From positions 195,765-259,764 of the forward strand of contig CAVSAI010000029.1 of assembly GCA_963725825.1 (NCBI GenBank): a stretch of 64,000 bases of DNA, written 5' to 3'. The DNA is from Candidatus Aminicenantes bacterium. GTDB lineage: Bacteria > Acidobacteriota > Aminicenantia > Aminicenantales > Saccharicenantaceae. The translations under genes and the position numbers were made by a program. The notes under the pieces are model-generated. The model worked only from the letters and a program-made list of their open reading frames with translations, made no database searches and was not told where the DNA came from. Below are positions 1 through 64,000 of the stretch, in pieces (position 1 is the stretch's first letter; each line of letters starts with the position of its first letter).

Positions 1-1464
1 CCGCTCGACCAGGGCTGGTGGCCCGACGGCCTCTACACGGCGCCGACCGACGCCGCCCTCCGCTCCGACATCGAGACGATCAAGGCCCTGGGCCTGAACA
101 TGCTCCGCAAGCACGTCAAGGTCGAGCCGGAACGGCTCTATTACTGGTGCGACAAGCTGGGTCTTCTCGTCTGGCAGGACATGCCGAGCGCCCTCTTCAA
201 GAGGGACGCCGTGGCGGCGGACGTCCTGGCCGCGAGGGACGCCCAGTTCGAAAAGGAGTGGAAGGCCGTCATCGACGCCCGCGGGAACCACCCCTCGATC
301 GTCATGTGGGTGCCCTTCAACGAGGGTTGGGGCCAGTACGACACCGAGCGGATCACGGCCTGGACGAAGGCCTACGAACCCACGCGGCTGGTCGACAATG
401 CGAGCGGCTGGACCGACAAGCGCGTCGGCGACGTCAGCGATATCCATGTCTATCCCGGGCCGGACATGCCGCCGGTCGAGGAAAAAAGGGCCGCCGTTCT
501 GGGCGAGTTCGGCGGTCTCGGGCTTCCGCTGACCGGTCACCTCTGGCAGGCCGAGGACAATTGGGGCTATCGCAATTTCGATGACACCGGGGTCTTCGAG
601 TCGCGCTACGAGGATCTGATCAAGACCCTTTATGCTCTGGTGGACAAAGGACTGGCGGCGGCCGTCTACACCCAGACCTCCGACTGCGAGGGCGAGGTCA
701 ACGGCCTCATGACCTATGACCGCGCGGTGATCAAGCTCGACCCGGCCAGGTTCTCGACGCTCAATCGCGGCTTCCTCCCGCCGAGCTTCGTCGCGGATCA
801 GACGCTTTTCGTCGGGCCCTCCTTCCTGGTCGAGCTGGCCGCGCTGCGTCCGGGGCCGACGATCCGCTATACCGTCGACGGTTCCGAACCGGGACCCGAG
901 GCAGCCCTCTACGACAAGCCCATCATCATCAGCGGCGAAACGACGGTCAAGGCCCGCGCCTTCTGGCCTGACGGAGTTTCCAGCCTGGTCGAGGGCCGGA
1001 CCTTCAAGCCGGCCGAGCCCGTGGCCGCGTCGGCGACCGCGCCCTCGTCCAGGGGCCTCGCCTACGAGTATTTCGAGGGCAAGTTCGAGAAGGTGCCCGA
1101 TTTCGCGGCGATGACGGCCGCCAGGGCGGGAACCGCAGCCCTGCCCGGCGCGGCGGCCGCCGGCGGCAAGGACGATTTCGCCCTGCGATTCCGCGGCTAC
1201 GTTCGCGCTCCGAGGACCGGAGTCTACGTTTTCTACCTCGGCTCGGACGACGGAAGCAGACTGTCGGTCGCGGGGAAACAGATCATCGACAACGATGGCA
1301 CCCATGGCATGGCGGAGGAAAAGGCCGAGATCGCCCTGGAGGCGGGCTGGCACCCGATCGAGATCGATTATTTCCAGGTGGACGGGGACAAGGGGCTGGA
1401 GCTTGCGTGGCGGGGGCCCGGATTTCCCAAAAGCCGCGTCCCGGCCTCGTCCTTGGGCCGATGA
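1..1464 (+). CDS. Glycoside hydrolase family 2-like enzyme with C-terminal PA14 domain (5' end outside window)
   Basis: Frame 1 is open from base 1. It shows a TIM-barrel region with FNEGWGQ and VYPGP motifs typical of GH2. The C-terminus (GYVRAPRTGVYVFYLGSDDGSRLSV...IEIDYFQVDG) looks like a PA14 domain. Confidence 0.8.
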   Translation, partial: PLDQGWWPDGLYTAPTDAALRSDIETIKALGLNMLRKHVKVEPERLYYWCDKLGLLVWQDMPSALFKRDAVAADVLAARDAQFEKEWKAVIDARGNHPSIVMWVPFNEGWGQYDTERITAWTKAYEPTRLVDNASGWTDKRVGDVSDIHVYPGPDMPPVEEKRAAVLGEFGGLGLPLTGHLWQAEDNWGYRNFDDTGVFESRYEDLIKTLYALVDKGLAAAVYTQTSDCEGEVNGLMTYDRAVIKLDPARFSTLNRGFLPPSFVADQTLFVGPSFLVELAALRPGPTIRYTVDGSEPGPEAALYDKPIIISGETTVKARAFWPDGVSSLVEGRTFKPAEPVAASATAPSSRGLAYEYFEGKFEKVPDFAAMTAARAGTAALPGAAAAGGKDDFALRFRGYVRAPRTGVYVFYLGSDDGSRLSVAGKQIIDNDGTHGMAEEKAEIALEAGWHPIEIDYFQVDGDKGLELAWRGPGFPKSRVPASSLGR

Positions 1465-1480
1465 CGGGCTGAGCCGCCTC

Positions 1481-3280
1481 TTACTTCTGGCGGCCGCCCT
1501 TCGAGGCCCAATCCGAGAAGGGTTGCCACTCGGAGATCATGGTGATGTTCTCCGCGCGGGCGGCCTCCAGGAACCAGGCCAGGAACTCCTCCCTTGTCCC
1601 GGCCCAGGGCCACGTCTTGCCGGCGCGCAAAGCGTCTTCCCTGAGAGCGTCCCAGCGCGTGAGGACCGTGTAGGCGACGGGCAGGCTGGCGCGCTTGACG
1701 CGTCGTCCGTATTCGGCCGATCGGCGGGCCTTCGCCCGCGCGGATTCGAGGGCCCTCCACGACCTGGCCAGCGTGTCGAAGGACAGGAACTTGGCGTCGG
1801 CGGGCGAGTAGCAGCCCAGGGCGTCGCCGGCTTTCGCCAGGGCCTGCTCGAGCCCCTCAAGGTACTCAGCCACGTCCCCCGCGGCCGGGCCGTAGTATCC
1901 GGACAGGAAGTCCCGGCGAAGCCGTCCCTCATCGAGGCTCGGATCCCAGAGAAGCTTGGCCAGCATCCAGGCCCTGAGCTCGGCCATCTCGGAGCCCCAG
2001 GATTGGTAGGCGCCCTGTTCGAAGATCCCGCGGACGTTCCGGCTCACGAAAAGGCGGATATTCGGGGCGAGGACGCTGTAGTTCGGGTGGGGCTGAACAT
2101 AATGCGAAAAGTCCGTCGTGTAGTCCCAGACGTAGAGCCGCCCGGCGATCTTGGACCAGCCGTCGAGGTCGTCGAAGAAGGCCTTGTTGCGGGGGCCGTC
2201 GAGGGGCCGGGCGAACGAGCACTCGATGCTGCACAGGCGGACGATGACGCTCGGCCTCGGCCGCGCGAGCAGGGGCGGCTTCCGTGTGTACTGGTAAGCC
2301 AGGGTGTCGATCGCAAGGTCGGGGAACTCGGGCTCGATGTCGGCCGCGACCGAGTTGACGAAGCGCAGGAGCGATCCGGACGGACCGCCTTCTTCAGCGT
2401 CGACGGCCCGGCACTTGGGGCAGGTGCAGTTGCCGAAGCAGTCGTTCTGGGAGACCGAGGCGATCGTGGCCTCCGGATTTCTTCGGAGACGCTCCTTCAG
2501 GTTCTTGACGAGCTCCAGGCGCATCTCTTCGTTGGTCAGGCAGAGCTGGGCGTCCTCGAACGTTCGCTTGCCGGCGATCTCGCTGAACCACTCCGGATGG
2601 GCGGCGAAGTATTGTGCCGGCGGGATGAGGGCATAGAACGTATGGACGAAGCCCTCGTAGACCTGGCGGCCGCCGCGAAGCGCGTCGCCGCCGGCCCGCG
2701 TCCCATTGGTCTTGTTGCGGGCGGCCCAGACCTCGTCGAAGGCGACATACCAGTAGGGCTCGCGGTATTCGAGCGGCGGCTTGTGACGAAGCGTGATGCT
2801 TCCGACCGAAAGCGAGGGCTTCCAGGGCATGCGGCTGGCCGTCCCGGTCCAGAAGCGGCAGCCGACGACGTCCTCGAGGAAGGTGTAAACGGCATAGAGC
2901 GTGCCGCGGGGACTGCCGCCGGCCAGGACGATGTCGGCGCCGACCGTGCGGACGACGATCTCCTCCGGGGCCGGGGCCGAAACGGCGAGATCCGACGCCG
3001 CCGACCGTGCCGCGGACAGGCCGACGAGCAGGCGTCCGCCGGCCGGGCCGAGGTCCTCGACGACCGGGAACGTCGCCCCGGTGACGATGTGGAGGAATAG
3101 GGCCAGCTCCTGGGCCGCGAAACGCTCGGTTTCCGGCGCGCCGGGCGCGACGACGATCCGCGCCGCGGCATGGCCGCGGACGGCGATCTTCACGCCTGCC
3201 CACGCGGGACCGGAGGCGATCGAGGCCAGGGCCAATGCGGTCAACGATATCCGAAGAAAGAACCTGGGTTTGGGATTCAT
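1481..3280 (-). CDS. DUF4838-family putative glycoside hydrolase, secreted
   Basis: 599 aa with a signal peptide (LTALALASIASGPAWA). The SVSQNDCFGNCTCPKC motif and overall layout resemble DUF4838 proteins. It lies convergent with the GH2 gene. Confidence 0.6.
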   Translation of the reverse strand: MNPKPRFFLRISLTALALASIASGPAWAGVKIAVRGHAAARIVVAPGAPETERFAAQELALFLHIVTGATFPVVEDLGPAGGRLLVGLSAARSAASDLAVSAPAPEEIVVRTVGADIVLAGGSPRGTLYAVYTFLEDVVGCRFWTGTASRMPWKPSLSVGSITLRHKPPLEYREPYWYVAFDEVWAARNKTNGTRAGGDALRGGRQVYEGFVHTFYALIPPAQYFAAHPEWFSEIAGKRTFEDAQLCLTNEEMRLELVKNLKERLRRNPEATIASVSQNDCFGNCTCPKCRAVDAEEGGPSGSLLRFVNSVAADIEPEFPDLAIDTLAYQYTRKPPLLARPRPSVIVRLCSIECSFARPLDGPRNKAFFDDLDGWSKIAGRLYVWDYTTDFSHYVQPHPNYSVLAPNIRLFVSRNVRGIFEQGAYQSWGSEMAELRAWMLAKLLWDPSLDEGRLRRDFLSGYYGPAAGDVAEYLEGLEQALAKAGDALGCYSPADAKFLSFDTLARSWRALESARAKARRSAEYGRRVKRASLPVAYTVLTRWDALREDALRAGKTWPWAGTREEFLAWFLEAARAENITMISEWQPFSDWASKGGRQK

Positions 3281-3386
3281 GGGCGCATTTTAGCACACCA
3301 GCCCTTTTCGCCGTAGGGCTCGAACCGGTGGGACGGCCGGGCTATAATAGCGGTTGCCGCGGCCCGGGCCCGCGGCGAGGAGGACC

Positions 3387-3686
3387 ATGAGCAGCGGAGC
3401 CTACGTCATCATCAAGCAGAACGAGTACATGAGGAAGTTCCGGCAGGCCGGAGCGACCGACGCGGCCAGGGCCAAACCGCTCGCCGTGCTCGGCATCAAG
3501 CCGGGTCGGATCTTTCAGAAGATGCAGGACAAGGACATCTTTCGGCCCGGCCGGGAGCCCGAAACGTTCTATATGGACGCGGGCTCCGCGGAGGACTTCA
3601 TCGAGGCCAGGCGCCGCCGGACTTTTTTCACGTTGCTGCTGATCATCATCGTCGCGGCCATCATGTTCTTCCTCGGCCGCCGCTAG
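3387..3686 (+). CDS. Small tail-anchored membrane protein, unknown function
   Basis: ATG at 3387 is preceded by GAGGAGGA. The 99-aa product ends in a hydrophobic helix (FFTLLLIIIVAAIMFFL). The TTG start at 3354 in the ORF track is less likely. Confidence 0.45.
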   Translation: MSSGAYVIIKQNEYMRKFRQAGATDAARAKPLAVLGIKPGRIFQKMQDKDIFRPGREPETFYMDAGSAEDFIEARRRRTFFTLLLIIIVAAIMFFLGRR

Positions 3687-3697
3687 CCGGCTATTCA

Positions 3698-3715
3698 AGA
3701 AAACACCGGTTTTCT
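3698..3715. terminator. Stem-loop between convergent genes (agaaaac-accg-gttttct)
   Basis: Perfect 7-bp stem with a 4-nt loop in the AT-richer 81-bp gap between CDS 3387..3686 (+) and 3768..5387 (-). It is symmetric, so it could act in both directions. Confidence 0.4.
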
Positions 3716-3767
3716 CAGCAAGACCCAAAGACCAAGACCGGCGTTTTTACCAATAATCCAGGCTAGC

Positions 3768-5387
3768 TCAGTAACCCAGCTTGAGCGCCGCGGGCTTGGC
3801 GCCGTCCGCAAAGGAGTAGGGGAGGCGGGCCTTGCGGAAATCGTTCCTCTCGAGAAGGATGTCCTTCGTTCCCTCGCCGGTGAGAAGCAAGAATGTGCCC
3901 GTCCCCTCGGCCGCGCGACAGTTGCGGATCACTCCGTAATCGACCTGGTTGAGCAGCATGGCCGGGGCCTTGCCGGAGCCGGGCGCCTGCGCGGCCACGA
4001 TCCCGTCCAGGGTGGCGCCCTGGACTTCGTCGAGTGCCAGGGCGCTCTGCCATTTTTCCGAGGGCGGCCCTTCCCAGACGATCTCGAAGTCCTTGAGGCT
4101 AAGGTTGCGGGCCTGCTTGAAGACGAGGCCATGGACCGCCTTGTCATAGGCGGCGTCGGGGTCGTGGGCGATCGTGAGCTTGACGTTCTCGAACGAAACG
4201 CCGTCGAGCCAGGAATCGGGATGGCCGTTGCAGACGCTCGAGCCGTAGCCCCGGGCGATGACGTTCTGGATCTTGACGTTGCGGATGGCGCCCGCCGGCC
4301 GGTCCTTTTCGGGAGGCCAGTTGGCGTGGACCTCGCTCCTCTTCTTGATGTTGAAATGGAAGGGCTCGCCGTCCCCCCACCAGAACCACTCGTAGCGAAC
4401 GGTCTCGATCGTCAGGTTCGACAGGACGATGTTCTCGACGGCCCCACCGTCGAAGGTCATGAAGGCGATGCCGCGGTTCGAGTTGGTGATGACGCAGTTG
4501 TCGATGGTGACGTTGCGGATCCCGGCGATGTTGCCGTCGCAGAACTTGATGGCGCTCGAGGCCGAGCTCAAGCGGCAATTGGTCACGGTGATGTTCTCGC
4601 AGGGTTTGGCCGGGCCGAACCAGTCCATGGAATAGAAGACCAGGGCGTCGTCGCCCGTCTCGATGGTGCAATTGGAGATGCGGACGTCCTTGCAGCCGTC
4701 GGGATCGATGCCGTCGGCCCAGACGCCGTCCTCGAGGCTCGTCCGGATGTCGATGCCATCGATGACCAGGCGCTCGCACTGGACCGGGTGCATGGTCCAG
4801 GACGGGGAATCCACGAATGAGACGCCGGCGATGCGGACGTCGGTGCAGCGGACGAGGAGGACCATCTTGCCGTATTGGTCCGGCTTGGGAAAGGAGCGCA
4901 TGAGCGGCAGGCCCAGCTTCTCCATCTCGATCTGGTTCGGACGGATGAAGTCGTCCTCGTGGTCGCCCTTGAGGCGCCGGTCGTAGGCGCCCCCGCCGTC
5001 GAAGACGCCCCGGCCCTCGATCGTCACGTTGGTGAGGTCCTCGCCGTAGAGGAGCGCTTCCTTGTCGAAACGGGACTTGTCGTGGATGGCATAGACGGTG
5101 GCCCCGGCCTCGACGTAGAGCCGGACGTGGCTGCGGAGGTGGATCGTGCCGCTCGTGTACCGGCCGGGAGGGATGAAGACGGTGCCGCCCCCGCTCTCGG
5201 CGCAGGCGTCGATGGCCCTCTGGATGGCTTCCTGGGCCAGGTCCTCTTTGATCCCGGTCGCCCCGAAATCCTTGACGTTGAAGACAAGGCGCGCGGGGAG
5301 GGGCCCCTCGGGTTCCTGCGTCCTGCAGGACGGCGCTAGGACCATGGCCCCCGCGACGATGACGGCCACGACGGAGATTCTCGACAT
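3768..5387 (-). CDS. Glycoside hydrolase family 28 (polygalacturonase/rhamnogalacturonase-like), secreted
   Basis: N-terminal FNVKDFGATG...GGGTVFIPPGRYTSGTIHL. GH28-type motifs DGIDPDG, ETGDDALVF and SSAIKF in a parallel beta-helix repeat pattern. Signal peptide and GGGAGGA RBS present. Confidence 0.8.
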   Translation of the reverse strand: MSRISVVAVIVAGAMVLAPSCRTQEPEGPLPARLVFNVKDFGATGIKEDLAQEAIQRAIDACAESGGGTVFIPPGRYTSGTIHLRSHVRLYVEAGATVYAIHDKSRFDKEALLYGEDLTNVTIEGRGVFDGGGAYDRRLKGDHEDDFIRPNQIEMEKLGLPLMRSFPKPDQYGKMVLLVRCTDVRIAGVSFVDSPSWTMHPVQCERLVIDGIDIRTSLEDGVWADGIDPDGCKDVRISNCTIETGDDALVFYSMDWFGPAKPCENITVTNCRLSSASSAIKFCDGNIAGIRNVTIDNCVITNSNRGIAFMTFDGGAVENIVLSNLTIETVRYEWFWWGDGEPFHFNIKKRSEVHANWPPEKDRPAGAIRNVKIQNVIARGYGSSVCNGHPDSWLDGVSFENVKLTIAHDPDAAYDKAVHGLVFKQARNLSLKDFEIVWEGPPSEKWQSALALDEVQGATLDGIVAAQAPGSGKAPAMLLNQVDYGVIRNCRAAEGTGTFLLLTGEGTKDILLERNDFRKARLPYSFADGAKPAALKLGY

Positions 5388-5406
5388 CGCGTCCTCCCTG
5401 GACGGG

Positions 5407-5435
5407 ACATTACCACGACCTCAGCCCGTTGGCAA
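5407..5435 (-). promoter_or_regulatory. Sigma-70-type promoter for the GH28 gene (TTGCCA-N17-TAATGT with TGn)
   Basis: Read on the minus strand, the -35 is at 5435..5430 and the -10 at 5412..5407. The start codon at 5387 has RBS GGGAGGA. Confidence 0.45.
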
Positions 5436-5459
5436 CGGCCAAGTCCGCTTTCATCGCGG

Positions 5460-5488
5460 TTGCCTGATCCTTGCCCTTGGGTTAGAAT
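5460..5488 (+). promoter_or_regulatory. Sigma-70-type promoter for the GH105/URO-D genes (TTGCCT-N17-TAGAAT)
   Basis: The -35 is at 5460..5465 and the -10 at 5483..5488, about 50 nt upstream of ATG 5541. Confidence 0.5.
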
Positions 5489-5540
5489 CCCTTTCCGACC
5501 GGCGACGAGGCCGCGCACGGGATCGGACTGGAGGAGAATC

Positions 5541-6605
5541 ATGCGCAGACGACAAGCCTTGAAAGATCTTTTGGCCGGAGGAGCCGCCTCAGGCGCTCTC
5601 GCCGCATTGGGAGCCAAGCCCGCCGCCGGGTCGGGACGACAGCCGGCCACAGGCCGTGATGTCCTTGTGGAGAAAGTCAAATATTCGATACTGGCCATGC
5701 AGCGGGAGGCCTGGGAGCAGGGGGTGGCCATGCAGGCTCTTCTTGAATGGGGCGACCGCGACATGGTCGTCCGCATGGCCCAGGGAGCGATGCTGCGCGT
5801 CTATCCGGACGGACGCCTGGGGATGGTCTCCGACAATCACGGCGTCACCGACCCCGCGGCCAACGGCGAGGGGGTTCTCTTCGCGGCCAAAGAAACCGGC
5901 GACCCCCTTTTCGAGCAGGGCGTCAAGGGCATGCTCGATTATTTGTTAAAGACGGCTCCGCGGACGGCCGATGGAACGCTCTTTCACATCGATCATAAGC
6001 CCCAGGTCTGGATCGATTCGATGTACATGGCCCCGCCCTTCCTGGCCGTGGCCGGCGCCCCCGCAGAGGCGGTGAAGCAGGTCGAGGGTATTCGGCGCAT
6101 CCTTTGGAACAAGAAGGCCGGGCTTTTTTCCCATATCTGGGACGACGGGAAAAAGGCTTTCGAGCGGCAGGCCTTCTGGGGCGTCGGCAACGGCTGGGCC
6201 GCGGCCGGCATGACCCGGGTCATCAAGGCTCTGCCGACGGGCCTGACGGGCGAGAGGAAGCGACTCGTGGGCTACGTCCGCGAGGTCCTCGATGGTTGTC
6301 TCCGACACCGGCGCCCCGACGGTCTTTTTCACGACGTCGTCGACGACCCGAAGTCGTTCGTCGAGACGAACCTGTCCCAGATGCTGTCCTATACGGTCTT
6401 CCGGGGCGTCAAGTCCGGCTGGCTGCCGAAGTCCTACCTCAAAGACGCGGAGATCATGCGCCGCGCGGCCTCGAGCAAGGTCGACGCACTCGGCTATGTG
6501 CGCGACGTCTGCGGCTCGCCGACATTCGAGAAGCCCGGCATCGCCACCGAGGGCCAAGCCTTTTTCATCCTCATGGAGGCGGCGGCGCGGGACCTCGGAG
6601 CCTAA
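5541..6605 (+). CDS. GH105/GH88-family unsaturated (rhamno)galacturonyl/glucuronyl hydrolase with Tat-type signal
   Basis: MRRRQALKDLLAGGAA twin-arginine leader after RBS GGAGGAG. WIDSMYMAPPFLA and WGVGNGWAAAG motifs are typical of YteR/GH105-GH88 (alpha/alpha)6 hydrolases. Confidence 0.75.
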   Translation: MRRRQALKDLLAGGAASGALAALGAKPAAGSGRQPATGRDVLVEKVKYSILAMQREAWEQGVAMQALLEWGDRDMVVRMAQGAMLRVYPDGRLGMVSDNHGVTDPAANGEGVLFAAKETGDPLFEQGVKGMLDYLLKTAPRTADGTLFHIDHKPQVWIDSMYMAPPFLAVAGAPAEAVKQVEGIRRILWNKKAGLFSHIWDDGKKAFERQAFWGVGNGWAAAGMTRVIKALPTGLTGERKRLVGYVREVLDGCLRHRRPDGLFHDVVDDPKSFVETNLSQMLSYTVFRGVKSGWLPKSYLKDAEIMRRAASSKVDALGYVRDVCGSPTFEKPGIATEGQAFFILMEAAARDLGA

Positions 6606-6609
6606 CCCG

Positions 6610-7704
6610 ATGGGGGAGGCGTTCCGGCATCTTCCGTTGGACAAAGCCCGTCCGGACGCGTCGCGTTTCATCGACGTCGTCATGGGCCGGGCGCGGAGCG
6701 AGCGTCCCCCGCTCGTCGAGTACCTGATCGACGAGGCCGTGCGCAAGCCGATCACGACCGGGCTCTTGGGCCGGGCCTGGGTCGACCCGGCCCCCGGGGA
6801 TCGGGCCGCCCTGGCGGCCTACTTCGATAACTTCATCGCCTTTTGGCATGCTCTTGGCTACGATTTCGTGCGCTTCGAGCAGTCGCTGCCGTTTGTCGAG
6901 AACGAAGTGGTCGGGGCCGACGCCAGTCAAATGGACGGGAGGCGCCACTGGCGCGATATGCGGCGCGGGGCCATCGCCACGTGGGAGGATTTCGAGCGTT
7001 ATCCCTGGCCCTCGGTCACTCCGGAGAGCCTGGCCGATTATGAATACCTGGCGACGCACCTGCCCGAAGGGATGGGTCTTGTCGCCTGCCACGCCGGTGG
7101 GATCTACGAGCACCTGGCCGCGATCTTCTCTTACGAGGGCTTGTGTTTCGCCCTACATGACCGGCCGGACCTCGTCGCCGCCGTGGCCGTGCGCCTGGGC
7201 GAGATCATGCTGGAGTTCTACGGCCGGCTGGTCGAGCTTCCCGGGCTCATCGCGATCTTTCCGGGCGACGACATGGGGTTCCGGTCGGCCACACTCATCC
7301 CGCCCGATGCCTTGCGCTGTTATACCTTGCCATGGCACGCCCGGTTTGCACGCTTGGCCCATGACCATGGGCTGCCCTATTTCCTGCACTCCTGCGGCAA
7401 CCTGACGGCCATCATGGACGACCTCATCGACGATGTCGGGATCGACGCCAAGCACTCGTTCGAGAACGCGATCATGCCGGTCATGGAATTCCAGTCCGCC
7501 TATGGCCGGCGCATCGGGGTGCTCGGAGGGGTGGACATCGACGTGCTCGGCCGCTCTTCGCCGGACGGTGTGCGGGCCGACGTGCGCCGGACGATCGACG
7601 TTTGCCATCCCCGGGGACGCTTTGCCATCGGGTCCGGGAACTCGATTCCCAGCTACATCCCGGTCGAGAATTATCTGGCCATGATCGATGAGGCGCAGCG
7701 TTGA
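6610..7704 (+). CDS. Uroporphyrinogen decarboxylase (URO-D) family protein, function unknown
   Basis: ATG lies 4 nt after the GH105 stop. URO-D/MtaA-like motifs are present (IFPGDDMGF, YFLHSCGN, GSGNSIP). No corrinoid-protein partner is nearby. Confidence 0.7.
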   Translation: MGEAFRHLPLDKARPDASRFIDVVMGRARSERPPLVEYLIDEAVRKPITTGLLGRAWVDPAPGDRAALAAYFDNFIAFWHALGYDFVRFEQSLPFVENEVVGADASQMDGRRHWRDMRRGAIATWEDFERYPWPSVTPESLADYEYLATHLPEGMGLVACHAGGIYEHLAAIFSYEGLCFALHDRPDLVAAVAVRLGEIMLEFYGRLVELPGLIAIFPGDDMGFRSATLIPPDALRCYTLPWHARFARLAHDHGLPYFLHSCGNLTAIMDDLIDDVGIDAKHSFENAIMPVMEFQSAYGRRIGVLGGVDIDVLGRSSPDGVRADVRRTIDVCHPRGRFAIGSGNSIPSYIPVENYLAMIDEAQR

Positions 7705-7728
7705 GCCGGCCCTCCATGGCTTTCAGGC

Positions 7729-8817
7729 TTACTGCTTCTTTGTGAGATCGGCGCAGCGGATGCCGCGGGGGTTGAAGCACTTGTTGCAGGAGATGCATTC
7801 CGATCCGGCGGCCAGGCCTTCGCGGAAGTGCTTGACCAGGAAAGGATCGCGGATAAGGGGGCGGCTCAGGGAGACGAGATCGGCCCGGCCTTCCTCGACG
7901 ATCTTTTCGGCCACGGCGAGGGTGCGAATGCCGCCGAGGCCGAAGACGGGCACGCCGACGGCCTGCTTGATCCGGGCGGCGTTGTCCACGAAGTAGCCCT
8001 CGTCCGCCTCGCTCCTGAGCCCCGGCCAGACCGAGCCGCGGCCGGCCTCGGCCATGCCGCCGCTCACCTCGATCGCGTCGATGCCGCCGGCCTCGAGCAG
8101 GCGGGCGACGCGGATCGCGTCGTCGACGGTCAGGCCGCCTTCCAGGAAGTCGGTCGAATTCAGCTTGACGAGGGCGGGGAAACCGCCGCCGCACGTTTCC
8201 TTGACGCCCCGGAGGACTTCAAGGAGGACGCGGGCCCGGTTCTCGACCGGCCCTCCCCACTCGTCCGTCCGGCGGTTGGTGTGGGGGGAGAGGAAGCTCG
8301 AGATGAGATAGCCGTGAGCGGCGTGGATCTGGACGCCGTCGAATCCCGCCCGCTTGGCCCGGCCGGCCGCCGCGACGAAATCGCCGACCAGGGCCCGGAT
8401 CTCTTCGCCTGTGAGCTCGCGCGGCATGATCTTGGACACTGGGTCATAGACGGCGGAAGGGGAGACCGGGACGCAGCCGCAGAGCCTTTCCTTGGTCTGG
8501 CGGCCGGCGTGGGCGATCTGGAGGACGATGCGGCTGGGATACCCGCGGACCGCCTCGGGGATGCGGGCCAGGCCTTCGACAAATCGGTCGTCATAGACCG
8601 CGGTCTGGCGAGGGCTGGCTTTCCCCGACGGCTGGACGAAAGCGTGGCCGGTGACGATCAGGCCGACTTCGCCTTCGGCCAAGCGGCGATAGAGCTCGAC
8701 CTGCCTCGCCGAGACGTTCCCTTCGTCGTCGGCCATGTATTCGTGCGTGGCCGAGCGGACAAAGCGGTTGGGGACGGTCATGGAGCCGATCTTGACGGGC
8801 GTGAACAGGATGCTCAT
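7729..8817 (-). CDS. Old-yellow-enzyme family NADH:flavin oxidoreductase with C-terminal Cys cluster
   Basis: PNRFVRSATHEY, HAAHGYLISSFLSPHTNRRTDEWGG and GGIR motifs. The C-terminal CISCNKC...C resembles the 4Fe-4S motif of FadH-type enzymes. The downstream FAD/NADPH domains of FadH are absent. Confidence 0.8.
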   Translation of the reverse strand: MSILFTPVKIGSMTVPNRFVRSATHEYMADDEGNVSARQVELYRRLAEGEVGLIVTGHAFVQPSGKASPRQTAVYDDRFVEGLARIPEAVRGYPSRIVLQIAHAGRQTKERLCGCVPVSPSAVYDPVSKIMPRELTGEEIRALVGDFVAAAGRAKRAGFDGVQIHAAHGYLISSFLSPHTNRRTDEWGGPVENRARVLLEVLRGVKETCGGGFPALVKLNSTDFLEGGLTVDDAIRVARLLEAGGIDAIEVSGGMAEAGRGSVWPGLRSEADEGYFVDNAARIKQAVGVPVFGLGGIRTLAVAEKIVEEGRADLVSLSRPLIRDPFLVKHFREGLAAGSECISCNKCFNPRGIRCADLTKKQ

Positions 8818-8823
8818 GGGCCC

Positions 8824-8832
8824 ATTCTAGCC
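8824..8832 (-). promoter_or_regulatory. -10 box GGCTAGAAT placed 6 nt from the ATG of the OYE gene (leaderless candidate)
   Basis: The minus strand reads ggcTAGAATgggcccATG. No Shine-Dalgarno sequence is possible in a 6-nt gap. Confidence 0.45.
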
Positions 8833-8924
8833 GAATCCGACGACGGAGAATACCCCAACTTGCGCCCCGCCAGCCTTTGGTCTATTGTGTCTGCTGAACG
8901 AACGCCGGGGAGAGGAGGACGATC

Positions 8925-9422
8925 GTGCCGGTGGCCGAGACGGAGCGCAAGGTCTTAGATGCGCTGGACAAGCTCGGCATTCCGTATGTCCGCCACGGGC
9001 ATCCCCCGGTCGCCACGGTCGAAGAGGCGGAGAAGCACTGGGCCGCCCTCAAGGGGACGCACTGCAAGAACCTCTTCCTCCGCAACTATAAAGGCAACCG
9101 CCACTATCTCGTCATCGCGCCCGTCACCCGGGGCATCGACCTCAAGCGCCTCACGTCGGAGCTCGACGAGGACCGGCTGAGCTTCGCTTCGGCCGAGCGG
9201 CTGAAGCGCTGGCTCGGGGTCGAGGCGGGATCTGTTTCCCCGTTCGGCCTCGTCAACGACGAGACCCGTCACGTCCAGATCGTCTGCGACTCGGCGCTCA
9301 GATCGAGCTCCGCCCTGGGTTTTCACCCCAACGTCAACACGGCCACCCTCGAGATCACCTTGGCCGATTTCGAAAGATTCCTGGCCTCGCGCGGCAACGC
9401 CGTTCGCTGGCTGGAGCTCTGA
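8925..9422 (+). CDS. YbaK/ProX-like prolyl-tRNA synthetase-associated (aminoacyl-tRNA editing) domain protein
   Basis: GTG start after GAGAGGAGG. The HCKNLFLRNYKGNRHYLVI and GSVSPFGL motifs are typical of the family. Confidence 0.7.
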   Translation: MPVAETERKVLDALDKLGIPYVRHGHPPVATVEEAEKHWAALKGTHCKNLFLRNYKGNRHYLVIAPVTRGIDLKRLTSELDEDRLSFASAERLKRWLGVEAGSVSPFGLVNDETRHVQIVCDSALRSSSALGFHPNVNTATLEITLADFERFLASRGNAVRWLEL

Positions 9423-9438
9423 ACCCAAGGAGGTCAGA

Positions 9439-9882
9439 ATGAAGACGTTCGCCTGCCTCGCAGCCCTCGCGCTTCTGGCTCTGCCGGCCCTCGCGGCGAC
9501 CCAAGACAAGGCCGAGCCCGAGCACGTTGTCGTCCAGCACATCCTCATCGCCTTCCGGGGCACGATCCCCGGCGACCAAAAGGTGACCCGGAACCAGGCC
9601 GATGCGGAGAAGCTGGCGCTCCAGATCTTCGAGAGGGCCAAGGCCGGCGAGGATTTCGACGCCATGGTCAAGACCTACACCAACGATTCTTACCCGGGGA
9701 TCTACAAGATGTCGAACCGCGGCGTTCCGCCCGACCGTTCGAAGGGGGAGTTCTCCCGGACCGGCATGGTCAAGGCGTTCGGCGACGTCAGCTTCGGCCT
9801 CGAGGTCGGAGGAGTGGGCATGGCCGTCTACGACCCGGCGACGAGCAAGTTCGGCTGGCACATCATCAAGCGTCTGGAGTGA
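9439..9882 (+). CDS. Secreted parvulin-type peptidyl-prolyl isomerase
   Basis: Signal peptide present. The HILIAF...GWHIIKRLE pattern matches the PpiC/rotamase domain. Confidence 0.75.
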   Translation: MKTFACLAALALLALPALAATQDKAEPEHVVVQHILIAFRGTIPGDQKVTRNQADAEKLALQIFERAKAGEDFDAMVKTYTNDSYPGIYKMSNRGVPPDRSKGEFSRTGMVKAFGDVSFGLEVGGVGMAVYDPATSKFGWHIIKRLE

Positions 9883-9892
9883 CAAGGACCTC

Positions 9893-11044
9893 ATGGTGAG
9901 AACTCGCATGCGCCGCCGATCCCTCCTGATCGCAGGTCTCCTCCTGGCGACGGCCGCGTTTTCGGCCATCCCCAAGATCCAGATCCCCGAGCCCAAGACG
10001 GCCTTCGCCCCGTTCGAATACGTTTGCCGGAGGGCGGCCGGCCCGATCACGGCCGACGGCCGGCTCGACGAGGCCTCTTGGGCCGACGCCGACTGGACCG
10101 AAGTGTTCGGGGACATTGAGGGCCCGTCCAAGCCCGCGCCTCGCTTCAGGACCCGCGCCCAGATGCTCTGGGACGACCAGTACCTTTACATCGGCGCCTA
10201 TCTCGAAGAGCCTGATGTTTGGGCCACCCTGACGGCGAGGGATTCCATCATCTTCCAGGACAACGACTTCGAGGTCTTCATCGACCCCGACGGCGACACC
10301 CACGACTATTACGAGCTGGAGATGAACGCCCTGAACACGGTTTGGGACCTCCTGCTCGTCAAGCCCTATCGCGACGGCGGCCCGGCCGTTCACGCCTGGG
10401 ACATCCAGGGGCTCAAGACCGGCGTCCGCGTTATGGGCACCCTGAACGACCCGTCCGACCGCGACAAGGCCTGGACGGTCGAGATCGCCTTGCCCTTCGC
10501 CGTCCTCAAGGAGTGCATTCCGGGCAAGCCTGAGCACCCCGCCGCGGGGGACCAATGGCGGGTCAACTTTTCGCGGGTCGAGTACCGGGTGGACGTCCAG
10601 AACGGGGCCTATGTCAAGGCCAAAGACCCCGCCACGGGCCGGCCTTTGCGCGAGGACAACTGGACCTGGACCCCGCAGGGCGTCATCGACATCCACTATC
10701 CGGAGATGTGGGGATACGTCCAGTTCTCGTCGAAGCTCCCGGGCAAGGGCAAGGAGAAATTCGACCGCCGGCCCGAAGAACAAGTGAAGTGGGCCCTGCG
10801 CCAGATCTACTATGCCGAACGGGCCCGTTATTTCGAAAAGTCGGCCTTCAGCGCCGACCTCGCGGCCCTCGGCCTCAAGCGGGAAGGGGCCCTGAAGGTC
10901 AAAGGATGGTCCTATCCGCCTGTCCTCCAGACTACGACCAGCCTGTTCGAGGCGATCTACACGGCCAAGAGCGGCGAAAGCTGGCACATTTGTGAGGACG
11001 GACTTGTCTGGAAAGACGCACCGGCCAATCCGGCGGTCAAATGA
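9893..11044 (+). CDS. Secreted CBM9/DOMON-like carbohydrate-binding family 9-like protein
   Basis: ATG at 9893 with a signal peptide. DGRLDEASWADADW...QMLWDDQYLYIGAYLEEPDVWA...NDFEVFIDPDGDTHDYYELEMNALN is typical of CBM9-like domains. Confidence 0.55.
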   Translation: MVRTRMRRRSLLIAGLLLATAAFSAIPKIQIPEPKTAFAPFEYVCRRAAGPITADGRLDEASWADADWTEVFGDIEGPSKPAPRFRTRAQMLWDDQYLYIGAYLEEPDVWATLTARDSIIFQDNDFEVFIDPDGDTHDYYELEMNALNTVWDLLLVKPYRDGGPAVHAWDIQGLKTGVRVMGTLNDPSDRDKAWTVEIALPFAVLKECIPGKPEHPAAGDQWRVNFSRVEYRVDVQNGAYVKAKDPATGRPLREDNWTWTPQGVIDIHYPEMWGYVQFSSKLPGKGKEKFDRRPEEQVKWALRQIYYAERARYFEKSAFSADLAALGLKREGALKVKGWSYPPVLQTTTSLFEAIYTAKSGESWHICEDGLVWKDAPANPAVK

Positions 11045-12264
11045 GCGCGGAGCCTATCATGCACAAGCTCGCAGGAACAATCATCCTTGTCGCCTTCGTC
11101 TTCGCGGCCGCCGTTCCCTCGAGCGGGGCGGCCCTGCCGGCCGCCAAGCCGGAGAGCGTGGGCATGTCGTCGCAGCAGCTGGCCTTCCTCGACAAGATCG
11201 TCACGGAGGCCGTCGCCCGGAAGGACTTTCCCGGCGCGGTCCTCGTCGTCGCTCGCAATGGAAAAGTCGTCTACCGTAAGGCCTTCGGCATGTCCCAGCT
11301 CGTCCCCGAGCCGCGTCCTCTCACCGCCGGCATGATCTTCGACCTGGCTTCGGTCACCAAACCCGTGGCCACGGCGACGGCGGTCATGCTCCTGGTCGAG
11401 CGAGGGGAGATCCGGCTCTGGGACCGGGTCCGCGTCTACGTCCCGGAGTTCTCGACCTGGTACGGCGAGAAAGGGATCGCCGGCGATGAGGCCCGGCTCT
11501 ACAATCTCCTGACGCACACGTCGGGCCTGCCGCCCTACACCGACGCCAAGGAGGCGGCCAGGAAGCTCGGCGATCCGTGCACCACGGCCGACCTGGTCAA
11601 GCTCATCGCGGCCATCCCGAAAGAGATGCCGGTCGGGAAGGAGTTCGTCTACAGTTGCCTCAACTACATCACCTTGGCCCACATCGTTCACAAGGTCTCG
11701 GGGATGCCGCTTGACGAGTTCGCCGCGGAGAACATCTTCAAGCCCCTGGGCATGACCCGCACTTTTTACCGCCCGCCTGCGGACCTCGTCGACCAATGCG
11801 TGCCGACCGAGGTCATCGACGGGAAGCCGCTCCGCGGCGTGGTCCACGACCCGCTGGCCCGCCTGCAGGGCGGCGTTTCGGGCAACGCCGGCCTCTTCTC
11901 GACGGCCGACGACTTGGCCGTCTTCGCCCAGATGCTGCTCGAACGCGGCACGCTCAACGGCGTCCGCATCCTCAGCCCGCTCACCGTCGACCGGATGACC
12001 GAGATCTTCCCCAAGGTCGGAGGGTCAGGCCGCGGCCTCGGCTGGGACATCGATACGGATTATTCGACCGTTCGCGGCGATCTCTTCGGCCCCCGGTCCT
12101 ACGGCCACTCGGGCTACACCGGCACTTCGATCTGGATCGATCCGGAAACGCGGACCTCCGTCGTCCTCCTGACCAACCGCGTCCACCCGGACGACAAGGG
12201 GGATATTATCGCCCTGCGCAGCAAGGTGGCCAACGTCGTCGCCGCTGCGATCCGGGGCCAATAA
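11041..12264 (+). CDS. Beta-lactamase-family serine hydrolase (esterase/peptidase/PBP-like), secreted
   Basis: ATGA overlap with the upstream gene. SVTK (SxxK) nucleophile motif and GHSGYTGTS motif. Signal peptide present. Confidence 0.75.
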   Translation: MSAEPIMHKLAGTIILVAFVFAAAVPSSGAALPAAKPESVGMSSQQLAFLDKIVTEAVARKDFPGAVLVVARNGKVVYRKAFGMSQLVPEPRPLTAGMIFDLASVTKPVATATAVMLLVERGEIRLWDRVRVYVPEFSTWYGEKGIAGDEARLYNLLTHTSGLPPYTDAKEAARKLGDPCTTADLVKLIAAIPKEMPVGKEFVYSCLNYITLAHIVHKVSGMPLDEFAAENIFKPLGMTRTFYRPPADLVDQCVPTEVIDGKPLRGVVHDPLARLQGGVSGNAGLFSTADDLAVFAQMLLERGTLNGVRILSPLTVDRMTEIFPKVGGSGRGLGWDIDTDYSTVRGDLFGPRSYGHSGYTGTSIWIDPETRTSVVLLTNRVHPDDKGDIIALRSKVANVVAAAIRGQ

Positions 12265-12269
12265 AGGCT

Positions 12270-12299
12270 TTGACATCCGGCCGCGGGCCGTGCTATGGT
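12270..12299 (+). promoter_or_regulatory. Sigma-70-type promoter (TTGACA-N18-TGcTATGGT) for the orphan ORF
   Basis: Consensus -35 at 12270..12275 and extended -10 at 12291..12299. The ATG is at 12318. Confidence 0.55.
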
Positions 12300-12317
12300 T
12301 CGGCCAGGACCGCGGGG

Positions 12318-12839
12318 ATGCAAGTCCAGATCGAGCGAGAAATCTATATCCGGGCGACTCGGTCCTTCTCTGTTCTCTCCGAGGCCATCCAGATGTTCAG
12401 GGGCTATCTCGAGCCGCATGTCGCCACGAGCGCGCCGGAATATTATCGGGCCAGGAACCTCCTCAAGGAGGGCAAGGCCTTTTACGATCAGACCCTTCAG
12501 GACGCCAAGAAGCTCCTCGGCCCGATCCCTATCTACGCGGCCAAGGATTTCGAGAAATGGCGGTCCCAGATCCTTATCGAGAACAAGATCATCGTCCAGA
12601 GCCAAACGCGGGATGAGCTGCGCATCGAGCTCGAGAACGACGATTTCCTCAAGTCTATCATGAGGCCGGGCGACATCGAGCAGTATCTCCAGACCCATTT
12701 CGAGACCCAGAGGTCCGGCAAGCGGAAGCTGGCCAACATCAAGATCCGCATGGCCCTCGACAGGCTGATCGGGTTGGTCGCCGACGGTCAGGAGCTCCAG
12801 AAGACGGCCCAGCGCAAGCAGCAGGGCCTGCCGATCTGA
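12318..12839 (+). CDS. Hypothetical all-helical cytoplasmic protein (orphan)
   Basis: 173 aa with its own promoter (12270..12299). GC is visibly lower than in the neighbours. I recognise no family motif. Confidence 0.5.
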   Translation: MQVQIEREIYIRATRSFSVLSEAIQMFRGYLEPHVATSAPEYYRARNLLKEGKAFYDQTLQDAKKLLGPIPIYAAKDFEKWRSQILIENKIIVQSQTRDELRIELENDDFLKSIMRPGDIEQYLQTHFETQRSGKRKLANIKIRMALDRLIGLVADGQELQKTAQRKQQGLPI

Positions 12840-12845
12840 TCCCGC

Positions 12846-15167
12846 CTAGCGAGGCGCCGCTTTGTCCCGCCAATACCTCATCTTCCCGATGCCGCCGCGA
12901 TCGGGCCTGGCGTCATAGCCCAAGCCGTACTGGCCCTCCGCCGCCTCGACGAGCGTCCGGCCCCTATAGAGCGCCTTGGTCAAGTTGACGATCGTGTAAT
13001 CGAGGCCGCCGCCGCGGCTCGAGGCATAGATGAGATCGCCGTCCGTTTCGACGCCGCCGATGGCGATGCGTCCCGCCTCATAGGTATAACGGGGACGGCG
13101 GTTATCGCGGCTCATGTCCTGGCGCAGGTCGTTCTTGATCCCGACGACGATCTCCCGGTCGCCGTCCTTGATCACGACGCCGGTCGCTCCGCGGGCCGGC
13201 TCGGCCGGGGCGAAGGCGACGCGGTCGAGCCAGCTCCCGACGCCCTCGGTCGCGCCGTGCGGCACGAGAACGGTGACGAGCGCGCAGGTCTCGCCGAGCT
13301 CGAAGTGCTGGGCCCAGGACTGATGGATGAGCCATTCGTCCTGATAGTGGCGCTTCTCCGGCTCGACGCCCTCCATCCTCGCCTCCCTTGACGGGAAGAG
13401 AACGAGCAGGCGCTTGTCCTGAGGCAGGGCGGCGGTCTGGATCTGGTCGTAGCCCGTATCGTACCAGTGCTCGCCCTGCCCGAAGATCTTCCGGGTGTGC
13501 CAGAAAGCGCCCAGCGTAAAGTAGTCCTCGCGCAGCGCCTTGAAGATGTCGAAAACGACGTAGCATTCGGGGTTCTTCACGTAGACGACGACCCGATCGG
13601 CTTGATAGCCCCAGCCGCCGTCGATGAGGCGCGTCCGGCTGTAGTCGAAATCGTCGAAGGTCAGGAAGTCCACTTTCTGCGTCCGGACGGGGCGATAGGA
13701 GCCGGCGTCGCGCATGAACTCGAGCAGTGATTGGCCCGGGACGGCTTCGCGGGTGCTGTAACGGAACTGGCCCTGTTTCTGTCCCCAGAAGATCTTCTCC
13801 GGCCGGACGCAGAGGCGGTTATGAAAGTAATCCTGGCGATAGGCGCCGTAAGGCCCCGAAGGCATGTAGTCCCGATAGCCGCCGTCGTGGAGCAGGATCG
13901 AGCCGCCGGACATGAGCAGGACGATGCTGTTCTCGTCGGCATGGCCGTGGGTCATCTTCTCCTCTTCGACCGGGATCGTGTCCCTCAGGTAGTCGCGGAA
14001 ATTCAGGCCGCCGTCGCCTTCGTCCCGGTAATTGAGCAGAAGATAGCTCGAGAGGGGCGACCAGCCGTTGCGGAAGACGATCTTCTTGCCCTGGATGTCC
14101 TCCATGACCTCCATCGACAGTCCCGTCGGAACGGCGGCCTTCACCGCATCGGAGCCCCAGCGATAAGCGTCGAGCAGCATGGCGCCGAGGCCCGCGCTGG
14201 TCGGCTTGGCGAAGTCGACGAACTTCGCGGCGATCGTCTCGGCTGCCCATTTGAGAGCGGGATCCCTGAGCGCGGCCGCCGCGGTCTCAAAATAGACGAG
14301 AAAATGGGCCCAGTTCGAGGTCCAGTGGGCGTCGCCGAGGTCGGGAACGACGCCGGCCGGGCAGACGAGGTTCAGGTAGTACTGGGCGTAATAATACATC
14401 TCCGGGGTGGCAAAGAGCTCCTTGATCCCGTTCGAGGCATCGGCGTATCCGAGAAGGGAATAGAGCCAGACCCCGTTGTAGAGCGTCGCGTCCTCGATCT
14501 GCCAATTCCCCCAGCTGTCGTCGCCGAGGGCCCGCCTCTGCATCTCCCATTTCGCGGCGTCCGGATGGCCGGGCAAGGCCCTGACGGCCCAAGCCAGCGA
14601 TTCCGCCCGAAGGGCCGAGCGGTTCATCGGCCCCCACTCGGCCGTCCGGAGGAGGTAGCGCATGCTGCCGGCGATCAGGTCCGAGGCGACCTTGATATCG
14701 GCGGGGGAGAGGCGGCCGAGGCGGCGCAGCGTATCGAATGTCCTGATGTAGCGCATGACGGTGAAGAAATCCGGAAGGGCGGGCACGCCGTCGGCGTAGT
14801 CGGACCGGAGCTTGATCGACGATTCCGGATAGGCCGACCGATAGTCGCCGTAAGTCAGGAGGACCTCCTTGGCCCGGGCCGCGGCCTCCGGCCGCTTCTC
14901 CGTTTCGGAGAGATAAGAATAGATGAAGGCCATTTCGAGAAGCCCGCCCGGCCCCCGGTAGCCGAAGACGTTGAGCGGGTCGAAGGTCTTTTTCCATTGG
15001 GCCAGGAGCTCGTCCCTGTGGGCGTAGGTCCAGTCCGCGGAGGACCGGGCGTAAGCGAGATAACGGCTGCGGGGCGCCGCGCGGAGCACCGGGGCCAGAA
15101 GAAGAAGGAGAAGCCCCCCGGCGACGATCGTCCGGGCCTGGATCTTTCGGGACGGGGCATTTTTCAT
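12846..15167 (-). CDS. Heparinase II/III-like (polysaccharide lyase-like) protein, secreted
   Basis: Start chosen at MKNAPSRK (15167) after GAGGAGA, followed by a signal peptide. THGHADENSIVLLMSGGSILLHDGGY matches the heparinase II/III C-terminal motif. The 161-codon upstream extension in the ORF track is unlikely. Confidence 0.5.
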   Translation of the reverse strand: MKNAPSRKIQARTIVAGGLLLLLLAPVLRAAPRSRYLAYARSSADWTYAHRDELLAQWKKTFDPLNVFGYRGPGGLLEMAFIYSYLSETEKRPEAAARAKEVLLTYGDYRSAYPESSIKLRSDYADGVPALPDFFTVMRYIRTFDTLRRLGRLSPADIKVASDLIAGSMRYLLRTAEWGPMNRSALRAESLAWAVRALPGHPDAAKWEMQRRALGDDSWGNWQIEDATLYNGVWLYSLLGYADASNGIKELFATPEMYYYAQYYLNLVCPAGVVPDLGDAHWTSNWAHFLVYFETAAAALRDPALKWAAETIAAKFVDFAKPTSAGLGAMLLDAYRWGSDAVKAAVPTGLSMEVMEDIQGKKIVFRNGWSPLSSYLLLNYRDEGDGGLNFRDYLRDTIPVEEEKMTHGHADENSIVLLMSGGSILLHDGGYRDYMPSGPYGAYRQDYFHNRLCVRPEKIFWGQKQGQFRYSTREAVPGQSLLEFMRDAGSYRPVRTQKVDFLTFDDFDYSRTRLIDGGWGYQADRVVVYVKNPECYVVFDIFKALREDYFTLGAFWHTRKIFGQGEHWYDTGYDQIQTAALPQDKRLLVLFPSREARMEGVEPEKRHYQDEWLIHQSWAQHFELGETCALVTVLVPHGATEGVGSWLDRVAFAPAEPARGATGVVIKDGDREIVVGIKNDLRQDMSRDNRRPRYTYEAGRIAIGGVETDGDLIYASSRGGGLDYTIVNLTKALYRGRTLVEAAEGQYGLGYDARPDRGGIGKMRYWRDKAAPR

Positions 15168-15255
15168 AGCTGTTTCTCCTCTCGGCCGCGTTTTTTTTCT
15201 ATCATACTTCCCGCCGTGAATCCATGTTATAATCGCGCCGCCAGGAGAACAGGGT

Positions 15256-16488
15256 GTGAAACGAACCCTCTTTCCTTTCGCCCTCCTCGCGGGCTTTCTG
15301 CTCTTCCGCGGCGCCGCCTCGGCCCAGCTAATACTTGGCCAGTACGAAGACGAAGCCCCGCTCGGGACCTGGAACATCTTCGGCTCCCCGCCGGCCCCGT
15401 CCGTCGGCCTCGGCGGAGCCCAGTTCGCCCGGCCCTGGGACGCCTCGTCGTCCTTGGCGAACCCCGCCCTCTTGGCGTCCCTGCCCCGTCTTTCGGCTTT
15501 CATTTCGGGGTCGTATGCGGCGGCTTCCCTGTTCAAGTATTCGCTCGTCAACACGGGCGTCGTCGAATCGGTCGGCAACCCGGCGGTCGGCGTTTTCGGC
15601 CCGGACGGCGGCGGGTTGGCCGTCCGTCTCGGTCCCTGGGCCCTGGCCATCGTCGCCGCCGCGCCCGAGAGCTATGCCCGTCCTTCGATCGCCGTCGGCG
15701 AGGCCGGCTACCAGCTGACTTTCGACCAGAGGGGATATCTCCGGGTTTTCCACGCCGGGGTCGCCCGCCGCCTGCCGGCGGGATGGACGTTCGGCCTGGG
15801 CCTGAACTACGCGACCGGGCGGCTCGAACGGACGACGGTCGAGCGGTACGGCGCAGCCGCCAGCGGCATCACCATCACCGACGACAAGTCCGAGAGATGG
15901 CACGGTTTCTATGTGAACGCCGGCGTCACGTGGGAAGGGACGCGGCGCCTGACTGCCGCGCTCGTTGTCCGCTCCCCGTACGTGAAGAAAGGGCCCGGCG
16001 CCAGTCTCCTCCGCTATGAAGCTCCGGCCGCGGGCACGGATATCCGGATAGCCGCCGAAGCCGTGAACGCCTATCACCAGCCATGGATCCTCGGGGCAGG
16101 CCTCTCGTACCGGCTGTCGCCGGCCTGGAGCCTGGCCGCCGACGCGGCCTGGTTCGGCTGGTCGCGCTACAGCGCGACGTATTTCGACGAGCCGCTGGCC
16201 AGAGCCTTCCGCGATATCGTCAAGGCCGGCGCCGGAGTCGAATACCTCGCCCCGGCCGCGATGTACGGCCGGTCGGCCCGGATCCCGTTCCGCCTGGGGT
16301 TCTTTGTCGATCCCCAGCCGATGACGACGCTCCATTCGACTTATTGGGCCTTGACCCTCGGGACCGGTCTCGAGCTCAAGAGTCTGGCCATCGATATCGC
16401 CTCCTTCTTCGGCCGCGAGAGCGGCTCCGGCCGGTCGCTCAAGGCCGGAAAGATCGTGCTGTCCGTTCGTTACGTCTTTCAGGAATAA
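15256..16488 (+). CDS. Putative outer-membrane beta-barrel protein
   Basis: GTG start after AGGAGA and a signal peptide ending GAASAQ. Alternating amphipathic segments rich in G, Y and W continue to the C-terminus. Family not recognised. Confidence 0.4.
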   Translation: MKRTLFPFALLAGFLLFRGAASAQLILGQYEDEAPLGTWNIFGSPPAPSVGLGGAQFARPWDASSSLANPALLASLPRLSAFISGSYAAASLFKYSLVNTGVVESVGNPAVGVFGPDGGGLAVRLGPWALAIVAAAPESYARPSIAVGEAGYQLTFDQRGYLRVFHAGVARRLPAGWTFGLGLNYATGRLERTTVERYGAAASGITITDDKSERWHGFYVNAGVTWEGTRRLTAALVVRSPYVKKGPGASLLRYEAPAAGTDIRIAAEAVNAYHQPWILGAGLSYRLSPAWSLAADAAWFGWSRYSATYFDEPLARAFRDIVKAGAGVEYLAPAAMYGRSARIPFRLGFFVDPQPMTTLHSTYWALTLGTGLELKSLAIDIASFFGRESGSGRSLKAGKIVLSVRYVFQE

Positions 16489-16507
16489 CATGCCGGGCGG
16501 AGGTGCC

Positions 16508-17824
16508 ATGCGCTCGATCAAGCTTGCGGCCCTCGTGTTGGCCGCCGCGGCCGTCATCGTTTTTGCGGGCGCCGGGCGGGCCGCCGAGGACGGCCAGGTC
16601 GTGAGCGTCGCCAAAAGGGATTTCGCTGCCGCACGCCTCGGCCGCAGGGGATTCGATCTCCTCATGGAGAAGAGCGGGCGCGTGTATCTCGTCGCGTCCC
16701 CGGGAGAGATCGCCGCCCTGGCCGCGCTTCGCGTCCCCTGCGTCATCGAAACCTCGCGGTTCCTTCAAGCGGCCGGCCAGGGTCTCTCCGCCGCGGGCGG
16801 CCTCAACGGGGCCTACCACAGCCCGCTCGAGCTCGAGACCGACCTGAGGATCCTGGAGAGGGACCATCCGGGCATTGCCAGCGTCCGGGAGATCGGAGAG
16901 ACCCTCGAGAACAGGAAGATCTACGCCCTGAAGATCAGCGACAACGCTTCGGCGGACGAGCACGAGCCGGCACTGCTCTTTGTCGGCTGCCATCACGCCA
17001 GGGAGTGGATCTCCGTCGAGGTGCCCTTTCTCTTCGGGAAGTACCTCCTCGAGAACTATGGCCTGAGCCAGGAGGTCCGCGACCTCGTCGACGCGAGCGA
17101 GATCTGGATCGTGCCGATCGCCAACCCGGACGGCCTCGAGTACAGCATCCGCGTCTACCGCTATTGGCGGAAGAACCGGAGGGCCAACGCCGACGGCACA
17201 TACGGCGTCGATATCAACCGGAACTACGGCTACGCGTGGGGCTTCGACGACGTCGGATCGAGCGGTCAGCCGGGCTCAGACGTTTACCGGGGGACGGCGC
17301 CCTTCTCGGAGCGGGAAACGACGGCCATCCGGTCGCTCTTTCTCGGTCACGACTTTCGGGCCATGGTCTCCTTCCACAGCTTCGCCCAGGACATTCTCTT
17401 TCCCTGGGGCTTCACGACCCAGCCCGCCCCGACCGACTCCGAGCTCGCCGCCGTCGCCGGCACGATGGCCGGTCTCATCGCCGGGGTCCGGGGGACGGCG
17501 TACGCCTACGGGGAGGGCTCGAGTCTGCTCTATCTGACGAACGGCGACACCGTCGACTGGACGTACAGCGTCGCCGGGGCCCCGTCCTATACGATCGAGC
17601 TGCCGCCGGTCGACATCGACCATGGCGGCTTTTTCAACGACGAGGCCGCGATCGGGACCATCTTCGAAGAGAACCTGCCGGCCATGCTCTACCTGACCCG
17701 CTACGCCATCGACCATCCCCGGTCTCTCCGGCCCCGGGTGCCCCTCCGGCGGGAGCATGGCGGTCCCACGTTCGTTCGAGAGCCCAAGCTCGGCGTCCGC
17801 ACATCTCCGCCCCCGCACCGGTGA
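16508..17824 (+). CDS. M14-family zinc carboxypeptidase, secreted
   Basis: ATG at 16508 after GGAGG. HHAREW (HxxE zinc site), INRNYGYAWG and SFHSF motifs. Signal peptide present. Confidence 0.8.
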   Translation: MRSIKLAALVLAAAAVIVFAGAGRAAEDGQVVSVAKRDFAAARLGRRGFDLLMEKSGRVYLVASPGEIAALAALRVPCVIETSRFLQAAGQGLSAAGGLNGAYHSPLELETDLRILERDHPGIASVREIGETLENRKIYALKISDNASADEHEPALLFVGCHHAREWISVEVPFLFGKYLLENYGLSQEVRDLVDASEIWIVPIANPDGLEYSIRVYRYWRKNRRANADGTYGVDINRNYGYAWGFDDVGSSGQPGSDVYRGTAPFSERETTAIRSLFLGHDFRAMVSFHSFAQDILFPWGFTTQPAPTDSELAAVAGTMAGLIAGVRGTAYAYGEGSSLLYLTNGDTVDWTYSVAGAPSYTIELPPVDIDHGGFFNDEAAIGTIFEENLPAMLYLTRYAIDHPRSLRPRVPLRREHGGPTFVREPKLGVRTSPPPHR

Positions 17825-17905
17825 GCCCGGGGCGAGACCCTCGGCCGCGACCTTTCCCTGAGGCCTTCGTGTAGAATGGAAAGAGACAGTCCGAGGAGGC
17901 AGACC

Positions 17906-18949
17906 ATGCCCAGAACGAAGCGCGGCGCGATCGCCTGGACGAGCGCGTCGGAAGCCGAGATGGCCGGCCCGCAACGCGTGGCCGCGTCCGCGGCGGAGGA
18001 GACGCTCCGAGACTCCGAGCTGCTCGACGCCTATTCGCGGGCCGTTGTGGGTGTCGTCGACCGGACCGGTCCGGCGGTCGTCAGCATCTCGGTCGGCGCC
18101 GCGGACAGGACCGAGGAGCCCGAGCCCATGGGCGCGGGGTCGGGCTTCGTGATCACCCCGGACGGCTACATCCTGACCAACAGCCACGTTGTCCAGGACG
18201 CGCCGCGCATCGACGTCACGTTCATGAACGGGGACAAGCGCAAGGCCCGGCTCGTCGGGCTCGACGAATCGACCGACCTGGCCGTCGTCTGCGTCGACAC
18301 ATCGGGACTGCCGTATGCGAGCCTGGGGGACTCCGCCGGTCTTCGCGTCGGCCAGCTCGTCATCGCCGCGGGGAATCCCTACGGCTTCCAGTCGACGGTT
18401 TCGACCGGCGTCGTTTCGGCGCTCGGCCGGTCCCTCCGGACCCGGCAGGGGAGATTGATCGAGAACATCATCCAGCACACGGCCCCGCTCAACCCCGGCA
18501 ACTCGGGCGGCCCGCTGCTCGATTCGCAAGGCCGCGTCATCGGCATCAACACCGCCATCATCGCCATGGCCCAGGGCATCGGCTTCGCCATTTCGGCCGA
18601 CACTGCCCGCACCGTCGTCTCCCAGCTCATCACCAAGGGCAAGGTCACGCGGAGCTATCTCGGGATCGTCGGGATGAGGCGCCCGCTCGACCGCCGCTTC
18701 GTCCGCTTCTACCGGCTGGCCAAAGACCAGGCCGTCGAGATCGTGTCGCTTGCGGCCGACGGCCCTGCGGCCGAGGCCGGGCTTCGCCGCGGCGACATCG
18801 TCGTGGCCTTGGGCGGGGCGGGCGTGTCGAGCGTCGACGAGATCTTCCATGTCCTCGCCGAGTGGCCCGTGGGGCAGCCCCTGGCCGTAGGCTTTCTCCG
18901 TGGCAAGGAGCTCAGGGAGATCCCCGTCACGCCGACCGAGGCGTCCTAG
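17906..18949 (+). CDS. HtrA/DegP-like S1C serine protease with PDZ domain
   Basis: ATG after GAGGAGG. Catalytic elements TNSHVV, DLAVV and GNSGGPLLD. The C-terminal segment looks like a PDZ domain (LGIVG...GDIVVALGG). Confidence 0.8.
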   Translation: MPRTKRGAIAWTSASEAEMAGPQRVAASAAEETLRDSELLDAYSRAVVGVVDRTGPAVVSISVGAADRTEEPEPMGAGSGFVITPDGYILTNSHVVQDAPRIDVTFMNGDKRKARLVGLDESTDLAVVCVDTSGLPYASLGDSAGLRVGQLVIAAGNPYGFQSTVSTGVVSALGRSLRTRQGRLIENIIQHTAPLNPGNSGGPLLDSQGRVIGINTAIIAMAQGIGFAISADTARTVVSQLITKGKVTRSYLGIVGMRRPLDRRFVRFYRLAKDQAVEIVSLAADGPAAEAGLRRGDIVVALGGAGVSSVDEIFHVLAEWPVGQPLAVGFLRGKELREIPVTPTEAS

Positions 18950-19033
18950 CCGCCGTGCCGCATCGCAGGCCGCCTCTTGCGGCCAGGCCCGCGGCTATGA
19001 GAGAATCACGCTGACGGACGCCGAGGAGGATCC

Positions 19034-19969
19034 ATGAAGCGAACGATCGGACGACGCGAGTTCTTCAAGACGGGCGCCGGAGCCGGGCTGGCCCTGGCGA
19101 TGGGTAAGGTCCTGGAGGCGGCTTCGGCCGGCGCCGCCAGAGCCAAGGTCCCCACCGTCGGTGTCGGCATCGGCGAAGACTACGGCAAGGCCGCGGTCCT
19201 GGCCGTGGGGCTTGCCGGCGGCATCAAGCAGTTCGTGCCGAAGGGCGCGAAGGTGGCCCTTCTTCCGAACGTCCAGAGCCGCCACCCCGGCTCTTTCACG
19301 AAGCCCGAGATCGTGCGGGCCGTCATCCGCCTGTGCCGAAAGGCCGGGGCCTCCGAGATCAACTGCCTGAGCTGGCAGACGCTCAAGCAATGGGAGGACA
19401 CCGGGCTCAAAGCCGTCCTCGACGCCGAGGGCGCCGGGCTCAAGATCTTCGAAAAGGACGAGTCGCTCTTCAAGCCCGTTCCGGTACCCGGCGGCGTCGT
19501 CCTCAAAGAGGCGCGGGTCCTGGCCGCCTTCTTCGACCACGACCTGCTCATCAACATGCCCATCACCAAGGACCACGCGGGCAACAAGTTCACGGGGACG
19601 ATGAAGAATCTCATGGGGCTGAACTCGCCCGGGAGCAACCGGACATTCCACCGGCCCAACTGGAAGACGGACCCGGACGATGTCGCCCACCTCGACCAGT
19701 CGATCGTCGACCTGAACAAGGCGGTCCGGCCGGCGCTCAACGTCGTCGACGCCACGGAGTTCATCGTCAGCAACGGCCCCTTCGGGCCCGGCCAGCTCGC
19801 CCGGCCCCAACGCGTGGTGGCCGGCACGGATCGCGTCGCCGTCGACGCCTATTGCGCCTCGCTCTGGGCTTTGAAGCCCGAGGACATCGTCCAGATCAAG
19901 CGCGGCGCGGAGCAGGGGTTGGGCGAGATCAATCCGGACAAGGTCAACCTCAAGGAAGAGAACATCTAG
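19034..19969 (+). CDS. Tat-exported DUF362-domain protein
   Basis: The RREFFKTGAGAGLALAMG twin-arginine signal is followed by a DUF362-like core (VALLPNV..., NMPITKDH, VVDATEFI). Confidence 0.55.
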   Translation: MKRTIGRREFFKTGAGAGLALAMGKVLEAASAGAARAKVPTVGVGIGEDYGKAAVLAVGLAGGIKQFVPKGAKVALLPNVQSRHPGSFTKPEIVRAVIRLCRKAGASEINCLSWQTLKQWEDTGLKAVLDAEGAGLKIFEKDESLFKPVPVPGGVVLKEARVLAAFFDHDLLINMPITKDHAGNKFTGTMKNLMGLNSPGSNRTFHRPNWKTDPDDVAHLDQSIVDLNKAVRPALNVVDATEFIVSNGPFGPGQLARPQRVVAGTDRVAVDAYCASLWALKPEDIVQIKRGAEQGLGEINPDKVNLKEENI

Positions 19970-20003
19970 GCGGCTCCGGACGCGGGACGGGAAGGTCGGT
20001 CAT

Positions 20004-20921
20004 ATGGCAAAAACCCGGCGTTGGCACGCCGCACTGGCCCTGACGGGCCTTTTCCTGGCCGGCGCCTGGGCGGCCCCGGATCGTGCCGCCCAAGACACTC
20101 TTTCGGCCTATCTCCCGGCCGACGGCGCCGCACCGGGGTGGACAAGGGACGGCGACCCGCAGGAATTCGTCGGCGACGACCTCTACACCTACATCGACGG
20201 CGGGGCCGAGATCTATCAGGAGTACGGCTTCCGCCGGGTCGTCCTACAGGACTACAAGAACGCTGCGGGGAGATCGGTCTCGCTCGAGATCTTCGAGATG
20301 GCGACTCCGGCGGCCGCGTACGGCATCTTCACGTTCAAGCGGTCCGGCAAGGGGAAGCTCGCCCCCCTCGGCTCGGGGGGCGAGCTCGAGGACTATTACC
20401 TGAATTTCTGGAAGGGACGGTTCCTGGTGACGCTGACGGGCTTCGACGAAACCCCGGCGACGATCGACGGGCTTATGGCCGTCGCCGGCGCGGTCGACGC
20501 GAAGATCACGGACAAGGCCGGGCCTCCCGACCTTGTCGCGGCTCTCCCGGAACGGGGGTTACGGCCAGGAAGCGTCAAGTATCTCAAAGGCGTGCTCGGG
20601 CTCAACAATATCTACCCCTTCGGCACGGCCCGCGGCCTCGATTTTGCCGCGGCCGTCAAGGGGGACTACGAAGGCGGATCGACCCTGATCGTCATGGATT
20701 ACGATTCGACCGAGGCCCGAGACAAGGCCTGGGCCGACCTGAGGGCCTATCTCGAAAGCACGGACAGGTTCAAACGGTCGGGCGCGGCGCAAGCGGCCGT
20801 GCCTCTTTTCCAGGACGGGAAAGGCCTCTATGTCGCCTTCACGCTTTCGGGGCAGCGCCTCTTCGTCGGCATCAGCCCCAACCCGTCCGCCGCTCTCGCC
20901 ATAGTTGGGCAGTCCCGCTGA
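20004..20921 (+). CDS. Secreted hypothetical protein
   Basis: Signal peptide (LALTGLFLAGAWAAP). No family recognised with confidence. The last 16 codons plus the stop lie inside the tandem duplication at 20873..20981. Confidence 0.5.
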   Translation: MAKTRRWHAALALTGLFLAGAWAAPDRAAQDTLSAYLPADGAAPGWTRDGDPQEFVGDDLYTYIDGGAEIYQEYGFRRVVLQDYKNAAGRSVSLEIFEMATPAAAYGIFTFKRSGKGKLAPLGSGGELEDYYLNFWKGRFLVTLTGFDETPATIDGLMAVAGAVDAKITDKAGPPDLVAALPERGLRPGSVKYLKGVLGLNNIYPFGTARGLDFAAAVKGDYEGGSTLIVMDYDSTEARDKAWADLRAYLESTDRFKRSGAAQAAVPLFQDGKGLYVAFTLSGQRLFVGISPNPSAALAIVGQSR

Positions 20922-20981
20922 GCGGGGCAGCCCCAACCCGTCCGCCGCTCTCGCCATAGTTGGGCAGTCCCGCTGAGCGGG
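20873..20981 (+). repeat. Perfect tandem direct duplication (2 x 54 bp, period 55)
   Basis: cagccccaacccgtccgccgctctcgccatagttgggcagtcccgctgagcggg occurs at 20873..20926 and again at 20928..20981. The first copy holds the last 16 codons and the TGA of CDS 20004..20921. Confidence 0.95.
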
Positions 20982-20995
20982 TCCGCCGCGTCCCG

Positions 20996-21646
20996 TCAAA
21001 AAATCTGCTTGACGATGTCGACAAGGCCCAGGGCGTACTCGACCTCGGTCAGGGGGATCTTCTTGGCCGCGGCGAGCTTGGTGAAGCGCCCGTCCTTGTT
21101 GCTGTCCTTTGTCACGACGAGGTAATCCGCGAAGGGGGCCACGGCGTCGATCATCCGCTCGTTGTCGCTCCCGGCCGGGCCTCGCTTCGATTCGCCGCCG
21201 ATGTGGACGGCCATGATGAAGATCTTCTTCTGCCGGCAGAGCTCGATGACCTTCTTCAGCCGGGCCTCTTCGCTGTCGAGGGTCAGCCCCGATGCGCCCA
21301 TGCCCTTGAGGCTCGCGCCGATGGCGAAGACGACGGCCTTGTAGGGGGTGCCGGCCGGGTACTTGGCCTGGTCGGTCGTGCTCTCGACGTGGAAGCCCGG
21401 GCCGGACTCGCGCCCCCCCAGCCCCACGCCATCGGCCACCATCTCCGCGGTGGGCACGTCGCAGTAATCGTAGGGGATGCCCGCCTCGTCGAGGACGATG
21501 TTGAGCGTGGTGACGTCCGTGCTCTGCCCGGCCGAAGTGGTCAGGACGGGCAATCCGACTTTCGGGAGGGCCTGTTGACCGGCCATGAGGAAGGCCAGTC
21601 CGGCAACCGCGGAAACGGCGAGCCCCAGGAGGATTCTCTTGTTCAT
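20996..21646 (-). CDS. Membrane-anchored/periplasmic alpha-beta protein of unknown function (last gene of the peptidase operon)
   Basis: 216 aa with an N-terminal hydrophobic anchor. The start is 12 nt after the C69 stop. The alternating beta-alpha pattern suggests a Rossmann/flavodoxin-like fold. Confidence 0.5.
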   Translation of the reverse strand: MNKRILLGLAVSAVAGLAFLMAGQQALPKVGLPVLTTSAGQSTDVTTLNIVLDEAGIPYDYCDVPTAEMVADGVGLGGRESGPGFHVESTTDQAKYPAGTPYKAVVFAIGASLKGMGASGLTLDSEEARLKKVIELCRQKKIFIMAVHIGGESKRGPAGSDNERMIDAVAPFADYLVVTKDSNKDGRFTKLAAAKKIPLTEVEYALGLVDIVKQIF

Positions 21647-21658
21647 GACGCGTCTCCT

Positions 21659-23383
21659 TTACTTCTTGTCCGGCTCCATGAGGATGTCGAAGGCCCGGGC
21701 GGCCTTCTTCCACCAGTCGGGAGTGGCCGGCTGGCCGCGGGAAAAGCCGCGCTTCTCGGCGTTGTAAAGGTAGAGCCGGTTGTATTTGACGAGCAGGTCG
21801 TCGCCGAGCTTCCACCAGGCGTTGGTGACCGTGGTGGCGTTGTTGATGGCGAACCCGGTCAGGAAATCGGCCGCCTTGGCCGGCTTGGTCTTGTAGAGGG
21901 CGAGGGCCTGCTGGTCGATCTCGGAGATGCGATTGACCAGCTCGCGCTCATATTTCGACTGGGCCGCCTGGACGTCCTTGATGGCCTCGGAATAGGCGAC
22001 CTGGACGTGGAAATCCGTGTAATCGAAGGCCCAGCGGACCGAGTCGCGGGTGAAGGTCCAGTGGTCGCCGACCATGAACGACTTTGGGATCTCGGTCATG
22101 CCGGCGTAGAGCGGCATGTAGCACGAGGTGTCCTGCGAGCCGAAGGCGATCCAGGTGATGCCGCCGATGGTGTCGGGCAGTCCCGCCCGGCTCTGCGTCA
22201 CGGTGGAGTATTCGGCCAGGCCATGGTCGATGACGCGGGTTTGGCGGTAGTAGTTGGGGTTCTTGAAGGGACCGCCGCGGATGCCTTGGACAGGGTCGAA
22301 CGGGGTGCCGTAGCTGCGGTCCCGGGTCATGTCCATGACCTCCTGGACCGAGACCTTCTTGTCAGGCTTGACGGAGAAGGGGAAATCCATATTGGGCGTG
22401 TCGGCCTTGAACTTCTTCGACGGGGCGACAAGGTCGAAGAAGCGCCAGAGGCGCTGGATGCGGCCGTTCGTGCTCAGGGCGCTGCCCTCGACGGGGGAGT
22501 AGGCCCGCTTGAAGCTGAAGGGCTTGCCGCTCTTGGGGTCGTAGTAGCCCATCTCGACGGCGAGCGACACGACGTTCGGCGAGGCCATGAAGAAATCCTT
22601 GTTGGCGAGGTCGATCTCGCCGATCCGCGACTCGTTCGGGCAGACGCTGACCTCGTCGTCGGGGACGCGCTGGGCGGCCCAGACGGCGCCGGGCTTGCCG
22701 CTCTCGGGCGTCCACAGCGGGCCAACGGGCATGATCTCGAAGATCCAGGCCTCTTTCGCGTCCGCGACGGCCAGCATCTCGCCGTCGTCGTGGAAGCCGT
22801 AGCCGTATTTCTCGGCGAGGGAGCCCATGATCTGGATGGCCTCGCGGGCCGTGGCCGCCCGCTCGATGCCGAGCAGGGTGAGCATGCTCAGGTCGAGCTT
22901 GGCCGCCGGGGTCGGGTTCTGCATCTTGCGCTGGCAGCCGATCGTCGACTCGCCCAGCGAGACCTGCTTTTCGTTCATATAGCCGAACATGCCGTGATGA
23001 TAGGCATAGGTGTGGGCGACCTGGGGGATCTCGAGGCCGGCGAAATCCTTCTTATAGACGTCCCACTTTAGCCCTTCCGACGGAGGCCAGGTCTTGTACT
23101 GGGAGATATGGTAGATCTTCCGGGTCGAACCGGGCTTATAGTCGGCCGCCGGGACGTGCCGCCAAGTCCAGTCGCATGTGCCGCAGTCGCAGGTGTGCGT
23201 GGTCATGACCGAGCCGTCGGTCGACGCGTCCTTGCCGACGAGGATCGAGGTACAGCCTTCGCCGGCGATGACGGCATCGGACCCGGCGGGGGCGGACTGG
23301 CCGACGGCCGTCGCCACATGGCCGGCCAAGAGGACGGCCATGACAAGGGCCAGGCCGAAGGGGATGAGGCGTTTGAGATTCAT
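21659..23383 (-). CDS. Secreted C69-family (Ntn cysteine) dipeptidase, paralog 2
   Basis: A signal peptide is followed by GEGCTSILVGKDASTDGSVM, the Ntn Cys context of C69. It aligns by eye along its full length with the upstream paralog. Confidence 0.75.
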   Translation of the reverse strand: MNLKRLIPFGLALVMAVLLAGHVATAVGQSAPAGSDAVIAGEGCTSILVGKDASTDGSVMTTHTCDCGTCDWTWRHVPAADYKPGSTRKIYHISQYKTWPPSEGLKWDVYKKDFAGLEIPQVAHTYAYHHGMFGYMNEKQVSLGESTIGCQRKMQNPTPAAKLDLSMLTLLGIERAATAREAIQIMGSLAEKYGYGFHDDGEMLAVADAKEAWIFEIMPVGPLWTPESGKPGAVWAAQRVPDDEVSVCPNESRIGEIDLANKDFFMASPNVVSLAVEMGYYDPKSGKPFSFKRAYSPVEGSALSTNGRIQRLWRFFDLVAPSKKFKADTPNMDFPFSVKPDKKVSVQEVMDMTRDRSYGTPFDPVQGIRGGPFKNPNYYRQTRVIDHGLAEYSTVTQSRAGLPDTIGGITWIAFGSQDTSCYMPLYAGMTEIPKSFMVGDHWTFTRDSVRWAFDYTDFHVQVAYSEAIKDVQAAQSKYERELVNRISEIDQQALALYKTKPAKAADFLTGFAINNATTVTNAWWKLGDDLLVKYNRLYLYNAEKRGFSRGQPATPDWWKKAARAFDILMEPDKK

Positions 23384-23414
23384 GGGCAGCTCCTTCTTTA
23401 TAGGGGTCCGTTGA

Positions 23415-25136
23415 TCATTTCTCGGGTTCGCTCAGGACATCGAAGGCCCTGACGGCCTTGTTCCACCACTCCGGGTTGGCCGTGGGGATGCGGCCGCCGC
23501 GGCGCTTCTCGGCGTCGTAGAGGCCGAGGTGGTTGTATTTCACCCACAGGTCGTCGCCGAGCTTCCACCAGGCGTCGACGACGTTCTGGGCGTTATTGAG
23601 GCTGAAGCCGGTGATGTACTTGACCGCCTCCCCGGGGTTCTTCTTGTAGAGGTCGCCGGCGCGGGCGTCGACCTCGGCGATCCGCTCGAGGGCCCCGTCC
23701 TCCCACTTCTTCCTGGCGGCTTTGACGTCCTCGATGGCCGCGTTGTAGGCCACCTGCGTGTGGAAGTCGACGTAATCGAAGGCCCAGCGGGCCGAGCCTC
23801 GGTCGAGGACGAAATGGTCGCCGGCCCCGAACGACTTGGGGATGTCGGTCGCCCCGGCATAGAAGGGGACATAGCAAGACGTGTCCTGGGCGCCCAGGGC
23901 GACCCAGACGATGCCGCCGACCGGGTCGGGGAGCCACGAGCGGCACTGGGTCAGGGTCGTGTATTCGACGTTGGAGACGCTGATGAGCCGTGTCCCCCGG
24001 TAATAATTGGGGTTCTTGAAGGGGCCGCCGCGCAGGCCCCGGACCGGATCGAAGAGCGTGCCCTCCGACTTGTCCCGGGTCAGGGCCATGACGTCCCTGG
24101 CCGAGAGCTTGGCGTCCGGCTTGACCGAGAAGGGGAAGTCCATGTTGGGCGTCTCGGCCTTGAATTTTCTGGACGGGGCGACGAGGTCGAAAAAGCGCCA
24201 GGTGCGCGAGCGGCGGCCGCCCGTGCTATCGGCGCTCCCTTCGGTCGGGGAATAGGCCTTCTTCCAGCTGAAGGGCTTGCCGCTCCGCGGATCGTAGAGG
24301 CCCGCCTCGACGGCGAAGGACTCGGCATGGGCCGAGGACATGAAATAGTCCGGGTTGCCGAGGTCCATCTCGCCGATGACAGATTCGTTCGTGCACACGG
24401 CGACCTGGTCGTCCGGGACGCGCTGGGCCGCCCAGACCGCTCCCGGCTTGCCGCTCTTGGGCGTCCAGAGCGGCCCGACCGGCATGATCTCGAAGACCCA
24501 GATCTCCTTGGGGTCGGAGACGGCCAGCATCTCGCCGCCGTCGTGATAGCCATAGCCGTATTCCTCGGCCAGCGAACCCATGAGCTTGATGGCCTCACGG
24601 GCCGTCCGGCAGCGCTCCATGGCCAGGAGGGTCAGCTGGGTGATGTTCGTTGCCGGGGTCGGGGTCGGGTTGCTGAGCTTGCGCACGTTGCCGATGGTCG
24701 ATTCGGCGATGGCCAACTGCTGGTCGTTCATATAGCCGAAGACGGCGTGATGGTAGCCGTAGGTGTGGGGCGCCTCGGGGATCTCGACGCCGGTCGGGTC
24801 TTTGAGGACCATGGCCCACTTGCCCCCCTCGGCGGGGGGCCAGGTGCGGATCTGGTCGATATTGTAGAGACGCCGCTTTTCGGCCGGCTTGTGGTCGGCC
24901 GCGGGCACATGACGCCAGGTGAAGTCGCAGACGCCGCAGTCGGCCGCATGGGTGCTCATGACCGAGCCGTCGCTCGACGCCTCCCGGCCGACCATGATGA
25001 CGGTGCACGCCTCGGAGGCCGGAGCGAGCTCGGACGACGGGGCGGAAAGTCGGCTCGGACCGAGGCTCACGCCGCCGGCGAAGAGAAGGACGACGGCGAA
25101 GGCCATGGCCGCGATGATCGCGTTCTTCTTCAGCAT
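23415..25136 (-). CDS. Secreted C69-family (Ntn cysteine) dipeptidase, paralog 1
   Basis: A signal peptide is followed by SEACTVIMVGREASSDGSVM. By eye it is roughly two-thirds identical to paralog 2. Confidence 0.75.
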   Translation of the reverse strand: MLKKNAIIAAMAFAVVLLFAGGVSLGPSRLSAPSSELAPASEACTVIMVGREASSDGSVMSTHAADCGVCDFTWRHVPAADHKPAEKRRLYNIDQIRTWPPAEGGKWAMVLKDPTGVEIPEAPHTYGYHHAVFGYMNDQQLAIAESTIGNVRKLSNPTPTPATNITQLTLLAMERCRTAREAIKLMGSLAEEYGYGYHDGGEMLAVSDPKEIWVFEIMPVGPLWTPKSGKPGAVWAAQRVPDDQVAVCTNESVIGEMDLGNPDYFMSSAHAESFAVEAGLYDPRSGKPFSWKKAYSPTEGSADSTGGRRSRTWRFFDLVAPSRKFKAETPNMDFPFSVKPDAKLSARDVMALTRDKSEGTLFDPVRGLRGGPFKNPNYYRGTRLISVSNVEYTTLTQCRSWLPDPVGGIVWVALGAQDTSCYVPFYAGATDIPKSFGAGDHFVLDRGSARWAFDYVDFHTQVAYNAAIEDVKAARKKWEDGALERIAEVDARAGDLYKKNPGEAVKYITGFSLNNAQNVVDAWWKLGDDLWVKYNHLGLYDAEKRRGGRIPTANPEWWNKAVRAFDVLSEPEK

Positions 25137-25176
25137 TTCGACTACCTCCAGGGGCTCGACGCGGGGCCGGCCCCGC

Positions 25177-26340
25177 TCAATTCATGACCACCCCGCCCGC
25201 CGGCGCCTTGGACGGGTCGGCGAGATAACGCCCAACGCCGCTCTTGACGATCTCGGCGTATCGGGGGACGCCGCTGAGAGCGATGGGCCGGTCGGCGGCC
25301 TTTTTCGAGAACTGGCGGAAGATCTCCAGGGACACGGACACGTTCTGGCCGACCCTCTTTTCGAGGGGCCAGCCGCTCTCGTCGTAGGGAACGAAGAGCT
25401 TCTTTTTCTTCGACAGGCTGAGGAGAAAGGGGTCCTTGCCGTCGAGGAGGAGCTTGGTCGTCTTCGGTCCGGTCGGCTGGTCAAGGAAGGGGATGGGCGC
25501 CTCGATGAGAAAAGGCAGCGCCGGCCCGTGATCGCCGATCTCCCGGTGCGACAATCCGCGGAAGCCGGACGGCGACGGCTCGACATGGCTCTCGAAGCCC
25601 TCCTTGGCCTTGACGGTCAGGGAGGCCAAGGTGGCGATCTTGACGGAGCTTTCCGGAGCGACGATGCAGTTGGTCACCGGATACATCGTTTCGGCGCCGT
25701 GGATGTCGATGGCCACGTCGATCTTCTCGCGCCGCATGAGCTCCATGGCACCGAACGTCACTCTCTCCATGAGCGTTCCGCCGGCCCGCCCGGGCCAGGC
25801 ACGGTTGACGTTGCGGACATCCACGTAAGAGAGGAGCTGGCGGTCCGGGTAGTGGATGTAGACATCCGGGTCGGGCCACTGGTCGAGGGGCGAGGCGTCG
25901 CGGTTGCCGTAGCGGAAGCGGCGCTTGCCCCAGCCCGTATCGACGTCGAAGTAGAGAGGGTAGCCGTCGCCCGCCCTGGTGTTGCGGCTGCCGCTGTTGT
26001 TGAAGACGGGAATGACGTACAGGGTCCCTTTTTGGACGACGGCGTTCTCGATGAAGACGACCGCGGACAGCATGCCTTCGGGCTCGTTCGAATGCGAATC
26101 GCCCAGGAGCAGGGCCTTGCCGCCCGGCTCGCGGCCCTGGAGGACGTAGACGTTCGTATCGCCCCACGTGCCCTTGAGGCCGGGAGAGAATTCGCTCAGC
26201 CGGACGACGGCCGTGACGCCAGGGCCCTTGACGATGGGCATGTCATAGTGCCGATGACGGCGAAGGGGCAGGCCGCCCCAAAGGACGAGCCCGGCGAAGG
26301 CGACGGCCAGGGCCGTCTTGAGGAGTGCGTCTTTTTTCAA
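25177..26340 (-). CDS. AstE/AspA-like (M14-related) zinc deacylase/carboxypeptidase, membrane-anchored or secreted
   Basis: DSHSNEPEG (HxxE) and a later DIHGAE His match the succinylglutamate desuccinylase/aspartoacylase zinc-site pattern. N-terminal hydrophobic anchor present. Confidence 0.6.
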   Translation of the reverse strand: MKKDALLKTALAVAFAGLVLWGGLPLRRHRHYDMPIVKGPGVTAVVRLSEFSPGLKGTWGDTNVYVLQGREPGGKALLLGDSHSNEPEGMLSAVVFIENAVVQKGTLYVIPVFNNSGSRNTRAGDGYPLYFDVDTGWGKRRFRYGNRDASPLDQWPDPDVYIHYPDRQLLSYVDVRNVNRAWPGRAGGTLMERVTFGAMELMRREKIDVAIDIHGAETMYPVTNCIVAPESSVKIATLASLTVKAKEGFESHVEPSPSGFRGLSHREIGDHGPALPFLIEAPIPFLDQPTGPKTTKLLLDGKDPFLLSLSKKKKLFVPYDESGWPLEKRVGQNVSVSLEIFRQFSKKAADRPIALSGVPRYAEIVKSGVGRYLADPSKAPAGGVVMN

Positions 26341-26350
26341 GGGGCCTTGC

Positions 26351-26500
26351 TCACTTCCACCTGAGGAGCCTGAGGACGAGCGGGATCATGACCAGCAGAT
26401 ACAGGACGAGGTCGCCCCGGCGGCTTTTATCGCGCGCGAAATTCCAGCCGAGAAGCCCCAAAAGGAAGGCCGTGATGACGTAGTATGCGATCATGATCAT
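26351..26500 (-). CDS. Small two-helix membrane protein
   Basis: ATG at 26500 lies 8 nt after GAGGAG. The 49-aa product has two hydrophobic helices. It sits between the permease and the deacylase in the same operon. Confidence 0.35.
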   Translation of the reverse strand: MIMIAYYVITAFLLGLLGWNFARDKSRRGDLVLYLLVMIPLVLRLLRWK

Positions 26501-26520
26501 CGGCGCGTCTCCTCGGTACC

Positions 26521-27828
26521 CTACATGCTCCATCTGACCAGGAAAGCCAGCTTCGAGCTGAAGATGATCATGGCCATGGCCACCGCGGTGATGACCAGCC
26601 AGGGCAGCCAGGTGGCCTTGAGGAAATCCTTGTAGGAGCCTTCATAGCCGGAAACCATGTTGCTCAGCCGGCCGATCAGGGCCGTTGGAGGCAGTCCGTC
26701 GCCGAGCGGCCAGAGCAGGCTGAGCCCGGCGATGACGACCGTCGCATGGAAGCCGATCGAGTCCAGGAACCAGATCAGCGGTATGCCGATGATGGCCGCC
26801 CCGCCATAGGTCAGAATGCCTTCGGAGAAGGGGATGATGATCGGAAGAAGGAAGAACAGCAGCACGAGCGGGGTGGAGATGACGGCGAACGACAGCAGGC
26901 CGCGGACCCCGGTCGCCGTCATGATCTGCTGAAGCATGCCGACCGCGACCATGGTGGCCAGCAGGGGCAGGAGCCTTTTCGCCGTGTCCCTCGCCAGAGT
27001 GAGGAAGGCGATCCGCTTCGGGCTGAGCAGGAGCGCCACGGCGCCGGCCGCCGTAAAATCAAGGGACAGGCCGAAGATGGGGGTCGAGAAAGGCCAGACC
27101 CTGTAGGCGGCGACCATGCCGAAGAAGACGGCGAACGGGACGAGGACGCGCCACAAGGTCATGCCCGGCGTGGCGATCGGCAGGTCGGCGTCCTTGGACG
27201 CCTCCGCGAAGTCCTTTTTCCATCCCAGCGTGAGGACCGTGAACGTCCCCAGGATGAGGACCGGGATGCCCAGAGTGAACTCGAACCCGACGTAGGGGAT
27301 GGCCGTCCCGGCGCAGAGGATCATGGCCCAGATATTGACGGGCGGGGCCGCGGCGCTCAGGCCGGCGACGATGAAGAGGATGGCCGCCACCCTCTTCTTG
27401 GGCACGCCGAGCCGGCCGAGGGCCAGGGCCACCGGGGCCCCGACGACGAGGAGGGAGACGCTGCCCGCTCCGGTCAGCGCGCCCGGGATGAGGACGATGA
27501 TCATCAGGATGAGGAGGGCCAGGACGCGCTTTTTGCCGAACGCCCGGAGGGTCGCCCGGACGACATGATCGACTCCCCCGGATTCGTTGACGATGGTCAT
27601 GAACAGGGTCGCCGTGAAGAAGACGAGGATGACGTCGAGGTAGGTCATCGAGCCCTCGACGAGGTGACGCCCGAGTTCGCCGATCGCCGGAGTCTTGAGG
27701 AAGGCCCCGGCCAGCCCGCCGCCGGCGGCCGCGGCGAAGATGCCGATCTCGACCGGGAGCTTGGCCGCCTTGGCCGCGGCATACGCGGCCACCATGACCG
27801 CCAGTATCATCAGGATCTGTATCGTCAT
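26521..27828 (-). CDS. Ion-transporter-superfamily (DctM/GntP-like) secondary transporter permease
   Basis: 435 aa and highly hydrophobic (10 or more TM helices). The LIPGALTGAGSVSLLVVGAPVA...AAAPPVNIWAMI pattern resembles DctM-type large permeases. No DctP/TAXI binding protein is nearby. Confidence 0.55.
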   Translation of the reverse strand: MTIQILMILAVMVAAYAAAKAAKLPVEIGIFAAAAGGGLAGAFLKTPAIGELGRHLVEGSMTYLDVILVFFTATLFMTIVNESGGVDHVVRATLRAFGKKRVLALLILMIIVLIPGALTGAGSVSLLVVGAPVALALGRLGVPKKRVAAILFIVAGLSAAAPPVNIWAMILCAGTAIPYVGFEFTLGIPVLILGTFTVLTLGWKKDFAEASKDADLPIATPGMTLWRVLVPFAVFFGMVAAYRVWPFSTPIFGLSLDFTAAGAVALLLSPKRIAFLTLARDTAKRLLPLLATMVAVGMLQQIMTATGVRGLLSFAVISTPLVLLFFLLPIIIPFSEGILTYGGAAIIGIPLIWFLDSIGFHATVVIAGLSLLWPLGDGLPPTALIGRLSNMVSGYEGSYKDFLKATWLPWLVITAVAMAMIIFSSKLAFLVRWSM

Positions 27829-27840
27829 GCTCAGCCCTGC

Positions 27841-27870
27841 ATCTTACAGGAACTGCGGAGGCTCGGTCAA
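27841..27870 (-). promoter_or_regulatory. Sigma-70-type promoter (TTGACC-N18-TAAGAT) for the permease-deacylase-C69 operon
   Basis: On the minus strand, the -35 is at 27870..27865 and the -10 at 27846..27841. Only 12 nt separate the -10 from ATG 27828, and there is no SD. Confidence 0.5.
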
Positions 27871-27952
27871 CAAGCCGATTCCCGGCGCCTTCTGCGTGAC
27901 GAACGCCGCCCTCCGGCCATGCCGTCCGGCCCGGGCAAGCCGATGTGCGCTG

Positions 27953-27981
27953 TAGACAAACGGGGGCATAGTTGCTAAGAT
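27953..27981 (+). promoter_or_regulatory. Sigma-70-type promoter (TAGACA-N17 incl. TGc-TAAGAT) upstream of the peptidase-propeller-Omp85 gene
   Basis: The -35 is at 27953..27958 and the extended -10 at 27973..27981. It would give a leader of about 120 nt. An alternative weaker TACAAT box lies at 28075..28080. Confidence 0.45.
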
Positions 27982-28109
27982 ATTTGGCGGAAAGGGGTCG
28001 AAAGGAGTTTCGACCTATGCGCGCACTTCCGCCTCCCGTCCGGGAGGGCATTTCCCATCCCACTCATCTTCCGCTACAATTGGTCCATGTCTTTCCAAGG
28101 AGGCCCTAC

Positions 28110-31100
28110 ATGCGGACTTCCGCGTTCGCGAAATTCGTCGCCGCTTTGAGCCTCGCCGGCCTGCTGGCCGGGGTGGGAGCCCCCGAGCTCCGGGCCCAAT
28201 GGTACGGCCGCAACAAGGTCCAGTACCAGAGGTTCGACTTCAAGATCATGAAGACCCGCCATTTCGACGTCTATTTCTATCTCCAGGACGAGACTACGGT
28301 CAAAATGGCCGGCATGATGGCCGAGCGCTGGTACTCGCGCCTGTCCCGGATGTTCAACCACGAGCTCAAGGGCCGACAGCCTCTCGTCCTTTACGGCAGC
28401 AGTCCGGAATTCCAGCAGACGACGGTCATCCCGGAGATCCTGGGCGAGGGGACCGGCGGCGTCACGGAGTCGTTCAAGCGCCGCATCGTCCTGCCCTACG
28501 GGGCGTCGCTCTCCGAGACCGACCACGTCATCGGGCACGAACTCGTCCACGCCTTCCAATACGACATCATGGCCCAGGGCCATTCCGACCAGTCCCGGGG
28601 CTACGACGCAACCCTGCGCATCCCTCTCTGGTTCATCGAAGGCATGGCCGAGTACCTGTCGATCGGCCCGGTCGACGCCAACACGTCGATGTGGATGCGG
28701 GACGCCGTGCGGCGCAAGGAGGTGCCGGATATCAGGAAGCTCGGAAACTCCTACAAGTACTTCCCTTACCGCTGGGGCCAGGCCGTCTGGGCCTACGTCA
28801 CCGGGCGCTGGGGCGACGAGGTCATCGGCAAGATGATGAAGTCCGTCGGCCGCACCGGGGACTACGAGGTCATCCTCGAGGCCGTCCTGGGCATCAAGAT
28901 GAAACAGCTCTCAGCCGACTGGAAAAAGTCCATGCAGGACGCCTACGCGCCCCTTCTCGACAAGACCCAGCTGGCCGAGAAGATCGCCAAGCCGCTCTTC
29001 AAGGGCACCCAGTCCAATCCCTATAACATCGCCCCCGCCATCAGCCCGGACGGGAAATCCCTCGTCTTCCTGTCGAGCCGCGACCTGTTCTCGATCGACC
29101 TCTTCCTGGCCAACGCCGAAACCGGCGAGATCAGCCGCAAGATCATCTCGACGGCGGTCGACCCCCACTTCGAGAGCATTCAGTTCATCAAGTCCGCGGG
29201 CTCTTACGACACCACGGGCGAGAAGTTCGTCTTCGGAGGCGTGGCCAAGGGCCGGCCGGTCCTGACCATCATGGACATGAGGAAGGTCAAGATCGAGCGG
29301 GAGATCCCGTTCGGCGAGCTGGCCGAGATCCTCAGCCCGGCCTTTTCCCCCGACGGCCGCTACGTCGCCTTCACGGGACTCGCCGGCGGCGTTTCGGACC
29401 TCTTCATCTACGACCTCAACGAGAATGTCCTCAAGCAGATGACGCGCGATCCGTACGGCGACCTTCAGCCGGTCTGGTCGCCCGACGGCAAGACCATCGC
29501 CTTCGTCACGGAGAGGTTCTCGACCAACCTCGAGTGGGTCGACGTCGGGCACTATGAGCTGGCCCTGCTCGACGTCGAATCGGGCCGGATCCAGAAGCTC
29601 CTGGCGTTCCCCAACGGCAAGAACATCAACCCGCAGTGGACCGCCGATTCATCGGCCCTTTATTTCCTCTCGGACCAGAGCGGCAAGACCGACCTCTACC
29701 GGATCGACATCGCCTCGGCCAAGATCTCGGAGGTCACGAACCTCTATGCCGGCATCGCCGGGATCACCGAGCTCAGCCCGTCGATCTCCGTCGCCCACGG
29801 CACGGGCCGGCTCATCTTCTCGGGCTATCACGACGGGTATTACACGATCTACTCGATCGACGACCCTCAGTTCCTGCGGGGGGAGTCTTTCCTGGCTCAG
29901 TTCGAGCGCAACCCGGCCCTCCTGCCTCCGCGGAAAGAGCCCGAGGGGGCCCTCTTGGGGCTCCTCAAGAACCCCCTGTTCGGACTTCCCAAGGACAGCA
30001 ACTTCCCGGTCGTCGCCTATAAGCCCAAGCTCGGCCTCGACTACGTCTCGCCCCCGAACGTCGCCGTCGGCGTCGACCGCTACGGCACCTACGGGGCGGG
30101 CGGTGTGGCCGCGTATTGGAGCGACATGCTGGGCTATCACACGATCGTCACGACCGCGTTCACGGGGTCCCGGCTGATCGATACCTCGGGCGTCGTGGGC
30201 TACCTCAACAACCGGGGCCGGTTCAATTGGGGCGCGGCGGCCCAGCGGATCGTCTATCCCTACCCGTACTATTACTTCTATCTCGATCAGAACGACGGCT
30301 TTTACCATGAGATCGAGGACGTCTATCGGCTCATCAACTATGACGTCTCGCTCTTCGGGTCTTATCCCTTCAGCCAGGTGAGCCGGTTCCAGCTGAGCGC
30401 CGGCTACCGGGTCCAGGATTTCAACCACACGATCTACGAGCGGATCTACGATCTCAGCGGGCTCCTGCTCGACTACCAGAAATTCCATCCGGCCGATACG
30501 CCTCCGGCCCTGTCCTTCGCCTATGCCACGGCCGGTTATTTTTACGACACGGGCATATTCGGCGCGACGAGCCCCATCCTGGGCCAGAACGTCGGCATCT
30601 CGGTATCGCCCGCCCTGGGCAAGGTCTCTTTTACGACATTCCTGGCGGATTTCCGTAAATACATCATGCCGGTCAAGCCCTTCACCCTGGCGTTCCGGGC
30701 CCTGCACATGGGCCGCTACGGAAGGGACTCCGAAGACAGCCGTTTCTACCCGCTCTACATCGCCTATTGGGACCTCGTCCGCGGCTACGAATCGATCACC
30801 AACGCGGAGCTGAACGAATACCAGAGCAATCCGTCGAAGACGTTCGATTTCAACCGGCTGTACGGCAGCAAGATGATCGTGGCCAACGCCGAGCTGCGCT
30901 TCCCGCTCCTGGGGCTGCTCGGGCTCGGCAAGGGTTTCTATGGCGCCTGGCCCCTCGAGTTCTGCGCCTTCTATGACTGGGGCCTGGCCTACGCTTCGGC
31001 CCCGAACTATTGGTGGGGCGGGTACGACGCGAACGGGAACCCCGATCCCAATCTGGTTAAGCCCTGGTTCGTCAGCGGCGGGCAGCGGAAGCCCGTGAGG

Positions 31101-31226
31101 AGCTATGGCATCGGCATCCGGACGAACATCTTCGGCTATCTCGTCGTCGGGCTCAACTACGTCTATCCCATCGACAGGCCGGTGCGCGGCTGGCACCTCC
31201 AGCTGAGCATCAGCCCGGGCTTCTAG
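28110..31226 (+). CDS. Fusion protein: MA-clan gluzincin peptidase domain + TolB-like PD40 beta-propeller repeats + C-terminal Omp85-type beta-barrel
   Basis: ATG follows AAGGAGG, with a signal peptide ending ELRAQ. HELVH at 28536..28550, with a Glu 30 residues later in WFIEGMAEY. PD40-like repeats (ISPDGKSLVFLS, FSPDGRYVAF, WSPDGKTIAFV, WTADSSALYFLSD). Omp85 hallmarks: VRGY at 30777..30788, AELRFPL, SYGIGIRT and a terminal ISPGF. Confidence 0.7.
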   Translation: MRTSAFAKFVAALSLAGLLAGVGAPELRAQWYGRNKVQYQRFDFKIMKTRHFDVYFYLQDETTVKMAGMMAERWYSRLSRMFNHELKGRQPLVLYGSSPEFQQTTVIPEILGEGTGGVTESFKRRIVLPYGASLSETDHVIGHELVHAFQYDIMAQGHSDQSRGYDATLRIPLWFIEGMAEYLSIGPVDANTSMWMRDAVRRKEVPDIRKLGNSYKYFPYRWGQAVWAYVTGRWGDEVIGKMMKSVGRTGDYEVILEAVLGIKMKQLSADWKKSMQDAYAPLLDKTQLAEKIAKPLFKGTQSNPYNIAPAISPDGKSLVFLSSRDLFSIDLFLANAETGEISRKIISTAVDPHFESIQFIKSAGSYDTTGEKFVFGGVAKGRPVLTIMDMRKVKIEREIPFGELAEILSPAFSPDGRYVAFTGLAGGVSDLFIYDLNENVLKQMTRDPYGDLQPVWSPDGKTIAFVTERFSTNLEWVDVGHYELALLDVESGRIQKLLAFPNGKNINPQWTADSSALYFLSDQSGKTDLYRIDIASAKISEVTNLYAGIAGITELSPSISVAHGTGRLIFSGYHDGYYTIYSIDDPQFLRGESFLAQFERNPALLPPRKEPEGALLGLLKNPLFGLPKDSNFPVVAYKPKLGLDYVSPPNVAVGVDRYGTYGAGGVAAYWSDMLGYHTIVTTAFTGSRLIDTSGVVGYLNNRGRFNWGAAAQRIVYPYPYYYFYLDQNDGFYHEIEDVYRLINYDVSLFGSYPFSQVSRFQLSAGYRVQDFNHTIYERIYDLSGLLLDYQKFHPADTPPALSFAYATAGYFYDTGIFGATSPILGQNVGISVSPALGKVSFTTFLADFRKYIMPVKPFTLAFRALHMGRYGRDSEDSRFYPLYIAYWDLVRGYESITNAELNEYQSNPSKTFDFNRLYGSKMIVANAELRFPLLGLLGLGKGFYGAWPLEFCAFYDWGLAYASAPNYWWGGYDANGNPDPNLVKPWFVSGGQRKPVRSYGIGIRTNIFGYLVVGLNYVYPIDRPVRGWHLQLSISPGF

Positions 31227-31257
31227 ATCCGACCGTAGCGAACGAAGCGAGCGAAGG

Positions 31258-31296
31258 GCAGGAATCCGGCGGAGATGCGCGGAGCCGGATTCCTGC
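31258..31296. terminator. Perfect 13-bp stem hairpin between convergent genes
   Basis: gcaggaatccggc (31258..31270) pairs with gccggattcctgc (31284..31296) around a 13-nt loop. No U-tract follows on either strand. Confidence 0.45.
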
Positions 31297-31373
31297 GAGA
31301 TATCTAGATAAAGCGGCCTGGCTCCAGCGAGCAGCACAGAGCCGGACGTCTCCGAAATATCCGGAATGCGTTC

Positions 31374-32723
31374 CTAAAGCTCCAATTCCGGCACGGTGGC
31401 GGCCTCGGCCTCATCCACCTTGAGGGCCGGAGGCCGGAAGGCCACGGCGAGCAGGATCGCGGCCCCGAGCGCCGTCAGGCAAGGGAGCAGGAACAGGGAC
31501 CGGAAGTTCGTGACCCCCGCCGCGGTGAAGACGGATTGGATCAGCCAGGGGCCCAGGGTGTTCGCGGCCAGCACGCCCAGGCCGAGGATCATCACATTGA
31601 AGAGTCCCTGCGCGCTCGAACGGCATTCCTTGGGGAAATAGGTGTCCACGAAGATATAGACCGTGGCGAAGAAGAACGCGTAGCAGATGCCGTGCAGGAC
31701 CTGGATGGCCACGATCATCCAAGGCTGGGAGGGGAAGAAGGCGTAGACCGCGAACCGGGCGGCGTGCCCCAGGATGCCGATGAGCATCGTGAACCGCCAA
31801 CCCAATTTTTTCAGCACCATTCCCAGGACGAGCATCGTCAGGATCTCGGAGACCTGGCCCAGGCTCATGACGGGCATGATCCAGTTGCCGGGAATGCCCA
31901 CGCCTCCGGCCGCGGGGCTGGCGCCGAGGAATGTTCCGGTCCAGTTGAAATACAGGTTATGGACGAAAGCATCGATGAACGCGATGAGCCATAAGATCAG
32001 GACGAAGGGGCGCTTGAGCAGCCTGACGGCTTCGAGCCAGGCAAAGCGCTCCGTGGAAGAAGCTCCCGGGACCTTTTTCTTCGGCGGGGTATGAGGGAGA
32101 AGCAGGCTGTAGGCGGCCAGACCGAGGGAGACCACCCCCGCCACGACAAAGGTCCAGCGCGTCGCCTGTTTCAAGGCCTGGCCTGTCAGCCCTGAGCCGA
32201 GGGCCGTACCGATCCAAGCGACGAGTCCGCGAGGGGCGGCGGCCTTGACCCGGGCCCAGTCCACGAGAATGAACGTGAACGGCCAGGCGGCGAGGATCCA
32301 GCCCAAGGTGCCGCCCATGCGGATGAACCCGAATTCCTTCTGCGAGTCCTTCATATGGGCGAAGGCGATCGAGTTGGCGATCGATATGGTAGGAACATAG
32401 AAAAGGCAATGCACTAACATCAAGACGAAAAACGGCCAGAAACCGCGGGCGAATCCCAACCCGAGGATCGCCAGGCCGCCTATGAGGTGACTGAAACCCA
32501 GGAACTTTTCAGCGGCGAAATGGCGATCCGCGAATTGGTTGCTGAAGAACATGCCGACGATGGCGGAGACGGGGAAGGCGTTCAGGATCCAAGCCTGCTG
32601 GATGGGCGTGAAACCGAGGCTGGGCAGATAGCCGAAGATCAGCGGAAGCCACGCCCCCCAGATGAAGAACTCCATGACCATCATGAGAAACAGCCTGTTG
32701 CGCGGGTTCCTGGTTCCTGTCAT
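31374..32723 (-). CDS. MFS transporter of the nucleoside:H+ symporter (NHS)-like family
   Basis: 12-TM profile. The N-terminal MEFFIWGAWLPL motif is characteristic of NupG/XapB-like MFS proteins. Confidence 0.65.
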   Translation of the reverse strand: MTGTRNPRNRLFLMMVMEFFIWGAWLPLIFGYLPSLGFTPIQQAWILNAFPVSAIVGMFFSNQFADRHFAAEKFLGFSHLIGGLAILGLGFARGFWPFFVLMLVHCLFYVPTISIANSIAFAHMKDSQKEFGFIRMGGTLGWILAAWPFTFILVDWARVKAAAPRGLVAWIGTALGSGLTGQALKQATRWTFVVAGVVSLGLAAYSLLLPHTPPKKKVPGASSTERFAWLEAVRLLKRPFVLILWLIAFIDAFVHNLYFNWTGTFLGASPAAGGVGIPGNWIMPVMSLGQVSEILTMLVLGMVLKKLGWRFTMLIGILGHAARFAVYAFFPSQPWMIVAIQVLHGICYAFFFATVYIFVDTYFPKECRSSAQGLFNVMILGLGVLAANTLGPWLIQSVFTAAGVTNFRSLFLLPCLTALGAAILLAVAFRPPALKVDEAEAATVPELEL

Positions 32724-32772
32724 GCTCGATCCTCCTTATCTCTTACGGCGCTTCGGGGAGTCGGACGGTCTC

Positions 32773-34242
32773 TCAGATCTCTTTGAGGTAGACGTTGCGA
32801 AAGAACGGCGGCGACTGGCTGTCGTGGTTCTGGAGGCCGATGTAGCCCTCGCGCGAGAGGTCGCGGACCTTTCCGCCCGGGCGGGCTTCCCAATCGAGGA
32901 CCGTATGGCCGTTGAGATCGACCTTGAGGTGCATCCCCTTGAACTCGATCCGGAAATGGTTCCACTCGCCGGTTGGGAGGGATGCCGCGATCTTGGGCGC
33001 CTCGATGTCGTAGGCCGCCCCGGTGTGGTGGATGCCCGTCGAGGTGTCGTCGATCTGGATCTCGATCGAGTGATAGATGTAGTCGTCGCTCACCGGGACC
33101 TCGGGGACGCGGAGGAAGATGCCCGAATTCGTCGTCGGCGTCGAGCAGCGGAAATCGCATTCGAGGACGAAATCCTTGACTTTCTTCCCGTACCAGAGCA
33201 GGCCCATGCCGCCCTGGCCCTTCAGGATGCCGGTCTTCGGGTCGCACTCGAAGTATCCGGGGCCGTAGTGGTTCCAGCCGTATTTCTCATACCCCCCGCC
33301 GCCGCGCCGCAGGATCTGGGTGTAGCCCTCATAATAGGTGACGCTCTTGACGTAGTCGATGCTCTTGCGGAACGCCGGCATGGGGTCGTCGACCTCGGAC
33401 TCGTTCTCGTACTCCATCGTCAGGTAGCCGTCGTAGTCCTGCAGGGTCAGCTCGGCCAGGAGGTCGCGGATGTGCCCCTTGCCGGAGCCCCAGGGGACGT
33501 CGTCGACGCCCTTGGCCGTGCCGTAGTCGCTCCGGTCCTTGAGGTGGACGTCGAGGATGCGGCCGGCGAGCAGCTTGAAGGCCTCGCGGGGGTCGATCAG
33601 GCCTCGCATCCAGTGGCCGCTGTCGGCGCAGGAACCGATGCGCGGGTCCTTGCCGTTGACGTGACTGAAAACGGTCTCGGGCAGGTTGTACTTGGAGGGC
33701 GCCGGGTGGTTGTGGATGGCGATCTTGATGTCGTATTCCTTGACCAGCTTTTCGAGCAGGGTGAAGTCGTCGTCGGCCGGCTCGCAGGCGAGGACGCGGA
33801 TTCCCATTTTGCGGGCGAAGTCGAAGACCTTGCGCATGCTCGGCTCGGTCCTGCCGAGGTCGACGACGCCGTAGCCGTAGAGCGTGACGCCGGACGCCTT
33901 GAGGGCCTCCTTGACGAAAGCGACCTGTTCGTTGGTCATCGTCTCGCCGAACTGGGCCCCGGGGAGCTCGGTCGCCAGGGCCTGGCCCGGAAAGGCCTCG
34001 ACCGCGCCGACGCCGAGCTCTTTGAGCTTCTTGAGCGTGTCGGCGAAGGTGAACTTGCGGAAGGTCCAGGCCTCCCCGGCGAAAGGAAAGTTCTTGATGC
34101 GGACGCCGGCGTAGTCCGTTCTGGCCACGGCGGCCTGCAGCTCGGGCGATAGATGCCGGATCTGAGGCGCCGCGCCGAAGGCGGGGCCCGCCGCCGGGGC
34201 CATCGAGGCGATCAGGACAAGGGCGGAGATGACGCGTTTCAT
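32773..34242 (-). CDS. Secreted xylose-isomerase-like TIM-barrel (sugar phosphate isomerase/epimerase family) fused to a DUF1080 (3-keto-disaccharide hydrolase-like) domain
   Basis: Signal peptide present. TIM-barrel motifs IAIHNHP and LDVHLKD...TMEYE. The C-terminal half has NSGIFLRV, IEIQIDD, GAAYDI, EWNHFRIEF and GYIGLQNHDS...FRNVYLKEI, typical of DUF1080. Confidence 0.7.
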   Translation of the reverse strand: MKRVISALVLIASMAPAAGPAFGAAPQIRHLSPELQAAVARTDYAGVRIKNFPFAGEAWTFRKFTFADTLKKLKELGVGAVEAFPGQALATELPGAQFGETMTNEQVAFVKEALKASGVTLYGYGVVDLGRTEPSMRKVFDFARKMGIRVLACEPADDDFTLLEKLVKEYDIKIAIHNHPAPSKYNLPETVFSHVNGKDPRIGSCADSGHWMRGLIDPREAFKLLAGRILDVHLKDRSDYGTAKGVDDVPWGSGKGHIRDLLAELTLQDYDGYLTMEYENESEVDDPMPAFRKSIDYVKSVTYYEGYTQILRRGGGGYEKYGWNHYGPGYFECDPKTGILKGQGGMGLLWYGKKVKDFVLECDFRCSTPTTNSGIFLRVPEVPVSDDYIYHSIEIQIDDTSTGIHHTGAAYDIEAPKIAASLPTGEWNHFRIEFKGMHLKVDLNGHTVLDWEARPGGKVRDLSREGYIGLQNHDSQSPPFFRNVYLKEI

Positions 34243-34258
34243 AGGTCCTCCTGGGGTC

Positions 34259-35515
34259 TCACTTGGCTAGGGGATTCCATCTTCCCTGGGCCACGGGAGG
34301 GATGTAACTCTCGAGGCCTTTGAAGGGGAAGGGCAGTGTCTTGCCGAGCTCCGCGCTCCGGTAGGCGGCCATGAGCAGCTCGGCCACGGCAACACCGTCG
34401 GCGAAGTTCTCTTCGGGCCGGACGCCTCTGAGGAATGACTGGACCATGTGGCGGTTCTCGGCGACGTAACCGTATTCGCCGGCCTCGTCGGGGACGACCG
34501 GCATGAGCCCGATCTCGGCATTCTGCTTCTCGACGAGGTCCTCGCCGGCTTTGCCGCGGACCTCGCGGCTGAAGAAGACCTTGAGGCCCGCGTCGAGCGT
34601 GTTGATCTGGAGCGAGTACTCGGGTCCCAGGAGCTCCATGCTCAGACGGAGTCCCGCGCCGACATAGCACCAGCTGGTCGTCGTCTCGACGACCAGGATC
34701 TTGCCGGCCTGGTCCTTGTACTCGATGAGAGACCGGGCGAAGTCTTCGGATGGCCGCTTCAGATAGTCCGTCATGCCGCCGCTCGTCTTGGCCAGGATCG
34801 CAGCGTACTTGGGCTCCTGCCATTTGAGGCAGTTGGTATAGGCTGTGACGCTAACGGGGGTCAGGACGCCGCGCCGCGCGCCGGGCGGAGTGAGCATGAA
34901 GCGGGCCTCTTCGACCGAATGGCACATCATGTCGTTGAGGACGCCGCCACCCTGCAGCGATCCTTCCCAGAACCAGGGCATATGCGGCCCGCTGTGCTCC
35001 TCGGCCGCCCGGGCGAGATAGGGCGGTCCGGACAGGGCCGCGCCGCGGGCCCAGACGATCTCCTTGCCGCGGACGACGGCCGGGGAGAAGACCTGGTTCT
35101 CGAGATAGCCGTCCAGGAGGCGGGCCTTTTCGGCGAGATCGAGCATCCTCCGGGCTTCACGGACGTTGCGGCCGAGGGGCTTCTCGCAAGAGACGCCGAC
35201 GAGCTCCGCTTTGCCGCTGACGACGGCGTGGCTGATCTCCTCCATGACCTCCCCCCTCGTGTAGTTCGGGGCGCAGATCCAGAGGGCGCCGATGCGCGGG
35301 TCGGCGGCCATTTCGGTGATCGAGGCATAGGGCTTGGCCTCGCCGACGCCGAGCGATTTGACTAGAGCGCAGGCTTCGCGGGCCCGCCTCGCGTCCGGAT
35401 CGAAGATGCCGAGAATGTCGGCGTCGCGGACGCCGACCCAGGACTTGATGTGGAAGCGGGCGATGAACCCGCCGCCGATGATGCCGACACCGAGCGTTTT
35501 TTGCTTTTTCGCCAT
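34259..35515 (-). CDS. Gfo/Idh/MocA-family NAD(P)-dependent sugar oxidoreductase
   Basis: GVGIIGGGFIARFH Rossmann motif and EKPL motif. RBS GGGAGG. No signal peptide. Confidence 0.8.
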   Translation of the reverse strand: MAKKQKTLGVGIIGGGFIARFHIKSWVGVRDADILGIFDPDARRAREACALVKSLGVGEAKPYASITEMAADPRIGALWICAPNYTRGEVMEEISHAVVSGKAELVGVSCEKPLGRNVREARRMLDLAEKARLLDGYLENQVFSPAVVRGKEIVWARGAALSGPPYLARAAEEHSGPHMPWFWEGSLQGGGVLNDMMCHSVEEARFMLTPPGARRGVLTPVSVTAYTNCLKWQEPKYAAILAKTSGGMTDYLKRPSEDFARSLIEYKDQAGKILVVETTTSWCYVGAGLRLSMELLGPEYSLQINTLDAGLKVFFSREVRGKAGEDLVEKQNAEIGLMPVVPDEAGEYGYVAENRHMVQSFLRGVRPEENFADGVAVAELLMAAYRSAELGKTLPFPFKGLESYIPPVAQGRWNPLAK

Positions 35516-35602
35516 CTGATCTGCCTCCCAGTCGTCGAAATGGATGAGGGGGTTCTTATCGGCCGTCAGTTTCTCAGGAGAATCTCCATAAGTATGGGAC
35601 TC

Positions 35603-35632
35603 TACATACCTTAATTAAAAGCGGATTGTCAA
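35603..35632 (-). promoter_or_regulatory. Sigma-70-type promoter (TTGACA-N18-TATGTA) for the Gfo/TIM-DUF1080/MFS operon
   Basis: On the minus strand, the -35 is at 35632..35627 and the -10 at 35608..35603. The spacer contains TTAATTAA. Confidence 0.4.
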
Positions 35633-35636
35633 TGCG

Positions 35637-37556
35637 TCACGGCATGTCTTGGAGCCGGCCGATGATCGTCCGATTCTGGGCGTTGGCGATGTCCTTGGCC
35701 TCGGGTGTGAACAGGTGGTCGAGCCGGTTCCGGTAAAACTCGGTGATGCGGCTGCGGACCATCTTCATGGTCGAATTGAGAAAGTGGTTCTGCTCTGTAA
35801 AGCCCTCGCCGAGGATCGCGACCGCCGAGGGGAGCCAGCGGGCAGGGAATATCCCGGCGTGAGGGCCCCCGGCACGGAAGGCGTCGATCTGCCGCTCGAT
35901 GAGGCGCAGCGCCCCCTCCTGGCCTGCGGGGGTCTTAGGGCTGAGGCCCTGATCCTTGAGCCAGCGGAGGAGGACTTCCTTGTTCGGCACCAGGAGAGCC
36001 ACGGTGTAAGGCGATTGGTCGTTGTAGAGCATGATCTGCTCGATAGCGGGAGAGGCGTCGGCAACGGCCTCCTCGATCACCTCCGGGCTGTACTTTTCGC
36101 CGTCGCCCCCGATGAGCAGGCTCTTTATCCGTCCGAGAACGTAGAGGAATCCGTCGGCGTCGAGATAGCCGAGATCGCCGGTGTAGAGCCAGCCCTCCCG
36201 GATCGTCTCGCGGGTCGCCTTGTCGTTCTTCCAGTATCCGGCCATGACGTTCTCGCCCCGGACGACGATCTCGCCCGTGCGGCCAGGGAGGAGCTCGGCC
36301 CCCTTGTCGTCGCAGATGCGGACCTCGAGGCCGGGAGCGACCCGCCCGGACGAGCCGAGCTTGTGGGCCTCGAGACTGTTGGCCGATATCACCGGCGCCG
36401 CTTCGGTCAGGCCGTAGCCCTGGAACATGGGGATCCCGAGGGCATAGAAGAAGCGCTGGAGGTCGATGTCGAGAAGCGCGCCGCCGCCAACGAAGAACTC
36501 AAGCCGGCCGCCGAAATTTTCCCGGATCTTGCTGAAGATGAGCTTGTCGTAGACGGCGACGAGCGGCTTCTTCAGCTTCTTCAAGCCATGCCCCTTGTTC
36601 CAGCCCTCGGCGTTGTAGTCGACAGCCAGCTTCATCGCCTTGGCAAAGAGGGCCTCGACCTTGGGCCCCTTGTCCCGGATGCCCTTTTCGATGTTCTTGC
36701 GGAAATTTTTGGCCAGGGCCGGGACGCTCAGGAGAAGGTGAGGACGCGCCTCCCTGATGTTCACCGGGATGTTCCGAAGCGTTTCCATCGGCGACCGGCC
36801 GATCTCGACCGAGGCCATGGCCGCCCCGCTTTTCATCATCGAATAAATGCCGCAGGTGTGGCAGAAGCTGTGGTCCCATGGCAGGATCAGGAGGGAGACA
36901 TAGTGCTCGGGACAATGGACGAGGCCCCGGGACTGCTCGATATTGGCGGTGTAGTTCCGATGAGTGAGGATGATCCCCTTGGGGTCGGCCGTCGTCCCGG
37001 AGGTATAGCAGATATTGGCCGGATCGCTCTCCCTGATGGCGGCCAGCGCCGTGTCGACGACGGCCGGCTGGGCCCTCAGGAGCTCCTGACCGCGGCGCAT
37101 GACCTCGGCGGCCGAGACCTCGTCGGAGGCGGGGGCATCGAACTCGTCCAGGACGACCGTCGTGGCCAGCTCCGGCAGGTCGTTCTTGATCTGCCGGACC
37201 TTGCCCAGCTGAGATCTCGAGACGATGGCCATCCGGCAGCCGGAATGGGCCAGTCGGAACTTGAGGTCGTTCGTCTCGTCGACCTTGACCGAGACCGGGA
37301 CGTTGATGGCTCCCGTCGAGAGGATGCCGAGCTCGGCGACGATCCAGTCCCTGCGGCCCTCGGAAATGAGGGCGGCCCGGTCCCCCCGTCCGAGCCCGAG
37401 GGACATGAGCCCCGCGGCGAATTGGCGGACGAGCGGACGCATGTCCGCATAGGTCGTCGGTGCGTAGCGCGATCCGATCTTCTCCCAGATCAATACGTTC
37501 TCTGGAAAGGAATTGACGCTGTCTTCGAAGAGCCCGGGCAGTGTCCGTTCCGGCAT
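35637..37556 (-). CDS. Long-chain acyl-CoA synthetase (AMP-forming, FadD-like)
   Basis: YTSGTTADPKG AMP-binding motif, plus GYGLTE and TGDLG motifs. 639 aa. Confidence 0.8.
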   Translation of the reverse strand: MPERTLPGLFEDSVNSFPENVLIWEKIGSRYAPTTYADMRPLVRQFAAGLMSLGLGRGDRAALISEGRRDWIVAELGILSTGAINVPVSVKVDETNDLKFRLAHSGCRMAIVSRSQLGKVRQIKNDLPELATTVVLDEFDAPASDEVSAAEVMRRGQELLRAQPAVVDTALAAIRESDPANICYTSGTTADPKGIILTHRNYTANIEQSRGLVHCPEHYVSLLILPWDHSFCHTCGIYSMMKSGAAMASVEIGRSPMETLRNIPVNIREARPHLLLSVPALAKNFRKNIEKGIRDKGPKVEALFAKAMKLAVDYNAEGWNKGHGLKKLKKPLVAVYDKLIFSKIRENFGGRLEFFVGGGALLDIDLQRFFYALGIPMFQGYGLTEAAPVISANSLEAHKLGSSGRVAPGLEVRICDDKGAELLPGRTGEIVVRGENVMAGYWKNDKATRETIREGWLYTGDLGYLDADGFLYVLGRIKSLLIGGDGEKYSPEVIEEAVADASPAIEQIMLYNDQSPYTVALLVPNKEVLLRWLKDQGLSPKTPAGQEGALRLIERQIDAFRAGGPHAGIFPARWLPSAVAILGEGFTEQNHFLNSTMKMVRSRITEFYRNRLDHLFTPEAKDIANAQNRTIIGRLQDMP

Positions 37557-37586
37557 GCGGTCCCTCCTCGGAGCGTGAATTTCCTC

Positions 37587-37615
37587 ATCCTACGTTCTGC
37601 CGGACCGAATGTCAA
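37587..37615 (-). promoter_or_regulatory. Sigma-70-type promoter (TTGACA-N17-TAGGAT) for the acyl-CoA synthetase gene
   Basis: On the minus strand, the -35 is at 37615..37610 and the -10 at 37592..37587. RBS GAGGAGGG precedes ATG 37556. Confidence 0.55.
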
Positions 37616-37775
37616 AGTTCATCCTCCGGGCGTGCGGACCGACTAAACGGATGCGGATAGCAGGGGATTGGACCGCGCCCGGCGCAGGGAAAGGCCGTCA
37701 GGAGCAGGGACCGATGAAGGATCGATCGACCGGCGTCAGAGCGGCGGCCCGGCCTTGTCACCGGGAAGCGGCCCG

Positions 37776-38138
37776 ATGAAGAACAGGCGGCGCGACGTCC
37801 GGGTCATCGAAGAGAACAAGGTCGTTGTTTCTCTGATGACAGGCGAAGTCCGGCCCGGTATCCCGGGTGTCTTTCCTTCCCTGACCCGCGACATCTCGAT
37901 GGGCGGGCTCCGCCTCATGACCGGGGCCCCGCTCGAAGCCGGGTCCCGCGTCCGCGTGGACCTCACGCTCAGCCGCTCCCGGAAACGCGTCAAAGCCGTG
38001 GCCGAGGTGCGCTGGGTCCGCGATCTCTACGGGGGCGAGGTCTTCGAGGCGGGGCTCGAGTTCGTCAGCCTCGACCCGGACGACGAATTCGCCTTGATGG
38101 ACCACATCTTCGGGGGCAAGGACAGCCCTTCGGGCTGA
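37776..38138 (+). CDS. Stand-alone PilZ-domain protein (putative c-di-GMP receptor)
   Basis: RRRDVRV and DISMGGLRL match the RxxxR / DxSxxG PilZ motifs. The start is uncertain (ATG 37776 versus TTG 37668). Confidence 0.6.
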   Translation: MKNRRRDVRVIEENKVVVSLMTGEVRPGIPGVFPSLTRDISMGGLRLMTGAPLEAGSRVRVDLTLSRSRKRVKAVAEVRWVRDLYGGEVFEAGLEFVSLDPDDEFALMDHIFGGKDSPSG

Positions 38139-38151
38139 TCGCGCTCCCGGC

Positions 38152-38180
38152 TTGCATTTCCCCCTGACCTGGGCTACAAA
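38152..38180 (+). promoter_or_regulatory. Sigma-70-type promoter (TTGCAT-N17-TACAAA) for the GH29 operon
   Basis: The -35 is at 38152..38157 and the -10 at 38175..38180. The ATG is at 38212. Confidence 0.4.
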
Positions 38181-38211
38181 TGGTGCGCTCTCTGCCTTAA
38201 AGGAGGCCCCC

Positions 38212-39591
38212 ATGCTCAGAGCGTTCCTCGCCGGTGTTTGCCTGCTGGGGCTGGCCGCGGCCGCGGCCGGGTCTCCGCCCGGGACCGAAACGGAGGCTGC
38301 GAAGGAGGCCCGGATGAGATGGTGGACCGAAGCCCGGTTCGGGATGTTCATCCATTGGGGGCTTTACGCCCTGCCCGCGCGCCACGAGTGGGTCAAGAGC
38401 CGGGAGCGCATGACCGACGGGGACTATGCCCGGTACTTCGACCGCTTCGACCCCGACCTCTACAACCCTCGCGATTGGGCCAGGGCCGCCCGGATGGCCG
38501 GGATGAAGTACTTCGTCGTGACCACGAAGCACCACGACGGCTTCTGCCTCTGGGATTCCAAGCTCACGGACTACAAAGCGACCCGGACGCCCTACGGCAA
38601 AGACCTCATCAAGCCGCTCGTCGAGGCCATGAGGGCCGAAGGGCTCCGCGTGGGCTTCTATCATTCCCTCCTCGACTGGCACCATCCTGAGTACACGATC
38701 GACATGCACCACCCGATGCGCGACGACAAGGCCTTCGTCGAGAAGGCCGGGACGCGCGACCTCGCCAAGTACGACGACTACCTCTTTGACCAGATCAAGG
38801 AGCTCCTGACGGACTACGGCCGGATCGACACCCTGTTCCTCGATTTTTCGTTCCCGGGCTCGAACGGCAAGGGCCGGAACGAGTGGAAGTCCGAGCGTCT
38901 GCTGAAGATGATCCGCGAGCTCCAGCCAGGGATCATCGTTAACGACCGGCTCGACCTCCTCGACGTCCCCGGGGGCTGGGACTACCGGACCCCGGAGCAG
39001 TTCATGCCCCGGGAATGGGTCCGCGTCGACGGCCGGCCCGTGCCCTGGGAAACGTGCCAGACGTTTTCCGGATCCTGGGGCTATGACCGGGACGAAACCA
39101 CTTGGAAGTCCGTCCCTCAGCTCATCGTCATGCTGGCCGAGACGGTCAGCAAGGGCGGCAACCTTCTGCTCAACGTCGGCCCGACGGCGCGAGGCGCTTT
39201 CGACGAGCGGGCCATGGACCGGCTGCGCGGGATCGGGGACTGGATGGACAAGAACGGGCGCGCGATCTACGGCTGCACGCAGGCCCCGGCGGAGTTCCCC
39301 AAGCCCCCCAATTGCCTCCTGACGTACAATCCCGCTGCGGGGCGGCTCTACGTCCACGTGCTCGAGTGGCCGCTCGGGGTCCTGGCCCTTGACGGGTTCG
39401 CCGGCCGGGTCGAATACGCCCAGCTCCTTCACGACGCCTCGGAGATCACGTTCACAGAGAAGGGCGGAGAGACCGGGTTCATGCCCGGCTCGAGGGAGAA
39501 GGGCGGCGAGAACACGCTGACCCTTCGGCTTCCCGTTCTTAAGCCCGGCGTCGAAGTTCCGGTCATCGAGCTCTTCCTGAAGAGGCGTTGA
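38212..39591 (+). CDS. GH29 alpha-L-fucosidase, secreted
   Basis: ATG follows AAGGAGG, with a signal peptide. RFGMFIHWGLYA and TKHHDGFCLWDS motifs. Confidence 0.8.
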   Translation: MLRAFLAGVCLLGLAAAAAGSPPGTETEAAKEARMRWWTEARFGMFIHWGLYALPARHEWVKSRERMTDGDYARYFDRFDPDLYNPRDWARAARMAGMKYFVVTTKHHDGFCLWDSKLTDYKATRTPYGKDLIKPLVEAMRAEGLRVGFYHSLLDWHHPEYTIDMHHPMRDDKAFVEKAGTRDLAKYDDYLFDQIKELLTDYGRIDTLFLDFSFPGSNGKGRNEWKSERLLKMIRELQPGIIVNDRLDLLDVPGGWDYRTPEQFMPREWVRVDGRPVPWETCQTFSGSWGYDRDETTWKSVPQLIVMLAETVSKGGNLLLNVGPTARGAFDERAMDRLRGIGDWMDKNGRAIYGCTQAPAEFPKPPNCLLTYNPAAGRLYVHVLEWPLGVLALDGFAGRVEYAQLLHDASEITFTEKGGETGFMPGSREKGGENTLTLRLPVLKPGVEVPVIELFLKRR

Positions 39592-41468
39592 TGGAGCGAA
39601 GAGGAATCGGTCGTTTCGTTCCGGCACTCGTCGCCGCCGCGATCCTGGCCGTCTCAATAGGGCCTGCGGCTGCACCCGGCGCGGACAAGGACTATTATTT
39701 TTCGCAGGTCCGGGTCGAGGTCGCGATCGAGCGGGACGGATCGTTCCTCGTCGACGAGTTCCGAACGTTCGAGTTCCAGGGCTCTTTCCACTATGCCTTC
39801 ATCGTCATCCCCCTCGGGATCGAAAGGGCCGGCGTCCGCGGGGACGTCAAGATCTCGGATCTCTCCGTGACGGATGAGCAGGGCCGGGCCCTGAAGACCG
39901 AGATCTCCGGGAACGGCCGCGAGCTCACGGCCAAGTGGTTCTATTCCGCTCGGGACGAGCGCCGGACGTTCCATATCCACTATCGTGTCGCCGGCGGCAT
40001 CACCAGCTATCCCGACATTACCGAGTTCTACTGGCAGATCATCGGCGGCGGCTGGGACAAGCCGGCCCGCAACATCCAGGCTACCGTGATCCTTCCCGGA
40101 CCCGTCCCATCGAAGGCCGATCTCCTTGTTTGGGGACACGGGCCGCTGGCCGGCTGGGCCGAGGTCGTCGACGAACGAACGGCCCGCTTTTCGGCGCCGG
40201 ACCTCGCTTCGCGCCAGTACTTCCAGGTCCGTGTCGTCTGGCCGGCGGGGCTCGTCTCCGGCATTCCTTCCGACCGGCCGGCGCTGGCCGCCATCAAGGC
40301 CGAGGAAGAAGGCTATGTCCAGGATACGATCGCTCGGGTCCAAAGAGCCCAAGCCGACGAGGCGGGTCGGAGGCAGGGCTTGGAAGCGACCAAACGGAAA
40401 GCGTTGAAGCTCCTGGGTATCTGGGGGATCTGGCAGATCGTCGGCCCGCTTCTTTGGCTCGTGGTCTTCTTCCGGGTCTGGTCGGCCGCCGGCAAGGACT
40501 ACCGGTTCGGCAGCCTGCCGGACTATGTCCGCGAGATGCCGGCTGTCAGGCCGCCCGCCGTCGTCCAGTCGCTGATGCGCGAGGGGCGGACGGTCACGAC
40601 GACCGCTTTCACGGCAACCATTTTCGACCTGGCCCGGCGGGGCATTCTCGAGATCGAGGACCGGAACGTCTCCAAAAAACGCCTTTTCGGCACCAAGGAG
40701 GTCGTCGAGACGACGATCACGCTCAAGAAGGACCCCGGCGAGGACGCGGGTTTGCTCACTTTCGAGCGCTCGGTCCTGGCCTTCCTTTATGAAGAGCAGG
40801 TCGGCAGGATGTCGAAGGGCGCATCCTTTACGGTCGACCAGCTGCAAGACTATCTGAAGAAGAACCCGCAGAAATTCCAGTCTTGGTACCGGAAATGGAC
40901 CAAGGCGATCAAGGACGAGGTCAAACCGCTCGGCTTCCTCGAGCCCGAAAGCGTCCGCTCCCGGAATCGCTTCTATCTCTTTACCATGCCCGTGGCCGTT
41001 CTGACCCTCAGCCCTGTCCTGTTCATTCTGGCTCTCGGTCTCATCCCGACGCTCACGCGGCGGACAATGAATTGGGCCCGCGAGAACGAGGCCTGGAAGG
41101 GACTCGACCGCTTCCTCGACGACTTCTCCGACTTCAAAGAGATCCCGCCCGAGGCCTACAAGCTCTGGGAATTCTATCTCGTTTTCGGCATCCTCTTCGG
41201 CAACGCCAAGAAGATCCTGAAAATGCTTCCTCTCATCCTCAAGGACGAGCGGGCCGCGGCGCCCGCATGGTACACGGGCTTCGGCCAGCCCAACCTGCTG
41301 ACCAGCGGCGGTTTCGCCCACGTCATCGCCGGCATCGAGCATACCGCCACGGCCATCAGCCAGGCCAGCACTTCGGCGGCCCATTATTCCTCGGGCGGCG
41401 GAGGCGGTTTCAGCGGAGGAGGCGGCGGAGGAGGCGGGGGAGGGGGCGGCGGCGGAGGGGCGGGATGA
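39591..41468 (+). CDS. DUF2207-family membrane protein with poly-glycine C-terminal tail
   Basis: The start overlaps the GH29 stop (TGATG). It has an N-terminal extracytoplasmic domain, several TM helices and a tail SSGGGGGFSGGGGGGGGGGGGGGGAG. Confidence 0.6.
   Translation: MERRGIGRFVPALVAAAILAVSIGPAAAPGADKDYYFSQVRVEVAIERDGSFLVDEFRTFEFQGSFHYAFIVIPLGIERAGVRGDVKISDLSVTDEQGRALKTEISGNGRELTAKWFYSARDERRTFHIHYRVAGGITSYPDITEFYWQIIGGGWDKPARNIQATVILPGPVPSKADLLVWGHGPLAGWAEVVDERTARFSAPDLASRQYFQVRVVWPAGLVSGIPSDRPALAAIKAEEEGYVQDTIARVQRAQADEAGRRQGLEATKRKALKLLGIWGIWQIVGPLLWLVVFFRVWSAAGKDYRFGSLPDYVREMPAVRPPAVVQSLMREGRTVTTTAFTATIFDLARRGILEIEDRNVSKKRLFGTKEVVETTITLKKDPGEDAGLLTFERSVLAFLYEEQVGRMSKGASFTVDQLQDYLKKNPQKFQSWYRKWTKAIKDEVKPLGFLEPESVRSRNRFYLFTMPVAVLTLSPVLFILALGLIPTLTRRTMNWARENEAWKGLDRFLDDFSDFKEIPPEAYKLWEFYLVFGILFGNAKKILKMLPLILKDERAAAPAWYTGFGQPNLLTSGGFAHVIAGIEHTATAISQASTSAAHYSSGGGGGFSGGGGGGGGGGGGGGGAG
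41394..41465 (+). repeat. GGN codon low-complexity tract (poly-Gly tail of the DUF2207 protein)
   Basis: This is a run of ggc/gga/ggg codons in frame with CDS 39591..41468. Confidence 0.9.
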
Positions 41469-41992
41469 CCCGGCGGCCCTTCCGGATGACGGCGGCCGTC
41501 GCGGCCCTCGCCGCGATCGTTTTTTCGGCCTCTGCCTGCGGAAAACCGTCCGACGAATCGACCATACGCGCCATGCTCCGGGAGTCCGTGGCCCGGGCCG
41601 AGAAGAAGGACGCCCGCGGCCTGATGGAGCTCTTCGCGCCCGACTACGTGGATTTCGAGGGCCGCGACCCGGCGGGCACGCTCCGCCTGGTCACCGACTA
41701 CCTCGACCGGTATCGCGGCATCGTCATCCATCTTCTCAGCGCCCGCCTCGGCGAAATCGCGCCCGACGGCCGGGCTTCCGTCGAATGCGAGATCTCCCTT
41801 TCGCACGGGGCGGCCGAGGTCCTGCGCAAGCTCATTCGCTACACCGGCGAATACTATCGCTTCAGGTTCGATCTCCGGAGATCCGGTCCGGGGACATGGC
41901 GGTTCACCTATGCCGAGTGGCAGTCGATCAGCCTGACCGATCTCTTCCCGGAATCGCTCGCGGTCCTGAAAAAGCTGTTTCCGGGCCTGTGA
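41465..41992 (+). CDS. Probable lipoprotein with NTF2/SnoaL-like fold
   Basis: ATGA overlap with the DUF2207 gene. Signal peptide with Cys (VFSASAC). About 150 aa mature protein of alpha+beta character. Confidence 0.5.
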   Translation: MTRRPFRMTAAVAALAAIVFSASACGKPSDESTIRAMLRESVARAEKKDARGLMELFAPDYVDFEGRDPAGTLRLVTDYLDRYRGIVIHLLSARLGEIAPDGRASVECEISLSHGAAEVLRKLIRYTGEYYRFRFDLRRSGPGTWRFTYAEWQSISLTDLFPESLAVLKKLFPGL

Positions 41993-41993
41993 C

Positions 41994-42031
41994 GCGGCCG
42001 GAGGTCCGAAAATCCCGGACGGTCCGGCCGC
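41994..42031 (+). terminator. GC-rich hairpin after the lipoprotein gene
   Basis: gcggccggaggtccg / cggacggtccggccgc form a stem of about 14 bp with one small bulge and loop aaaatcc. It starts 2 nt after stop 41992 and is followed by tt. Confidence 0.5.
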
Positions 42032-42069
42032 TTAGGGCCTCTGATATAATGATGATAGGGAGGCCGAAG

Positions 42070-42336
42070 ATGACCGAAGAAAAAAAAGACGCGAAGACGA
42101 AATTCGAGGAGTTCCGCCTGAACGGAGGCGAGGTCCTCAACAAGGTCAAGGAGATCATCCACGAGGGGAACGCCCGGCGCATCATCCTCAAGGATGAGCA
42201 CGGCAAGATCTTCATGGAGATCCCGCTCACGGTCGGAGTCGTCGGGGCCATCGTCGCGCCCATCCTGGCCGCCGTCGGGGCGATCGCCGCCTTGGCTTCC
42301 AACCTGACGATCGTCGTCGAGAAGATCGAAAGCTGA
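42070..42336 (+). CDS. DUF4342-like small protein
   Basis: ATG follows GGGAGG. RRIILKDEHGKIFMEIPLTVGVVGAIVAPILAAVGAIAAL resembles DUF4342. Confidence 0.55.
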   Translation: MTEEKKDAKTKFEEFRLNGGEVLNKVKEIIHEGNARRIILKDEHGKIFMEIPLTVGVVGAIVAPILAAVGAIAALASNLTIVVEKIES

Positions 42337-42373
42337 CCGGCCGCGGCCGGCGCTTTGCCGCGCCTCCTCTCTG

Positions 42374-42382
42374 TGCTATAAA
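42374..42382 (+). promoter_or_regulatory. Extended -10 (TGcTATAAA) upstream of the GH20 gene
   Basis: tgtgcTATAAA lies 35 nt upstream of ATG 42417, which has RBS GAGGAGGA. Confidence 0.4.
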
Positions 42383-42416
42383 AGGAGCTCCTGACCCTGA
42401 TCGACGAGGAGGACGC

Positions 42417-44492
42417 ATGAAATACTTCTTTGCCCTGACAGCCCTGACCCTCGCCCTGTCCGTGGCCGGGCCTCCGTTGGCCGCGGCGCCGCAGCGGACC
42501 GAAGGCCTCTCGAACCTCATGCCGGTCCCGGCCAGCGTGACCGTCGTCGACGGCCGTTTCCGCGTCAACGAGAGCCTGGCGATCTGCCGCTCGAACGCGC
42601 CCGAGGCCGCAGGCGGGTCGAAGGACCGGACCTTCCGGGCCGCCGCGCGGTTCATGTCGCGCCTGGCCGGACGGACGGGGCTTTTCCTCAAGCAGGACTA
42701 CCTCGCTTCCCAGGCCTCCTCCGGAGAAGGCGGCATCCGCTACAGCTTCGGCCGGGCCGGACGGCTCGTTCCCAACGAAGACGAATCCTACACGCTCACG
42801 GTCGAACCCGGATCGGTCTCTCTCGACGCGAAGACGGATATCGGCGTCCTGAGGGGCCTGGAGACGCTTCTTCAGCTCCTGAGCGCGGACGAGAAAGGCT
42901 ATTACTTTCCGTGCGCCGTCATTTCCGACATGCCGCGCTTCACCTGGCGGGGATTGCTCATCGACGTCGGCCGGCACTTCCAACCTGTGGACGTCATCAA
43001 GAGGAACCTCGACGCCATGGCCGCGGTCAAGATGAACGTCCTTCATCTGCACCTGACCGAAGACCAGGGCTTTCGCGTCGAGTCGAAAGTGTTCCCGAAG
43101 CTCCAGGAGCTCGGCTCCGACGGGATGTTCTTCACCCAGGCCCAGATCCGGGACGTCGTCGAATATGCCGCCGACCGGGGCATCCGGGTCATGCCCGAAT
43201 TCGACCTCCCCGGGCATTCGACGAGCTGGTTCGTCGCCTGTCCCGGGTTCGCCAGCGCCCCCGGCCCCTATGCGATCGAGCGCAAGTTCGGAGTCTTCGC
43301 CCCGACCTTCAACCCGGCCGACGAGCGGATCTATCCCTTCTTCGACGCCTTCTTCAAGGAGATGGCCGGGCTGTTCCCCGATCCCTACCTCCACATCGGC
43401 GGAGACGAGGTCGAAGGCCGCCAGTGGGACGAGAGCCAGGCCATCCAGGCGTTCAAGAAGAAACGCGGCCTCGCCGACAACAACGCCCTTCAGGCTTACT
43501 TCAACAGCCGCCTGCTCAAGATCCTGACCAAGCACGGCAAAAAGATGGTCGGCTGGGACGAGATCTTCCAGCCGAGCCTGCCCAAGGACATCGTTATCCA
43601 ATCCTGGCGCGGAGCGAAGTCCCTCGTCGAGGCGGCCCAGAAAGGATACCAGGCGATCCTGTCCAACGGATATTACATCGACCTCTGCCAGCCGGCCGAG
43701 GTCCACTATCTCAACGATCCTCTGCCGGCCGACTCTCCCCTTGATGACCGCCAAAAGCCCCTCATCCTGGGCGGTGAGGCGACGATGTGGTCCGAGCTCG
43801 TCACCCCGGAAACGATCGACTCCAGGATCTGGCCGCGCACAGCGGCCATCGCCGAGAGGCTCTGGTCTCCGGCCTCGGTCCGGAACGTCGACGATATGTA
43901 CCGCCGGCTCGGCCCGACCTCGCTGGCCCTCGAGGAGCTCGGCCTCCTCCATCTCAAGAACGTGGATATGCTCCTCAGGCGTCTGGCCGGCGGGCCCGGG
44001 ATCAAGCCGTTGAAGCTGCTGGCGGGAGTCGTCGAGCCTCTCAAGGGCTACGAGCGTCACGAACAAGCCCCGTACATGAGCCTCTCTCCTTTCACCCGGT
44101 TCGTCGATGCCTGTGCCCCCGAATCCATGCCGGCCCGGAAATTCAAGGCCGGCGTCGACGGGTTCCTCTCCGGCAGAGACCCCGTGATCGCAGAGGAGCT
44201 CAGGACCGTCCTGAGCTCCTGGCGGGACAACCATCCCCTCGTCCTGCCCTTCCTGGCCGCGTCGCCGGCCTTGAGGGAGATCGAGCCTCTCTCGCTCCAT
44301 CTGACTCGGGCCTGCGAGATCGGACTCGAGGCGCTGGGCCACCTGGCGAAGGGCGAAGGACAGCCCGCGTCGTGGGTGCAGGAGAAGAAGGCCGTTCTGG
44401 CCGAGGCGACCGAGCCGGCCGCCCATGCCCGGCTCGCCGTCGTCGCGGCGATCGGCCGCCTGGTCGAGGCCTGCGGAGGCCAGGCCAAATGA
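42417..44492 (+). CDS. GH20 beta-N-acetylhexosaminidase, secreted
   Basis: Signal peptide present. HLHLTEDQGFR, PEFDLPGH and HIGGDEV catalytic-region motifs. Confidence 0.85.
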   Translation: MKYFFALTALTLALSVAGPPLAAAPQRTEGLSNLMPVPASVTVVDGRFRVNESLAICRSNAPEAAGGSKDRTFRAAARFMSRLAGRTGLFLKQDYLASQASSGEGGIRYSFGRAGRLVPNEDESYTLTVEPGSVSLDAKTDIGVLRGLETLLQLLSADEKGYYFPCAVISDMPRFTWRGLLIDVGRHFQPVDVIKRNLDAMAAVKMNVLHLHLTEDQGFRVESKVFPKLQELGSDGMFFTQAQIRDVVEYAADRGIRVMPEFDLPGHSTSWFVACPGFASAPGPYAIERKFGVFAPTFNPADERIYPFFDAFFKEMAGLFPDPYLHIGGDEVEGRQWDESQAIQAFKKKRGLADNNALQAYFNSRLLKILTKHGKKMVGWDEIFQPSLPKDIVIQSWRGAKSLVEAAQKGYQAILSNGYYIDLCQPAEVHYLNDPLPADSPLDDRQKPLILGGEATMWSELVTPETIDSRIWPRTAAIAERLWSPASVRNVDDMYRRLGPTSLALEELGLLHLKNVDMLLRRLAGGPGIKPLKLLAGVVEPLKGYERHEQAPYMSLSPFTRFVDACAPESMPARKFKAGVDGFLSGRDPVIAEELRTVLSSWRDNHPLVLPFLAASPALREIEPLSLHLTRACEIGLEALGHLAKGEGQPASWVQEKKAVLAEATEPAAHARLAVVAAIGRLVEACGGQAK

Positions 44493-45172
44493 CAGGGCCG
44501 GCGCACGGCGGCGTTCTCCCCGAGCGGCCGTCCTATATCGTCCGGCCCGTCGCCGAGGATTTCCACCCGGGCGATGCGGCGGCGCCCTGGGCCGCCGTCC
44601 CGCCGCTCGCGGTGGGCCACTATCTCTGGCTGAAAAACGGCTACCGCCCCGCGGTCCAGGCCCGGGTTTGCTGGACGCCGCGCTTCGTCTACGTCCGCTT
44701 CGAGGTCGAGGAGAAGCGGGTCCGGGTCAGCTATACGAAGTTCCAGGACCCGGTTTACAAAGACAGCTGCGTCGAGTTCTTCGTCGACGCCTTCCCGGAG
44801 CTCGGGCGGGGCTACGTCAACTTCGAGACGAACGCCATGGGGACGCTGCTCGCGGCCTTCGGCCCGGACCGGTCGCACCGGACGCCGCTCTGGCCCGAGG
44901 ACCTGGCCGATTACGAGGCGGCCGCCTCGATCCGGCACCCGGTCGAGGGCGAATACGGCGCCGATTCCTGGACCCTCGAGTACCGGCTGCCCCTCGGGCT
45001 CTTCCGCAAGCTCTACGGCCGGGAGATCCGGTCCGGGCATCTGGCCTCGGCCAACTTCTATAAGTGCGGCGACGAGACCGATGTGCCCCACTACGGAGCT
45101 TGGAGCCCGGTCGGAACGCCGTCCCCGGATTTTCATCGGCCGGAGTTCTTCGGCGAGCTCGTTTTCGGGTGA
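44489..45172 (+). CDS. CBM9/DOMON-like protein without signal peptide
   Basis: ATGA overlap with the GH20 stop. CVEFFVDAF...YVNFETNAMG...NFYKCGD resembles carbohydrate-binding family 9-like proteins. Confidence 0.5.
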   Translation: MTGPAHGGVLPERPSYIVRPVAEDFHPGDAAAPWAAVPPLAVGHYLWLKNGYRPAVQARVCWTPRFVYVRFEVEEKRVRVSYTKFQDPVYKDSCVEFFVDAFPELGRGYVNFETNAMGTLLAAFGPDRSHRTPLWPEDLADYEAAASIRHPVEGEYGADSWTLEYRLPLGLFRKLYGREIRSGHLASANFYKCGDETDVPHYGAWSPVGTPSPDFHRPEFFGELVFG

Positions 45173-45229
45173 GGGCCGCGGCGACACGGCGGCGCTCCGG
45201 CCATGGCGTGGTCCGGCAAGAGCCGAATG

Positions 45230-45238
45230 TGCTATGAT
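45230..45238 (+). promoter_or_regulatory. Extended -10 (TGcTATGAT) 9 nt upstream of ATG 45248 (leaderless candidate)
   Basis: tgtgcTATGATgcctggctcATG. Confidence 0.4.
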
Positions 45239-45247
45239 GCCTGGCTC

Positions 45248-45919
45248 ATGCCCCGAAATGGAAAGCGGACGGACCGGCCCGTCATTCGGCTTTGGGGTCG
45301 GGCCATCGCTGTTGCGCTCGCCGCCTTCGTCGCGAGCGGCCTTTATTTCTATGTCCGTCAGTTCATGAAAGACGGCGTCTGGCGCTTCGACCTGGGCCTG
45401 GTCAACAAATCGCTGGGCACGGCCGCCCTCTTCGCCCTTTCGCTGTCCATGGCCCTGACCGGGCTGGCGTATTTCTCGCGGCGTTCCACAAAGCTGCTGG
45501 CCTATCGGAAGCATCTGGGACTCGTCGGGTTCTGGACCGCCTTCGCCCACGCGGCCGTCACCCATGTCCTGCTGCCCGCAGTCGGACTTCGCCCGGAGAG
45601 GAAGATCGAAGCGTTGGATTCCGACTGGCCCGGCCTGGCCGCCCTCATACTCTTCGGGACGATGGCGCTCGTCTCCAACGCAACCATCAAGGGCCGCCTG
45701 GGCGGAGAGGCGTGGAGGAAGTTCCTTCGCTATGGCGGGTATGCCGGGCTCGTTCTTGCCGCCGGGCACGCCGCCTTGCTCAAATGGTCCAGCTGGACCA
45801 ACTATTTCCGGACTTTCGACCCCGTCCTGCCGTCCCTCAGCCTGCCCCTGGCCGGGCTCGCCGGGTTCGCCGTCGTGCTGCGGCTGGCCGTCTGGCTCTC
45901 GGCGAAGCGAAATCGATGA
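45248..45919 (+). CDS. Ferric-reductase-like (YedZ/MsrQ-type) transmembrane heme-b domain protein
   Basis: About 6 TM helices. YRKHLGLVGFWTAFAHAAVTH and WRKFLRYGGYAGLVLAAGH carry paired His candidates. Start chosen 9 nt after a TGcTATGAT box. Confidence 0.45.
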   Translation: MPRNGKRTDRPVIRLWGRAIAVALAAFVASGLYFYVRQFMKDGVWRFDLGLVNKSLGTAALFALSLSMALTGLAYFSRRSTKLLAYRKHLGLVGFWTAFAHAAVTHVLLPAVGLRPERKIEALDSDWPGLAALILFGTMALVSNATIKGRLGGEAWRKFLRYGGYAGLVLAAGHAALLKWSSWTNYFRTFDPVLPSLSLPLAGLAGFAVVLRLAVWLSAKRNR

Positions 45920-45922
45920 GAC

Positions 45923-47083
45923 CTACTTCAGCTTTTCCTGGCCTTTGAACTCACGGTAGGGGCTGAGGTAGTTCAGCGTTTCCCGGTCGTCCGTCGTGGT
46001 CGCGCCACCGACCATGCGCCCGATGAGCTCGCCGAGGCCTGGCCCGAGCATGAATCCCTGGCCGCACATGCCGACGGCCAGCAGGAGACCCTCAAGCTCG
46101 CGTGTCCAGCCGACGATGGGCGAGCCGTCAGGGGTCATGGGATAGAGTCCCCGCCAAGTCCTGCGGACCCTGAGGTTCCTGAGCCGGGGGATGAGCCCGA
46201 CCATGCGGCCGGCGACCATCGGCAGGAAGGAGCTGGTCTCGCGGACGTCCTGACCCCAGATGCCGGGGCTGGGCGTGATGCAGAAGATGACCTGGCCGGT
46301 GGCGTGCTGATAGAAGTAATAGTTGGCCGATCCGGCCACGGGCCGGATGTCGACGACCATAGGCCCGAGGAATCGGGCCACGGCCTCGGTCACGGCGGCC
46401 TCGTGGGAGTCGGGCCGGACCGGGACGTCGACACCGGCCAGGGCGGCCATCTCCGCGCCCCAGGGCCCGGCCGCGTCGACGACGATGGGCGCGCTGTATT
46501 CGCCCTTGTCCGTTCGCACGCCCGTCACGCGGCCGCCGGCCGCGGCCACGGCGGACAAACGTTCGTCGAAGCGGAACTCGGCGCCGAGCGACTTGGCCCG
46601 GCTGTAAAAGGCATGGACGGCGAGCAGGGGAGAGGCGTTGCCGTCATCGGGTGAAAAAGTCCCGCCGATGAGCCCATCCGGGTTGAGATCGGGGATGATC
46701 CCGAGCAGGCCCGCCGCGTCGTGCCAGTCGATGTTGAGGCCGAAGCGCTTTTGGACGGCGAGAAGCTCCTTGAGGGTCCGCTCTTCCTCGGGACGATAGG
46801 CCACGTAGCTGTAGCCCCCTTTGAGCCATTCGATGTCGTCCCCGTAGAGATCCTTCCAGGCCGCAAAGACCTCCAGACTGCGCAAGCACAGACGGATCTT
46901 GGCCGGGTCTGAATGCGTAGCCCGGAGCCCGCCGATGGCCCGCTTGTTCGAGCCCTGGCCGACGCTGGGGCCTTGATCGACAACGAGGACCTTGAGCCCG
47001 GCTTCGGCCAGGGTCATGGCGGTGGGCGTCCCCACGCTCCCCGCGCCGACGACAATGACGTCGAAGCTCCTATTCGTCGCCAT
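45923..47083 (-). CDS. DAO-type FAD-dependent oxidoreductase (sarcosine oxidase beta / proline dehydrogenase beta-like)
   Basis: DVIVVGAGSVGTPTA dinucleotide-binding motif. 386 aa. The start overlaps the upstream gene's end by 14 nt. Confidence 0.75.
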   Translation of the reverse strand: MATNRSFDVIVVGAGSVGTPTAMTLAEAGLKVLVVDQGPSVGQGSNKRAIGGLRATHSDPAKIRLCLRSLEVFAAWKDLYGDDIEWLKGGYSYVAYRPEEERTLKELLAVQKRFGLNIDWHDAAGLLGIIPDLNPDGLIGGTFSPDDGNASPLLAVHAFYSRAKSLGAEFRFDERLSAVAAAGGRVTGVRTDKGEYSAPIVVDAAGPWGAEMAALAGVDVPVRPDSHEAAVTEAVARFLGPMVVDIRPVAGSANYYFYQHATGQVIFCITPSPGIWGQDVRETSSFLPMVAGRMVGLIPRLRNLRVRRTWRGLYPMTPDGSPIVGWTRELEGLLLAVGMCGQGFMLGPGLGELIGRMVGGATTTDDRETLNYLSPYREFKGQEKLK

Positions 47084-49184
47084 GGCCCTTGTCCTTCCCG
47101 TCGAAGCCGGCGAAGATGCCCATCGGGACCTCGATGAAGAGCGGCCGCTTCGGCTGATCGACGACCTCGGCGTCGGGCACCCCCTCTTCCCGGAAGAGCC
47201 GATGGATAAGGGGCGTACAGGTCTTGGCCCCGCACGAGCCCATGCTCGTCCGGGTGAGGGCCTTGATCTCGCTGATGTCGCGCACGCCCTGCCGGATAAG
47301 CCGGCGGATCTCGCCAGCCGTGACCCGCTCGCAGCGGCAGACGATGGCGTCCTCGCTGGTCCTCTTGACGTACTGGCCGAGCGGCTCGGCCTCCTCGAGC
47401 GGCTGGACCCTGATGCCGGCGATCCTTTTCGCGTACTCGCGCGGGGCGCGGACCTTGACGATGACGGTCCGGTCGTTCGCCTTGATGGCCCTGACCGCGC
47501 CGACCTCGACCTGGCCGAGGGCGTTCCCCTCCGTGTCCTGGACGACGACCCGGTCCCCGGCCTTCAGACGGTCCTTGAGGAACTCGAAAGGAATGGCCAC
47601 GGTCGGGAATTCCGGGTCCTTGCGATAGTCGACGAGGGTGATGGCCAATCCGGGGCAGATGGCCACGCACTTCTCGCAGCCGGAGCAGGCCCCTCCGCCG
47701 GCCTCGCCGAGGAATATCGGGAGAAGGCGGATGTCCGTCTTGTCCATGTCGATGAGCTTGTTGGGGCAGACTGCCGTGCACGGGTCGCAGGGGATCTCCT
47801 GGTTGCAGTGGATGACCGGGAAGACCCCCGTGTCTTCGCCGGGCGTTCGCTCACGGACCGTCGCCCCCGGCTTCGACTTCAGGATCTCTGCGGTCCGGTA
47901 CCAGTCCGCGGAGATCTCGCCGACGTCATGGCCGAGCGCCCGGGCCACTTCGAGCCCGCGGATCTTGCCGGAGAAGATGGCGGCCGAGGCCTCGGCGATC
48001 TCCTCGGCGTCGCCCGCGGCGAAAGCGGCGAGCCCGAATTCGCGGGCCTTCTCGTAGAACTCGCTGACGGGATCGAGGCCAACGGCGATGAGCAGCGTAT
48101 CGCATGCGAACGACCGCTCGGTCCCGGGGACGGGCTGGAACTTCTCGTCCACGCGGGCGATGGTCACCGATTCGACGGCGTCCGCGCCGTTGGCGCTGAC
48201 GACCGTGTGGGACGTATAGACGGGCACTCCGAGGCGAGCCAGCTTGTCCCGATGGACCTTGTATCCGCCGCACTCCGGCAGGACCTCGACCAGCCCGACG
48301 ACCGCGATGCCGGCCTGGAGGGCGTGATAGCCGGCGATCAGGCCGACGTTGCCGCCCCCGACGATGAACAGCCGCCCCGTGGGCTTGACCAGGTCCCTGT
48401 TGACCAGCGTCTGGAACGCGCCGGCGCCGTAGACGCCGGGCAGCGTGTTGCCGAGGAAAGCCAGGTTCTTCTCCCGGGCGCCGGCCGTCACAAGGAGGAT
48501 CTCCGGCTCGACGAGAACGTACCGCCGGCCCTCGACGAGGACGCCGACTCTCTTGTCGCTGTACACGGCCAGGGCCGAGCTCTGGAGCCAGACCCGGACG
48601 GCGGGGAACGAGCGGACCTCGTTCTCGAGGCGCGTGGCGATATCGATGCCCCGCGTCCCGGCATAGACGGCGTCTATGGAGCCGAAGAAGCGATGGGTCT
48701 GCAGGACGAGCTTGCCGCCGAGCCGGTGTTTGTCGTCAATGAGGAGCGTTTCGATGCCACGTTTGCCGAGCTCGATCGCTGCCGAGAGCCCGGCCGGACC
48801 GCCGCCGATGATCAGGACGGGCACGCGAAAGGTTTCGATGGAGTTCGCCCTCTCGCGACCGGCGGCCCGGGCGTCAAGACGGGGGAGCTCGGGCAGCCCC
48901 TCGACGGGCTCGACGCGGACCCCGGCCCGGACAAGCTCCATGCAGGACTTGACGGGGACCCCGTCAGCCAGGACGAGGCATTGCGAGCATTGGCCGTTGG
49001 CGCAGAAGATCCCCTGGGCCGCGCCGTCCTTGGCATGATGTCCGAAGACCCGGATGCCGGCGGCGAACAGGGCGGAGGACAGAGTCTCGCCCTCCAGGGC
49101 CTCGAGCGCCTGGCCCTTCCAAGTGAAGGCGACCCGGGGTCTGGAGGGGATGGGCAGAATGGGGTGCTGTTCGATACGATACAT
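47070..49184 (-). CDS. Multidomain flavoprotein: 2Fe-2S (HcnA-like) + pyridine-nucleotide-disulfide oxidoreductase + 2x[4Fe-4S] ferredoxin + BFD-like [2Fe-2S] domain
   Basis: N-terminal FCANGQCSQC. VLIIGGGPAGLSAA and FIVGGGNVG dinucleotide folds. CDPCTAVCP and CSGCEKCVAICP ferredoxin motifs. C-terminal CRCERVTAGEI...CGAKTC BFD-like motif. Confidence 0.7.
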   Translation of the reverse strand: MYRIEQHPILPIPSRPRVAFTWKGQALEALEGETLSSALFAAGIRVFGHHAKDGAAQGIFCANGQCSQCLVLADGVPVKSCMELVRAGVRVEPVEGLPELPRLDARAAGRERANSIETFRVPVLIIGGGPAGLSAAIELGKRGIETLLIDDKHRLGGKLVLQTHRFFGSIDAVYAGTRGIDIATRLENEVRSFPAVRVWLQSSALAVYSDKRVGVLVEGRRYVLVEPEILLVTAGAREKNLAFLGNTLPGVYGAGAFQTLVNRDLVKPTGRLFIVGGGNVGLIAGYHALQAGIAVVGLVEVLPECGGYKVHRDKLARLGVPVYTSHTVVSANGADAVESVTIARVDEKFQPVPGTERSFACDTLLIAVGLDPVSEFYEKAREFGLAAFAAGDAEEIAEASAAIFSGKIRGLEVARALGHDVGEISADWYRTAEILKSKPGATVRERTPGEDTGVFPVIHCNQEIPCDPCTAVCPNKLIDMDKTDIRLLPIFLGEAGGGACSGCEKCVAICPGLAITLVDYRKDPEFPTVAIPFEFLKDRLKAGDRVVVQDTEGNALGQVEVGAVRAIKANDRTVIVKVRAPREYAKRIAGIRVQPLEEAEPLGQYVKRTSEDAIVCRCERVTAGEIRRLIRQGVRDISEIKALTRTSMGSCGAKTCTPLIHRLFREEGVPDAEVVDQPKRPLFIEVPMGIFAGFDGKDKGHGDE

Positions 49185-49231
49185 GGACGGCCAATCTCCT
49201 ATGTCTTCGGCGGACGGCCCAAAAGAGCGCT

Positions 49232-49240
49232 ATTATAGCA
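49232..49240 (-). promoter_or_regulatory. Extended -10 (TGcTATAAT) for the flavoprotein operon
   Basis: The minus strand reads tctgtgcTATAATagcgc, about 45 nt upstream of ATG 49184, which has RBS AGGAGA. Confidence 0.5.
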
Positions 49241-49278
49241 CAGAGAAACGGCAGGAGGTAGACGGTCCGGAGTTGATG

Positions 49279-49284
49279 TATAAT
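49279..49284 (+). promoter_or_regulatory. -10 box TATAAT 8 nt upstream of the PAP2 start (leaderless candidate)
   Basis: gatgTATAATcgcttcccATG. Confidence 0.4.
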
Positions 49285-49292
49285 CGCTTCCC

Positions 49293-50204
49293 ATGGCTCC
49301 GAAGAACGGCGTTCTCCACCGGTCCGGGGCGGCCGGGCTCGTCCTTGCGCTCATCCTGGGAGCCGCCGCCGCGGAGGCCGCGCCGCGGCCCGCCGGCCAA
49401 ACCGTCGCGCCGTCCGAAGCGCGGGCCGCCGAGACGGCTGATCGCTTCACCCTGAAAGAGGCCGGCCGGGAGTTCCTCGGCGACACCGTCCGGATCTGGT
49501 CCTCACCGGTCCGCATCAAGGCCAAACACCTCGTTCCGCTCGTCGGGCTGGCCGCGGCCACGGCGTTCCTGATCGCTTCGGACGAATCCATCCGCGACGG
49601 CGTCCAAACGTTCGCCGGAAAGCACGCTTGGGTCGGGGACGTCGCGCCCGTGGTCACCGAAATGGGAGGCCTGGCCGGTTTCGCGACCGCCGGAGTCTTC
49701 TTCGGCGCCGGACTCATCTTCAAGGACACCCGGGCCAGGGACACGGGCTTCCTGGCGGCCAATGCCGTCCTTCAATCCTTCCTCGTGGACAGCTTTCTCA
49801 AGGGCCTGTCCGGGCGGCAGCGCCCGTCAATAGCCGCCGGCGAGGATCACTGGGCCGGACCGGCGGGGCTCTTCGAGCGATTTGAAAAAGGCCGGGACGA
49901 CTACTACACCTCCTTTCCGTCGGGGCATTCGGCGGCAGCGTTTTCCCTGGCCACCGTCATCGCTCTGCAATACCGTCATCGCATCTGGGTACCGATCATG
50001 GCCTACACGATCGCCGCCGGCGTGGGGCTGTCGAGGATGGCCCTGGACCGCCACTGGGCCTCCGATGTGGCCATCGGAGCCGTCGTTGGCCACCTCGTAG
50101 CCCGCCTCGTCGTCCGCAATCATGTCCGGGGTCAACGGATCGTTCCCATGCTCGCCTGCACGGGCCGGGCTGTCGCTTTGAGCGTGTTGGTGGACCTGGA
50201 CTAG
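49293..50204 (+). CDS. PAP2-family phosphatase (membrane)
   Basis: KGLSGRQRP, PSGH and SRMALDRHWASD give the complete three-part PAP2 signature. Confidence 0.8.
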   Translation: MAPKNGVLHRSGAAGLVLALILGAAAAEAAPRPAGQTVAPSEARAAETADRFTLKEAGREFLGDTVRIWSSPVRIKAKHLVPLVGLAAATAFLIASDESIRDGVQTFAGKHAWVGDVAPVVTEMGGLAGFATAGVFFGAGLIFKDTRARDTGFLAANAVLQSFLVDSFLKGLSGRQRPSIAAGEDHWAGPAGLFERFEKGRDDYYTSFPSGHSAAAFSLATVIALQYRHRIWVPIMAYTIAAGVGLSRMALDRHWASDVAIGAVVGHLVARLVVRNHVRGQRIVPMLACTGRAVALSVLVDLD

Positions 50205-50252
50205 ACACCCGATGGTCCCTGGGCAGGCCGATCTTACGGAAAGGATGGACCG

Positions 50253-52106
50253 ATGAAAGCGATATCCCTCGCCATTCTCGTTCTTTGTTTGGGGGTCTCA
50301 GTTGACGGTCTGTTCGGCCAGCGGACGGAGAAGCCCGTCCTCCACGGCCGGCAATGGATGGCCATCACGGGGAAGCCGCTCGCGGCCACCGCCGGCGCCA
50401 TGATCTTCGCCAAGGGCGGCAACGCCGTCGACGCCGCCTGCGCCATGCTCGGCGCCGTCTGCACCATGCACGATGTCCTCAGCTGGGGCGGGGAGACGCA
50501 GGCCCTCATCTACAATCCGAAGACCGGCAAGGTCATCGGGCTGAACGCCCTGGGCGTCGCGCCGACCGGCGCCACCGTCCGATTCTACAAGGACAAGGGC
50601 TACGAGTATCCGCCCGAATTCGGCGTCCTTTCGGCCGTCACCCCGGGCACTCCCGGGGGGCTCTTGACCATGTTGGCCGAGTTCGGGACGATGTCCCTCG
50701 CGGAGGTCCTGGTCCCGGTCCTGCGCATGGCCGAGGGTTACCCCATGGACAAGGAGACGGCCGATCGCATCGAGAAGGACAAAGACAAGATCAAGGCCTG
50801 GCCCTATTCGCGCGCCGTCCTGTTGCCCCACCTCGGCGAGGCTTATGAAGCGCCCCGGCCGGGGGAGATCTTCCGCCAGCCCGAGCTTGCCGCGACGCTC
50901 GTCAAGCTTATCGAGGCCGAGCGCCAGGCTCTGGCATCGGGCAAGACCCGCAAGGAGGCGATCTATGCCGCTTATGACCGCTTCTACAAAGGCGACATCG
51001 CCCGCGAATTCGTCCGCGGCTCGAGCGAGCAGGGCGGGCTCATCACCATGGACGACTTGGCGGCCTGGAAGGTCCATCTCGAGGAGCCGGTCTCGACCTC
51101 CTACAAGGGCATCGAGGTCTTCAAGCTGACCAGTTGGGTCCAGGGCCCGGTCATGCTCCAGGCCCTGAACATGCTTGAGACGCTTGACGTCAAAGGCCTC
51201 GGCTACAACAGCGCCGCTTATATCCACACGCTTTATCAAGTCATGAACCTGGCATTTGCGGACCGGGATTTCTATTACGGCGACCCGTACTTTCCGCCCG
51301 AGGAGCCGCTGGCCGGGCTCCTGTCGAAGGCCTATGCCCGCGAGCGCGCCAAGCTCATCCGGAACGACCGGAACGACCCCGACGTCAAGCCCGGCGACCC
51401 CTATCCGTTCGAAGGGAAGGCCAATCCCTACGGCGCGTACCTCGATCGCTGGCTCGATTGGGGCAGGGGAGACGCGGCTGGTCTCGACGCCAGGCAGACC
51501 GCCGAGGTCGAGGCCTCGTTCCGCGCCGGGACGACCTCGATCCAGGCCGCGGACAAGGAGGGCTGGGTCGTCTCGGTGACCCCGAGCGGCGGCTGGATCC
51601 CCTGCGTCATCGCCGGACGGACCGGGGTAGGCATGAGCCAACGGGCCCAGAGCTTCGTCCTCGACGAGCGGAAGAATCCCTTCAACGTCATCGTCCCCGG
51701 GAAAAGGCCCCGGGCGACGCTGACCCCCGGCCTGGCCTTGAAGGGGGGCCGGCCGTTCCTGTCCTTCGCCGTCCAGGGCGGCGACACCCAGGACCAGAAC
51801 TTGCTCCAATTCTTCCTGAACGTCGTCGAGTTCGGCATGAACGTCCAACAGGCCTGCGAGGCGCCGAACGTCAACAGCTACCAGATGCACAATTCCTTCG
51901 CCGACCACAAGACCTTCCCCGGCAAGCTCGAGGTCAACGAATCGGTGCCGCCCGAGATCCGCGCCCGGCTCGAGGCCATGGGCTATGTCCTGACCGTCAA
52001 AAAATACACCTCGGGCCCGATCAACGCGATCTTCTTCGACCGCGACCACGGCACGTTCTGGGGCGGCAGCAGCAACTACGGCGAGGACTACGGCATCGCC
52101 TGGTAA
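50253..52106 (+). CDS. Gamma-glutamyltransferase-family Ntn hydrolase, secreted
   Basis: Signal peptide present. N-terminal ATAGAMIFAKGGNAVDAA. Thr-nucleophile context FRAGTTSIQAAD. Confidence 0.8.
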   Translation: MKAISLAILVLCLGVSVDGLFGQRTEKPVLHGRQWMAITGKPLAATAGAMIFAKGGNAVDAACAMLGAVCTMHDVLSWGGETQALIYNPKTGKVIGLNALGVAPTGATVRFYKDKGYEYPPEFGVLSAVTPGTPGGLLTMLAEFGTMSLAEVLVPVLRMAEGYPMDKETADRIEKDKDKIKAWPYSRAVLLPHLGEAYEAPRPGEIFRQPELAATLVKLIEAERQALASGKTRKEAIYAAYDRFYKGDIAREFVRGSSEQGGLITMDDLAAWKVHLEEPVSTSYKGIEVFKLTSWVQGPVMLQALNMLETLDVKGLGYNSAAYIHTLYQVMNLAFADRDFYYGDPYFPPEEPLAGLLSKAYARERAKLIRNDRNDPDVKPGDPYPFEGKANPYGAYLDRWLDWGRGDAAGLDARQTAEVEASFRAGTTSIQAADKEGWVVSVTPSGGWIPCVIAGRTGVGMSQRAQSFVLDERKNPFNVIVPGKRPRATLTPGLALKGGRPFLSFAVQGGDTQDQNLLQFFLNVVEFGMNVQQACEAPNVNSYQMHNSFADHKTFPGKLEVNESVPPEIRARLEAMGYVLTVKKYTSGPINAIFFDRDHGTFWGGSSNYGEDYGIAW

Positions 52107-52214
52107 GCCCGCGCCGCGGCCTCATCCCTTCGGGTGACCACGATTTCACCTTCGGCGGTGTTGCGGGCGGCCGCCCGGATGTCGTATCATTTTCTGTCCG
52201 TGAAAGGCGGCGCC

Positions 52215-53297
52215 ATGACCTTCAACGACCTTCTCCAGCGCATGGTCGAGCGCAACGCTTCCGACCTCCATCTCATCGCCGGCCTTCCTCCGGCTCTCCG
52301 CGTCCAAGGCGAGCTCGAGCCTCTCGTGGACGTCGAGCGCTTCACGCCGGAGGGCCTCAAGGAGTTCATTTTCGCGGCCCTGACGACGCACCAGCAGAAC
52401 ATGTTCCAGAACGACCCGGTCAGCCGCAACGAGCTCGATTTCGGCTATGGTATTCCAGGCGTCGGACGCTTCCGGGTCAATGTCCACGTCAGCCGCGGGA
52501 GCGTCGGGGCCTCGGTCCGGGCCCTGGCCAACCGCATCCCCGGCATCGACGAGCTGGGGCTTCCCGAGGCCACGAAGGAGTTCACCAGGGCCAAGCGCGG
52601 CCTCGTCCTCGTCACCGGCCCGACGGGCAGCGGCAAGTCGACGACACTCGCGGCCCTCGTCGACGCGGTCAACAAGACCCGGCGCGATCACATCCTGACG
52701 ATCGAAGACCCGATCGAGTACATCCACAATTCCCAGAAATCCTACGTCACGCAGCGGGAGGTCGGGGCTGCCGGCGACACATTGTCTTTCCGCAACGCCC
52801 TGAAATACGCCTTGCGTCAGGACCCCGACGTTATCCTCATCGGCGAAATGCGGGACTACGAGACGATCGGCATCGCCATCACCTCGGCGGAGACGGGCCA
52901 CCTCGTCTTCGGGACGCTCCACACGGCCAGCGCCGCCCAGACCGTCAGCCGCATCGTCGACGTCTTCCCGACCGACCAGCAGCCGCAGGTCCGGACGCAG
53001 CTCGCTTCGACCATCCTCGGCGTCGTCTCGCAGGTCCTCCTGCCGAACAAGGAAGGTACCGGCCGGGTGGCGGCCTGCGAGCTGATGCTGGCCAACTCGG
53101 CCGTCCGCAACAACATCCGGGCCGGCAAAGTCGATTCCATCTACCAGACCCTGCAGACCGCCTCGGCCGAGGGCATGCAGACGATGGACCAGGCCCTGAT
53201 CAAACTCTGCCGGGAAGGCAAGATTGACTACGAGGCGGCCAAGCCCTATATTTACGAGAAGTCGACCCACGAAACGATCAAGGCCCTGCGCCGCTAG
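52215..53297 (+). CDS. pilT: Type IV pilus retraction ATPase PilT
   Basis: ASDLHL, Walker A GPTGSGKST, ILTIEDPIE, ILIGEMRD and TLHT motifs. 360 aa. Confidence 0.85.
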   Translation: MTFNDLLQRMVERNASDLHLIAGLPPALRVQGELEPLVDVERFTPEGLKEFIFAALTTHQQNMFQNDPVSRNELDFGYGIPGVGRFRVNVHVSRGSVGASVRALANRIPGIDELGLPEATKEFTRAKRGLVLVTGPTGSGKSTTLAALVDAVNKTRRDHILTIEDPIEYIHNSQKSYVTQREVGAAGDTLSFRNALKYALRQDPDVILIGEMRDYETIGIAITSAETGHLVFGTLHTASAAQTVSRIVDVFPTDQQPQVRTQLASTILGVVSQVLLPNKEGTGRVAACELMLANSAVRNNIRAGKVDSIYQTLQTASAEGMQTMDQALIKLCREGKIDYEAAKPYIYEKSTHETIKALRR

Positions 53298-53346
53298 GGC
53301 GAAGCCCCCGGGCGCCCGGCTCATCCCGGGTCGGCGGAGGCCATTC

Positions 53347-55377
53347 ATGAAGCTCCTGGTCATTCCGGCGCTCCTCCTGGCGCTCATCTTGCTCTGGTCC
53401 AGGGTGGGCTCGTTCTCCGAGCCGCCGGCAGGCCCGGAGCAGGCCATGACGGTCGCCGTCCCGCCTTCGGCGGCGCCAAACCAGCACTACCCCTCGAACC
53501 GTGTGCCTCTCGCTGTGAGCCCCCTGGTCAAGCTGCCCGTCGGGGCGGTCGAGCCCCGGGGCTGGCTTCTGGCCCAGCTGCAGCTGATGAGGGACGGCTT
53601 CACCGGCCGGCTGGCCGAGCTCAGCCCCTTCCTCGGGGACGACAGCGGCTGGATGACCCTCAAGGGCAAGGGCTGGGAGGAGATGCCGTACTGGCTCAAG
53701 GGCTACGGCGACCTCGGCTATCTGCTCAGGGACACGGCCATGCGCAAGGAGACCGAGCGCTGGCTCGTCCAGGCCTTCAAGTCGCAGGCCCGGGACGGCT
53801 TCTTCGGCCCGGCCGACAACCGGGGCGCGAACGATCTCTGGCCGAACATGGGCATGCTGTCGGCGCTCCAGAGCTTCTATGAGGCGACGGGAGACCGCCG
53901 CGTCCTGTCGCTCATGAGCCGCTACTTCCAGTATGAGTTCCACCTCCCGGCCGAAGAGCTGCTGCCGGGGAGCTGGCAGCAGCTCCGGGGAGGGGAGAAT
54001 CTCGAAAGCGTCTACTGGCTCTACAACCGCACCGGCGAGAGCTTCCTCCTCGACCTCGCGCGGCGGCTCTTCGCCAGGACCTCGGACTGGACCTCGCCGA
54101 TCCTCACCCCGGCCCGCGACGAGGACTGGGTCGAGAGCTCGTTCTATCACGGCGTCAACATCGCCATGGGCTTCCGCGAGCCCGCGATCTACTTCCAGCA
54201 ATCCCGGGATCGGAGCCTCCTGGAGGCCGTCGAGCGCAACTACCGAGAGGTCATGGACCGCTACGGCCGTCAGCCCGGCGGGATGTTCGGCGCCGACGAG
54301 AATATCCGCCCAGGCAGGGACGATCCGCGCCAGGGGGCCGAGACCTGCACCATGGTCGAGTTCATGGCCAGCTTCGAGTCCCTTCTGAAGATCACCGGCG
54401 ATCCCGTCTGGGCCGACCGGGCCGAGGAGATCGCCTTCAACTCCTTGCCCGCAGCCATGACCCCCGACCTCAAGGCGCTTCACTATTTCACGGCGGCCAA
54501 CCTGATCTCGTGCGACAGCAGCGCCGAGCACGATTTCCAGAACTCCGGCACTCTCGTCTCGTTCGATCCCCGGAGCTATCGCTGCTGCCAACATAATGCC
54601 GCTTTCGGCTGGCCCTATTTCGCCGAGCATCTCTGGATGGCCACCGCGGACAACGGATTGGCGGCGGTCCTTTACGCGCCGTCCGAGGTCAGGGCCAAGG
54701 TCGCGGAAGGCGCGGACATCTCCATCGCCGAGGAGACGGAGTACCCGTTCGAGGACCAGGTACGGCTGACCCTGTCCTGCGACCGTCCGGTCGCCTTTCC
54801 GCTCTACCTGCGCCTGCCGGGCTGGGCCAAGACCGTCCGGATCCTCGTCAACGGCCAGGCGGTCGACGGCCTATTCGCCGGAGGCCGGTTTGCTGTCCTG
54901 AGCCGGACGTGGCGCCACGGCGACCAGGTGCGGCTTGAGTTCAGCCCGCAGATCGAGGTCGTCGAGTGGCCGGCCCGGCGGGGGGCCGTGTCCGTGCGCC
55001 GCGGCCCGCTCTGGTACTCCCTCAAGATCGGCGAGAGCTGGCGGAGATATGGCGGAACCGAAGCGTGGCCGGCTTACGAGGTCCTGCCGACAACGCCGTG
55101 GAACTACGGTCTCGTCATGGAAGGTCTGTCAGGTTCAGGCTCCGTACGACCCGGGACCCGCGAAGCGCCCCCATTCCAGCCTTTTGCCCTCGAGGCGGCC
55201 CCGATCGTTCTCAGGGCCAGGGCCCGGCGTGTCCCGGGATGGACGGCGGAAGGCCGGATGGGCGGGCTGGTCCCGGCCAGCCCGGCGAACGGGGAAGGCC
55301 CGGCCGAAGAGGTCGAACTCGTCCCCATGGGCTGTGCCCGCCTGCGGATCACGGTCTTCCCGGTCGTCAAGGATTGA
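53347..55377 (+). CDS. GH127-like (DUF1680) beta-L-arabinofuranosidase-family enzyme, secreted
   Basis: Signal peptide present. GAETCTMVEF and YRCCQHN correspond to the Glu/Cys and Cys-Cys zinc/nucleophile motifs known from GH127 HypBA1. Confidence 0.75.
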   Translation: MKLLVIPALLLALILLWSRVGSFSEPPAGPEQAMTVAVPPSAAPNQHYPSNRVPLAVSPLVKLPVGAVEPRGWLLAQLQLMRDGFTGRLAELSPFLGDDSGWMTLKGKGWEEMPYWLKGYGDLGYLLRDTAMRKETERWLVQAFKSQARDGFFGPADNRGANDLWPNMGMLSALQSFYEATGDRRVLSLMSRYFQYEFHLPAEELLPGSWQQLRGGENLESVYWLYNRTGESFLLDLARRLFARTSDWTSPILTPARDEDWVESSFYHGVNIAMGFREPAIYFQQSRDRSLLEAVERNYREVMDRYGRQPGGMFGADENIRPGRDDPRQGAETCTMVEFMASFESLLKITGDPVWADRAEEIAFNSLPAAMTPDLKALHYFTAANLISCDSSAEHDFQNSGTLVSFDPRSYRCCQHNAAFGWPYFAEHLWMATADNGLAAVLYAPSEVRAKVAEGADISIAEETEYPFEDQVRLTLSCDRPVAFPLYLRLPGWAKTVRILVNGQAVDGLFAGGRFAVLSRTWRHGDQVRLEFSPQIEVVEWPARRGAVSVRRGPLWYSLKIGESWRRYGGTEAWPAYEVLPTTPWNYGLVMEGLSGSGSVRPGTREAPPFQPFALEAAPIVLRARARRVPGWTAEGRMGGLVPASPANGEGPAEEVELVPMGCARLRITVFPVVKD

Positions 55378-55434
55378 CATGCCGAAAGGCATTATATATT
55401 AGGGACTGAGGAACCGAATCCAAAGGAGGTCCGG

Positions 55435-55887
55435 ATGTTCAGAGAATTCAAGGAATTCGCCATGCGCGGTTCTGTCATGGACATGGCCGTCGGCATCATC
55501 ATCGGCGCCGCCTTCGGGGGCATCATCTCGTCGCTCGTCGCCGATGTCCTGATGCCGCCGATCGGACTGCTACTCGGCCGAGTGGATTTCTCCAATCTCT
55601 ATATCCTCTTGACGGCCGGACACGCGCCGGGCCCCTACGCCTCGCTCGCGGCGGCCCAGCAGGCTGGCGCGGTCACCCTGAATTACGGCGCCTTCATCAA
55701 TAAGATCATCAGCTTCCTCATCATCGCTTTTTCGATCTTCCTGCTCGTTCGGGGCATGAACCGGATGAAGAGGAAAGCCGAGGCGCCCGCGGCCGCGCCG
55801 GCGACCAAAGATTGCCCATTCTGCGCCACGGCCATCCCCGTCGCCGCGGTCAGGTGCCCGAACTGCACGTCGGAGCTGAAGAAGTAG
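55435..55887 (+). CDS. mscL: Large-conductance mechanosensitive channel MscL with C-terminal CxxC...CxxC extension
   Basis: MFREFKEFAMRGSVMDMAVGIIIGAAFG is a canonical MscL N-terminus. The C-terminus is CPFCATAIPVAAVRCPNC. Confidence 0.85.
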   Translation: MFREFKEFAMRGSVMDMAVGIIIGAAFGGIISSLVADVLMPPIGLLLGRVDFSNLYILLTAGHAPGPYASLAAAQQAGAVTLNYGAFINKIISFLIIAFSIFLLVRGMNRMKRKAEAPAAAPATKDCPFCATAIPVAAVRCPNCTSELKK

Positions 55888-55897
55888 CGCGGACGGG

Positions 55898-57007
55898 CTA
55901 GAACGCTTCCCGGGCGGTGATGTACAGGCCGAAGCTCTCCTGGCCCCAGGCCAAGTCCAGGCGGACGGTCGCGCCGTCGCGTTTGTTGATCACGTAGCGG
56001 AGACCGCTGCCCGCGGCGAACTTGACCCTCCCGGCCCCAATGTCCCGGAAACCCGGGAAGACATCGGCCAGGCCGGCGAAGCCGGCAACGCCGATCCTTT
56101 TGGTGATCAGGGCCCTGAACTCGGCCTGAAAGAGGACCAGACCCTTGTCCCTGAACCGTCCTCTGTAGTATCCGCGGAGAAGCGACTCTCCGCCGAGCAT
56201 GGCCAGCTTGTAGAAGGGGACGGCGCCTCCGGTCGAGACGAGATAGGCCTGCATGGCCAGGACGCGGTTCGTCCCGACAGGCCAGTATTTCCGGAGATCG
56301 AGCTCGGCGCGGTTGTAGCTGAAGTCACTGCCGGCTGTGGCTCCGTAGGCCTCGGCCGTAAGCTGGAGAAATGCGCCCCGGAGCGGGAAGAGGACCGAAT
56401 CTCGCGTGTCCCAATTCAGATTGGCGCCGAACCCGGCGATCACCCCGCCGTGGCTCCCGGCGAACTCCCCGGACGCGAGAAGCCCTCCCGGCGCGACACT
56501 CTCTATCGTCGTTCTCTCGAAATCGAACCCGAGCCCGCCGAAGAGACCGCCGACGACGCGCCTCTTGACAGCCATCCGGAGCGCGAAGATCCGCGGCGTA
56601 TAAGATTCTCCGGACGTCGACTGTGTGTCGTTGCCCACGCCGTAGAACAGCTGCGGCGCCCTTTGGTATTGGATGGTGCCGGTGAAGATGAGGCTGTTGC
56701 TCTTGACGTAGATCTCGGGCTTGATGAGGACGTTGAACTGCCGGGCCAGATTGTAGCTGGCGAAGGCCCAGACGCTCGAGGTGCGGGCCGATTCTTTGAT
56801 GCGCCCGGCCCGGAAACTGAGCATGCCGCCGGCGCCGAAGGCCAGCTTCGTCTCGGGAGAATAGTAGATGAAGGGAATTCCGACAAGGCGGGCCTTGTAC
56901 GGATTCGGCGGCTGGACCGGCTCTTCGGCCCCGGCCGCGGGCCCTCGCGGGAAAAGGCCGGCGGCGAGAAGGACGGCGATCGCGAGGATCCGGTGAGGCG
57001 GGGTCAT
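55898..57007 (-). CDS. POTRA-less Omp85/BamA-family outer-membrane beta-barrel
   Basis: Signal peptide present. LRGYY (L6-type motif), GSGLRYV and a terminal TAREAF. Only about 30 residues lie between the signal peptide and the first barrel strands. Confidence 0.6.
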   Translation of the reverse strand: MTPPHRILAIAVLLAAGLFPRGPAAGAEEPVQPPNPYKARLVGIPFIYYSPETKLAFGAGGMLSFRAGRIKESARTSSVWAFASYNLARQFNVLIKPEIYVKSNSLIFTGTIQYQRAPQLFYGVGNDTQSTSGESYTPRIFALRMAVKRRVVGGLFGGLGFDFERTTIESVAPGGLLASGEFAGSHGGVIAGFGANLNWDTRDSVLFPLRGAFLQLTAEAYGATAGSDFSYNRAELDLRKYWPVGTNRVLAMQAYLVSTGGAVPFYKLAMLGGESLLRGYYRGRFRDKGLVLFQAEFRALITKRIGVAGFAGLADVFPGFRDIGAGRVKFAAGSGLRYVINKRDGATVRLDLAWGQESFGLYITAREAF

Positions 57008-57070
57008 GTCGGTCGTTCCACCTTTCCCGTATCAGTGTAGCGTCATGGCGCCGGAATGTAAAACGATGTC

Positions 57071-57099
57071 TTGACCGTCGCCCCCAAGCGGGCTATCCT
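57071..57099 (+). promoter_or_regulatory. Sigma-70-type promoter (TTGACC-N17-TATCCT) for the second URO-D gene
   Basis: The -35 is at 57071..57076 and the -10 at 57094..57099. RBS GAAGGAG and GTG 57119 follow. Confidence 0.45.
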
Positions 57100-57118
57100 G
57101 CCGGGCGAAGGAGCCAGT

Positions 57119-58252
57119 GTGACGTCCAAGGAGCGTATGGCCGCGGCGATGTCGGGAGGACGTCCCGACCGGGTCCCCGTCATGTGCCAGATGAGCATCG
57201 GCCACATGCTCCGCGAGACCGGCGAGTCCCCGTCACGGTTTTGGCACTCCGCCGCTGATTTCGCCGATGGGCTCCTCTCGCTCCGAGCCCGATACGGGTT
57301 CGACGGGATCCTCGTCAGCCTCCACGGCCATGCGCCGGATTGGGAGCGCCGGGTCGCCGCGGTCTCACGGGAACCCGGCGGCGAGCGCGTCCGCTGGACG
57401 AACGGCGACGAGACCTGGTTCCCGGCGGACGATCTGCCCCTGTTCTACCCGTCCGCGCCCGGGGCCGCGCCGGAGTTCGACCGCTTCGACCCCGCGTCCC
57501 TGCCGTCGCGTCCCGGCTATATCCCCGTCTCGCAGGGGCTGCGCTTCGTCCTCGATCCGGACCATCTCTTCGACGCGGTCGAGAAAGTCAGGGCGTGCGT
57601 CGGCCGGGACTTTTCGGTTCATGGCGAGGTGACATCTCCCCTTGACTATTTCCTCGACCTGTTCGGCTTCGAACAGGCCCTGCTCGGCTTTCTCGACGAT
57701 CCGGGCCGGGCCATGGCGGTCCTCGACAGGCTTACGGAGGGGATCGTGGCGATCGCCCAAGGACTGGCGTCGACAGGCGTCGACGCGATCAAGATCTCAT
57801 CGCCGTTCGCCGGCGCGGGCTTCCTGTCCGCCGCGTTCTACCGAAGGTTCGTCCTGCCCTGCGAGAGCCGCATCGCCCGGGCCATCGAAGCGGAGGATGT
57901 TCGAGCCTACATCCACACCTGCGGGGACATCCAAGACAGGCTCGAGCTCATGGCCGAGAGCGGAGCGTCCGGCATCGAGTGTCTGGACCCGCCGCCGCTC
58001 GGCCGCATCGATCTCGAGGACGCCAAGCGGCGCGTCGGTGGACGGATCTTCATCAAGGGCAATATCGACCCGGTCAATGTCCTGCTCGCGGGCGACCGGG
58101 GCTCCGTCCGGGCCGACGCGATGCGGCGGGTCGAAACGGGCCGGCCTGGCGGACGCTTCATCCTGAGCACGGCCTGCTCGATCGCGCCGCGGACTCCTGC
58201 GGAGAACGTGGCGGTCCTGGCCGAGGTGGTCGAGGAATGCGGCCAATATTGA
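57119..58252 (+). CDS. URO-D family protein (second paralog), function unknown
   Basis: GTG lies 5 nt after GAAGGAG. URO-D-like motifs are present (RPDRVPVM, YIHTCGD, ECLDPPP, STACSI). The TTG at 57071 in the ORF track is more likely a -35 box. Confidence 0.65.
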   Translation: MTSKERMAAAMSGGRPDRVPVMCQMSIGHMLRETGESPSRFWHSAADFADGLLSLRARYGFDGILVSLHGHAPDWERRVAAVSREPGGERVRWTNGDETWFPADDLPLFYPSAPGAAPEFDRFDPASLPSRPGYIPVSQGLRFVLDPDHLFDAVEKVRACVGRDFSVHGEVTSPLDYFLDLFGFEQALLGFLDDPGRAMAVLDRLTEGIVAIAQGLASTGVDAIKISSPFAGAGFLSAAFYRRFVLPCESRIARAIEAEDVRAYIHTCGDIQDRLELMAESGASGIECLDPPPLGRIDLEDAKRRVGGRIFIKGNIDPVNVLLAGDRGSVRADAMRRVETGRPGGRFILSTACSIAPRTPAENVAVLAEVVEECGQY

Positions 58253-58253
58253 G

Positions 58254-58282
58254 TTGAAAGTCGGCCCGACCTGGGTTATAAC
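58254..58282 (+). promoter_or_regulatory. Sigma-70-type promoter (TTGAAA-N17-TATAAC) for the saccharopine-dehydrogenase-like gene
   Basis: The -35 is at 58254..58259 and the -10 at 58277..58282. RBS AAGGAG precedes ATG 58319. Confidence 0.45.
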
Positions 58283-58318
58283 TTCCTTTCTAACTCCAGC
58301 GCTCTTTAAGGAGTCTCC

Positions 58319-59440
58319 ATGAAGAAGATCATCGTTCTTGGATCCGGGATGGTGGGACGGGTCATCGCGCTCGACCTCGCCGGCGACTTCGAGGTCACGG
58401 CGGTCGACGTCAATCGCGACAATCTCGCCAGACTGGCTGGGACGGCGGTCCGGCCGCTCCAGGCCGACCTCTCAGCGGCCCCATCGATCCGGAAGATCGT
58501 CGCCTCCTGCGACCTCGTCGTCGGGGCCGTCCCCGGTTCCATGGGGTTCGCCACACTGCGCGAGGTCATCGCCGCCGGCCGGAATATCGTCGACATCTCC
58601 TTCTTTCCCGAAGATGCCCTGGCCCTCGACGAGGCCGCGCGGGCCGCGGGCGTGACCGCCGTCGTCGATTGCGGCGTCGCGCCGGGCACGAGCAATATGA
58701 TCCTCGGCTATCATGCGGCCCGCATGACCGTGGAGCGTTTTGCCTGCTATGTCGGCGGCCTGCCGTTCCGGCGGCAGTTCCCGTTCGAGTACAAGGCCCC
58801 CTTTTCGCCCGCCGACGTCATCGAGGAGTACATCCGGCCGGCCCGCTACATCGAGAACGGGCACCTCGTCGTCAAGCCGGCCCTCTCGGACGTCGAAAAC
58901 CTGGATTTCCCCGAGATCGGCACGCTCGAGGCGTTCAATTCCGACGGGCTTCGCTCCTTGCTGACGACGATCCGGGTGCCCAATATGATCGAGAAGACCC
59001 TCCGTTATCCGGGTCACGTCGAGCACATCCGGGCCCTCCGCGACAGCGGCTTTTTCGGCAAGGAGGAAGTCGAGGTCGCAGGCGCCCGGGTCCGGCCTAT
59101 CGACGCCACGTCGGCCGTGCTGTTCAAGCACTGGCACCTCCATGAAGAGGACGATGAATTCACCATCATGCGGATCGTCGTCGAGGGCAGCGCCGGCGGG
59201 ACGGCGAAGGAGATCCGGTACGACCTCTTCGATCGCCGGGACCGCTCGACGGGCTTCTCGTCCATGGCCCGGACGACGGGTTTCCCGGCGGCCGCCGCCG
59301 CGCGCCTCGTCCTGGCCGGCCAATTCGTCCGCAAGGGGATCTCGCCGCCCGAATTCCTCGGCGCCGAGGAAGCCGCCTTCCGGGCGGTCATGGACGACCT
59401 CGCGGCGAGGAACGTCGTCTACCGCAAGACCGAACGATAG
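58319..59440 (+). CDS. Saccharopine dehydrogenase-family NAD(P)-binding protein
   Basis: KIIVLGSGMVG Rossmann motif. CGVAPGTSNM and RYPGH motifs are typical of the saccharopine/lysine-6-dehydrogenase-like family. Confidence 0.7.
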   Translation: MKKIIVLGSGMVGRVIALDLAGDFEVTAVDVNRDNLARLAGTAVRPLQADLSAAPSIRKIVASCDLVVGAVPGSMGFATLREVIAAGRNIVDISFFPEDALALDEAARAAGVTAVVDCGVAPGTSNMILGYHAARMTVERFACYVGGLPFRRQFPFEYKAPFSPADVIEEYIRPARYIENGHLVVKPALSDVENLDFPEIGTLEAFNSDGLRSLLTTIRVPNMIEKTLRYPGHVEHIRALRDSGFFGKEEVEVAGARVRPIDATSAVLFKHWHLHEEDDEFTIMRIVVEGSAGGTAKEIRYDLFDRRDRSTGFSSMARTTGFPAAAAARLVLAGQFVRKGISPPEFLGAEEAAFRAVMDDLAARNVVYRKTER

Positions 59441-59460
59441 TCGGAAAAAGGAGGCCCGCG

Positions 59461-62250
59461 ATGTCACGGAAGCTTTCGACCGCCTTCGCTGTTTTGGCCG
59501 CCCTGATCGCGGCCGCTCCTTCCGGGACGGAGGCCCAATCGAGGCCGGCGCGAAAAGCGGGTCCGGCCGCCCCCGCCGCGCTCAATGCCGCGGATGTCCT
59601 GAAGGGCCTGAGTTTCCGCGCCATCGGCCCGACCCGGCAGAGCGGCCGGTTCGTCGATTTCGCCGTCCCGGCGGGGATGCCGAACACGTTCTACGCCGCT
59701 TCGGCTTCCGGAGGCCTGTGGAAGACGGAGAACAACGGGCAGACGTTCGAGCCTCTCTTCGAGAGCGAGAAGGTCTTCTCGATCGGCGATATTGCCGTGG
59801 CCCCTTCGGATCCCGCCCTCCTTTGGCTCGGCTCGGGCGAGGCCAACAACTCCCGCTCGACCTACTGGGGCGACGGGATCTACAAATCCCTTGACGGGGG
59901 CAAGACCTGGCTCAATGTGGGGCTCAGGGAATCCCATCATATCGGCCGCATCGTCATTCACCCCTCTGATCCCGATGTCGTGTATGTGGCCGTCTTGGGC
60001 CGTCTCTACTCCGAGAACCCCGAAAGGGGCGTCTACAAGACGGTCGACGGCGGCAAGACCTGGATCCAGGTGCTGGGCGTCACCGTCGACGGCCGGGCCG
60101 TCGGCGCGGTCGACATCGCCATGGACCCGTCCGATCCCGAGACGCTCTATGCCTCGACCTACGACAAGTTCCGCAAGCCCTGGACCTGGGGGATCGGGGG
60201 TCCGGGATCGGGCATCCACAAGACCGTCGACGGCGGCAAGACCTGGACCAAGCTCGCCAACGGCCTGCCGACCGGCATCCTGGGCCGGATCGGCCTGGCC
60301 ATCGCTCCCAAGGACCCGAAGATCGTCTACGCCGAGATCGAGAACGCCAACAAGCCCGGCATGTCCGCCGAGGATCGATGGCGGGAGATCCTGGCCGGCA
60401 AGTCGAGTGAGGGCATGATCGACGGCGAGATCTACCGCTCCGACGATGCCGGAGCGACCTGGACCAAGGTCAGCCCCGACAAGAGGTCCATCGGCGGCAA
60501 TCCGGGGTACTACTACGGCCAGATCGTCGTCGATCCGAACGACTCAAACGTCGTCTATGTCCTCAGCGTCGGCGTCCTGGCCAGCCGCGACGGGGGCAAG
60601 ACCTGGACGTCGCCGTTCCGCTTCGGCGGCGACAACCACGCTCTCTGGATCGACCCCAGGGACAGCGCCCACATGCTGCTCGGCTACGACCATGGGATGG
60701 GCGTGACCTGGGACAGCGGCAAGAACTGGCACCACCCTGACATCCTGCCCCTGGCGCAGCTCTACGCCGTCGATTTCGACATGTCCTATCCCTATCGCGT
60801 GGCCGGCGGATTGCAGGACAACGGAAGCCTGATGGGGCCGAGCACCAGCGTCGGCGCCGGCGGGGGCTTCGGCGGCCGGGGCGGCTCGGCGCCGCCCATT
60901 CGGCTTGAAGACTGGTTCGGCGTGGGAGGCGGCGACGGCATGTATAATGTTTTCGACCGGACGACCAATCGCACTCTCTACAACGAGTCCCAGTTCGGCC
61001 CTCTGACCCGGATCGACCTCCTGACCGGCGAGGCCGAGAGCATCGCCTACCAGCGGCTAAAGCCTGAGCTGCGGTGGAACTGGTGCGCACCGATCCTCGT
61101 TTCCGCTCACGCCAACGAAACGATCTACCATTGCGGCAATGTCGTGGTCATGTCGACCAATCGCGGCGAGTCCTGGACAGAGATCAGCCCCGACCTCTCC
61201 ACCAACGATCCGTCGAAGCTCACGGTCGAAGGCAAGGGGGGAGACGGCAACATCCAGTATTGCACGATCACGACCTTCGACGAATCGCCCCTCCTGCCCG
61301 GGGTGCTCTGGGCCGGCACGGACGACGGCAACGTCTGGGTCACCCGGGACAACGGCAAGGCCTGGACCAAGCTCAACGACAAGATCACGGGGAACCCGGG
61401 GCACTGGGTCAGCCGGGTGGCCGCTTCGCCGTCCGACCCGGGGACGGCCTATGTCTCGTACACCGGCTTCCGGAACGACGATTTCAAGCCTTACCTCTAT
61501 CGGACCTCCGACTACGGCGCGACCTGGACGTCACTCGCCGGCGGGCTGGCCGAAGGACCCGTCAACGTTATCCGGGAGGATCCCAAGAACCCCAAGCTTC
61601 TCTTCGCCGGGACGGATTTCGGCGTGTACGTCTCGATCGACGGCGGCGCGTCCTGGCTGAAGCTGAAAGGGGACATGCCGACCCAGCCTGTCCTCGACCT
61701 CAAGATCCAGCCGCGCGAAAACGACCTCATCGTGGCCACCCATGGCCGCGGGATCTTTATCGCCGACATCAAGGTCCTGCAGGAGTCGACGCCCGTTGTC
61801 CTGGCCGAGCAGGCCCACTTGTTCGGGATCGACCCCGCAGTCCGCTGGATCGGCCAAGACAGGCGGGAATCCGGCAGCTCGAACTTCGAAGGGACGAGCG
61901 AGACGCCGGGACTGGCCATCTCTTACTTCCTGAAGGCCAAACCCAAGGATGCGGTGAAGGTCCAGGTTTACGCCGGCGGCTTGCTCCTCAACGAGATCAC
62001 GGCGCCCTCGAGCGTCGGTATCAACACCGTCTATTGGAACATGACAGGCCGGCGCGAGCGGACGCCCGATGAGAAAAAGGCGGCCCAGGAAAGCGCTAGC
62101 CGGGCCCGGGAAAGAGGCTACGGCGGAGGGACGGGCGATCCCAATTTCGCTTCCTTCCCCGTGCAGCCGGGAGATTACCGGGTCGTCCTGACGGTCGACG
62201 GCAAGTCGGAATCGACGACCGGCACGGTGCTCAAGGACCCTCGTTATTGA
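59461..62250 (+). CDS. Secreted VPS10/sortilin-like BNR (Asp-box) repeat beta-propeller protein
   Basis: Signal peptide present. About ten Asp-box motifs (SLDGGKTW, TVDGGKTW x2, SRDGGKTW, TRDNGKAW, SDYGATW, SIDGGASW and others). 929 aa. Confidence 0.7.
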   Translation: MSRKLSTAFAVLAALIAAAPSGTEAQSRPARKAGPAAPAALNAADVLKGLSFRAIGPTRQSGRFVDFAVPAGMPNTFYAASASGGLWKTENNGQTFEPLFESEKVFSIGDIAVAPSDPALLWLGSGEANNSRSTYWGDGIYKSLDGGKTWLNVGLRESHHIGRIVIHPSDPDVVYVAVLGRLYSENPERGVYKTVDGGKTWIQVLGVTVDGRAVGAVDIAMDPSDPETLYASTYDKFRKPWTWGIGGPGSGIHKTVDGGKTWTKLANGLPTGILGRIGLAIAPKDPKIVYAEIENANKPGMSAEDRWREILAGKSSEGMIDGEIYRSDDAGATWTKVSPDKRSIGGNPGYYYGQIVVDPNDSNVVYVLSVGVLASRDGGKTWTSPFRFGGDNHALWIDPRDSAHMLLGYDHGMGVTWDSGKNWHHPDILPLAQLYAVDFDMSYPYRVAGGLQDNGSLMGPSTSVGAGGGFGGRGGSAPPIRLEDWFGVGGGDGMYNVFDRTTNRTLYNESQFGPLTRIDLLTGEAESIAYQRLKPELRWNWCAPILVSAHANETIYHCGNVVVMSTNRGESWTEISPDLSTNDPSKLTVEGKGGDGNIQYCTITTFDESPLLPGVLWAGTDDGNVWVTRDNGKAWTKLNDKITGNPGHWVSRVAASPSDPGTAYVSYTGFRNDDFKPYLYRTSDYGATWTSLAGGLAEGPVNVIREDPKNPKLLFAGTDFGVYVSIDGGASWLKLKGDMPTQPVLDLKIQPRENDLIVATHGRGIFIADIKVLQESTPVVLAEQAHLFGIDPAVRWIGQDRRESGSSNFEGTSETPGLAISYFLKAKPKDAVKVQVYAGGLLLNEITAPSSVGINTVYWNMTGRRERTPDEKKAAQESASRARERGYGGGTGDPNFASFPVQPGDYRVVLTVDGKSESTTGTVLKDPRY

Positions 62251-62404
62251 GGTGAGCCTCAAAAAGGGGCCCGGCGGCATGTAACGATTATTTACGGCCC
62301 GATCGCGCGAGCGCATGAGGCCGCGGCGGGCCGGGCCCCCGGTCCGGTCGTCATGCCTGGGGGGAGAGGCGGGACTTTTCGAAAGACCCAGCGGTCGGGG
62401 CACC

Positions 62405-62420
62405 TGGCACGCCGGTTGCA
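62405..62420 (+). promoter_or_regulatory. Sigma-54 (RpoN) -24/-12 promoter TGGCACG-N4-TTGCA
   Basis: cTGGCACGccggTTGCAg matches the -24 GG / -12 GC consensus with exact spacing. It lies 18 nt upstream of ATG 62438 of the ABC ATPase. It is the only TGGCAC in the window followed by TTGC at the right spacing. Confidence 0.6.
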
Positions 62421-62437
62421 GAAGCTGGGTTAGGCCC

Positions 62438-63208
62438 ATGTTGGAACTCAGGGGCGTTTCAAAAAAGTTCTCGGCCTTCACGGTCGTCAGGGACGTCAGC
62501 TTCACTGTCCGGCCGGGCGAGGTCCTGGGCTATCTCGGGCCCAACGGCGCCGGCAAGACGACGACGATCAAGATGCTTGCCGGTCTTCTCGAGCCCTCGA
62601 GGGGGGAGATCCTCCTCGACGGCCGCAGCATCGGGCATGATCTCTACGCCTACAAGCGGCGTCTGGGCTATGTCCCGGAACAGTCCGAGATCTATCCCCA
62701 CCTCAGCGCCTTCGACTACCTCCGCATGGTCGGCCGATTGAGGGGCATGGCCGAACCGTCCCTGCCCGGCCGGGTCCTGGCCTTCCTGCGGATCTTCGAT
62801 CTCGAACAGGACATGCACGGCCCCATCGCCTCGTTTTCCAAAGGGATGCGTCAGAAGGTCCTCATTGCCGCGGCCCTCCTCCACGATCCCGACATCCTGC
62901 TCCTCGACGAGCCTCTCTCAGGACTCGACGTCACCACGGGCCTCGTCGTCCGCGATCTCATCCGCCGTCTGGCCGCCGAGAACAAGATCATCGTCTACTC
63001 CTCCCACGTTCTCGAGGTGACGGAAAAGATCTGCACCAAGGTCATCATCCTCTACAAGGGAGGGATCGTGGCCAACGATTCGGTCGAGAACTTGCGCCAG
63101 CTCATGCACCTGCCCTCTCTGTCCGAGATCTTCAACGAGCTCGTCCTCAAGGAGGACACGGACGCGGTGGCCGCCCGCCTGGTCGAGGCCATGAAGGGGG
63201 ACGCTTAG
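62438..63208 (+). CDS. ABC transporter ATP-binding protein (ABC-2/DrrA-like)
   Basis: Walker A GPNGAGKTT, signature-like FSKGMRQK and Walker B LLLDEPLSGLD. Confidence 0.85.
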   Translation: MLELRGVSKKFSAFTVVRDVSFTVRPGEVLGYLGPNGAGKTTTIKMLAGLLEPSRGEILLDGRSIGHDLYAYKRRLGYVPEQSEIYPHLSAFDYLRMVGRLRGMAEPSLPGRVLAFLRIFDLEQDMHGPIASFSKGMRQKVLIAAALLHDPDILLLDEPLSGLDVTTGLVVRDLIRRLAAENKIIVYSSHVLEVTEKICTKVIILYKGGIVANDSVENLRQLMHLPSLSEIFNELVLKEDTDAVAARLVEAMKGDA

Positions 63209-63212
63209 GGCG

Positions 63213-64000
63213 ATGAACGGCCGGCCGACCGAGCGCGGGCAGTTCGTCATCCTCACCCGGCATTTCTTCGGACGGCTGTTCAGGAACGATACTATCGATT
63301 TCGAGGACCAGATGAAGGAGAAGCTCATCGTGAGCTTGTCCCTTCTGGCCGTTTTCTTCTCCTGGGCCTCCTGGCTCATGCTCTTCAAGTACCATTTCGT
63401 CCCCGACGTCAACCGCTCCTGGCAGGAAAAGAGCTACATCTTCACGCTGATGATGCTCGTCTTCGCCCTGATCACGCTCCTCGAGTGGGACGTCCTTTTC
63501 CCCGACCGGAGGGACTTTCTCAACCTGATGTCCCTGCCCGTGCGCCTGCGCACGATCTTCGCGGCCAAGCTGGCCTCGTTCATCCTGTTTATCGGCACGT
63601 TCTCCGTGGCCATGATGGGCGTCTCGTCGATCCTGTTCTCGATGTATCTGACGGAGTGGAGGGCCAACAGCCTGGTCCTGGCCGTGCGCTATGTCATCTC
63701 GCACCTGGTCGCCGGCTTTGCCGCCGCATTCACGGTCTTCTTCGGTGTCGTCTTCCTGCAGCTCCTGATGATGGCCTTGCTGCCCGAGAGGCTTTACCGC
63801 ATGTCCGCCGCGGCCGTGCGCTTTGTCCTCGCCGCCGGGCTCTTGTTTCTCCTGCTCGGTTTCATCGTCGCCCCTTCCGGCTTGGGAGGCTCGTTCAAGG
63901 ACCTCGAATCCCTCAAGGAGAACGGCGATCCGTTCCTGTACCGTTATCCGCCCCTGTGGTTCGTCGGCCTTTACGAAGTGCTCCTGGGGACCCGCGACCC
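63213..64000 (+). CDS. Putative ABC transporter permease (3' end outside window)
   Basis: This ORF is not in the supplied track because it has no stop in the window. My own translation from ATG 63213 (MNGRPTERGQFVILTRHFF...) is open to base 64000 and contains several long hydrophobic helices. It starts 4 nt after the ATPase stop. Confidence 0.5.
   Translation, partial: MNGRPTERGQFVILTRHFFGRLFRNDTIDFEDQMKEKLIVSLSLLAVFFSWASWLMLFKYHFVPDVNRSWQEKSYIFTLMMLVFALITLLEWDVLFPDRRDFLNLMSLPVRLRTIFAAKLASFILFIGTFSVAMMGVSSILFSMYLTEWRANSLVLAVRYVISHLVAGFAAAFTVFFGVVFLQLLMMALLPERLYRMSAAAVRFVLAAGLLFLLLGFIVAPSGLGGSFKDLESLKENGDPFLYRYPPLWFVGLYEVLLGTRD

Follow-up and report, generated by a model that had tools for sequence, protein, structure and literature searches.

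A single gene from a Candidatus Aminicenantes contig joins a peptidase-like region, a propeller, and an Omp85 barrel in one polypeptide. This raises the question of what kind of protein it encodes and on which side of the outer membrane its peptidase would work. The gene was analyzed within a stretch of 64,000 nucleotides, referred to here as the window. An earlier note, made from the sequence of the window, had proposed an uncharacterised Omp85 architecture, possibly a surface-tethered or self-exported protease linked to a divergent uptake operon. The protein has three modules with conserved catalytic and barrel motifs, no detectable POTRA domain, and a wide family distribution.

The gene and its expression signals

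The open reading frame is real and complete, and its product, given earlier as 1039 residues, is 1038 residues long, followed by a stop codon (Table 1). The good ribosome-binding site proposed for it was also found. A scan for sigma-70-like promoters returned three sites against 0.7 expected, all of which are consensus matches only. The neighboring gene downstream is convergent; therefore, the Omp85 gene is probably monocistronic. The N-terminus, MRTSAFAKFVAALSLAGLLAGVGAPELRA with Q as the residue after cleavage, resembles a Sec signal peptide without a lipobox Cys. This by-eye call agrees with the signal peptide of the earlier note. In the alignment of relatives, conservation across the family starts at A29/Q30. 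An AlphaFold2 (AF2) model of the whole protein has a pLDDT of 88.7 and a pTM of 0.84, with residues 16–30 below a pLDDT of 50. Every motif that the earlier note had cited was located where it had been placed.

Table 1. Features of the gene and its product, with positions in the window
Feature	Position	Strand	Basis or remark
Complete ORF, WD40-like Omp85 family protein	28110..31226	+	1038 codons + stop
Ribosome-binding site AAGGAGG	28097..28103	+	6 nt 5' of ATG; direct reading of sequence
Two sigma-70-like promoter matches	27953..28080	+	280-bp divergent intergenic region 5' of gene
Putative Sec-type signal peptide, residues 1–29, cleavage after LRA, without lipobox	28110..28196	+	By eye
Gluzincin (clan MA) zinc-peptidase domain, residues ~30–292	28197..28985	+	Pfam, Foldseek
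HELVH zinc-binding/catalytic motif, residues 143–147 (H143, E144, H147)	28536..28550	+	Sequence, alignment
Glu177 in WFIEGMAEY, presumed third zinc ligand	28638..28640	+	Sequence, alignment
Single six-bladed PD40/TolB-like beta-propeller, residues 294–583	28989..29858	+	Pfam, TIGRFAM, PDB, Foldseek, model
Conserved linker without recognisable POTRA, residues 584–641	29859..30032	+	Pfam, model
Omp85-type beta-barrel, residues ~642–1038; 16 strands from ~659, preceded by hairpin 642–656	30033..31223	+	Pfam, TIGRFAM, Foldseek, model
Loop 6, residues 871–920, between strands 11 and 12, with VRGY 890–893 (30777–30788)	30720..30869	+	Model, alignment
Loop-6 lock partners: Glu928 (AELRFPL, strand 12) and FYDWG 954–958 (strand 13)	30891..30983	+	Alignment
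C-terminal strand 16 ending in Phe, beta-signal-like	31194..31223	+	Sequence

The peptidase domain

Conservation was assessed in 117 full-length relatives, each representing one 50%-identity cluster and 31–62% identical to the query. Across this set, H143, E144, H147, and E177 are conserved at 98–99%, as is Y220, and the barrel residues R891, G892, E928, and D956 are conserved at 95–100%. H143 and E144 each occur in 117 of the 118 aligned sequences, H147 occurs in 116, and Glu177, which lies 30 residues past His147, occurs in 117. The HExxH site and the more distal Glu recognized earlier are thus retained even in divergent relatives. In the AF2 model, HELVH lies on helix 134–155 and Glu177 on the next helix, 173–185. 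The peptidase domain is the best-conserved region of the protein, with a mean column conservation of 0.65–0.68 versus 0.38–0.51 in the barrel.

Pfam and Foldseek bear out the earlier assignment of the first module to the gluzincins. Peptidase_MA_2 scores 31.5 and 30.9 bits in the query, a little short of the cutoff of 32.4, and is matched at E<=1e-3 by 42 of 52 relatives, and further Pfam matches of this domain are M9, BSP, and DUF6055. Among the best 50 PDB matches to the model of the domain, 49 are M1, M61, or M9 peptidases, the exception being TFIID chain 7edx_B; scores across these matches are modest (E 9e-4 to 3e-2, TMq 0.35–0.49). The top match is the Tricorn-interacting factor F3 (3q7j, E=9e-4, TMq 0.45–0.49). 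At the sequence level, the domain has no match in the PDB, including with a profile query. As modeled, the N-terminal domain has a thermolysin-like catalytic fold. The conserved H143, E144, H147, E177, and Y220 suggest, at about an even chance and as part of the overall explanation given below, that it may be a catalytically active zinc peptidase.

The WxxEG sequence around Glu177 presumably recalls the WLNEG motif of M1 enzymes. Likewise, the conserved G117-x-T119-E120, located 26 residues ahead of HExxH, presumably recalls the GxMEN position of M1 aminopeptidases. Classification as an M1 aminopeptidase was rejected: there is no Pfam M1 match, the spacing is HExxH-x29-E instead of x18, and the flanking M1 domains are absent from the model.

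The propeller and the linker

PD40-type motifs were found at residues 310–321, 411–420, 456–466, and 510–522. The module matches PD40 in Pfam (E=4.6e-25) and TolB in TIGRFAM (TIGR02800, E=6.8e-30), the latter with 104 bits, which is far under the equivalog cutoff of 343. Sequence searches of the PDB match TolB at 8e-14, and Foldseek retrieves TolB (5e-11), Tricorn (1k32, 1.4e-8), and also S9 peptidases. Relatives carry precomputed Pfam matches to Tricorn_N and Tricorn_2nd. The TolB-like PD40 character described in the earlier note is therefore correct, but its plural propellers over roughly 500 residues are a single module of about 290 residues with six blades, as counted by DSSP on the AF2 model. 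The order of peptidase, propeller, and barrel was recovered by family scans, the model, and Foldseek, as first read.

POTRA domains are usual on the N-terminal side of the barrel in BamA, TamA, TpsB, and PlpD, and in BamA and TamA they bind substrates and partners. Their absence here, claimed earlier, agrees with the Pfam scan, in which PF07244 has no match at E<=1 in the whole protein. In the AF2 model, the linker holds only helices 586–589 and 614–620 and a single short strand, and the beta-hairpin 642–656 follows before the barrel; any POTRA-like element here would be vestigial. It contains no long helix like those crossing the barrel in autotransporters or FhaC. Some relatives have 70–130 additional linker residues, likewise without a POTRA match.

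The Omp85 barrel

The C-terminal 438 residues alone score 25.5 bits against PF01103, above the gathering score of 24, while the whole protein scores 22.8 bits, slightly under it. PF01103 is matched by 46 of 54 relatives (best E=5.7e-14). BamA TIGR03303 is matched at E=6e-7 with 28 bits versus an equivalog cutoff of 297, and Foldseek retrieves BamA 9mge_A (E=2.6e-8, 466 columns). In the AF2 model, DSSP assigns 11 strands (659–870) before the loop 871–920 and 5 strands (921–1036) after it. As modeled, the C-terminal module is an Omp85 barrel of 16 strands, and its onset at ~642–659 lies well 5' of the motifs from which it was first recognized.

These motifs, namely VRGY, AELRFPL, SYGIGIRT, and the C-terminal SPGF with its terminal aromatic residue, are all present in the translation. 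Among the 118 sequences, 112 have R891, 115 have G892, and 117 have E928, while R930 and D956 are invariant; R891, G892, E928, and D956 occupy the elements of the model where they would be expected. Glu928 and D956 are taken here to correspond to E717 and D740 of E. coli BamA. Of the 117 full-length relatives, 113 end in W or F. The Omp85 identity of the barrel, proposed in the earlier note, is upheld by the Pfam score of the C-terminus, the BamA fold match, and the conserved VRGY, E928, and D956.

Family membership, distribution, and naming

Heinz and Lithgow (2014; Front Microbiol 5:370; PMC4104836) defined a "WD40-like Omp85" subfamily, whose listed members include UniProt D0MEQ5, H1XQ58, and L0G1A4. 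As domain profiles, Table S2 of that work gives PF01103 and PF07676 repeats (PMC4104836). Table S3 gives a BamA/TamA barrel, TolB, and a "best aminopeptidase hit" for subfamily members, the N-terminal aminopeptidase- or collagenase-type matches being 1z5h (F3 factor, the most frequent), 4kxd, 4fgm, 4ar1, and 3qnf (PMC4104836). The main text treats the propeller alone, as a "BamA-BamB fusion", and the peptidase is confined to the supplement (PMC4104836). In Table S1, four accessions each carry Rhodothermus-type (D0M...) and Caldithrix-type (H1X...) prefixes (PMC4104836).

By domain profiles and fold matches, the protein is an Aminicenantes member of this subfamily. Scans and the model, compared with Table S2, reveal the same Omp85 barrel, the same N-terminal PD40/TolB-like propeller, and no recognisable POTRA. 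A gluzincin region precedes the propeller, and the F3 factor is both the top fold match here and the commonest match in Table S3. There is no architectural difference between the subfamily and the protein; the 2014 set contains no Aminicenantes, and the correspondence is one of domain profiles and fold matches. The taxa of the subfamily overlap with those of the present family, for example in Cyclobacteriaceae and Bacteroidota. A collinear relative that is 34% identical comes from Cyclobacteriaceae, the family of the Echinicola entry (PMC4104836).

The earlier note had offered the architecture as uncharacterised and had let that claim stand or fall with whether it was already a characterised family. 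It was listed in 2014 (PMC4104836), so the novelty fails, and the gene of the window is an ordinary family member with no new design. The functional half of the claim stands: no functional or experimental study of any family member was found in the literature.

The family is large. Searches returned 7994 homologs at E<=1e-5, most of which probably share only PD40 repeats; the best 120 of the 7994 are mostly full length, with 64–91% identity. The architecture occurs in at least 568 species-representative genomes of Acidobacteriota, Gemmatimonadota, Bacteroidota, and Eisenbacteria, and full-length members fill well over 100 50%-identity clusters. Residues ~28–1038 are covered collinearly in all 72 species-representative loci with sufficient sequence, and apparent forms of 700–760 residues are genes split by frameshift.

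Homologs are named "Tol biopolymer transport system component", "peptidase S9", "tolB protein precursor", or "BamA/TamA family outer membrane protein" in the source records, and elsewhere basic secretory protein or PD40 protein. Taken at face value, these records would make the protein a plain TolB, an S9 peptidase, or a BamA/TamA assembly factor. Each name fits one module alone, and it is scarcely credible that any of them is correct for the whole. A plain TolB is rejected by the TIGR02800 score (104 vs 343), by the missing TolB N-terminal domain, and by the lack of tol-pal context. An S9 peptidase is rejected because there is no S9 catalytic domain and the match is limited to the propeller. 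A BamA/TamA assembly factor is rejected by the TIGR03303 score (28 vs 297 bits) and the absence of POTRA.

Genomic neighborhood

In the source genome and close relatives, the divergent neighbors encode a permease, an M14-like protein, and two C69 dipeptidases. Of 80 species-representative loci, 10 show synteny with this peptide uptake/hydrolysis cluster, and these come exclusively from close (Aminicenantes) relatives. The functional tie to the divergent operon suggested earlier thus reduces to local synteny. No family-wide conserved neighbor that would indicate a pathway was found in the 80 loci, nor was any linkage to bam, surA, skp, or lpt genes, and no tol-pal, bam, or tam genes surround the source locus.

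In 7 of the 80 loci, all Gemmatimonadota, the gene lies ~200–450 bp downstream of a co-directional RlpA-like gene, a call that rests on DPBB and SPOR-like sequence seen by eye. This adjacency, together with TolB proteins as the nearest relatives of the propeller in sequence and structure, would fit a cell-wall peptidase that trims peptidoglycan stem peptides or outer membrane-peptidoglycan tethers while the propeller binds a Pal-like or peptidoglycan-associated partner. However, rlpA adjacency is limited to one clade, PD40 propellers are generic, the source locus has no tol-pal context, and the nearest structural relatives of the peptidase cut linear peptides and proteins. Such a role is very unlikely.

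Probable topology and possible surface display

Strand 1 starts at the periplasmic face in solved Omp85 proteins. The AF2 model has loop 6 joining strands 11 and 12, with long loops (962–995, 1021–1028) alternating with short turns. By strand parity, the start of strand 1 (~659–671), and hence the peptidase and propeller, would lie on the periplasmic side. We infer from this model that both soluble modules reside in the periplasm.

The surface location put forward in the earlier note would instead involve type Vd-like display or self-export; external proteins would be digested there and the peptides passed to uptake systems, for example the divergent permease/dipeptidase cluster. PlpD, in which an enzyme precedes an Omp85 barrel, provides a precedent (PMC4104836). 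The permease, M14-like, and two C69 dipeptidase neighbors in the source genome and close relatives are also in favor of it, and some taxa have multiple paralogs in one genome, which would suit nutrient acquisition. Nevertheless, the POTRA kept by PlpD is absent here, the predicted strand parity gives a periplasmic barrel N-terminus, and the modeled linker has no lumen-spanning helix. To our knowledge, a globular peptidase and closed propeller of 550 residues are unlike known type V passengers. Conservation is higher in the soluble part than in the barrel, an unusual pattern for modules exposed at the surface, and the peptide cluster accompanies the gene in only the 10 of 80 loci noted above. 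No positive evidence for tethering or self-export was found and the strand count points the other way, which makes surface display unlikely. The specific form, in which a POTRA-less, type-V-like barrel exports its own 550-residue peptidase-propeller as a surface protease for protein foraging, is disfavored by the evidence and decidedly improbable. If true, Acidobacteriota, Gemmatimonadota, and Bacteroidota would possess a foraging protease that secretes itself in a new way.

Proposed function

The explanation preferred here, held at roughly even confidence, is that the whole protein is an outer-membrane-anchored, propeller-gated periplasmic zinc peptidase. The protein would be exported by Sec, and its C-terminal 16-strand barrel would insert in the outer membrane, for which the aromatic C-terminus points to the BAM pathway. 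The peptidase and propeller would hang off strand 1 at the periplasmic face through the short conserved linker that replaces POTRA. By analogy with prolyl oligopeptidase, DPP-IV, and Tricorn-type enzymes, the propeller may limit access and admit to the active site no periplasmic substrates other than unfolded polypeptides or oligopeptides. Likely roles would be quality control or turnover of envelope proteins, or the trimming of imported peptides; both the gating and the physiological substrate are inferred.

Several observations run counter to this explanation. The multiple paralogs per genome of some taxa (PMC4104836, Table S1) are no less compatible with nutrient acquisition than with one housekeeping role. 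The family has no common gene neighbor to name its pathway, and in PlpD an enzyme placed ahead of an Omp85 barrel does reach the cell surface.

A more specific version of the periplasmic peptidase makes the protein a single-chain device for the quality control or assembly of outer membrane proteins (OMPs). The propeller is cast as a BamB/TolB-like platform and the peptidase as a counterpart of BepA: the BamA-like barrel would capture the beta-signals of stalled or misfolded OMPs at its lateral seam, the propeller would serve for docking, and the peptidase would degrade off-pathway substrates. Heinz and Lithgow compared the subfamily to a BamA-BamB fusion (PMC4104836). Two reports describe BepA as an M48 HExxH zinc protease working at BAM (PMC8423444, PMC13478230). 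The Omp85 core motifs are all kept at 95–100%, and a peptidase so well conserved across phyla suggests that its envelope substrate is conserved as well. The loop-6 lock, however, is structural and is kept in non-assembly Omp85 proteins too, so it is no proof of an assembly function. Moreover, POTRA, the binder of substrates and partners in BamA and TamA, is missing, and the 80 loci have no bam, surA, skp, or lpt linkage. This version is given a low probability.

The family bears on several wider points. The architecture is one of few POTRA-less Omp85 designs, and the family is abundant and strictly conserved in several poorly studied diderm phyla. Its database names are inconsistent, and a correct description of all modules aids annotation. 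The site and substrates of the peptidase would bear on envelope protein turnover outside Proteobacteria and on the extent to which the Omp85 barrel can be repurposed.

Comparison with known systems

The protein resembles BamA and TamA in its 16-strand barrel, loop-6 VRGY/F, strand-12 acidic residue, strand-13 (F/G)xDxG, and aromatic C-terminus. It differs from them in having a peptidase and propeller in place of POTRA, a sub-cutoff BamA score, and no bam or tam context.

With PlpD, the type Vd protein, it has in common that a single polypeptide carries an enzyme ahead of an Omp85 barrel. PlpD, whose passenger is exported to the surface, carries a patatin lipase and one POTRA, whereas the present protein has a gluzincin and a propeller without POTRA. 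Pfam finds no patatin domain in it, so only the barrel is common to both, and surface export of the PlpD type is unlikely here.

The likeness to BepA, relevant to the quality-control reading, lies in an HExxH zinc protease that works beside an Omp85 barrel on its periplasmic side, which would be a functional analogy with no homology implied. BepA is a separate soluble M48 protein with a TPR domain, whereas the peptidase here is accompanied by a propeller and fused to the barrel.

A PD40-type propeller beside a peptidase is shared with Tricorn and its M1 factor F3 and with prolyl oligopeptidase, DPP-IV, and other S9 enzymes; F3 is the top fold match of the N-terminal domain, and the Tricorn and S9 propellers match the propeller. 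Those systems are soluble, their propeller-bearing members are serine peptidases, and F3 is a separate metallopeptidase protein. In contrast, a minimal gluzincin domain is here fused to a membrane barrel, and its gating by the propeller is putative. TolB shares the six-bladed PD40 propeller and gives the best matches in sequence and structure; the present protein lacks the TolA-binding N-terminal domain of TolB and a tol-pal operon, and its propeller is fused to a peptidase and a barrel.

Gene features and domain matches

The open reading frame under study encodes 1038 residues plus a stop codon, and its G+C content (62.7%) is similar to that of the window (65.4%). Every motif cited in the earlier note was found in its place, and AELRFPL, SYGIGIRT and the terminal Phe were each present in the translation. 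No paralog occurs within the 64-kb window. The gene appears to be monocistronic, with putative promoter-like sites in the intergenic region.

Features of the gene, its product, its neighbours and homologous loci (locus coordinates for L-numbers, homolog loci from other genomes)
Feature	Position	Strand	Remark
Gene under study	28110..31226	+	
RBS AAGGAGG	6 nt 5' of ATG	+	read from sequence
Sec-like signal peptide, end LRA/Q	N-terminus		without lipobox Cys, judged by eye; also in AlphaFold2 model
HELVH	residues 143-147 = 28536-28550	+	
Glu177	within WFIEGMAEY	+	
PD40-type motifs, four	residues 310 to 522	+	
VRGY	residues 890-893 = 30777-30788	+	
Mixed alpha/beta domain	residues 45-292		AlphaFold2 model; HExxH on helix 134-155, Glu177 on helix 173-185
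Single propeller	residues 294-583		AlphaFold2 model; strands form six blades
Linker	residues 584-641		AlphaFold2 model; two short helices
Hairpin	residues 642-656		AlphaFold2 model
Barrel strands 1-11	residues 659-870		AlphaFold2 model
50-residue loop with VRGY	residues 871-920		AlphaFold2 model
Last five barrel strands	end at residue 1036		AlphaFold2 model
Divergent six-gene cluster	given as 21659-27828	-	
435-aa polytopic membrane protein	first divergent upstream gene	-	without Pfam or NCBIfam family
Membrane ORF, about 50-60 aa	26351-26533	-	
387-aa secreted protein	divergent upstream, third	-	weak AstE/AspA and M99 carboxypeptidase-like similarity
Two tandem C69 dipeptidases	divergent upstream, fourth and fifth	-	
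DUF6305 protein	20996-21646	-	last of divergent six
Nucleoside/H+ symporter-type MFS transporter	convergent, downstream, first of 31374-35515 genes	-	
Xylose-isomerase-like TIM barrel fused to 3-keto-disaccharide hydrolase domain	within 31374-35515	-	
GFO/IDH/MocA oxidoreductase	within 31374-35515	-	
RlpA-like upstream gene	L039, L042, L059, L065, L073, L076, L082, L084		C-terminal DPBB and SPOR-like, by eye
Frame-broken homologs	L003 7199-10283; L004 7159-10217; L010, L016, L038-L040, L083, L084		

The protein begins with a Sec-type leader, followed by a gluzincin domain whose catalytic residues are intact and strongly conserved, a six-bladed TolB-like propeller and an Omp85 barrel with a loop-6 lock and an aromatic C-terminus; POTRA domains were undetected. 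The order and nature of the three modules are as first described from the sequence, but the roughly 500 aa of propellers proposed there reduce to one propeller about 290 aa long, and the C-terminal barrel starts near residue 642-659. A Pfam scan of the full protein gave PD40 at E=4.6e-25, Peptidase_MA_2 at 31.5 bits against a cutoff of 32.4, and Omp85 at 22.8 bits against a cutoff of 24 (residues 739-1006). M9, BSP and DUF6055 gave weaker matches overlapping the Peptidase_MA_2 region (residues 92-275), and the C-terminal 438 residues by themselves exceeded the Omp85 cutoff with 25.5 bits. The Omp85 model was matched by 46 of 54 relatives, while N-domain relatives matched Peptidase_MA_2 in 42 and BSP in 43 of 52 cases. 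No POTRA family matched the full protein at E<=1, as the earlier note had expected.

Solved structures were reached by sequence for the propeller only (TolB, about 1e-13). The N-domain (A2) and barrel (A3) profiles returned zero PDB matches, A2 even at E<=10, and these two assignments come from fold comparison and Pfam only. Source names of homologs are inconsistent (Tol component, peptidase S9, TolB precursor, BamA/TamA family, PD40 protein, basic secretory protein-like). That such names are correct is scarcely credible: TolB, S9 or BamA identity was ruled out by the Pfam and NCBIfam scans, and the NCBIfam matches to TolB, flagellinolysin and BamA all fell well under their equivalog cutoffs.

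Predicted structure and topology

The full-length AlphaFold2 model, built on a 147-sequence alignment (A1), reached a pLDDT of 88.7 and a pTM of 0.84, and it contains the 16 barrel strands (11 + 5), from residue 659 on, for which the prediction had been proposed. The predicted strand order fits the Omp85 layout: loop 6 joins strands 11 and 12, and FYDWG sits on strand 13. Propeller matches dominate the Foldseek list of the whole model, which includes TolB (5e-11), S9 peptidase propellers and Tricorn protease (1.4e-8), with BamA (9mge_A, 2.6e-8, 466 columns) at rank 42. Residues 1-292 were also modelled on their own (pLDDT 83.6), and 49 of the 50 best matches of this N-domain model were gluzincin peptidases, the exception being TFIID chain 7edx_B. 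The matches include Tricorn-interacting factor F3, an M61 aminopeptidase, Vibrio M9 collagenase, IRAP, APN, ERAP and LTA4H, at modest scores (E 9e-4 to 3e-2, TMq 0.35-0.49).

Residues 30-39 (QWYGRNKVQY, 28197-28226) have a confidence of about 80 in the full-length model against about 62 in the isolated domain. The mature N-terminus is also near-invariant across phyla (Q30, Y32, G33, N35 and Y39 at 93-98%), and the two observations together suggest that this segment packs against another module.

In solved Omp85 proteins, strand 1 starts on the periplasmic side. In the model, the long loops, loop 6 among them, occupy alternate barrel connections, which places the start of strand 1 at the periplasmic face, and the linker forms no lumen-spanning helix in the model. 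For these reasons, the peptidase and propeller are most likely periplasmic. The self-export proposed in the earlier note gains no support from this strand order and linker, and surface display of the peptidase-propeller is unlikely.

Conservation and distribution

Searching 1.84 billion cluster representatives gave 1570 proteins at E<=1e-30. Among the best 150 of these, 117 have lengths of about 950-1125 residues; with few exceptions, the 117 are collinear over almost the entire query at 31-62% identity. In their alignment, conservation is highest in the peptidase domain. H143, E144, H147, E177, E181 and Y220 are 98-99% conserved, which bears out the expected retention of HExxH; R891, G892, E928, R930 and D956 are 95-100% conserved, and the chain ends in W or F in 113 of the 117 relatives. 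A conserved G117-x-T119-E120 lies 26 residues ahead of HExxH, a position that we take to be reminiscent of the GxMEN motif in M1 enzymes. Unlike in M1, the gap from HExxH to Glu is 29 residues, and M1 aminopeptidase membership was ruled out by motif spacing and absent flanking domains. In one full-length relative (P0501, 1018 aa), HEVAN replaces HExxH, changing the second His to Asn, whereas the EGMAEY Glu is kept; from its sequence it may be an inactive paralog.

Scanning one genome for each GTDB species gave at least 568 loci with a homolog, in Aminicenantes, other Acidobacteriota (Vicinamibacterales, Bryobacterales and Terriglobales), Gemmatimonadota, Eisenbacteria and Bacteroidota. Of 80 loci examined, 72 were long enough for a coverage check, and all 72 covered query residues from about 28 to 1038, 65 in a single frame and seven with frame changes. 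In several MAG assemblies, several with very long contigs, the homolog is broken by frame changes into two or three called genes. An apparent form with propeller and barrel only (700-760 aa matches on long contigs) was rejected as frameshift-split genes; in L003, the 279-aa ORF upstream shares 60% identity with the peptidase domain. Such split calls leave database entries that look, wrongly, like "peptidase only" or "propeller+barrel only" proteins. In five relatives of 1080-1125 aa (P0369, P0462, P0463, P0484 and P0505), the stretch from propeller to barrel is longer by 70-130 residues, roughly the length of one or two POTRA domains; a Pfam search for POTRA there gave no match of any family at E<=0.1.

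Genomic neighbourhood

The arrangement of divergent and convergent neighbours persists in relatives as distant as about 66% identity, and the first three cluster genes and the DUF6305 gene remain together even without the C69 genes (L002). This cluster may be an undescribed uptake/hydrolysis module. The operon link that the earlier note drew to it was not upheld, as the permease/M14-like/C69 cluster occurs in 10 of 80 species-representative loci and is confined to the closest Aminicenantes. Tblastn of nine neighbours and all-against-all clustering of 1594 flanking ORFs from the 80 loci revealed no conserved operon partner beyond 12 loci. The sugar-related downstream set is syntenic in close relatives only and is unrelated to the barrel-peptidase gene.

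An RlpA-like gene lies about 200-450 bp upstream and co-directional in seven Gemmatimonadota loci, an adjacency that hints at a role in the cell envelope for this clade. That the protein is a cell-wall or tether peptidase is a very doubtful reading.

Proposed role and relation to known Omp85 proteins

The propeller would probably restrict peptidase access to unfolded chains or oligopeptides, by analogy with S9/Tricorn-type enzymes, and the role would probably be quality control or turnover of envelope proteins, or peptide trimming. The overall reading as a periplasmic, propeller-gated peptidase with such a role is one to which we give an even chance. A single-chain quality-control device like BepA/BAM is a specific version of this reading, and an improbable one.

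The earlier note suggested an uncharacterised Omp85 architecture; as a claim of novelty this is not supported, and the three-module design is already on record. Heinz and Lithgow (2014) sorted the Omp85/TpsB superfamily into ten subfamilies, one of them "WD40-Omp85" (WD40-like; PMC4104836). The literature found, this survey and papers citing it, contains no later functional work on WD40-like Omp85 proteins. The product of 28110..31226 is a new member of a known, functionally uncharacterised subfamily, and the family is a worthwhile experimental target. Table S2 of the survey lists PF01103 and PF07676 profiles for the WD40-like cluster, and Table S3 gives its members BamA/TamA barrel matches at 99.7-100% confidence plus TolB matches. 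The peptidase is named in the supplement alone, as "best aminopeptidase hit" in Table S3 (1z5h, F3 factor; 4kxd; 4fgm; 4ar1, collagenase G; 3qnf, ERAP1), and a separate "Metallo" subfamily, carrying PF00149, is unrelated. The propeller of this "WD40-Omp85" subfamily is closest to TolB, and its authors likened the design to a BamA-BamB fusion (PMC4104836).
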